From Gemmata obscuriglobus (GTDB lineage Bacteria; Planctomycetota; Planctomycetia; Gemmatales; Gemmataceae): a DNA stretch of 32,000 nucleotides. Position 1 is the first letter of the stretch. Every line of letters begins with the position of its first letter. Where the stretch lies: positions 5,040,001 to 5,072,000 of the forward strand of contig NZ_CP042911.1 in the NCBI RefSeq assembly GCF_008065095.1, read 5' to 3'. Shown in pieces: positions 1 to 32,000 of this stretch. Below the pieces are notes generated by a model. It was given only the letters and a program-made list of their open reading frames with translations. It searched no databases and was not told where the DNA came from. Position numbers and translations under genes: made by a program.

Positions 1-581
1 TTGATCGCCAGATCGGCGCCGAGTTCGCGCGCCAGCGCGGCCTTCTCTTCGCTCCCAACGGTGCAAATCACCTTCGCGCCAACCGCCTTTGCCATTTGCA
101 CGACCATCGAGCCAACGCCCCCGGTGCCACCGTTCACGAATACGGTCTCGCCATGCGTCAGTTTCGCACGGTGAAACAGACCGAGGTGTGCGGTAATGCC
201 CACCAGCGCGGCAGCCGCAGCCTGCTCATCCGTCACGCTCGCTGGCGTGGGGTACGCCCATTTCTCCTCGACGCACACGAACTCGGCACACGTACCGTGC
301 CGGCCCAGCAACCCCTGGTTACTTCCCCAGACCCGGTCCCCGACCCTGAACTTCCCCCCTGGTCCAACCGCGTCGACAACGCCGGCGAAATCGGTGCCCG
401 TGATCGCCGGCCTGGGCAGTGGCATGGGGGCCGCGCCGCTCCGAATGTACGTGTCGATCGGGTTGATGCCCGCGGCCAGCACTTTTACCCGAAGCTCCCC
501 CGCCCGGGGGTCAGGTGTCGGCACGTCACCAAAGCGGATCACGTCGGGTGCGCCGGTGGTGTCGAAGTAAGCGGCTTTCAT
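1..581 (-). CDS. NADPH:quinone oxidoreductase / zinc-type alcohol dehydrogenase-like protein (MDR superfamily); 3' end cut by window edge
   Basis: Absent from the ORF track because it runs off the edge. Reverse complement from the ATG at 581 reads MKAAYFDTTGAPDVIRFGDVPTPDP..ELRVKVLAAGINPIDTYIRSGAAPMP. Further on it reads FVNGGTGGVGSMV, a Rossmann GxxGxxG motif. This is a typical Qor/MDR N-terminal architecture. Confidence 0.8.
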   Translation of the reverse strand, partial: MKAAYFDTTGAPDVIRFGDVPTPDPRAGELRVKVLAAGINPIDTYIRSGAAPMPLPRPAITGTDFAGVVDAVGPGGKFRVGDRVWGSNQGLLGRHGTCAEFVCVEEKWAYPTPASVTDEQAAAAALVGITAHLGLFHRAKLTHGETVFVNGGTGGVGSMVVQMAKAVGAKVICTVGSEEKAALARELGADLAI

Positions 582-705
582 TGCGCGTGCCCTCTCGTTC
601 GTGTGCGGGACGGTGCGATCCCCGGCCAAAGCTTCACCCTATTTACAGGGCGGCCCGATAGAATAGCCGTTCTCCTCCGTCCTTTCTCCCGAGGAGCCGA
701 GCGCG

Positions 706-1605
706 ATGAACACGTCACCCGAGACGCTCGTCGAATACGGTCGGGCAATCGACGGCCACCAAATGGTAGAGCCGCCGGACGTGACCGCACTAGAACTCGA
801 ACCCAATCACCCCGGCGAACACGACGCCGAGTACGTCGCGCGCCGGCAGTACCTTTTTGACCTCACGCGAAGGCACAGGCTTGAGCGCCTCGGTCCGCCA
901 CTGATCGATTACACCGCCGAAGAAACTCGCGTGTGGCGTGAGGTCGCACCGAAGCTGCACGAACTGCACGACAAGTACGCGTGTGCCCTCTACCTCCGTG
1001 CGAAAGACGAACTTGCGATCACGGAAACCGAAATCCCCCAACTGAAAACTATCAGCGACCGCCTCGCGTGCGAAACGCAAATGCACCTAGTTCCGGCAGA
1101 GGGTGCGCTGCCGTACCGCACGTTCTACCAGTACATTGCCGGCCGCGGGTTCCCGGTCACGCAGTTCATCCGGCACGGTTCGCACCCGGAATTCACGCCG
1201 GAGCCGGACATGATCCACGACTGTCTGGGGCACGTGCCGCCCGTCATGAACCGGGATTACGCGGAGCTTCTGACGCTGATCGGCAAGGCCGCCGCGGCCA
1301 CCCCGCACGGCGACCAAGTGCTGGCGCTGAAGCGGTTCAGTTGGTTCAGCATCGAGTTCGGGCTGATCGAGGAGGCGGGCGAGGTAAAAGTGTTCGGCGC
1401 CGGCATCCTGTCGAGTACCGGCGAGATTCCGCACGCGCTGTTCTCACCGAGCGCAACCCGGCACCCGTTCGTAACGGACACGGTCATCGCCACGGACTAC
1501 GACCCGTCGCAGATGCAGAAGGACTTTTTCGTCGCGCCGTCGCTACTGTTCCTCCGGCGCGAGTTGGAAGCACTGGTCCGGCGGTTCGGTATACCTGTTC
1601 TCTGA
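706..1605 (+). CDS. phhA: phenylalanine 4-hydroxylase (biopterin-dependent aromatic amino acid hydroxylase)
   Basis: 299-aa ORF. PDMIHDCLGHVPP carries the iron-binding His pair, and SIEFGLIEE..KVFGAGILSS is typical of bacterial PhhA. GAGGAG lies 9 nt upstream of the ATG. Confidence 0.9.
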   Translation: MNTSPETLVEYGRAIDGHQMVEPPDVTALELEPNHPGEHDAEYVARRQYLFDLTRRHRLERLGPPLIDYTAEETRVWREVAPKLHELHDKYACALYLRAKDELAITETEIPQLKTISDRLACETQMHLVPAEGALPYRTFYQYIAGRGFPVTQFIRHGSHPEFTPEPDMIHDCLGHVPPVMNRDYAELLTLIGKAAAATPHGDQVLALKRFSWFSIEFGLIEEAGEVKVFGAGILSSTGEIPHALFSPSATRHPFVTDTVIATDYDPSQMQKDFFVAPSLLFLRRELEALVRRFGIPVL

Positions 1606-1675
1606 TCGCTGTTTTGTATTCGGTCCCCATCTCGCGAGGCGATGGGACCAGCCCTAACTAACCACCACACCTCCA

Positions 1676-2776
1676 ATGGCAGACATTCCGCTCCGGAAGA
1701 TCGATCACGTCCGGTTCTTCGTCGGCAACGCGCGACAGAGCGCGTTCTTCTACCGGAACGCGTTCGGCTTCGACGTGGTCGCCTACGCCGGCCTCGAAAC
1801 CAAGGTGAAGCACGAGGCGGGATACGTCCTCAAGCAGGGCGAGATCACGTTCGTGCTCACCTCGCCGCTGTCCGAACAGCACCCGGAGAGCCGGCGGCTC
1901 GTGACCCACGGCGACGGCGTGATGGACATCGCGCTGGACGTGCCGAACGTGCGCGAAGCCTACGAGGAAGCGGTCCGCCGTGGCGCCAAAGGAGTGCGGC
2001 CCCCGGAAGCTCTCGAGGACGAGCACGGGGTGTTCGAGACCGCGGGCATCCTGGCTTACGGCGACACGACGCACACGTTCATCAACCGCGACCGCTACAA
2101 GGGCGCGTTCGCCCCGGGCTTCAAGCCGATGGCGCCGGACCGCTACCACCCGAGCACGGCGCGGCCCGTGGGGTTCGCGGCGATCGACCACCTGGTGGCG
2201 AACGTCGAAGAAGGCAAGATGGACGAATGGGTGAGCTTCTACCGGAACGTGCTCGGGTTCAACCAGCTCGTGTCGTTCGACGACAAGGACATCAGCACCG
2301 AGTACTCCGCACTCATGTCGAAGGTGGTGCAGAACGGCACGGGACGGATCAAGTTCCCGATTAACGAGCCGGCCCAGGCCAAGCGCCGCAGCCAGATCGA
2401 CGAGTACCTCCAGTATTACGGCGGCCCGGGGGTCCAGCACATCGCGCTGATCACCGGCGACATCGTCAAAACCGTCCGGGCGATGCGGGCCAACGACGTG
2501 TCGTTCCTGCGCGTCCCGCAGGCCTATTACGACGCGCTGGCCGACCGGGTCGGGGACATCAAGGAGGACATTCAAGAGCTGGCGGAGCTGGGCATCCTCG
2601 TGGACCGCGACGACGAAGGGTACATGCTCCAGATCTTCACCAAGCCGGTGGCCGACCGCCCGACGCTGTTCTTCGAGGTGATCCAGCGGCGCGGGTCCAA
2701 GAGCTTCGGTAAGGGGAACTTCAAGGCGCTGTTCGAGGCCATCGAGCGCGAGCAAGAACTCCGCGGAACGCTCTAA
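1676..2776 (+). CDS. hppD: 4-hydroxyphenylpyruvate dioxygenase
   Basis: 366-aa ORF with two VOC-fold halves. IDHVRFFVGNA is at the N-terminus. The C-terminal signature is GVQHIAL..LQIFTKP..RPTLFFEVIQRRGSKSFGKGNFKALFEAIEREQ. Confidence 0.95.
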   Translation: MADIPLRKIDHVRFFVGNARQSAFFYRNAFGFDVVAYAGLETKVKHEAGYVLKQGEITFVLTSPLSEQHPESRRLVTHGDGVMDIALDVPNVREAYEEAVRRGAKGVRPPEALEDEHGVFETAGILAYGDTTHTFINRDRYKGAFAPGFKPMAPDRYHPSTARPVGFAAIDHLVANVEEGKMDEWVSFYRNVLGFNQLVSFDDKDISTEYSALMSKVVQNGTGRIKFPINEPAQAKRRSQIDEYLQYYGGPGVQHIALITGDIVKTVRAMRANDVSFLRVPQAYYDALADRVGDIKEDIQELAELGILVDRDDEGYMLQIFTKPVADRPTLFFEVIQRRGSKSFGKGNFKALFEAIEREQELRGTL

Positions 2777-2798
2777 AAGTTAGTCGCGGTATGGTTTT

Positions 2799-2884
2799 AT
2801 CCCGTGATTACGAAGACAGATTTTGACAGGATGAACGCGATCAAGCAAATCGACCCGAGATCCTGTTTATCCTGTCAATCCTGC
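2799..2884. repeat. heptamer array / inverted repeat between convergent genes
   Basis: ATCCTGT, ATCCTGT and ATCCTGC start at 2860, 2869 and 2878, an exact 9-bp phasing. An inverted copy ACAGGAT lies at 2826-2832 and ATCCCGT at 2799-2805. TTGACAGGATGAAC (2823-2836) and GTTTATCCTGTCAA (2865-2878) form a 13/14 inverted repeat. Confidence 0.6.
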
Positions 2885-3030
2885 CCGCGTTAGTGGCACA
2901 CGCGCTCGCCTCGGGCGGGTCGTGGCACCCCGCGCGAGCTTCATTCCGCCACGGGTTCTCAAGCGCAATCGGTTGCGACTTAGCCCGGAACGCTTCGGCG
3001 ACAAGCGGCAGTCTCAATTGCCAGCATCGC

Positions 3031-3999
3031 TCACCCGGAGGCGGCCAGCAAGCTCGTCACAAGCGCGTAGGCAAGGGCCGCCAAGGCGGCCCCACAGGGG
3101 ACGGTACTGACCCACGCGAGCAGGATCTCACCCGCCTTGCGCCAGTGTACCCGTCCGGTCGCCGCGCCCATCCCGCATAGCGACCCGACGCTCACGTGCG
3201 TGGTGCTTACAGGTAAGCTGTGCAGGCTGGCGGTGGTCACGAGGCCCGCGGTCACCAGACTGGCCGCGAACCCTTGGCCGGGGTTCATGTCCGTGACCTT
3301 CTTGCCGAGCGTTTCGGCCACGCGGGTGATGTCCAGTAGTCCACCTGCCGCGACCACAAACGCAACGATCACAATTCCTTCCCGGGGACCGATGGCAGGC
3401 ACGGCTACCATCAGGGCCGCCATCTTCGGCGTATCGTTCAGCCCGCGCGCGAAGCTGGCCGCGCCGGCGCTGAGAAAGTGCAACACGTCGAGCGGACGCG
3501 ACCGGCGGTCCGGCATGAGTCGCCCGCCTCGCAGAATCAGATACGCCGCGGCCCCGGCCAGCGCCGCGACCACCGGGCTAAAGAACAGCGGGTACAGGAA
3601 CTGCGTTCCCAGCGCACCGATCCGAACGTCGCCACCGCCGGCCAGTCCCGCGCCCACGAGGGCGCCAACCAGTGCGTGGGTGGTGGAGACCGGAAACCCG
3701 AACCGCGTGGCCAGGAAGCTGGTGAGCGCCGTGCCCAGCGCAACGGCGCAGACGAAGTGTCGCGAGGCGACCAACTCATCCGGAACGACCCCGCGCCCGC
3801 GGAACGCGAGCAGCATGTTCTCGGAGAGGAGCAGCGCGGCGAGCGAACCCGCGAACGTGGTCGCGGTGCCCCACAGCGCCGCCGCGCGGAGCGTCGTCGT
3901 CCCGCTCCCGTACAGCGAGGCCACGCCCTTGAAGTTGGCGTTGGCCCCGTTCGTAAACGCCACGGAACAAGCCGCGAAGAACAGAAGCGCGAGCAGCAT
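3031..3999 (-). CDS. PiT-family (PHO4) inorganic anion permease (phosphate/sulfate type)
   Basis: 322-aa polytopic membrane protein. The duplicated family motif appears as NGANANFKGVA near the N-terminus and RGLNDTPKMAA in the second half. It starts 6 nt after the rhodanese stop. Confidence 0.7.
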   Translation of the reverse strand: MLLALLFFAACSVAFTNGANANFKGVASLYGSGTTTLRAAALWGTATTFAGSLAALLLSENMLLAFRGRGVVPDELVASRHFVCAVALGTALTSFLATRFGFPVSTTHALVGALVGAGLAGGGDVRIGALGTQFLYPLFFSPVVAALAGAAAYLILRGGRLMPDRRSRPLDVLHFLSAGAASFARGLNDTPKMAALMVAVPAIGPREGIVIVAFVVAAGGLLDITRVAETLGKKVTDMNPGQGFAASLVTAGLVTTASLHSLPVSTTHVSVGSLCGMGAATGRVHWRKAGEILLAWVSTVPCGAALAALAYALVTSLLAASG

Positions 4000-4005
4000 G
4001 ACGGC

Positions 4006-4938
4006 CTACTTGGTCTTGTTCTCTTTCGTCTCGGCCGGGTGCTGCTTGAGGTGGGCGTACTCTTTCCACGAGCCCTCGTACAGCCGCACGTTCGGGTACT
4101 TGGCGACGTGCTTCAGGTAGAACCGCAGCAGGCTCCCCTCGCGGGACGTGCCGCAGTACACCAGGATCTCTTTATCCGCCGTCAGCCCGGCCGCTTCCAG
4201 TTCCGCCTTCACCTTCTCGAACGGCAGGAACTTGTGGGTGTTGTCCGGCTCCATGAGCCGCGCCCAGTGGAAGCTGATGGCGCCGGGGATGTGCCCCTTC
4301 CGCACCCAGATGTCGTCGTTGCCCAGGTACTCGTTGTGCGGCCGGGCGTCCGCCAGGACCGCCGTCGGCTTCCGCTTCAGGACATCGTCCACGGTCGCCG
4401 CGATTTCCGGGTGGCCCTTCTCGGGCAGCGCGCCCTTGGGGTTGCCGAAGTACTCCTGCGTGACCGGCAGTTTCTGCTTGGACCACTCGGGGAGCCCGCC
4501 GTCCACGATGCGGATGTGCTCGACCCCGAACTTCTCCAGCACGTAGGCCACCATGCTGGCGCTCAGGATCTCGTCGTTCGGCAGTTTGTCGCCGGTCGCG
4601 TAGATCAGATGCAACCGGCCCTTGTCCACCCCGGCGCGGACCAGCAGCACCTTGGTCAGGTCGTCGGGCAGGTACTGCACCGGAACCCCGCCGTCGGTGC
4701 CCCGGAGCGTGTCGAAGTTCAGGTGGTGCGCGGTCGGCAGGTGCCCGCGGAAGTAGTCCTTGTACCCGCCGCGTGTGTCCAGCACGATCGGCCGCTTGGC
4801 CGCGTCGGGGTTCTCGATCAGCTTCTTCGCCTCGGCCGGCGAGATGATTCCGATGTCGGCGCGGGCCGCCCCGGGCAACGCCAGAACCGCGGCCACAACG
4901 AGCAGCCGGGAAAACGAAACGGACCTGAGCAGTTGCAT
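4006..4938 (-). CDS. secreted tandem-rhodanese sulfurtransferase (thiosulfate sulfurtransferase-like)
   Basis: 310 aa. Signal peptide MQLLRSVSFSRLLVVAAVLALPGAARA. Two rhodanese-like halves are present. The active-site loop is VYCGTSREGS in the C-terminal domain. Confidence 0.85.
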   Translation of the reverse strand: MQLLRSVSFSRLLVVAAVLALPGAARADIGIISPAEAKKLIENPDAAKRPIVLDTRGGYKDYFRGHLPTAHHLNFDTLRGTDGGVPVQYLPDDLTKVLLVRAGVDKGRLHLIYATGDKLPNDEILSASMVAYVLEKFGVEHIRIVDGGLPEWSKQKLPVTQEYFGNPKGALPEKGHPEIAATVDDVLKRKPTAVLADARPHNEYLGNDDIWVRKGHIPGAISFHWARLMEPDNTHKFLPFEKVKAELEAAGLTADKEILVYCGTSREGSLLRFYLKHVAKYPNVRLYEGSWKEYAHLKQHPAETKENKTK

Positions 4939-5244
4939 GAGCGCGCGGCCTCCACCGTCGTGACACCAGCCCTGGTGACAAGGTATCGGAGCGGGCGGAG
5001 GTGACCAGCCTCATGTTCCCGGGCTCAGAGCTCGAGCGGCACCCGGGCGCACGCCCCCCACGATGCGATCGGACGGTCTGCCGCCAGTTCCGCGTGCGGC
5101 ACCTTCTGCGAGGGGACGTGAAACCCGAACGGCCGGTATGCTTGCGCGATTCGCCTTTGCCCCGGGCGCGTCGAACGCCATAATCACATGGCCATTTCCA
5201 GTTCCTGTGCGAGCCCGCCCGGCCGCCGCCACCGAGTCGCTCCC

Positions 5245-5958
5245 ATGCCGGCCCCGTTCCCGGTCGCGTCGCTGCGAGACTTTTACGCGTTCGAGCAGCA
5301 CGTCAAAACGTGCCGCGGGCACCGCGGGTTGGGAATGGTGCCGCAGTGGTACGAGGTGCCCGTCTTCTACTTCTCGAACCCCGCCGCGGTCATCGGAGAT
5401 GCTGACCCCGTTTGGGCTCCGCAGGGCAGTTCCGCACTCGACTACGAACTGGAGCTGGCGTGCGTGATCGGGGCGTCCGCGCGCGACCTGCCCGCGGACG
5501 ACGCGGCGCTCGACTGCGTGGCCGGGTTCACGATCATGAACGACTGGTCCGCACGCGACCTTCAGCGGGCGGAAATGGCGGTCGGGCTCGGACCGTCCAA
5601 AAGTAAGGATTTTGCCACCTCGCTCGGACCGCGACTCGTCCCGTTTGCCGACCTCCGAGAAGCATATCGCGACGGCCGGTTGTACCTCGCGATGACCGCG
5701 AGCGTCAACGGAAAGGTGTATTCGAGCGGCAACGCGGGTAGCATGTACTGGACGTGGCCGCAACTCCTGGCCCACGCGAGCCGCGACGCCGAGTTGCGCC
5801 CCGGCGACGTGATCGGCAGCGGCACCGTGGGGACCGGGTGCATTCTGGAGCTGACCCCCGAGGCCGTCGGGGGGTGGCTCCGACCGGGCGACGTTGTGGA
5901 ACTGTGCGTCGAGCGCCTGGGCTCGCTGCGAAACACTGTTGCGGAGCGTCCATCTTGA
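5245..5958 (+). CDS. fumarylacetoacetate hydrolase (FAH) family protein
   Basis: SLRDFYAFEQHV is at the N-terminus. GFTIMNDWSARDLQ, GPSKSKDFATSLGP and GDVIGSGTVGTG are FAH-fold motifs. The start could instead be the ATG at 5188. Confidence 0.85.
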   Translation: MPAPFPVASLRDFYAFEQHVKTCRGHRGLGMVPQWYEVPVFYFSNPAAVIGDADPVWAPQGSSALDYELELACVIGASARDLPADDAALDCVAGFTIMNDWSARDLQRAEMAVGLGPSKSKDFATSLGPRLVPFADLREAYRDGRLYLAMTASVNGKVYSSGNAGSMYWTWPQLLAHASRDAELRPGDVIGSGTVGTGCILELTPEAVGGWLRPGDVVELCVERLGSLRNTVAERPS

Positions 5959-6344
5959 CTTACGCTGAGCAGCTCGCGGAACTCACTGTAACGGACATTT
6001 TGCTCGGGGCGCGGGTCGCTCCGCTGCGCAACCTCGAAGCGATCCTGAAGTGGGCACCGGGTGCGGGGATCGACTTCGCCAGGATCGACTTGGTTCAACA
6101 GGACGAGTACAGCTACGACCTGCTGCTCCCGCTCCCCGATTCGCGCTGGCTGAACTTCGGTGTGTCCTGATTCGGTGAACTGGCGGCGGTCGCCGTCTGG
6201 GATCACAAACCGAGTGCCGACGAACTGCTCGCGCGGCGCGTCCGCCTCGGCTGGGTGCCAACCTGTTCGCTCCTCAAGAACGGCCCAACGGTGCTCGGCC
6301 ACGCGTCCTCGCTCGGCCGGGCGCCTGAACGCCACGGGTCGTAA
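5955..6344 (+). CDS. hypothetical protein whose frame continues through an in-frame TGA at 6168-6170 (candidate Sec/readthrough or disrupted gene); the strict ORF is 5955..6170
   Basis: The TTG start overlaps the FAH stop (tTGA), with GGAG 8 nt upstream. The same frame stays open and coding-like for 57 codons after the TGA, to the TAA at 6342-6344. No family recognised. Confidence 0.4.
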
Positions 6345-6392
6345 TGTCCGCGACAGTTCGACCTACGCTCTGACGACTTGGGACCCGAAGAA

Positions 6393-7559
6393 ATGCAATA
6401 CCTCTCCCGCGGCAGCGTCCCGAAAAAGCGTCACACGCGGCACCGGACCGACCCCGGCTTTAAGGGCGAGGGCCTGTACTACGAAGAGGTCATCACCACG
6501 CAGGGGTTCTCGCGGGCGCACTCGTTCGCGTACCACCTGCGCCCGCCGACACGCGTGAAGCACGTTGAATCGGCAGGCATTCAGTCGATCGAAGTCGCCC
6601 CGCAAGACGTGTTGCGGCACCACCACCTCAAAAGCAGCGCGATGCCCGCAGGCGGTGATCCGGTCTCTGGTCGCGTCCCGATGTTGACCAACGCCGATGT
6701 CACGCTCTGGCGGTGCCGCCCGACGCAGCCTCAGGCCGAACTGTTCCGCAACGCGCTCGCGGACGAACTCGTCTTCGTTCACAGGGGGGCGGGCCGGTTG
6801 CTAACCCACTTCGGAGTGCTGCCGTTCAAGCCCTTCGATTACGTGCTGATCCCGCGCTGCACCACTTACAAGCTCGAATTCGATCCCGGCGTGCAACCCG
6901 ATCTACTGGTGATCGAGTCCGCGGGCACAATTAACATCCCGCCCAAGTACCTGAACCACGACGGCCAACTGCGGCTCGGCGCGCCGTACTGCGAGCGCGA
7001 CCTGCACGGCCCTACCGACCTGCTCGTCATCGACGAAGAGAGAGACACCCCGGTCCTCATCAAGGACGGCACCCGGCTGTCGCGATACGTGCTCGCGAGC
7101 CACCCCTTCGATGTCGTCGGCTGGGACGGGCTCGTGTACCCGTTCACATTTAACGCCGACGACTTCGAGCCGATCACCGGGACGATCCACCAGCCGCCGC
7201 CGATCCATCTGACGTTCGAAACGTCGGGGTTCGTGGTCTGCACGTTCGCGCCGCGGGTGCTCGACACGCACCCCGAGGCGATCAAGGTTCCGTACGCGCA
7301 CAGCAACGTCGAAAGCGACGAGGTGCTGTACTACGTGCGCGGCAAATTCGGGTCGCGCCGCGGCGTGGAAGAAGCGTCGTTCACGCTGCACCCGCACGGC
7401 ATCCCGCACGGGCCACACCCCGGTACGATTGTCGCCAGCCGGGATGTGAAGTGGACCGACGAACTGGCCGTCATGGTGGACACGTTCCGACCCCTATTTG
7501 TGACCAAACAGGCGATGGAACTGGACGAGCCGAAGTACCCGTACTCGTGGCTGGACTGA
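6393..7559 (+). CDS. hmgA: homogentisate 1,2-dioxygenase (short bacterial type)
   Basis: MQYLSRGSVPKKRHT...YYEEVITTQGFS..S.AYHLRPPTRV resembles the N-terminus of the ~390-aa HmgA group. A cupin core and LHPHGIPHGPHPG follow. The ORF-track start (TTG 6378) is probably too early. Confidence 0.8.
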   Translation: MQYLSRGSVPKKRHTRHRTDPGFKGEGLYYEEVITTQGFSRAHSFAYHLRPPTRVKHVESAGIQSIEVAPQDVLRHHHLKSSAMPAGGDPVSGRVPMLTNADVTLWRCRPTQPQAELFRNALADELVFVHRGAGRLLTHFGVLPFKPFDYVLIPRCTTYKLEFDPGVQPDLLVIESAGTINIPPKYLNHDGQLRLGAPYCERDLHGPTDLLVIDEERDTPVLIKDGTRLSRYVLASHPFDVVGWDGLVYPFTFNADDFEPITGTIHQPPPIHLTFETSGFVVCTFAPRVLDTHPEAIKVPYAHSNVESDEVLYYVRGKFGSRRGVEEASFTLHPHGIPHGPHPGTIVASRDVKWTDELAVMVDTFRPLFVTKQAMELDEPKYPYSWLD

Positions 7560-7644
7560 AGATAAAGAAGAAGCAGAGTGGCCACAAAGAAGCACAAAAC
7601 GCACAAGCCAAGCCCGGTTGAAGAGCATCGGTAATTGGGAGCAC

Positions 7645-7710
7645 TACCCGCCGGCTGACACCGGCGGTTCGACCGTGGCTCGTCGAACCGCCGGTGTCAG
7701 CCGGCGGGTA
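7645..7710. repeat. perfect 29-bp-arm palindrome (terminator/REP-like element)
   Basis: TACCCGCCGGCTGACACCGGCGGTTCGAC (7645-7673), an 8-nt loop, then the exact reverse complement (7682-7710). Each arm also contains its own CGCCGG-N6-CCGGCG hairpin. Confidence 0.9.
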
Positions 7711-7796
7711 CAACCGACGCCGCTGCCTTGCGGTTTCTCTCGTGCTTTTTTTGCTTCTTCGCAGCGGTTCTGCCTTCGCACCTACTCGGAAGCTCT

Positions 7797-8402
7797 ATGC
7801 AGATCGACCCTTCGACCGCACCTGTGCCAAACGTCTACCAGCACCTAACGGGCGTGGTAACGCCGCGACCCATCGCGTGGGTGACCACACTCTCACCTGC
7901 GGACGTGGTGAACCTGGCACCGTTCAGCTTCTTCAATGCGTTTGGTGCCAACCCGCCGACCGTCGTGTTCTCCCCGACTCTTCGGCGCGACGGGACCAAG
8001 AAGGATACCCTTCTGAACTTGGAAAAGCTCGGCGAATTCGTGGTACACACCGCCACGGCCCCGCTCGCGGACAAGGTGAACCTCTCGTCCAAAGAGGTGC
8101 CACCGGACGAGAGCGAGATCAGCCTGACGGGTTTGAGTACGATCGCGGGCGTGAAGGTGAAGGTGCCCCGGCTCGCGGAATCGCCGGTTGCGCTGGAGTG
8201 CGTGGTCCGGCAAATCATCCCGTGCGGAACCGGACCGATCGCGGCGAACCTCGTCATCGGCGAGGTGGTGCTCTTTCACATTGCCGACGACGTGCTGGAC
8301 GCGAGGGGCGCGGTCGACCCGCGAAAGCTGCGAACGGTGGCCCGACTTGGTGGCGCGTTCTGGTGCCACACGTCGGACCTGTTCGAGTTGGAGCGCCCGT
8401 AG
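7797..8402 (+). CDS. flavin reductase-like (FMN-binding split-barrel) protein
   Basis: VYQHLTGVVTPRPIAWVTTLS..VNLAPFSFFNAFGANPP and ...ALECVVRQI are typical of the Flavin_Reduct domain. The start is set at the ATG of MQIDPST. The ORF-track start at 7728 lies inside the palindromic element. Confidence 0.8.
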   Translation: MQIDPSTAPVPNVYQHLTGVVTPRPIAWVTTLSPADVVNLAPFSFFNAFGANPPTVVFSPTLRRDGTKKDTLLNLEKLGEFVVHTATAPLADKVNLSSKEVPPDESEISLTGLSTIAGVKVKVPRLAESPVALECVVRQIIPCGTGPIAANLVIGEVVLFHIADDVLDARGAVDPRKLRTVARLGGAFWCHTSDLFELERP

Positions 8403-8562
8403 CTGCCCGTGGCAACCGCCGGCAAGTGCATCTCCGGCTCACGGGGTTGATGTTTCCAGTGGTCGTGTCGATCCACCAAGCGGATCGCCGCCGAGAACTC
8501 GAATCAGCGACGATGTCCGTCTGCTTCAGGAGTCAAGGTGCGGAGTCGTTTCGGCCCGCGTA

Positions 8563-10293
8563 TCAGTTCGTTCCTCGTGGCCCGGGGCGCGTGCCGTAGG
8601 TGGCCTCCCACTTCTTCGGCGAGCCCGGCAACGTCACACCGGGGACCGACAGGTCGTACTTGGTGGCGTACCGCACGAACTCGCGAGGGTAGTCGGGCCA
8701 CTTCCCTTCCAGTTTGTGAAGGGCTGCCTTTTCTTCGGCGGTCAGCCGGCGCAACAGCTCCTTTTCGGCGAACTGCCGCACCGGTTCTTTGAAATCCGCA
8801 ACACGTGCCGGGCCGAGCACCGGCGCCAGCACGCCCTTCGGCCCGCTCAACTCGCGGTGCAACTCCAGCGGGAACTCGGGCCATTTGCCGGCGACCGAGC
8901 GGAGCCGAAACGCGGCGTTCTTTTTCAGCAGCCGCGACGCCGAATCGGGCAGGTCCGCCGTCTCGGTCCACATCAGCTTCGGGTCGGCCGGCTCGGGCAA
9001 GTACGGGTGCGCCTTGTTCAACTCGTATACGGTCCAGCCGTACAGCGCCCAGGCCTGCTCGCCGTTGGCCAGCGCCAGCGCCCGGCGGTACTCCGCGACC
9101 TCGTCCGGGGCGAGCCGCGACCGCTTCGAGTCGTCCAACTTGAACGCCGCCCGCGCGAACTCCGTCACCTCGTCGCGCCCGGCTTTGGTGTCGAACGGCC
9201 AGGGCGGCCGGTCGGTCACGAACGCCTCCGCGTGGCCTCGCAAGAACTGCCACCGCTCGCGGCGCTCCTCTTCCTCGTCCCGCAGTTGGGCGATCAGTTC
9301 GGCCTTCTCTTTCGGGCTGGTGAGCGAATCGACTTTCTTCCGCGTCGGCGGCGGGAGCGCGTCCACCCACTGCTGCTCGCGCAGGTCACGGACCACTCCG
9401 AGGCGCAGGTTCGGGGTCGCCGCGCCGAGCACCCCGCGGCGCTCGGGCTCGGGCAGCCGGTCGAGCCAGATCGCGTACACCTCCAGCGCGCGGAGCAACC
9501 GGTCGCGCTCCTTCGGCTCCCGCGCATGCAGGTCCCGGTCGAGCTTCGACACCTCGGCCTGGCGCGCCGCCGGCAGGTCGCGAAACGCCTTCGCCAGCGA
9601 GTCGTGCGCCTTCACGCCCTGGCGCTCGGGCGGGTCCACCGCCGGCACCTTGAGCAGCGGATCGTAGCTGACCGCCGGGTCGTCCCCGAACAGCTCGGGC
9701 TTCGCAATCTCCTGAACGAAGCTGAGGTCGTCGGCGACCGCGTAGAGCGGCAGCAAGGCGACGATCCGGGGGTCGGTCTTCACCTCCTCGTGCTCCCTAC
9801 CGCGCGGGATCAGAAGCGACCGCGCCGCGCCGGCGGTGAGGTAGCCGAGCAGGCCGAGCACCACGACTGCGGCGACGAGCGCCGTGCCGGGGAGCCAGCC
9901 GCGAGATCGGGGCCGAAGCGGGTCGGCGCCCGCGAGCGGAATCGGCATTGAGGTCGAAAGGAACTCACCCGGTCCGGATCTCACGCCCACGGAAGCAGGC
10001 CCCACCGCCCGCCCCCCCGCGCCCGACCCAGCGGGCGATCGAACCGCGGGGAGCTTTTCGAGCGTGCGGGTGGTGAAGTTCGGGGACGGCTCCGGCCTGG
10101 GCAGGTAGTCGAGCAGGTCGAACGACTTTTTCAGCTCCGCCGCGCGGGCGCGGGCGGCCGGATCTTCCGCGAGCCGGTCCTCGACCCGGCGCGCCGCGGC
10201 GGGGTCGAGTTCGCCGTCCAAGTACGCGACCAACTCGGCCTCAAACGGGTCGGGCGGCGGGCCGTCATCAAATTCGGTGCTGTCAGCGCTCAT
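8563..10293 (-). CDS. anti-sigma factor-like membrane protein with large extracytoplasmic domain
   Basis: It lies 17 nt downstream of the ECF sigma gene. The N-terminus LVAYLDGELDPAAARRVEDRLAEDPAARARAAELKK is a typical anti-sigma N-domain without the HxxxCxxC zinc motif. There is a single TM helix (ALVAAVVVLGLLGYL). About 400 aa of C-terminal domain follow, containing the repeats GKWPEFPLEL / GKWPDYPREF. Confidence 0.7.
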   Translation of the reverse strand: MSADSTEFDDGPPPDPFEAELVAYLDGELDPAAARRVEDRLAEDPAARARAAELKKSFDLLDYLPRPEPSPNFTTRTLEKLPAVRSPAGSGAGGRAVGPASVGVRSGPGEFLSTSMPIPLAGADPLRPRSRGWLPGTALVAAVVVLGLLGYLTAGAARSLLIPRGREHEEVKTDPRIVALLPLYAVADDLSFVQEIAKPELFGDDPAVSYDPLLKVPAVDPPERQGVKAHDSLAKAFRDLPAARQAEVSKLDRDLHAREPKERDRLLRALEVYAIWLDRLPEPERRGVLGAATPNLRLGVVRDLREQQWVDALPPPTRKKVDSLTSPKEKAELIAQLRDEEEERRERWQFLRGHAEAFVTDRPPWPFDTKAGRDEVTEFARAAFKLDDSKRSRLAPDEVAEYRRALALANGEQAWALYGWTVYELNKAHPYLPEPADPKLMWTETADLPDSASRLLKKNAAFRLRSVAGKWPEFPLELHRELSGPKGVLAPVLGPARVADFKEPVRQFAEKELLRRLTAEEKAALHKLEGKWPDYPREFVRYATKYDLSVPGVTLPGSPKKWEATYGTRPGPRGTN

Positions 10294-10310
10294 GTGGTGA
10301 CCTCAAGCGC

Positions 10311-10982
10311 TCACGGTTCGGAGCCGTCGGAATCGTCGCCGGCCTCCGCCTCGGGGGGGACGACGCCGTCCATGTAAATGTAACCTTGCAGCGCCTCACG
10401 CAGCTTCCCGCGGGCGCGGCTCAGGAGCGACTTCACCGCCTTGGTGGTCAGCCCCATCACGTCCGCGATGTCCGCGTAATTCATGTCCTCGAACTTGTTC
10501 AGCACGATCGCCATCCGCTGGCGCTCGTTGAGCCCCTCCAGCGCGTCCCGGATGACGCCGGCGAGTTCCTGCTGCTGAAGGTTGTGGTTGGGCGGTTCGT
10601 CGCGTGTGGGCACCAGCGCTCCCGGGGGCCGCGTTCCGAGGGGGCCGGATTCCTGCACCTCCAGGGGCATCACCGGGCGCCGCTTCCGGTTCCGGAGGGC
10701 GTTGAGCGCGAGGTTGTTGGCGATGGTGAACAGCCAGGTCGAGAACTTGGCCTTCGGGGTGTACCGCTTGCGGGTGCGGTACACCCGCAGGAACACCTCC
10801 TGGGCGAGGTCCTCGGCCTCCTCGGCGCTGCCGACCAGGTGGTGCATGACGGCGACGAGCCGGTGCTGGAACCGCTCGACCAGTTCGGCGAACGCGGCGC
10901 CGTCGTCGTCCCGGACTCGGAGCATGAGCCGGATGTCCGGGTCGCGGAGCGCCATCTGCGCGCTGGTTTGGCCGGTCGCCAT
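10311..10982 (-). CDS. ECF-type RNA polymerase sigma-70 factor
   Basis: 223 aa. Region 2 is EDLAQEVFLRVYRTRKRY..KFSTWLFTIANNLALNALR. Region 4 is ERQRMAIVLNKFEDMNYADIADVMGLTTKAVKSLLSRAR. Confidence 0.9.
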   Translation of the reverse strand: MATGQTSAQMALRDPDIRLMLRVRDDDGAAFAELVERFQHRLVAVMHHLVGSAEEAEDLAQEVFLRVYRTRKRYTPKAKFSTWLFTIANNLALNALRNRKRRPVMPLEVQESGPLGTRPPGALVPTRDEPPNHNLQQQELAGVIRDALEGLNERQRMAIVLNKFEDMNYADIADVMGLTTKAVKSLLSRARGKLREALQGYIYMDGVVPPEAEAGDDSDGSEP

Positions 10983-11034
10983 TTCGCCAGTGGTTCGGGG
11001 TGACGGGGCGGTGCCGCAACGATCGGGGCGCGGG

Positions 11035-12195
11035 CTACTGCGGCCGCTCGCCGACCCGCTCGGCTCCGAGCGCGGCTTCGGCCTGGCGGCGCAACTGCCC
11101 GCACGCGGCGTCGATCTCCGCCCCCTTCCGCTTCCGCACCTTCACACTGATCCCGCCGCGGCGGAGCGTGTCGATCAGGTACTGAAGGTCGGCGTCGGCG
11201 GGGCGCTTAAACGCCAGCCCTTCGACCGCGTTCCACGGGATCAGGTTCACGTGCGCCTGGCGCCCGCGCAGCAGGCCCGCGAGCTGCCGCGCGTGCGGGG
11301 CTTGGTCGTTCAGCCCGCCGAGGACAACGTATTCGTAAGTCACCTGGCGTCCGGTTTTCTCATAGAACTCGTCCGCCGCGGCCAGGATCGCGTCCATCCC
11401 GACCTTGTCGTTGGTCGGCACGATCCGCGTGCGCAACTCGTCGTTCGGCGCGTGCAGCGACACCGCCAGGTGATACTGCTTTCCGCTTTCGGCGAGTTTG
11501 CGGATCTTCGCCGGCAGTCCGACGGTTGAAATGGTGACGTGCCGCGCCCCGATGCCGAGCCCGTTCTTGTCACCCGCGACGGCGAGCGCATCAAGCAAGT
11601 TGTCGAGGTTCGCGAGCGGTTCGCCCATTCCCATCACGACGATGTGGGTGAGCCGCGGCGCGCGTTCGGGGTTCGTGCTGTTCGCGTCGGTCAGGTTACG
11701 GAGCAGTACGAGTTGCTCCACCATCTCGCCGGCGGTGAGGTTGCGCACCACGCCGTTGAGCCCGCTGGCGCAAAACACGCAGCCCATCCCGCACCCGACC
11801 TGCGTGCTGATGCACGCGGTCGCGCGGCCGTCGTCCTGAATCAGCACCGCCTCGATCATCCGACCGTCGGCGAGCCGCAGTACGAACTTGTGGGTGTCGT
11901 CGGATGCGGCGAAGTGGCGTTCTACGGACATCGAGAACACGCGAAAGGCGCCCGCGAGATCGGCGCGTAACCCCTTCGGGAGGTCGGACATGTCCTCGAA
12001 CGCGGTCGCCCGGTTGGCGAGAATCTGCTTGCAGATCTGGTTGACCCGCATCGGCGGCTGGCCGCGCTCCGTGAGCCACGCGCGCAACGTCTCGGCCGGC
12101 ACATCAAGTATGCCAGGTTTGGCGTGCGAAGGCGGTACACCTTCCGTACCAGCGGGAAGGGAACCGGTTTCAAGAATCGGGAGCGTCGAAAGCAT
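11035..12195 (-). CDS. rlmN: 23S rRNA/tRNA (adenine-C2)-methyltransferase, radical SAM
   Basis: 386 aa. CISTQVGCGMGCVFCASG is the CxxxCxxC radical-SAM cluster, followed by VVMGMGEPLAN. The C-terminal GAEIDAACGQL carries the catalytic Cys. Confidence 0.95.
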   Translation of the reverse strand: MLSTLPILETGSLPAGTEGVPPSHAKPGILDVPAETLRAWLTERGQPPMRVNQICKQILANRATAFEDMSDLPKGLRADLAGAFRVFSMSVERHFAASDDTHKFVLRLADGRMIEAVLIQDDGRATACISTQVGCGMGCVFCASGLNGVVRNLTAGEMVEQLVLLRNLTDANSTNPERAPRLTHIVVMGMGEPLANLDNLLDALAVAGDKNGLGIGARHVTISTVGLPAKIRKLAESGKQYHLAVSLHAPNDELRTRIVPTNDKVGMDAILAAADEFYEKTGRQVTYEYVVLGGLNDQAPHARQLAGLLRGRQAHVNLIPWNAVEGLAFKRPADADLQYLIDTLRRGGISVKVRKRKGAEIDAACGQLRRQAEAALGAERVGERPQ

Positions 12196-12347
12196 AGCTG
12201 TTATTGTACGCTCAATCTGTGTGTCGGGAAAGCGCCCGACCAGTTCGAAGGGAGAGAAGCCGAGAATGTGGCTGATTTCAGCTTGCTGAAGTCCGCAATC
12301 CTGTCGAAACTCTCATCCGTCGTTCTCTGTGCCCTCTGCGGTGAATC

Positions 12348-14015
12348 ATGCCTTCTCTGCTTTGTCTTGCTTTACTTGTTCTGTCCGCAGAACCGGCAGT
12401 TTCGGCCGACCTGATCGCTCACAACGGCAAGGTCTGGACCGGCGACGCGAAGCGCCCCGAAGCACAAGCCGTTGCGGTGTGGCGCGGCCGCATCGTCAAG
12501 GTGGGCACGGGCGCCGATGTCAAAGCGCTCACCGGCCCTGCCACCAAAATCATCGATCTTAAGGGCGGGCGACTGGTCCCCGGGTTTTACGACAGCCACG
12601 TTCACTTCCTGAGCGGCGGGCAGTCGCTCACGCAAATCGACCTGAAGGACGTCCAAGACGAGGCCGAGTTCGGCAAGCGTCTGACGGCGTTCAACAAGAA
12701 CACCCCGCGCGACCGCTGGATCGTCGGCGGGTTGTGGGACCATGACCGGACGTTCAATGGCGAGTTGCCCACTGCCGCGCTGCTGGACAAGTACGTGAAA
12801 GACCGCCCGGTGTTCATCCAGCGGTACGACGGGCACATGGGGGTCGCGAACTCGGCCGCCCTGAAACTCGCTGGCATCACGGCGGTCACCAAGGACCCGC
12901 CGGGCGGGGTGATCTACCGGTTGGCGGACGGCAAAACGCCGTCGGGGGTGCTCAAGGACAACGCGATGGCGCTGGTGGACCGGCTGATCCCGGAGCCCGG
13001 CGATGAGGAGATACTCGAAGCGGTTCTTGCGGCCCAAAAAGCAGCGGCGGAGGTTGGTGTCACAAGCGTGCAGGATCTCGACGGCAGCGGCGCCGAAACT
13101 CGCCGCAAACTGTTCCGGATCTACCAGAAGCTCGCGCGCGAAGGGAAGCTCACCTGCCGGATCGACCTCCGCTGGCCGATCTCGGCTTACAAGGAACTCG
13201 CCAACGCGGGGCTCACGGCCGACTTCGGGAGCGACTTCGTTCGCGTCGGCGGGGTGAAGGGCTTCATGGACGGCTCGCTCGGCAGCAGCACGGCGAAGAT
13301 GTTCGGCCCGTATGAAGGCGGCGCGAACAACACCGGCGTGTACGTCACCGAACCGGACACGATGCGCAGCTACATCCGCGGGGCCGACGCCGCGGGGCTC
13401 AACGTGTGCGTCCACGCGATCGGCGACCGGGCCAACGCAGTGCTCCTCGACCTCTTCGCTGACGTTGCGAAGCAGAACGGGGCCAAGGACCGGCGGTTCC
13501 GGATCGAACACGCGCAGCACCTGCGCCCCGAGGATTACAAGCGGTTCAAGGAACTGCGAGTGATCGCCTCAATGCAGCCGTACCACGTCATTGACGACGG
13601 GCGCTGGGCCGAGGGGCGGATCGGTGCGAAGCGGTGCGCGAGTTCTTACGCGTACCGCTCGCTGCTCGACGCCGGGGCGACGCTCGCGTTCGGGTCCGAC
13701 TGGCCGGTCGCACCACTTAACCCGCTGGTCGGCGTTGACGCGGCGGTGAACCGGCGCCCCCTCGACGGCAAGCACCCGAACGGCTGGTTCCCCGAGCAGC
13801 GCACCACCGTCCCGGAGGCGGTGGAAGCGTACACACTTGGCAGTGCGTTCGCAGGGTTCCAGGAACCCGACCGCGGGAGCATTACCGTTGGTAAGCTTGC
13901 CGACTTCGTGCTTCTGTCGCGCGACATCTTCAGTGCCGCCGAGAAGAACCGCATCGGCACGACGACCGTGCTGCTGACTGTTGTGGGTGGAAAAGTGGTG
14001 TTCGAGCGGAAGTGA
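12348..14015 (+). CDS. secreted amidohydrolase family protein (Amidohydro_3 / YtcJ-like metal-dependent hydrolase)
   Basis: 555 aa. Signal peptide, then IAHNGKVWTGD...GFYDSHVHFLSGG (HxH metal motif), VHAIGDRA, RIEHAQH and FGSDWPV. Confidence 0.85.
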   Translation: MPSLLCLALLVLSAEPAVSADLIAHNGKVWTGDAKRPEAQAVAVWRGRIVKVGTGADVKALTGPATKIIDLKGGRLVPGFYDSHVHFLSGGQSLTQIDLKDVQDEAEFGKRLTAFNKNTPRDRWIVGGLWDHDRTFNGELPTAALLDKYVKDRPVFIQRYDGHMGVANSAALKLAGITAVTKDPPGGVIYRLADGKTPSGVLKDNAMALVDRLIPEPGDEEILEAVLAAQKAAAEVGVTSVQDLDGSGAETRRKLFRIYQKLAREGKLTCRIDLRWPISAYKELANAGLTADFGSDFVRVGGVKGFMDGSLGSSTAKMFGPYEGGANNTGVYVTEPDTMRSYIRGADAAGLNVCVHAIGDRANAVLLDLFADVAKQNGAKDRRFRIEHAQHLRPEDYKRFKELRVIASMQPYHVIDDGRWAEGRIGAKRCASSYAYRSLLDAGATLAFGSDWPVAPLNPLVGVDAAVNRRPLDGKHPNGWFPEQRTTVPEAVEAYTLGSAFAGFQEPDRGSITVGKLADFVLLSRDIFSAAEKNRIGTTTVLLTVVGGKVVFERK

Positions 14016-14059
14016 TGCGTGGGTCCGAATTCGCGCATCCGGTTCGTCGGACGCCGACT

Positions 14060-14554
14060 TCATTCCTTCTTGGCCAACTCGAACTCGAAAGCCCCCTCAA
14101 GCGTGGTACCGTCGTCGTTGGCGGGGAACTTCCAGGTGCCCTTGATCTTCTGCCCGACCAGTGTGGCGGTGTACGGGGTCTTGATCAGCGCTTCCGTGTT
14201 CGCAACGTCCTTCGAGCCGACCGAGACGAACTCGACCCTGTACTCCTGCCCGGACTTACTCTTGTCGACCGGCTTGACCGTCCCGCGAACGAGGTACGTC
14301 AGCTTCCGCTCGCCGGCCCGCTCGATCAGTTCGGCCTCGAACTTCTCGCCGTCGCGCCGAAGGATTCGGAGTTCGCACTCGAACTCGGGGGGCACGCCGC
14401 CCTGCCCTTTGTACTCGCCCGTCTGCGTCAGCTTGCCCTTCCACACGCTTCCGACGACGACGGGGTAGCCGTCCCTGGCGGGCGCGGCACCAGCCGGCAG
14501 AGCGGTCACACAACCAACGAGCACCACGGCCAGGAGCTTGAGCGTGTGGGTCAT
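14060..14554 (-). CDS. hypothetical secreted protein
   Basis: 164 aa. Signal peptide MTHTLKLLAVVLVGCVTALPAGA. Composition is balanced and beta-rich, and third codon positions are G/C-rich. No family recognised. Confidence 0.6.
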   Translation of the reverse strand: MTHTLKLLAVVLVGCVTALPAGAAPARDGYPVVVGSVWKGKLTQTGEYKGQGGVPPEFECELRILRRDGEKFEAELIERAGERKLTYLVRGTVKPVDKSKSGQEYRVEFVSVGSKDVANTEALIKTPYTATLVGQKIKGTWKFPANDDGTTLEGAFEFELAKKE

Positions 14555-14632
14555 TCCCGTTCCCCAAGACGTGACCGTTGCTATTATCTTACGGGTGAAC
14601 GCGATACGCCAATGTAATCTCGCGAGTTCCGG

Positions 14633-15457
14633 TTAGAACGCGACCCGCAGCACCACGGCCACGATCAGAGCGAACGCCAGTGCGTACAGCCCGATGCGGA
14701 TGGTGTCGTCCGCGGTGCGCCGGGCCAAGAGCCGACGGAGGGCCGCGCGGTCACCGGACTCGATGGCGAGTTGAAGGTTGAGCTCGTAGCTGCTCGATGG
14801 GTAATCGCGGATCGCCTCCTCGACGAGAACCTGAACCCCGTGCCGCGGGGTGGGAAGCGTTGGGCCGACGGCCGCGTGGAACCCGAGTTCGTCGGAGAAC
14901 GCGAACGTCGCCGGCCACAGGTCGCAGCGCGTCCGGTCCGGGAGGAGTTGCCACAAATCGCGGACGAACAGCGCCGGCGCGGCGCGTGTCAGCAGCACGC
15001 GGTTGCCGTCCACGAGTGCCTGGGTGCTGCCGAGAAGCAGCGGGCTGTCGCCGCTCTTCAGCACCGCGTCGAGTTGCTCCAGGGTGCGCTCGGGCAGCAC
15101 CTCGTGGGGCCACGCGAGATCGGCGAGCGTTCCGGTAGCGTCCCAGTCCGGCGGGTAACGGTCCGCGATCGCGAACGGGTCGCCGAGGTGCCGGTACAGT
15201 TCGCGCGCGAGCACGAGAAACCGGAACCCGAGCACCGGGCCGGGCCGGTCTTCCACCCGCACCACCGCGACGTGCGATGTACCAAACGGGCACGCGAACA
15301 CCGCCCCCGGACACGCCACCCCGTCGGGACGCGGGCCGAACAGCACCGCGATGCGTTCGGCCTCCGGTGTATCGAACCCACCGGTCTGCGCGGCGACCTG
15401 CACGTTGCGACCGTCGGTCGTCACGACCGCTTGCTGAATGCGGAGATCGGGCGTCAT
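14633..15457 (-). CDS. hypothetical protein with a single C-terminal transmembrane helix (tail-anchored)
   Basis: 274 aa. The start overlaps the stop of the upstream oxidoreductase gene (ATGA). It ends in [22 protein letters not shown]. No family recognised. Confidence 0.6.
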
Positions 15458-16569
15458 GCGCCCCCCAGAATGTCACTCATACTCACCACACGGCGCTGAG
15501 TTGCGGCGGCGAACACCGCTTCGCACAGCGCGACGGTCTCGATGTTGTCGCGCCCGCTGATTTCGGGCTCGGTGCCCTGCTCCACCGCGACAAGCAGTTG
15601 CGCCATTGTGCCGACGAAGGCGTCCGGGAACCAGACATCGTCCCATTTCGGGAACTGCCACCCGTTGCTGTCGCGGGTGCTGAACTGCAAGGTGCTGGGG
15701 GTGCGTTCGGGGTATTTGGGCCAGCCGATCGTTCCCCGCATCAGCCCCTCCGTCCCCTCGACGCGCCAGCGGATGGCGGTATCGCCGGCAACCCCTTCCT
15801 TGCACGGCCCGGCCCACACATCGTCCCACGCAGAAGCGCGAGCACCTGAATCGTATTCGAGGATGTACAGATTGAGGCCGTCGCGGTGCGGGAATTTCGT
15901 TCGCGGGTCCGGGCGCGTGGATGCTAGAACCCGGTTCGGCGTGCCGAGCCAGTAGCGGAACGTGTCGAGGTGGTGAACGCTCATCACGAACGTCGAGAGC
16001 GACGGCAACGCCTCGGCCCACGGCATCCAGTGCGGAACGGCCCGCATGTCGATGGTGGCAAGAACGGGTTCTCCCAACCAGCCCCGATTGAGGAGATCCT
16101 TCGCCGCCCGCACCGACTGGTCGTACCGCATGTTCTGGTTCACGGCCAGCGTGATCCCGGCGTCGGCACATAGCGTCACGAGTTCCCTCGCGACGCAGAC
16201 CGACAGGGCGAGCGGTTTCTGAGCGAGGATGCCCCGGAGTCGCCCCTTCCCGCCGACCACCGCCCGCCGAATCAAGTCCGGTTGCGCGTCGGGTGGCACG
16301 GCCACGTCGAGGATTTCGACATCACCGTTGGCGAGCAGTTCATCAATGCACTGGGCGGTGGGGATATTGTACTGTGCAGCAACGTCCCGTGCGGTCGCTT
16401 CGTTTCGTGACGCAATTGCGATTGGGTTGAACCCGGCGTTGCGGTAAGCAACGAGGTGGCAGTCCCGCATGATGAACCCCGACCCAACGCACCCGATGCG
16501 CCAGTCGCGGCGGCGCGGGAGTGTCGGACGGTGATTCAGACCGAATGCGGGATCTGAAGAAGTGTTCAT
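15454..16569 (-). CDS. Gfo/Idh/MocA family NAD(P)-dependent oxidoreductase
   Basis: 371 aa. The N-terminal Rossmann motif is [20 protein letters not shown], followed by ILAQKPLA and a C-terminal alpha/beta domain typical of the family. Confidence 0.85.
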
Positions 16570-16934
16570 CGCTTCTCAACCTTCGCAACCGCTTGGGAAT
16601 GATCCACCCATGAGCGGGACACGGCTTCTGGGTTTCCCGCGGCACGCCAAACTGGCCCCCACCCGCGCACGCTTGCAGGGGTTCCAGAACTCATCGGATA
16701 GCTGATGAGTATCAGATAAGGTCACGGCGGTGACGCGCTCCCATCTCGGGAGCGCACCGATGGCGGCGGGAAAGCAACCAGCCCTGGACATCTTCCGCGC
16801 CAACTCAAGGGTTGGCCCGATGTCAGGCACGGCCTGCATGGCCGCCAGCGCGGAGAGACAGTTCGACTAGACACAACACGCCGGGACGCTATGCCAAGCG
16901 CCCAAACGGCTCCCGCCGCCCCCGGAGATCACAC

Positions 16935-17486
16935 ATGTACCGGATCGGTTCCGTCGGACTGGTCGCCCTTGGCCTCGCGGCCGGGATCATCGGCACCGCT
17001 TACTACCTTGGCCCACCGCGCCAGGCTGCGGCAGCTTCAAACGATCGCTACCAGGACTACATTATGGCCACCGGGGCCGTCTCGGTGAACCCCCGCGTCC
17101 AGACCGACGGCGTCTGGCTGCTCGACTACAAGGCGGGCAAATTGCTGGGGACCGTGATCGACCGCGCGCAGGGCAAGATCGTCGGCTGGGCCGAAGTCGA
17201 CCTCACCGCCGAGTTCAACATCAAGGCCCAGCAGGACGTTCACTTCATGATGACCACCGGGTACATCACCCAGGGGCAGTCGGCACTGTACCTGTCGGAA
17301 ACCACAACCGGGCAACTCGGTGTGTACACGATGGGGCCGGGGCAAAACGGCAACGGGATCGTGATCCGTCGGCACGACATGACCAAATTCCGCCAGCAAG
17401 TCGCCGCGGCGCCCGCCGGCGGCCCCGCCCCGGCGGGTGCCGCCGGGCTCCCACTGACACCTCTGCCCCTGTCCCCCAACCCGTGA
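16935..17486 (+). CDS. hypothetical membrane-anchored protein
   Basis: ATG with GGAG 7 nt upstream. The N-terminal TM/signal anchor is MYRIGSVGLVALGLAAGIIGTAYYL. The tail is Pro/Ala-rich. A strong hairpin follows. Confidence 0.6.
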   Translation: MYRIGSVGLVALGLAAGIIGTAYYLGPPRQAAAASNDRYQDYIMATGAVSVNPRVQTDGVWLLDYKAGKLLGTVIDRAQGKIVGWAEVDLTAEFNIKAQQDVHFMMTTGYITQGQSALYLSETTTGQLGVYTMGPGQNGNGIVIRRHDMTKFRQQVAAAPAGGPAPAGAAGLPLTPLPLSPNP

Positions 17487-17502
17487 GTTCCACTATGCTG
17501 GC

Positions 17503-17540
17503 GCGCGAACACCGGGCGGAACACCGCCCGGTGTTCGCGC
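17503..17540 (+). terminator. intrinsic-terminator-like hairpin
   Basis: GCGCGAACACCGGGCGG-aaca-CCGCCCGGTGTTCGCGC is a perfect 17-bp stem followed by TTCT. It lies 17 nt after the stop at 17486. Confidence 0.7.
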
Positions 17541-17565
17541 TTCTACTATTCGCACCCCTACATTA

Positions 17566-18447
17566 ATGCTGGAGTTGCGCCGCGCACCTGATGCCGTGAG
17601 CCGGGCGATGATCGACGTCCACATCCACGCGGTCCCCCCGAACCTGCCGGGCGTCGGGTCACTGTCCCCGCTCCTCCGCGAACCGCCCGAAGTGATCGCC
17701 GCGCAGCTCCGGCGCGAGATGCAGACGGCCGGTGTCACGGACGTGTTCGCAATGGGATCGTGGACCAACGACGACAGCGATCCGTTGGGCATCACCGGCA
17801 CACTCGCAATCGCCCCGTTCGTGCCCGGGCTCCGTCCCATCGGGGTAATGGACCCCACACGCGACTCGCCGGAGCACTTCCGCCAAGTCGAAACGCTCCT
17901 CGCGGCCGGTGCGGTGGTCGCGTTAAAGGGCTACCTTGGCTACCTGCACTTCGAACCGGGTCACCCGAACTATCGGCGGTACTACGAACTCGCGACCCGC
18001 TACCGCGTGCCCGTTATGTTTCACACCGGCGACACGTACTCGCCCGAGGCCAAGCTCCGCTACGCACACCCGCTCGGAGTTGACGACGTTGCGGTCGACC
18101 ACCCGGACTGTCGGTTCCTCATCTGCCACCTCGGCAACCCGTGGATGACCGACGCTGCGGAAGTGATCTACAAGAACGTTAACGTGTGGGCCGACCTGTC
18201 GGGGCTGATGATCGGCGACGACGGCTACCTCGCCTCGGAAGAGGGGCGCGAGGCGGCGCACGAACTGGCACAGAACATCCGCAAGGCCATCAAGTACTCC
18301 GAGCGCCCCAACCGGTTCGTCTACGGCACCGACTGGCCGCTCGCCCCCATGACCGCGTACCGCGAGTTTGTCAGGACGTGCGTCCCGGCTGACAACCACG
18401 AACAAATCTTCCTCGACAACGCCCGGCTCCTCTTCCGACTCAGATGA
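17566..18447 (+). CDS. amidohydrolase family protein (Amidohydro_2 TIM-barrel metal hydrolase)
   Basis: MIDVHIHAVPP is the HxH motif. VMFHTGD, ICHLGNPW and YGTDWPL follow. The true start may be the internal ATG at 17608. Confidence 0.8.
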   Translation: MLELRRAPDAVSRAMIDVHIHAVPPNLPGVGSLSPLLREPPEVIAAQLRREMQTAGVTDVFAMGSWTNDDSDPLGITGTLAIAPFVPGLRPIGVMDPTRDSPEHFRQVETLLAAGAVVALKGYLGYLHFEPGHPNYRRYYELATRYRVPVMFHTGDTYSPEAKLRYAHPLGVDDVAVDHPDCRFLICHLGNPWMTDAAEVIYKNVNVWADLSGLMIGDDGYLASEEGREAAHELAQNIRKAIKYSERPNRFVYGTDWPLAPMTAYREFVRTCVPADNHEQIFLDNARLLFRLR

Positions 18448-18659
18448 CCGCGGCACTCGTTTCGTGGCAGCCGGAAATGGGTCTCACGAATCCCGGGACC
18501 GGATTCTTGCGATGGCGCCACGCGCTCATTCCGCCGAACCCGTGACACTGTGCGTCACGATCACCCGGCCCGGGCAAGGCACAGGACCGCGTTGACGATA
18601 TCCGCCGTGGATACAGGATGCCCCGCCCCTCCGGGTTCGTCTACGCCAAGGACCGGAGC

Positions 18660-19481
18660 TTACTTCTTCAGGACCTTGATTTCGACCTTACGGAACTCGA
18701 CCGGGTGGCTCTCGGCTTGGAGTGCGATGTACCCCTCTTCGAGCAGCAGGTTTTTCTCGTCCTTGATGAGTTTCTTGGCGTCGTCGTCCTTCGGGTCGAG
18801 TTGCGGCTTCTGGTACTCCATCACCAGCTTTCCCTCTACGAAGTGCTTGACGACTCCCGAGCCGTTGACCTCGATCTCCGCGGAAACCCAAACGTCGCCG
18901 TCGTAGGTCTCGGATTTCGAGTTCAAACAGTGGGGCGTGTACAGCTTTCCGTTGGAGTCAACGATGTTCGTGCCCGGAGAGCACATGTTGTTGGTAGTGC
19001 GCTTGCCCTTTCCGAGCCCGCCGAGGAATTGGGCCTCGATCGAAACCGGGAACTCCTGATCTTTGCGCATCGTCTTGGGGTCTTGGCAGTGGAACATGAC
19101 GCCGCTGTTGCGCGTCGCCCAGCCCGGGCCGCCCTTACACTGTTCCCCAGTGAACCGATACTCGACCCGTAGCCGGTAGTGCGAAAACTTGTCTTTGTAG
19201 AAGAGGTGTCCGAATTTTCCGTCGAACTCCTTGTCCTTGTACTTGTCGTATCCGACCTTGATGACACCGTTTTCGACCCGGAACGTGTCCGCGTAGTTGT
19301 CTCCGAACTCGTACCCGGTGATCTTGGGGGTCCAGCCTTCCAGATTTTTCCCGTTGAAGAGCGGGAGCCACTCATCAGAGTCTGAGCAACTGGCCGCAGA
19401 CGAAAACGACACGGGTAGCACAGTTGCCAATGCGAGTGGGGCGAGAAGCAGCACCGCCCGTCCCCAGTTCCACACGCTCAT
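18660..19481 (-). CDS. DUF1080 (3-keto-disaccharide hydrolase-like) secreted protein
   Basis: Signal peptide MSVWNWGRAVLLLAPLALA. WLPLFNGKNLEGWTPK, FRVENGVIKV, NSGVMFH and GYIALQAESHPVEFRKVEIKVL are hallmark DUF1080 motifs. GGAGG lies 6 nt before the chosen ATG. Confidence 0.85.
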   Translation of the reverse strand: MSVWNWGRAVLLLAPLALATVLPVSFSSAASCSDSDEWLPLFNGKNLEGWTPKITGYEFGDNYADTFRVENGVIKVGYDKYKDKEFDGKFGHLFYKDKFSHYRLRVEYRFTGEQCKGGPGWATRNSGVMFHCQDPKTMRKDQEFPVSIEAQFLGGLGKGKRTTNNMCSPGTNIVDSNGKLYTPHCLNSKSETYDGDVWVSAEIEVNGSGVVKHFVEGKLVMEYQKPQLDPKDDDAKKLIKDEKNLLLEEGYIALQAESHPVEFRKVEIKVLKK

Positions 19482-19817
19482 AGCGTGCCTCCAAACAACC
19501 GGAAGTCGAATCCCGCCGTCAGTGTACGGCGCGGCCACCGCACGGCACGTCGGGTCCGGTTCCGAGTTTGTACCTCACGCAACCATGAAGAGACTGGCGG
19601 TTCCGTCCGTCAGGCTGTCAATCGCGAATTTTCGACCGCCTCGCGCCACCGTTTCTGGCCCCGCAAAGCGGTGCTGACGACCCACAGTTCCCGCGCGGCG
19701 ATGTGACTCGTCCGAACCGCCTTCCCGGCCTTCCTGTTTGTGGGAACCTCTCGGTAGACGACGAGGCTCCCCAAAGTTGCGGTTAAGGCGGTCCGAAAAT
19801 TGAGATCGGACGTGACA

Positions 19818-20183
19818 CTAGCGGTTCTGTTCGAACATGAAGAAGTCACGCGGGCTGCGCACGAATGGGTGGTTCGGGAACACGAGCGTACCTTGAGCCG
19901 GGCCAGACGCGTTTGGGTTGAACGATGGTCCGGTTTGGCCGTAACCCATTTGCGCGTGCGACGAGCCGCCGAGTCGGAACAATCGCTTGAGTCGCGGGTG
20001 CATGCCGTACGGGTCGGGCGCGACCCCGTTGGACGGATTCCCCATACCGAGCACTGTGTTCGGGCCGCCCAACTGCGGGGTCGGTGCGCCGCCCTGCGTC
20101 GCGCCTGTTCGCCCGCCCCAGTCCGCATTGGCCGAGCCCACGGCCAGCCCCAACGCCGTCACAGCCAGAAAGAAGCGATTCAT
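19818..20183 (-). CDS. small secreted Gly/Pro-rich hypothetical protein
   Basis: GGAG lies 8 nt upstream of the ATG. Signal peptide MNRFFLAVTALGLAVGSANA. Third codon positions are strongly G/C. The C-terminus is HPFVRSPRDFFMFEQNR. Confidence 0.55.
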   Translation of the reverse strand: MNRFFLAVTALGLAVGSANADWGGRTGATQGGAPTPQLGGPNTVLGMGNPSNGVAPDPYGMHPRLKRLFRLGGSSHAQMGYGQTGPSFNPNASGPAQGTLVFPNHPFVRSPRDFFMFEQNR

Positions 20184-20746
20184 GCGCAGGTCTCCGTGGT
20201 TCCGGTCCGAGTGCGGACCGATCGACACAGTCCCATATCGGCGCGCGAGCGGGCACGAGGTAAGTTAACTTGCGTAATCGCCCCGCTCGATTTGTGCGTG
20301 CGCGGCCGTCCCCCGTATCAACTTGGCGCGTATGGCTTTGTCGGGCAGGCGGGCCTTCTTTCGACCAGAGGTACCTTTGGCTCTTAAGGCCGTCGGGGTG
20401 GTATTTCCCCGCTCTCGCCCGTCAGCCGAGCGTTGCAATCGACCAATGGGGCAAACGTGACCCAGCAATTGATCCAAACCGTCGCACCTCAACAATCCCA
20501 TAACTGATGAAACAGCATCAATTCAAAACCATCAATTTTCAAAATAATAAACCATACAAAAAAACAACGAACCAACACCTCTTACATAATCGCCCACGCT
20601 CTCAACGGCACTGGCGCCCCACCTCAGCGCGATAATCCTTCGGCGTTGAGAGACTACCACCGAGGGGCGGTATCCTTCAAACGAGGCCAAATGCCCAATA
20701 GGGGCACATTGTCCGATCACTGACCACTTTATCAAGGTGCGCTCGC

Positions 20747-21295
20747 ATGCGCCCCAATGCTGATGCTACGCCAGTGGACCCGCGAACGCGGATCGGTCAC
20801 GTGCACCTCAAGGTTGCCGACCTGGAACGCGCGCTGCGGTTCTATTGCGGCGTTCTCGGTTTCGAGATCACTCAGCGATACGGGACGCAAGCCGCGTTCG
20901 TGTCGGCGGGCGGGTATCACCACCACATCGGGCTGAACACGTGGGAGAGCCGGGGCGGATCGCCCCCGCCGCCGGGAACGACGGGGCTGTTCCACGTCGC
21001 CATTCTCTACCCGACGCGGGCGGCGCTGGCCGACGCCCTGCGCCGCGTGATCGCCGCCGGCGTCTCGCTGGACGGTGCGAGCGATCACGGGGTCAGTGAA
21101 GCCCTCTACTTGCGCGATCCGGACGATAACGGCGTGGAACTGTACTGGGACCGGCAACCGGAAGTTTGGCCGCGAACGGCCAGCGGTGAGCTGGCAATGG
21201 TCACCCGACGCCTCGATCTGAACGGCCTGCTGGCCGAAGCCCCGCCCAGGCAGGACCGCACGGTGACCGAGAGAAATCCCGCTCCCGTTGCGTAA
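20747..21295 (+). CDS. VOC family protein (glyoxalase / extradiol dioxygenase-like)
   Basis: 182 aa. RIGHVHLKVADLERALRFYCGVLGF, YHHHIGLNTW, LFHVAILYP and LYLRDPDDNGVELY are typical VOC/CatE-like motifs. Confidence 0.85.
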   Translation: MRPNADATPVDPRTRIGHVHLKVADLERALRFYCGVLGFEITQRYGTQAAFVSAGGYHHHIGLNTWESRGGSPPPPGTTGLFHVAILYPTRAALADALRRVIAAGVSLDGASDHGVSEALYLRDPDDNGVELYWDRQPEVWPRTASGELAMVTRRLDLNGLLAEAPPRQDRTVTERNPAPVA

Positions 21296-21406
21296 CACCA
21301 GCGGGCGCCGAACATACTGGAGCCGAGGTCTCGACTAATGAGACGCCGCCGGGCGCACCCGACAGCAGATACGACCCGCGGAGCCGTCACAGCCGGCCGC
21401 CGGGCC

Positions 21407-22339
21407 TTACCCCGCTAGGACGCGCAGCTCACGAGGTAGCGGGAAGCTCACATCCTCCTCGCGGACCACACGGGTTTCCACCGTGGCGCCAAACTTCGTG
21501 CGCAGGTGTTCAATGCAGTCTTGAACGTGCTCCTCTGGCGCGCTCGCGCCGGCCGTCACCAGGACCGTGTCGGTCGGCGCGAACCACTCGTCCTTCAGTT
21601 CGCTGACGCGGTCGATGAGGTACGCGGGGCGGCCGTTCGTTCGGGCCAGTTCCGCGAGGCGCTGGCTGTTCGAACTGTTCTGACTACCCAGAACCAGAAC
21701 CTTATCCACTTCGCCCACGAGTTGCTTCACGGCGTCCTGGCGGTTCTGTGTGGCGTAACAGATGTCGTCCTTGTTCGGCCCGACGATTTGCGGGTACTTA
21801 CGTTTGAGAGCGTCGATGACGTTCTTCGCCTCGTCCACGCTGAGGGTCGTCTGGGTCAGGAACGCGAGCTTGGCGTCGGCTGGGAGCGTAAGCTTCTCCA
21901 CGCCGGCCGCGTCCTCGACGAGCACCATGTTCGCGGGCGCCTCGCCCATCGTGCCGATCACCTCGTCGTGCCCCTCGTGCCCGACGAGGATGATGGTGTA
22001 CCCCTCCTTCGCGAACTTGATCGCCTCCTTATGAACCTTGGTGACGAGCGGGCAGGTCGCGTCGATCGCGCGCAGGTTGCGCTGCTGCGAGTGCTGCCGA
22101 ATCACCGGGGACACGCCGTGCGCGCTGTACAGCACCGTTCCGCCGTTCGGCACCTCGGAGATGTCGTTGACGAACACCACCCCGAGCTTCTGGAACCGCT
22201 CAACGATGGGCCGGTTGTGAACGATCTCGTGGTACACGTAGAGCGGACTGCCGTAGTGCGTGAGTGCCGTTTCCAGTGCCGAAATGGCCATGTTCACGCC
22301 CGCACAGAACCCACGCGGGTTGGCCAGGATGATCTGCAT
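21407..22339 (-). CDS. ispH: 4-hydroxy-3-methylbut-2-enyl diphosphate reductase
   Basis: 310 aa. MQIILANPRGFCAGVNMAI, YVYHEIVHN, DATCPLVTKVH, ILVGHEGH and VLGSQNSSNS are present. AGGAGG lies 6 nt upstream. Confidence 0.95.
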   Translation of the reverse strand: MQIILANPRGFCAGVNMAISALETALTHYGSPLYVYHEIVHNRPIVERFQKLGVVFVNDISEVPNGGTVLYSAHGVSPVIRQHSQQRNLRAIDATCPLVTKVHKEAIKFAKEGYTIILVGHEGHDEVIGTMGEAPANMVLVEDAAGVEKLTLPADAKLAFLTQTTLSVDEAKNVIDALKRKYPQIVGPNKDDICYATQNRQDAVKQLVGEVDKVLVLGSQNSSNSQRLAELARTNGRPAYLIDRVSELKDEWFAPTDTVLVTAGASAPEEHVQDCIEHLRTKFGATVETRVVREEDVSFPLPRELRVLAG

Positions 22340-22403
22340 GCCGTCCCTCCTGTGACACCCGTTATGCTACGTGAACCGCCCCCCGCGGCGAACTCACAAC
22401 CCC

Positions 22404-22436
22404 GAAACGCAAAACGCCACCCAGAATGGGTGGCGT
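22404..22436 (-). terminator. Rho-independent terminator
   Basis: On the minus strand, ACGCCACCCA-ttc-TGGGTGGCGT is a perfect 10-bp stem followed by TTTGCGTTTC. It lies 22 nt downstream of the stop at 22459. Confidence 0.8.
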
Positions 22437-22458
22437 CGCGCGCGGCTCGAACGCGAAC

Positions 22459-22800
22459 TTACTTCTTGATCTCGACCTTCGGCTCTTCGATGGTCAACTT
22501 CTTATCCTTCTCGACCACCTTGCCGGTCACGGTGGCGTCCACCGGGGCGGTGCAGCACTTGCCGTGGTAGCTTTCCTTGGCGCCCTTGTCGCTCAGGTAG
22601 TATTTGACTTCCTTCTCGCCTTCCTTGACCACGAGTGCGTGGCCGCAAGTCTTGGTCTCGCTCAGCGAGCACTTGGTGCAGGTGAGCTTGCCTTCGAGCT
22701 TCTTGGTTTCCGGCTTCTTGTCGTCTGCGGTCAGGTTACCGCTACCGGCCAGAGTGACGACGGCGAAGCCGAGGGCGAGCGCTAAAGCGGCGCGCAGCAT
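22459..22800 (-). CDS. small secreted Lys-rich protein with 6 Cys
   Basis: 113 aa. Signal peptide MLRAALALALGFAVVTLAG. The Cys pattern is CTKC...C(GH)...HGKCC. It has its own terminator. Confidence 0.65.
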   Translation of the reverse strand: MLRAALALALGFAVVTLAGSGNLTADDKKPETKKLEGKLTCTKCSLSETKTCGHALVVKEGEKEVKYYLSDKGAKESYHGKCCTAPVDATVTGKVVEKDKKLTIEEPKVEIKK

Positions 22801-22952
22801 GAGAGGAACCCTTTATTCGGAGTGTTCCGGCGGCCCCGGCACCTGACACGGGCGCCACAAGCCCACCGGCCGGAACAAATATACCTATCGGTCCGCTCGG
22901 GTGCAAGAAGCGACTGAAACTACCGAAACGACCGACCGGCGAGAGGCGCAAG

Positions 22953-23193
22953 TTACCCAAGCCACTCGCGTTCGTGCTCTGTTAGCAGTCGCGATTCGCG
23001 ATATTTGAGGGGGCGCGCTCGTTTTTGGGCGCGACTCGTCTTCCAGTGTGATTTGCACCTGCATAAACTCGCCGAGCGGGTCGCCGCGGTTGGCGAGCCA
23101 GTTGGCTTCAGCGCGCCAGCCCGTGAGGTCGTCGGGATTTTCACGTCGTGCCGATTCGAAGGCCTGGGCATCACCGGAAGAAGTCGTAGACAT
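22953..23193 (-). pseudogene. TIGR02996-like (Gemmata 'repeat-companion') domain gene remnant, frameshifted and truncated
   Basis: Frame A reads ...NPDDLTGWRAEANWLANRGDPLGEFMQVQITLEDESRPK. The family-typical continuation ...RESRLLTEHEREWLG* lies in a second frame after an A5/C5 homopolymer region near 23010-23030. It stops without the usual C-terminal repeat region. Confidence 0.5.
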
Positions 23194-23599
23194 AGACGCT
23201 TCCCTGAAGGGTTCGTGAGAGCCGCGGCCGGGGTGTTAGGACGCCCGGTGCGGCCGGTATCGATTGGCGGAACCTTGCGTGGCGGGTGAAATTTGTTTCC
23301 CCCGCGAACGTATCACCTAGCGCGCCTCGATTGCGTTACTAACGTGCGCAGGGTCGGCTGCGTTGTAACTTGGGTGTCCGTCACCCGCCCGGTTGCCGTG
23401 AGGGTCGCGAGCGCGACTCGTTCGGTGTCTAAGTCGCCCGTCGACGAGAATGGCGCTACCGACCTGTTATTACGAACCGAGCCGTTTTATCACCGATCCT
23501 TCAGGGATCGTTAAGCTGCGACTCATTGGTCGTCGGGTAGTGTAAGTGCAAGTGCGGGTTTTCATCGTCGAACGGATTCGTGGTTAGGGAGTTATCTTC

Positions 23600-23836
23600 A
23601 TGTTAGCGCTACTTGTGGTCCTGTGCCCGCCGTTCGCGGTGCTGTTGACCGATTCCCCGTCCCAGGCGTTCAAGAACATTGGGCTGACACTGCTGTTTTA
23701 TGTTCCCGGTGTTCTGCACGCACGCTCGGTTGTAGAGACCTACCGCACTCACCGGCAGTACGATTCTCTTATGCGGGTACTCGAGAGCCGCGCCACGCTG
23801 CGCGCGTCCCGGCAGCCGGCTCTGACGGCCCGCTGA
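23600..23836 (+). CDS. YqaE/Pmp3 family small membrane proteolipid with C-terminal extension
   Basis: 78 aa. LCPPFAVLL...FKNIGLTLLFYVPGVLHA matches the UPF0057/Pmp3 two-helix signature. AGGGAG lies 8 nt upstream of the ATG. Confidence 0.75.
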   Translation: MLALLVVLCPPFAVLLTDSPSQAFKNIGLTLLFYVPGVLHARSVVETYRTHRQYDSLMRVLESRATLRASRQPALTAR

Positions 23837-23977
23837 TCGCTTCCCTCGAATGTGTCGGTCGCCACGATGGTTGAGACCGGTGAGCGAGTTGGGGCGGTTG
23901 CAGAATGACGGCGATGCGGCAGCGCGTGAGTGCTGCCGAATCCCTAGCACACAGCAACGTGAAGTGACTGTCGTACA

Positions 23978-24028
23978 AAGCGCGGCGGGGCGCCGGTCGG
24001 AATGTCCGACCGGCGCCCCGCCGCGCTT
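23978..24028. terminator. perfect 24-bp GC-rich hairpin between convergent genes (bidirectional terminator-like, no U-tract)
   Basis: AAGCGCGGCGGGGCGCCGGTCGGA-atg-TCCGACCGGCGCCCCGCCGCGCTT. It ends 7 nt from the DUF1559 stop at 24035. Confidence 0.7.
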
Positions 24029-24034
24029 GTGCGA

Positions 24035-24886
24035 TCAATCGAGCTGCACCGGTTGGCCGTCGTTGATCTGAATCAGGCGCGGGAACAAGGTCGGGTCCGC
24101 GTTCTTGCGGACGAGGTGCGTGGACCCGTCGGCCAGGCCAACGATCGTGCCACTTTCGAACACGCCACCGAGCTTGGGGACACTGTTGGGGCTGAACACC
24201 ATCTCATCGGGCTTGGTCCAGATGACCGGGTCCCACGCGTCGGCGATCAGAGCGGTGTTCGAAGTTCCGTCGGTGATGTTGAGGAGTTTCACGCCGAAAA
24301 GCTGTTGCCCGGGGCGCACCGGTTGCTGGAGCGGCGGGAGCCAGGTGTTCGGCCCGGTGAACCCACGTGTGAACGTGTACCCGTAAGTGGGCTCGTTCGG
24401 CGGGGCGAACTGTTTGGGCATCTTGTCGAGCAACTTGATGTTGTTCGGGCTGTCCCACGCCTCGTCCAACTTGAACTGCCGGAACAACGGATCCTGTTCA
24501 AGGAACGGCAGAATCGCAACCCGCCAACTGAGTCCGGGCTTTCCCGTCTTGTCCGCGTACCCGGCCGGCAGTGCGCCGTGAGTGGCTTCGAAGTTCTGGA
24601 TCGCCATCACCACGTCTTTCATGTTCTTCTCGGCCGTTGCCCGAACTGCGGCCGCCCGCGGGTTCTGGGTGCGGAAGATCGGAGCGCGCGGCGGCTGTGG
24701 CAAACTGAGGCCGCCCACGTTCGGCACCTCCCCGGTCGGACCCGGAGGAGGCACGGGGTCCGAAGGAGACGGAGTGTCGGCGACCGTCGGCGGGCTCTTT
24801 TTCTTTTTGCAGGCGGGCAGCGCGAGCAACCCGACCGACAGCGCCGCGGCGACAATTGTCGCCGAGCGGGTGTGGTGAAGACGCAC
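24035..24886 (-). CDS. DUF1559 domain lipoprotein (lacks the usual prepilin-type N-terminus)
   Basis: SWRVAILPFLEQDPLF, ITDGTSNTALIAD and GLADGSTHLV are DUF1559 hallmarks. The start is chosen at the GTG with AGGAG 6 nt upstream. This gives (M)RLHHTRSATIVAAALSVGLLALPAC, a lipobox-like signal, followed by a Pro-rich linker. The ORF-track start is 24952. Confidence 0.8.
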   Translation of the reverse strand: MRLHHTRSATIVAAALSVGLLALPACKKKKSPPTVADTPSPSDPVPPPGPTGEVPNVGGLSLPQPPRAPIFRTQNPRAAAVRATAEKNMKDVVMAIQNFEATHGALPAGYADKTGKPGLSWRVAILPFLEQDPLFRQFKLDEAWDSPNNIKLLDKMPKQFAPPNEPTYGYTFTRGFTGPNTWLPPLQQPVRPGQQLFGVKLLNITDGTSNTALIADAWDPVIWTKPDEMVFSPNSVPKLGGVFESGTIVGLADGSTHLVRKNADPTLFPRLIQINDGQPVQLD

Positions 24887-24988
24887 GAGACGCTCCTGTT
24901 CGGAGGAATTGGCACCGAACAGCGTACAAAACGTCTCGCACCACACCAACACGTAAGTTGGCGAGGTGCGAGAGAGGTGCGCAGCCGG

Positions 24989-25954
24989 TCAGAGCGGGAC
25001 GCCGATGACGGTGTCCAGGGCCTGACGCAGTTCCGAGTAGTTCTGCGGGCGGTCATCGCGGTTCTTGGTCAGCATCCACAGGCACAGGTCCGACACCAGC
25101 GGCGGGATGCCTTCGACGCGTTCGGCCGGCGGCACCGGTGGGGTGTTGAGGTGTTGGAAAATCACCTGTACGCGGTTGCGGCCCTCGAACGGCAACCGGC
25201 CGGTGAGCGCCTCGTAAAGTGTGACGCCGAGCGAATAAATGTCGGCCCGGTGATCGACGGTGCTCGCGTCCTTGGCCTGCTCGGGGGCAAGATAGGCGGC
25301 GGTTCCGGCCATCTCGGGACCGGCCCGCTCGCGCGCGGCGAGCACGTCCGCTTTCGCGAGGCCGAAGTCAATCAGCTTCGCGCTGCCGTTCGGCCCCACG
25401 AGTATGTTGTCCGGCTTGATGTCGCGGTGGACCACCCCGGCCTGCCAAACGGCCCCCAGCGCGTCGGCCATTTGTCCGATCAAGAACAAACACCACTCGG
25501 GCGGGAGCGCACCGCCGGCGCGGAGCAATTCGCCGAGCGGACGGCCCTCGAAGAACTCAGTGACCAAGTAAGGCCACCGGGGGTCGAACCCGAAGTCAAT
25601 GAACCGCACAACCTTGGTATGTTTGACCCGCGCGAGCGTCGCAGCTTCCATGCGGAGCTGTTTCATCGCCGCCGCACGATCGTAAACGTTCGCCCAGTTC
25701 AGGATTTTCAGCGCGACGGGACACGAACGGTACTGGTCCCAGCCGCGAAACACGTGGCACGAAACGCCTTCGCCGAGTTTCTCCTGAAGAACGAACGGCC
25801 CGACGATGGTGCCCACTTCGGGCGGCGGCGCACTTCCCTCTCCCGGCACCTCACGGTGCGGGAACGGGTGCGCCCGTGTGTCCGTCGCGGCTGTGGCCGC
25901 GGTTTCGGTCACAGTGGTCGGCGGCAGCGGTTCAGTCGTTTTCGGAGGCTGCAT
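24989..25954 (-). CDS. serine/threonine protein kinase (Hanks type), no sensor or TM domain
   Basis: 321 aa. VALKIL carries the catalytic Lys. HRDIKPDNILV, DFGLAK and GTAAYLAPEQ are present. The N-terminal ~50 aa are Pro/Thr-rich. Confidence 0.9.
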   Translation of the reverse strand: MQPPKTTEPLPPTTVTETAATAATDTRAHPFPHREVPGEGSAPPPEVGTIVGPFVLQEKLGEGVSCHVFRGWDQYRSCPVALKILNWANVYDRAAAMKQLRMEAATLARVKHTKVVRFIDFGFDPRWPYLVTEFFEGRPLGELLRAGGALPPEWCLFLIGQMADALGAVWQAGVVHRDIKPDNILVGPNGSAKLIDFGLAKADVLAARERAGPEMAGTAAYLAPEQAKDASTVDHRADIYSLGVTLYEALTGRLPFEGRNRVQVIFQHLNTPPVPPAERVEGIPPLVSDLCLWMLTKNRDDRPQNYSELRQALDTVIGVPL

Positions 25955-26109
25955 TTCGCGGGCGCTTGGGCGTTCGTGTTGGCCGAGTGGCTACCGGGCC
26001 ATGGTCATCGTGTACCAGTCGCGGGACGCAGCGCCACAGAGCGGCACTGCGGAAGAAGCTGACGGACACACGGGAAGCCGATTGCATATAGTCCCACACG
26101 CATTGAAGT

Positions 26110-27627
26110 TTAGCACACTCCGTACAGGGCTCCGAATTTTTCATTCAGGTACGACAGGAACGGCTTCGGCGAGAGCGGCGCGCCGGTCGCTCGGCGGCAC
26201 AGTTCACCGGCCCTGAACCGCTGCCCGTGAGCGTAGACGTTCTGGTTCAACCACCCCTTCAGGCGCGAGAAGTCACCGCGCCGGAAGTCGTCGTCGAGCG
26301 CCGGCCCGAACTCGCGCCGCACCGCGTCCATCAGTTGGGCCGCATAGAGGTTCCCGAGCGTATAGGTCGGGAAGTACCCGATCCCGCCGAAGCTCCAGTG
26401 AATGTCCTGCAAGCAGCCCCGCGCGTCGTCCGGAACCCGAAGCCCGAATAGAGCTTCGAACCGATCGTTCCAGGCGCCGGGAAGGTCGGCCGGTTTCAGA
26501 TCGCCCGACAGCAGGGCCAGTTCGAGTTCGAACCGCAGCGCGATGTGCAAGTTGTAGGTCGCTTCATCCGCCTCGACGCGGATCAGCGACGGCTTCACCT
26601 CGTTGACGGCGAAGTAGAAAGACTCGGGCGCGACATCAGCAAAGGCGGCAGGAAACGTTTGCTTCAGCCGGGGGAAGAAGTGTTCCCAGAACGGCCGCCC
26701 GCGCCCGACCTGGTTCTCCCACAACCGTGACTGCGATTCGTGGATGCCGAACGAGCACGCCACACCAAGAGGCGTGCCGAAGTGCTTTGCGGGGAGGTTC
26801 TGCTCGTACATCGCATGCCCCGTCTCGTGGAGCACGCCGAAGAACGCCTCGTTGAAGAACTTCGGGTTGTAGCGGGTGGTGATGCGGCAGTCGCCCGGCC
26901 CGAACCCCGAGCAGAAGGGGTGCGCGGTCGTATCGAGCCGGCCGCCGGCGAAGTCGAACCCGATCGCCGCGGCGGCGGCCTCGGCGAACATCTTCTGGCG
27001 GTCGATCGGGAAGTCACGCTCCAACACACCCTTATCGGGCTGCTTCGGCGCGGCCACGATCTTCTTCACCAAGGGCGCGAGTTCGGCCGTGAGGCCTGCG
27101 AACAGCACTTTCAGTTCTGCGACCGTCGTTCCGGGCTCGTACTCCTCGATCAACGCGTTGTACGGGTGGTCGTTGAAGCCGACGGCGGCGGCCTCGTCGC
27201 GCTTGAGCTTCACCACCTGCTCTAGCAGCGGGCGGAAACTGGCGTAGTCGTTCTTCTTCTTGGCCTGCTCCCACACCTGCTGGGCCTGGGTGGTCACTCG
27301 GGCCAACTCCTCGACCAGCGCTTGCGGGATCTTGGTGGCGCGGTCGTACCCGCGGCGCCACTCGCGGACGTTCGCGCCCGCGTCGCTCTCGGGGTCGGTG
27401 ACGAGGTCCGTCCCCTCGACGGCCGCGAGCAGTTCGCCGTTCTTGGGGTCGGTGAGCTTCTGGTGCGAAAGAGCGGCCAAAAGGGCCATCTGCTCGCCGC
27501 GCAGCGCGGCGCCCTTCGCGGGCATGTAGGTCTGATGATCCCAGCCCAGGGCGGCGGCACACGAGTTCAGAACGCCGAGTGCTTTCGAGCGGCGGAGGAG
27601 TTCGGAGTAGCTTTCGGCGGCGGTCAT
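26110..27627 (-). CDS. carboxypeptidase Taq-like metallopeptidase (M32 family)
   Basis: Start at MTAAESYSELL with AGGAG 6 nt upstream, giving 505 aa. HETGHAMYEQ is the HExxH motif, followed by IHESQSRLWEN and DIHW. The upstream part of the 647-aa track ORF overlaps the opposite-strand gene and looks non-coding. Confidence 0.9.
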   Translation of the reverse strand: MTAAESYSELLRRSKALGVLNSCAAALGWDHQTYMPAKGAALRGEQMALLAALSHQKLTDPKNGELLAAVEGTDLVTDPESDAGANVREWRRGYDRATKIPQALVEELARVTTQAQQVWEQAKKKNDYASFRPLLEQVVKLKRDEAAAVGFNDHPYNALIEEYEPGTTVAELKVLFAGLTAELAPLVKKIVAAPKQPDKGVLERDFPIDRQKMFAEAAAAAIGFDFAGGRLDTTAHPFCSGFGPGDCRITTRYNPKFFNEAFFGVLHETGHAMYEQNLPAKHFGTPLGVACSFGIHESQSRLWENQVGRGRPFWEHFFPRLKQTFPAAFADVAPESFYFAVNEVKPSLIRVEADEATYNLHIALRFELELALLSGDLKPADLPGAWNDRFEALFGLRVPDDARGCLQDIHWSFGGIGYFPTYTLGNLYAAQLMDAVRREFGPALDDDFRRGDFSRLKGWLNQNVYAHGQRFRAGELCRRATGAPLSPKPFLSYLNEKFGALYGVC

Positions 27628-27705
27628 CTGCGGCTCCTGTACGAACCCGAGTCGTTCGGGTAATGTCGGTGTACGGAGCGAGACGCGAAGCACCGAGGGC
27701 ACCGC

Positions 27706-28287
27706 ATGGCGGGTAAGCTGGTCACGATCGCGACGTTCGAGCAGGGCGCGCGCGCCCACCTCGCCCGCGGGGTGCTGGAAGAGGCCGGGATCAGGGCGAC
27801 GGTTACGGACGAAGCCGTTGTTACAATGGACTGGCTGCTGGGCGGCGCGGTGGGATGGGTAAAAGTGCAGGTACTCGAAGAGGACGCGGACCGAGCCGTA
27901 GCGGTTCTGGAGGAAACGCTGGGTGCCGAAACCGGCCCGGTGGATGAGGCGGCATTGGCAGCAGAGGCCGAAGCCGCCGGGGAAGCGGACGCCGCCGAAA
28001 GGCCGCAGCCGGAACCGGTAGCAATTGTGCCGATTGACGCAGCCGGGGCCCAACCTCCATCCGAGCGAGACGAGTACGCCCGACGGGCGTTTCTGGCCGC
28101 ATTCTTCGGGTTGATCGTTCCGCTATTGTGGTTTTACGCACTGTACCTGTTCCTGAATGCGGCGTTCGGAACCGGGTCCATCAGCCCGCGATACAAGAAC
28201 CGGCTGCTCGCCATAGGCGCGTTACTTGCCATCGGTTTTTTCACCGCCATGTACCTGATTGCCCTGTACCGAGACCCGTTCCCGTGA
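27706..28287 (+). CDS. DUF2007-like N-terminal domain protein with C-terminal membrane segments
   Basis: LVTIATFEQGARAHLARGVLEEAGIRATVTDE resembles the 'putative signal-transducing' DUF2007 fold. An acidic Ala/Glu linker follows, then two hydrophobic helices. The stop overlaps the mnmE start (GTGA). Confidence 0.6.
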   Translation: MAGKLVTIATFEQGARAHLARGVLEEAGIRATVTDEAVVTMDWLLGGAVGWVKVQVLEEDADRAVAVLEETLGAETGPVDEAALAAEAEAAGEADAAERPQPEPVAIVPIDAAGAQPPSERDEYARRAFLAAFFGLIVPLLWFYALYLFLNAAFGTGSISPRYKNRLLAIGALLAIGFFTAMYLIALYRDPFP

Positions 28288-29639
28288 GCCTGACTGCGAC
28301 TGCCGCTCCCCACCCCGGCGACACCATCGTTGCACTCTCGTCTGCGCCCGATCCCGGAGCGCGAGCGATCGTGCGCGTGAGCGGTCCGAACGCGCGTGCG
28401 GTGGTCGCGCGAGTGTTTGCGGCGGAACCGCTCCCCACGTCCCCCGGCTCGCGCCGGTTCGTTCGCGGCGTGCTGCGACTCAGCGGCGTGAGTTCGCCGC
28501 TGCCCGCGGTGCTGTACTTCTTTGCCGGCCCGAAGTCGTACACCGGCCAGGACCTGGCAGAACTGCACCTCGTCGGCTCGCCGCCGCTGGTGGAGCGGCT
28601 CATCAGTGACCTGCTGTCAGCCGGCGCGCGGCCCGCGCGGCCGGGCGAGTTCACGATGCGGGCATTCCTCGCGGGTAAGAAGGACCTGCCCCAGGCGGAA
28701 GCGGTGCAGGCGGTGATCGAGGCCGGCACCGACTCCGACCTCTCGGCGGCACTGGAGCAACTCGCGGGCGGGGTGTCGCGCCCGCTGGATGCCCTCCGTG
28801 ACGACCTGCTGAACCTTCTCGCCGACGTGGAAGCCGCGCTCGACTTCGCCGACGAGGACATCGAGTTCGTCACGCAAGCCGCGACCGTTGCGCGGGTGCG
28901 CGGCGCGGTTGAACATCTCGAAATGGTGCGGAAACAACTCGACGCCCGCACCCTGTCCGGACGTTCGGTGCGGGTAGCACTGGTGGGCTTACCGAACGCG
29001 GGCAAGAGCAGCTTGTTTAACGCGCTGGCGAGCGGTGCGGCACTGGTCAGCCCGGTCGCCGGCACCACGCGGGACTACCTCACGAAGCCGCTCGCCCTCG
29101 CCGGCGTGCCGGTCGAACTGGTCGACACCGCCGGCTGGCTGGACGCCACCGACACGATTGAGGAGCAAGCACAACGACTCGGAGCCGAGCAGGCAACGCG
29201 TGCGGACGTGATCGTGTGGTGCGACGAGTCGGGCGCGTTTGGCGCTCGGGACAAAACCCACCTTCGCGCGACGGGGGCGGAGCTACTCAAAGTGCGCACG
29301 AAAAGCGATTTGACGAGTGAGGTTTCGGAGGGCCAGTCGCTCGCCTGCTCGGTCATTGCACCCGGCGGACTCGACTTGCTGCTCGCCGCACTAGTTGACG
29401 CCGCGACCTCGCTGACGCGCTCGGCGCTCGCGCCGAGCCAGAGCCGGTGCCGGGGGCACGTGCTCGCGTGCCTTGAGCACTTGTGGGAAGCGGAAACCCT
29501 GGCAGCGCGCGGCGAGCACCCCGAGTTGCTCGCGCTGGCGCTTCGCGGCGCTCTGGAGCCGCTCGGCGAGATGACGGGGGCCATCTACACCAACGATCTG
29601 CTTGATCGCATATTTTCGCGATTCTGCATCGGGAAATAG
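28284..29639 (+). CDS. mnmE: tRNA uridine-5-carboxymethylaminomethyl modification GTPase
   Basis: DTIVALSSAP..AIVRVSG is at the N-terminus. The G-domain motifs are GLPNAGKSSLFNAL, DTAG and TKSD. The C-terminus is the canonical FCIGK. A GTG start is chosen. The track ORF start at 28128 overlaps the upstream gene. Confidence 0.9.
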   Translation: MSLTATAAPHPGDTIVALSSAPDPGARAIVRVSGPNARAVVARVFAAEPLPTSPGSRRFVRGVLRLSGVSSPLPAVLYFFAGPKSYTGQDLAELHLVGSPPLVERLISDLLSAGARPARPGEFTMRAFLAGKKDLPQAEAVQAVIEAGTDSDLSAALEQLAGGVSRPLDALRDDLLNLLADVEAALDFADEDIEFVTQAATVARVRGAVEHLEMVRKQLDARTLSGRSVRVALVGLPNAGKSSLFNALASGAALVSPVAGTTRDYLTKPLALAGVPVELVDTAGWLDATDTIEEQAQRLGAEQATRADVIVWCDESGAFGARDKTHLRATGAELLKVRTKSDLTSEVSEGQSLACSVIAPGGLDLLLAALVDAATSLTRSALAPSQSRCRGHVLACLEHLWEAETLAARGEHPELLALALRGALEPLGEMTGAIYTNDLLDRIFSRFCIGK

Positions 29640-29706
29640 TTTCTCCGGATCGGCAACGCGTCCAGAGAACCGAAGTTGTCACACCGCCAATTTTCCTGTG
29701 TCAAAG

Positions 29707-30645
29707 ATGCAGCCCCCACCCGGCCGACGTGGCGGGGGTGGACGTGGACCCGGGAGTAGCGTCGTGTTCAACCCGTTCACGGAGGTCATCGACGAGTCCG
29801 ATGACCTCGCCCTCGTCGAATCGGCGAGGGGCGGCAGCCTGGAGGCCCTGGAAAAGCTCGTCCTGCGGCACCAGGCGTGGGTGTACAACGTCGCCGTCCG
29901 CATGGTCTTCCACCCGCAGGACGCTGAGGAGGTGACCCAGGAAGTGCTCATCAAGGCCGTCACCCGGCTGAGCACGTTTCGGGGGGAGAGCGCGTTCCGC
30001 ACCTGGCTCTACCGCATCGCTACGAGCCATGTACTGAACATGAAGCGACGCGGCGGCGAACTCCGACCGCAGACGTTCTCGTCCTATGCGGCGGCCATCA
30101 ACGACACCCCCGATCTGGACCTGCCCGACCCGAAGAGCGTGCCCGTGGACGTGCCGCTGCTCGTTGAGGAGGCCAAACTGACTTGCACGACCGGGATGCT
30201 GATGTGTCTCGACCGCAAGCAGCGGCTCGTGTTCACCCTCGGCGAGATCCTCGGCACCAGCGACACCGTCGGCGGCGAGGTGCTGGAGATGTCGGCCGAC
30301 AACTTCCGGCAAAGTCTGACCCGCGCCCGCCGCGACCTTTACCAGTTCATGCACGGCCAGTGCGGCTTGGTGAACGCGAACAACCCGTGCCGGTGTCCCA
30401 AGAAGACGAAGGGGTTCATCGCCGGCGGCCACGTCGATCCCGACCACTTGCTCTTCGTTCCGCTGCGCGTCCGGCGGATCAAGGACGTTGCGGCCGACAC
30501 GGTGCGCGAGATCGAGGACGTTCTCGACCGCAAGTACGCGGCCCTCTTCCGTGAGCACGCGTTCCTCGAACCGCCCGATCAAGTCGCGTGGGTCCGCCGG
30601 GTTCTTGACGGCCCCGACATCCGCACCGCCTTGCACCTGGATTGA
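29707..30645 (+). CDS. ECF-type sigma-70 factor with ~95-aa C-terminal extension (H-x2-C-x8-C-x-C)
   Basis: Region 2 is [29 protein letters not shown]. Region 4 is [53 protein letters not shown] follows, then a further ~80 aa. Confidence 0.8.
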
Positions 30646-30712
30646 ACATTTCTCCCCGACAGTTGTCACAGTCGATCTCCCGGCGTGTCTACGGGTGCAA
30701 GGAGGTCGAACC

Positions 30713-31468
30713 ATGTCAAAACTGCAAGACAAAGTGGCCCTGGTGACCGGGGCGTCGAAGGGGATCGGGGCCGGCATCGCCCGGGAACTGGCCGTCGCCG
30801 GGGCGGCCGTCGTGGTGAACTACGCCAACGACCAGAGCGGCGCGGACGCGGTGGTTGGCGAGATCATTCAGGCCGGCGGCCGAGCCATCGCGGCTCCGGG
30901 CGATGTGTCCAAGGCAGCCGATGTGGCCCGACTGCTGGCCGAAACCCGACGGGCATTCGGCGCGCTCGACGTGCTCGTGAACAACGCCGGGGTCTACATG
31001 CCGATGCCGCTGGAGGCAGTCACCGAGGACGAGTTCCACCGCGAGTTCGACACGAACGTGCTCGGACCGCTGCTGGTCATCCGGGAGGCACTCAAGCTCT
31101 TCGGGCCGCACGGCGGCAGCGTCATCAACATCGGCTCCGGCGCCTCACGGATGTGCCCGCCCGGCTACTCGGTTTACGCGGCCTGCAAGGCGGCTCTGGA
31201 CGCCATCACGGGAGTTCTGGCGAAGGAGTTGGCCCCGCGGAAGATCCGCGTGAACTCGGTCAATCCCGGTGCCACGCTGAGCGAGGGCACCAAGGCCGCG
31301 GGCCTGTACGGCACCGGCAGCGAGTTCGAAAAACAACTGGTCGCAATGACACCGCTCGGCCGCATCGGCATGCCACAGGACATCGCGAGGGTCGTGGCGT
31401 TTCTGGCGTCCGACGATTCCGCCTGGCTGACCGGCGAGGTCATCCTCGCTTCCGGCGGGCTGCGGTAG
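30713..31468 (+). CDS. SDR family oxidoreductase (FabG-like short-chain dehydrogenase)
   Basis: GGAGG lies 7 nt upstream of the [19 protein letters not shown] and the catalytic YAACKAAL (YxxxK) are present. Confidence 0.9.
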
Positions 31469-31497
31469 ATCGCTTCAACCACTCACGAGGGGAACGG

Positions 31498-31971
31498 ATG
31501 AACCGGTTCGTGCTGAGCATGGTGTGCGGGGCAGTGGCGGGTGTGGTCCTTGCGGACGAACCCAAGGCTGACGCCAAGAAAGCCGCGGTCGAGAAGGCAC
31601 TGAAGGTGTTCACGGGCACCTGGGAGATCGTCACCGTGACGCCGGACGGGGCGACGAAGGACGCCCGGCGGCTGGTGTTCAACAAGGACGGCACCTACGC
31701 GGCCCAAGACAAGGACGGGAAGGAACTCTGGGCGGGGACGTTCGAGATCGACCCGACGGCGGCCCCAAAGGTGTGGGACCACCGGTCGCACGACGCGAAG
31801 AAGACGGGCGCGGACGTACTCGGCATCTACGAACTCGACTGTGACAAGTTGAAGGTGGCCTGCGTGGTCGGGCAGTGGAAAGACAAGCAGTGGACCGGCA
31901 AGGCGCGCCCGAAGTCGGTCGACCCGAAAACGGCGGATGTGGTGATCGAGATGAATCGGGTCAAAGGGTAG
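31498..31971 (+). CDS. secreted TIGR03067-like (planctomycete-specific) domain protein
   Basis: Signal peptide MNRFVLSMVCGAVAGVVLA. FTGTWEIVTVTPDG, LVFNKDGTY, GTFEIDPTAAPK and GIYELDCDKLKVA resemble the TIGR03067 pattern. Confidence 0.65.
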   Translation: MNRFVLSMVCGAVAGVVLADEPKADAKKAAVEKALKVFTGTWEIVTVTPDGATKDARRLVFNKDGTYAAQDKDGKELWAGTFEIDPTAAPKVWDHRSHDAKKTGADVLGIYELDCDKLKVACVVGQWKDKQWTGKARPKSVDPKTADVVIEMNRVKG

Positions 31972-32000
31972 GTCAGGGCGAAGTTAGAACGTCGAGAGTT

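Follow-up and report, generated by a model that had tools for sequence, protein, structure and literature searches.

The short reading frame between a FAH-family hydrolase gene and a divergent homogentisate-1,2-dioxygenase-like (HmgA-like) gene of Gemmata obscuriglobus is very probably one gene for a selenoprotein of 129 residues, whose in-frame UGA is decoded as selenocysteine (Sec) by means of a hairpin in its own mRNA (Table 1; "the window" denotes the whole 32,000-nucleotide stretch of DNA analysed). Read-through of this UGA as Sec with an fdhF-type SECIS element had been proposed in a first-pass annotation, and it is strongly supported by the retention of TGA in 110/110 orthologous loci, purifying selection, the occurrence of Cys homologues and covariation in the stem, together with the invariant loop GU and spacing, the loss of the hairpin in most sense-codon homologues and the documented use of Sec in the genus. 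The Sec codon and the hairpin of that proposal are borne out; its lower stem and its speculative idea of a maleylacetoacetate isomerase are not supported.

Table 1 Features of the predicted selenoprotein gene and its neighbours, in window coordinates
Feature	Position	Strand	Details and basis
Whole selenoprotein gene (predicted)	5955..6344	+	TTG start, 71 codons, Sec-UGA, 57 codons, TAA; predicted product 129 aa
Shine-Dalgarno-like GGAG	5943..5946	+	8 nt upstream of start codon; sequence inspection
N-terminal coding part, 71 codons	5955..6167	+	Translation; database homologues
In-frame TGA, predicted selenocysteine codon, residue 72	6168..6170	+	TGA in 110/110 orthologous loci
11-nt spacer between UGA and hairpin (codons Phe-Gly-Glu-Leu)	6171..6181	+	Length invariant, 110 loci
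SECIS upper stem-loop (predicted)	6182..6197	+	5' arm GGCGGC 6182-6187, loop GGUC 6188-6191, 3' arm GCCGUC 6192-6197
C-terminal coding part, 57 codons	6171..6341	+	Translated only on UGA decoding; TAA at 6342-6344
FAH-family hydrolase, upstream neighbour	5188..5958	+	PF01557, E = 7.7e-55
Divergent homogentisate-1,2-dioxygenase-like protein, 388 aa, downstream	6393..7559	+	HgmA_N 24.1 bits, HgmA_C 18.6 bits
Phenylalanine-4-hydroxylase-like gene	706-1605	+	tblastn to Pfam-typed L002 gene (Biopterin_H)
4-Hydroxyphenylpyruvate dioxygenase gene	1676-2776	+	tblastn to Pfam-typed L002 gene (Glyoxalase x2)

Re-reading of the sequence placed the start codon, the GGAG, the internal TGA and the terminal TAA exactly where they had first been annotated, including the overlap of the TTG (5955-5957) with the TGA stop of the FAH gene (5956-5958). 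On translation, the internal TGA is the sole interruption of the frame before its TAA, and the peptide predicted across residue 72 is FGVS-U-FGELAAVAVWDHK. The G+C fractions at the three codon positions are 0.66/0.39/0.80 on the 5' side of the TGA and 0.75/0.56/0.81 on the 3' side, a pattern matching the flanking FAH and HmgA-like genes in both parts, and the values computed for positions 3 and 2 of the downstream part agree with those previously counted by hand. Translation also bore out that the alternative frame beyond the TGA is rich in Arg, Ser and Thr and that the earliest canonical in-frame start past the TGA in the window is a late GTG, at codon 29. A frameshift was rejected, as the same frame runs on across the TGA. 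Since TGA ends the FAH gene and a third of the ORFs of the family (terminal stops TAA 39, TGA 39 and TAG 29), it is a normal stop here and a reassigned genetic code is excluded.

The tabulated orthologous loci comprise 32 of Gemmataceae type (the window and 31 others) and 78 metagenome contigs, and all 110 have TGA at the site, with TAA or TAG in none; two further long-read contigs outside this set have an in-frame stop there as well. The TGA-bearing loci derive from isolates, MAGs and metagenomes, and the complete genomes with the TGA form include those of Frigoriglobus tundricola (CP053452), Gemmata sp. SH-PL17 (CP011271), G. massiliana and G. algarum JC673 (NZ_JAXBLV01). A full-length homologue of 134 aa (P0011) shows 50% identity to the window protein in an alignment spanning the TGA. 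The C-terminal part is conserved at the protein level in all loci, and the peptide ...AVAVW.H.P.A.ELL..R...GW.P... is kept from Gemmata to Acidobacteria. Over codons 11-34 past the TGA, the entropies at the three codon positions are 0.45/0.39/1.18 bits in Gemmataceae and 0.74/0.62/1.58 bits in the metagenome loci, the third position thus having 2.5-3 times the entropy of positions 1 and 2. Judged by this substitution pattern, the part 3' of the TGA is under purifying selection and evolves as coding sequence, as the original proposal had required of these 57 codons.

Database homologues of the N-terminal part number 281 and are nearly all exactly 71 aa long, and the G. massiliana RefSeq protein WP_162666520.1, a member of the cluster P0037, is annotated as a 71-aa hypothetical protein; no orthologue labelled G. 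obscuriglobus was present among the matches listed, ten more 71-aa clusters included. Recognition of the Sec codon would correct this 71-aa hypothetical annotation, with hundreds of database entries of the family then being truncated halves. The family, about 115-140 aa in size, is found in Gemmataceae (Planctomycetota) and Acidobacteriota (Blastocatellia/Pyrinomonadaceae) and is abundant in soil and freshwater Planctomycetes and in Acidobacteria.

The hairpin GGCGGC-GGUC-GCCGUC exists in the sequence as originally described, with its two arms, its GGUC loop, a start 11 nt 3' of the TGA and a 6-bp stem containing one G-U pair. The bSECIS consensus model was applied with the four criteria quoted in PMC13188914, which include an apical loop of 3-9 nt, an upper stem of 4-16 bp, at least one G in loop positions 1-2, usually followed by G or U, and a minimum free energy of -7.5 kcal/mol or lower. 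The 6182-6197 hairpin agrees with all four, having a 4-nt loop on a 6-bp stem, a loop of GGUC or AGUU in which the GU is invariant, folding energies of -10.2 kcal/mol for 6179-6200 and -17.3 kcal/mol for 6168-6215, and, for the remaining criterion, a distance of 17 nt (11-nt spacer plus 6-nt arm) that is invariant in all loci. Single-sequence folding gave z = -1.3 to -1.9, which is not significant alone and which the genuine E. coli fdhF SECIS scores as well, and the significance of the hairpin derives from comparative data rather than from single-sequence folding. Both strands of the 32-kb window together hold a single instance of the composite motif (TGA, 11 nt, 6-bp stem and RGUY loop), against about 0.04 expected from first-order Markov simulations. 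An Rfam scan of 5900-6450 at E <= 10 returned two chance matches and no SECIS family.

Comparison of 97 distinct orthologous sequences revealed pairing in 97.3% of the stem cells and three stem pairs with changes on both sides. Pair 1 is G-C in 52 sequences and C-G in 25, and pair 4 is G-C, A-U or G-U in 86, 5 and 6, with A-U in 5/5 cases where A is the 5' base. Positions 1 and 4 of the loop covary too (G..C 84, A..U 13), and the observed covariation score was reached by none of 500 shuffles. The compensatory double changes fall at synonymous sites, and the two Ala codons inside the hairpin use disjoint third bases, G/A versus C/T, for which codon bias is no explanation. The central GU of the loop is invariant in 99/99 unique sequences, 14 of which have AGUU in place of GGUC, and the 11-nt spacer varies in sequence at synonymous sites while its length stays constant. 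The lower stem GUGA/UCAC (6175-6178 with 6203-6206) suggested at first is present here and is not conserved, with 55.7% of cells paired in the 97 distinct sequences. A longer lower stem, taken from the single-sequence minimum free energy structure (columns 3-9 with 42-48) and 62.6% paired, was dismissed as well, its constant pairs being due to invariant Gly and Pro codons.

The hairpin was also inspected in seven homologues with a sense codon at the site, being absent in five (with Cys in three, Trp in one and Arg, encoded by CGC, in one), interrupted by one mismatch in a Gly form and intact only in an Arg form whose CGA codon is one transition from TGA. Full-length homologues with a sense codon at the site are one ORF, and the aligned residue in the 35 of them is Cys in 14, Trp in 10, Arg and Ser in four each, and Leu, Gly and Pro in one each; the codons read directly are TGT, TGC, TGC, TGG, CGA, GGG and CGC. 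Cys is the commonest residue despite needing a transversion from TGA.

G. obscuriglobus has selA, selB, selC and selD (PMC4807772 Table S8) and is listed as a Sec-utilising organism with 3 selenoproteins (PMC5029168 supplement); the literature on Gemmataceae and selenium yielded nothing relevant beyond these two sources. No tRNA-Sec was found by tRNA scans of the 32-kb window and the recovered orthologous loci, nor any sel gene by Pfam typing of 14 further window ORFs and in the recovered loci, results that are uninformative on whole genomes. Modelled on the canonical bacterial pathway, the mRNA 3' of the UGA would fold into the 6-bp hairpin with its GGUC loop as the ribosome arrives, SelB carrying Sec-tRNA(Sec) would bind the exposed G and U of the loop and deliver selenocysteine, and translation would then proceed through 57 codons to the TAA; failure of decoding would release a 71-aa fragment. 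Dependence on SelB and incorporation of selenium are suggested by the G. obscuriglobus literature and by the likeness of the hairpin to the fdhF element.

Another way to pass the UGA would be SelB-independent programmed read-through, in which a near-cognate tRNA, that for Trp or else for Arg or Cys, decodes it at some frequency, the hairpin perhaps slowing the release factor; the full-length protein would then carry an ordinary residue and the 71-aa product may dominate. In selenoproteins Sec is normally replaced only by Cys, and the non-Cys residues in 21/35 sense-codon homologues are unusual for such proteins and would also fit read-through by a near-cognate tRNA-Trp. With Trp the second commonest residue and with Arg, Ser, Leu and Gly at the site too, the position evidently tolerates many side chains and its side chain is not indispensable. 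However, from Planctomycetes to Acidobacteria neither the loop GU nor the exact 11-nt spacing varies, and both agree with the SelB-binding element of fdhF, a constancy that a generic mechanism would not demand, and Cys is enriched at the site above the expectation from mutation only. The base right after the UGA is U or C, without a special leaky signature, and hairpin-stimulated UGA read-through besides SECIS/SelB is not known in bacteria. Such read-through is thus given little probability.

A split gene has been weighed as well, the 71-aa peptide either assembling with a separately initiated C-terminal peptide or functioning alone, with the 3' sequence kept for some other reason. Gene callers do predict the halves as separate ORFs in many metagenomes, but the called C-halves begin wherever an internal Met or Val occurs, and the window offers no canonical in-frame start ahead of the late GTG. 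A plain stop would be expected to vary among TAA, TAG and TGA like the true ends of these ORFs, the break falls in a beta-hairpin turn within one compact predicted domain, and the conserved hairpin with its compensatory changes is left unexplained, so that a split gene is very improbable. A pseudogene, or a sequencing error limited to this one strain, has a probability of practically nil; nothing speaks for it beyond the presence of a stop codon, and the same TGA in 110 independent loci and the purifying selection on the 3' codons had already refuted it; TGA in every locus, coding-type evolution and a covarying hairpin together make chance, sequencing error and pseudogene untenable. Decoding of the UGA as Sec is hence the preferred reading.

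The protein so decoded is predicted to have an alpha/beta fold without detectable relative, in which Sec would occupy a beta-hairpin turn. In the AlphaFold2 model, calculated for the homologue P0011 (pLDDT 91.3, pTM 0.83), the chain forms a single compact domain, and the turn joining strands 73-80 and 84-91 holds the site, which rules out that the two halves fold as separate units. A fold search of the PDB with the model gave a best E of 0.12 with TM < 0.36, which is not significant, and PDB sequences searched with a profile yielded no match either. The window protein had no match in Pfam or NCBIfam at E <= 1, and 23 full-length relatives gave nothing of substance there at E <= 0.1. A 2026 review catalogues 119 prokaryotic selenoprotein families, each with a Pfam, NCBIfam, TIGRFAM, cd or PANTHER model (PMC13188914 Table 1); none was matched in a scan that covered the families defined by Pfam, NCBIfam or TIGRFAM models, and the family seems to lie outside this catalogue and to be undescribed.

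The phenylalanine-4-hydroxylase-like and 4-hydroxyphenylpyruvate dioxygenase (HPPD) genes of the window, 82% and 88% identical to their counterparts in the orthologous locus L002, belong to the same tyrosine-catabolism cluster (706..2776). The HmgA-like gene, whose product scores 42.5 bits against TIGR01015 (cut-off 510), lies directly 3' of the selenoprotein gene in almost every locus of Gemmataceae type, where it is the most constant partner, and likewise in L001 and P0122, which are more distant. The FAH gene adjoins in most Gemmataceae loci. In the other clade(s), Acidobacteria-type included, 75/78 loci contain no tyrosine-pathway gene (HPPD, HmgA-like or FAH) in the 1-6 kb of contig recovered, and the neighbours are varied (NHL repeat, BrkB, amidohydrolase, SCO1, GNAT, SnoaL, acyl-CoA synthetase and YbbR).

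This neighbourhood had led to the idea of a glutathione-independent maleylacetoacetate isomerase with Sec (or Cys) as nucleophile, filling the gap between HmgA and FAH. The position directly upstream of the HmgA-like gene, often between FAH and HmgA-like inside the phenylalanine hydroxylase-HPPD cluster, and the lack of a GST-type isomerase in that cluster are consistent with it, a synteny confined to the Gemmataceae-type clade. However, on the contigs recovered for the other clade(s) the family mostly occurs away from these genes, several Gemmataceae loci have no adjacent FAH, and the protein resembles GST-zeta, maleate isomerase or any PDB entry neither in sequence nor in fold. In 60% of the sense-codon homologues the putative nucleophile gives way to Trp, Arg, Ser, Leu, Gly or Pro, and it is therefore not indispensable. 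Some members of the FAH family hydrolyse the maleyl form itself, and the pathway may accordingly have no missing isomerase. The isomerase is thus improbable. A tentative best guess, to be held with reserve, is a small accessory protein that relies on selenol/thiol chemistry for redox work or metal handling. In the Gemmataceae-type clade its clients would be the Fe(II) dioxygenases that break down tyrosine, the HmgA-like enzyme foremost. Conserved candidates for a redox or metal site are Q-D-E-x-x-x-D, G-H-A-A-C and Sec, the conserved Cys standing in GHAAC in most members and in PTC in core Gemmata.

The site tolerates Trp, Arg, Ser, Leu and Gly in a surface beta-turn, yet UGA and SECIS have long been held in two phyla, so Sec might serve not for catalysis but as a selenium- or SelB-dependent translational gate, which in Gemmataceae would tie tyrosine catabolism to selenium or redox state, the downstream HmgA-like dioxygenase sharing the operon. 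This gate, or else a selenoenzyme of new fold whose substrate is the product of homogentisate ring cleavage, is rather unlikely. The pairing with the HmgA-like dioxygenase in Gemmataceae gives a testable handle on function. The predicted presence of Sec in a beta-turn, outside any CxxU or UxxC motif, and its exchange in relatives for Trp, Arg, Ser or Leu besides Cys are unusual biology that raises the question of the role of selenium, and the habitat is unusual too, the selenoproteomes of Planctomycetes and Acidobacteria being small and little studied. Cultured Gemmataceae are aerobes. The catalogue of about 119 families would gain one with neither a Pfam or NCBIfam model nor a detectable structural relative, and the very short, strongly covarying SECIS (6 bp and an N-GU-N' loop) would be a good test for SECIS models and selenoprotein gene finders.

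The only likeness to the GST-zeta maleylacetoacetate isomerase (maiA/hmgC) is the place in the tyrosine-catabolism cluster beside FAH and HmgA-like genes, in the Gemmataceae-type clade only; unlike that enzyme, the protein has no GST domain and no detectable homology or similarity of fold, its candidate nucleophile is unconserved, and its family also lives apart from homogentisate genes. Other parallels are small bacterial selenoproteins predicted computationally, such as DG, DW and DF from deep-Sep (PMC12013277) and GOS_B, GOS_C and OS_HP3-5 (PMC13188914 Table 1), with which the family shares TGA/Cys pairs, TGA orthologues in several organisms and a bSECIS just 3' of the codon. It differs from them in having no matching model, CxxU or UxxC redox motif or thioredoxin-like fold, and in the replacement of Sec by non-Cys residues in most sense-codon relatives.

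The nearest counterpart of the hairpin itself is the element of E. coli fdhF, which reads UGA, 11 nt and GGUUGCA-GGUC-UGCACC; the geometry given for it in the first-pass annotation was right, the 46-nt SECIS sequence being found in fdhF of 5419/5426 E. coli genomes. A bulged U17 in this element is needed by E. coli SelB. Conservation in the fdhF loop falls on G23 and U24, and G23 and the bulged U17 jointly form a SelB-binding site (PMC8659212). Unlike the fdhF-type minimal SECIS, the Gemmata element has a fully paired 6-nt 5' arm in all loci, without U17, and its loop begins at +21 rather than +22, the extra nucleotide of fdhF being that bulged U; it also has no conserved lower stem, and its host protein is unrelated to formate dehydrogenase. 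Like fdhF, it has exactly 11 nt between UGA and stem, a short G+C-rich stem and a GGUC tetraloop whose G and U are invariant across orthologues, and it lies inside the coding sequence, where it constrains the peptide (here AAVAVW). Given the missing U17, the element would work like that of fdhF while representing a different subtype.

The in-frame TGA at 6168-6170 is very probably recoded as selenocysteine (Sec), with the hairpin at 6182-6197 as the predicted directing element. Re-reading of the sequence bore out the gene layout described in the first-pass annotation, including GGAG, the TTG overlapping the stop of the FAH-family hydrolase gene (FAH), 71 and 57 codons, TGA, TAA and the hairpin position. 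Codon-position G+C in this 65% G+C window is 0.66/0.39/0.80 upstream of the TGA and 0.75/0.56/0.81 downstream, and the flanking genes are alike. Elsewhere in the source genome TGA acts as an ordinary stop, since FAH itself ends in TGA. Gemmata algarum JC673 is the closest relative of the window among the loci fetched, sharing 96% protein identity across the full locus.

Features of the predicted selenoprotein gene, its candidate SECIS hairpin and neighbouring genes
Feature	Position	Detail
GGAG	5943-5946	upstream of the TTG; read from sequence
Start TTG	5955	overlaps FAH stop TGA 5956-5958
Selenoprotein gene	5955-6344 (+)	71 sense codons, TGA 6168-6170, 57 more sense codons, TAA 6342-6344
Hairpin GGCGGC-GGUC-GCCGUC	6182-6197	11 nt past TGA; folds at -10.2 kcal/mol
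Hairpin pair 1		G-C 52, C-G 25, A-U 2, G-U 2, unpaired 16
Hairpin pair 2		A-U 76, G-U 19, G-C 2
Hairpin pair 4		G-C 86, G-U 6, A-U 5; U opposite every 5'-side A
Loop positions 1 and 4	6188, 6191	alignment A7 columns 21 and 24; G..C 84, A..U 13, mixed 0
Conserved residues (window-protein numbering)		Gln49-Asp50-Glu51, Asp55, Gly74, Trp82, Pro86, Leu91-Leu92, Arg95, Gly99-Trp100, Pro102, Gly115, Ala117
Cys104	6264-6266	PTC motif
PHO4-family transporter gene	3031-3999 (-)	between HPPD and FAH
Two-domain rhodanese gene	4006-4938 (-)	between HPPD and FAH
HmgA-like gene	6393-7559	
Flavin-reductase-like gene (PF01613)	7728-8402	downstream of HmgA-like

With the read-through product as query, a protein search returned 281 homologues from Gemmata, Frigoriglobus and Gemmataceae metagenome-assembled genomes (MAGs), nearly all exactly 71 aa long and thus ending at the TGA codon. 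Homologous DNA was taken from Frigoriglobus tundricola and Gemmata sp. SH-PL17, 30 species-representative genomes, 80 metagenome contigs picked solely by the peptide pattern [TM]AVA[VI]WDH, and two long-read contigs. The homologous codon is TGA in all 110 tabulated stop-bearing loci, which comprise every analysable one, while the true ORF ends of the same loci are divided among TAA (39), TGA (39) and TAG (29); the two long-read contigs, outside the 110, have an in-frame stop there as well. The frame stays open for 40-78 codons past the TGA in all loci whose ORF end lies inside the fetched sequence, except one (L110), and the peptide ...AVAVW.H.P.A.ELL..R...GW.P......LGHA... is conserved there from Gemmata to Acidobacteria. 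Column entropy over codons 11-34 past the TGA (positions 1/2/3) is 0.45/0.39/1.18 bits in Gemmataceae and 0.74/0.62/1.58 bits in the metagenome set, a pattern of protein-level purifying selection equal in strength to that upstream, and the half past the TGA is taken to be translated. A sequencing error or pseudogene is excluded as the source of the TGA. Two loci look damaged: L110 has a TAG directly 3' of the TGA (762-767) where its closest relatives have CAG, and L033 has a TAG within its N-terminal half (around 2561), either of which may reflect a pseudogene or an assembly error.

A split gene, with two separate products meeting at the TGA, was weighed as an alternative. Searched exhaustively with P0011, a full-length 134-aa homologue, the cluster representatives yielded 146 clusters, of which about 60 stop exactly before the site, about 55 start just past it at whichever internal Met or Val was available to the gene caller, and about 25 are full length. 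In the window the earliest canonical in-frame start past the TGA is a GTG at codon 29. AlphaFold2 modelled P0011, with 22 full-length relatives, as a single compact domain (pLDDT 91.3, pTM 0.83) in which strands 73-80 and 84-91 are joined by a tight turn that holds the site; on this model the halves therefore cannot be independent folding units, and a split gene is scarcely credible. Read-through of the TGA without SelB would likewise yield the full-length protein, and is improbable. As detailed below, the hairpin is conserved at the RNA level and tracks the TGA. For the preferred reading, Sec recoding, the relevant machinery is recorded in the literature: selA, selB, selC and selD gene identifiers of G. 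obscuriglobus were tabulated by Kim et al. 2016 (PMC4807772 Table S8), and strain UQM 2246 was listed as Sec-utilising with three selenoprotein genes by Peng et al. 2016 (PMC5029168 supplement). The genus Gemmata can therefore decode Sec, and we infer from these listings that the source genome does so; neither tRNA-Sec nor sel genes occur in the 32-kb window or in the loci fetched, an absence that carries little weight in either direction.

The orthologue comparison proposed in the first-pass annotation also uncovered full-length homologues with Cys, Trp and other residues at the site. Among 35 homologues with a sense codon, the residue opposite the TGA is Cys (14), Trp (10), Arg (4), Ser (4), Leu (1), Gly (1) or Pro (1), and the codons read directly are TGT, TGC, TGC, TGG, CGA, GGG and CGC. 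P0011, which spans the stop in the alignment at 50% identity, has Arg opposite the TGA, encoded by CGA, a single transition away. Pro excepted, this set coincides with the amino acids whose codons differ from TGA by one nucleotide, suggesting that an ancestral TGA was lost repeatedly and independently. Cys is the commonest although it is reached from TGA by transversion, and this is the Sec/Cys pairing by which selenoproteins are recognised. The frequent non-Cys replacements are unusual, and they show that the fold can do without this side chain. In two full-length homologues (P0274 and P0285, alignment A9), about 15 residues around the site read like the usual sequence translated out of frame, e.g. 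YRHDLTRRRDGSCRLDH, and paired compensating frameshifts or assembly errors seem to bypass the TGA. A Cys near the C-terminus, in GHAAC, is conserved in most family members and invariant in the Acidobacteria-type clade; core Gemmata lack it, having GHASSL or GHAAKL instead, and have Cys104 in PTCSLL where other members have PTPS. Judged from the alignment, the PTC Cys looks like a relocated partner cysteine of the predicted Sec72.

The composite motif of TGA, 11 nt, 6-bp stem and RGUY loop occurs once on both strands of the window, against about 0.04 expected by chance. Folding energy alone is not significant in such G+C-rich sequence (z about -1.3 to -1.9), which also holds for the genuine E. 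coli fdhF SECIS. Spacer length never departs from 11 nt among 99 unique sequences that carry the TGA, and the central loop GU is invariant in them; stem pairing stands at 97.3% over the 97 distinct 63-nt rows, with variation that falls at synonymous sites and is compensatory. The perfect covariation of the first and fourth loop bases suggests that these pair or are read together, leaving the invariant GU alone exposed. The covariation score was matched by 0 of 500 column shuffles, and all slid controls were far lower. The two Ala codons within the hairpin have disjoint third bases (G/A versus C/T) whereas fourfold sites outside use all four bases, ruling out codon bias as the explanation. Five sense-codon forms lack the hairpin, three with Cys, one with Trp and one with Arg encoded by CGC; a Gly form has one mismatch in it, and Arg(CGA) is the sole sense-codon form with an intact hairpin and has the look of a recent conversion. 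A lower stem previously suggested (GUGA/UCAC, 6175-6178 with 6203-6206) is not conserved (55.7% paired), and a longer one from the single-sequence MFE structure was rejected on the same grounds (62.6%).

The window protein and 23 full-length relatives have no match in Pfam-A or NCBIfam, a profile search against PDB sequences found nothing, and a fold search of the P0011 model against the PDB returned no relative (best E = 0.12, TM < 0.36). A 2026 review (PMC13188914) tabulated 119 prokaryotic selenoprotein families and gave a domain model for every one, and BSepDB used 111; none of the Pfam, NCBIfam and TIGRFAM models of catalogued families matched the window protein. It is concluded that the protein represents a new family, a selenoprotein made through canonical bacterial recoding, which is at present mis-annotated as two fragments or one truncated protein, as with the G. 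massiliana orthologue, a 71-aa hypothetical protein in RefSeq.

In the Gemmataceae-type clade the gene is always part of a cluster that runs PAH (phenylalanine-4-hydroxylase-like), HPPD (4-hydroxyphenylpyruvate dioxygenase), (Uma2), (FAH), selenoprotein gene and HmgA-like (homogentisate-1,2-dioxygenase-like). The HmgA-like gene lies directly downstream in nearly all these loci as the constant partner, and FAH is missing from several. The Uma2-family gene (PF05685; L002 7426-7995, L003 6713-7285, other Gemmataceae) is variably inserted, with HPPD on one side and either FAH or the selenoprotein gene on the other. Contigs labelled as Isosphaera sp., Singulisphaera sp. and Bacteroidales MAGs (L014, L015, L032) carry the Gemmataceae-type gene, L014 and L015 along with a complete PAH-HPPD-FAH-HmgA-like cluster that is 77-90% identical to Gemmata, and these bins are probably mislabelled or contaminated. 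The second clade is labelled Acidobacteria, Blastocatellia or Pyrinomonadaceae by its sources (647 hits); 75 of 78 metagenome loci, this clade included, have no tyrosine-pathway gene in the 1-6 kb contig recovered, and ten neighbouring ORFs typed in six of the metagenome loci are varied. The homogentisate connection is therefore real, though confined to one clade. Together with the variable site residue and the lack of similarity to known isomerases, this leaves the earlier proposal of a putative maleylacetoacetate isomerase a speculation with more against it than in its favour, and an unlikely one. The best guess, held tentatively, is a redox or metal-handling accessory role. The HmgA-like protein is very divergent (TIGR01015 scores 42.5 bits where the cut-off is 510; HgmA_N slightly above and HgmA_C slightly below Pfam thresholds), and its substrate should not be assumed. 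The flavin-reductase-like gene of the window possibly belongs to the same functional module, and a PF01613 gene lies downstream in L121 too. Rhodaneses and phosphate-type transporters have been connected with selenium handling, and the presence of both beside the selenoprotein gene may or may not be coincidence. The HPPD-FAH gap is wider in G. algarum (L005) and tighter in most other Gemmataceae loci, suggesting that L005 holds a similar insert.

The published bacterial SECIS model asks for 3-9 nt in the loop, 4-16 bp in the upper stem, at least one G at loop positions 1 and 2 with G or U usually next, a UGA-loop distance of 16-37 nt and an MFE no higher than -7.5 kcal/mol (PMC13188914). The window element, with its 4-nt loop (GGUC or AGUU), 6-bp stem, 17-nt spacing and -10.2 kcal/mol, agrees with the model in all four criteria, and the covariation of loop positions 1 and 4 resembles the N1-G-[G/U]-N-N2 pattern of the bSECIS model. 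The E. coli fdhF SECIS cited in the first-pass annotation is exact: UGA, 11 nt and GGUUGCA-GGUC-UGCACC were found in fdhF of 5419 E. coli genomes. This element is a 17-nt upper stem-loop located 11 nt from the UGA, with conserved bases U17, G23 and U24, of which U17 and G23 are SelB-binding sites (PMC8659212). Whereas the bulged U is a feature of the fdhF SECIS from which the window element departs, spacing and loop are common to both.
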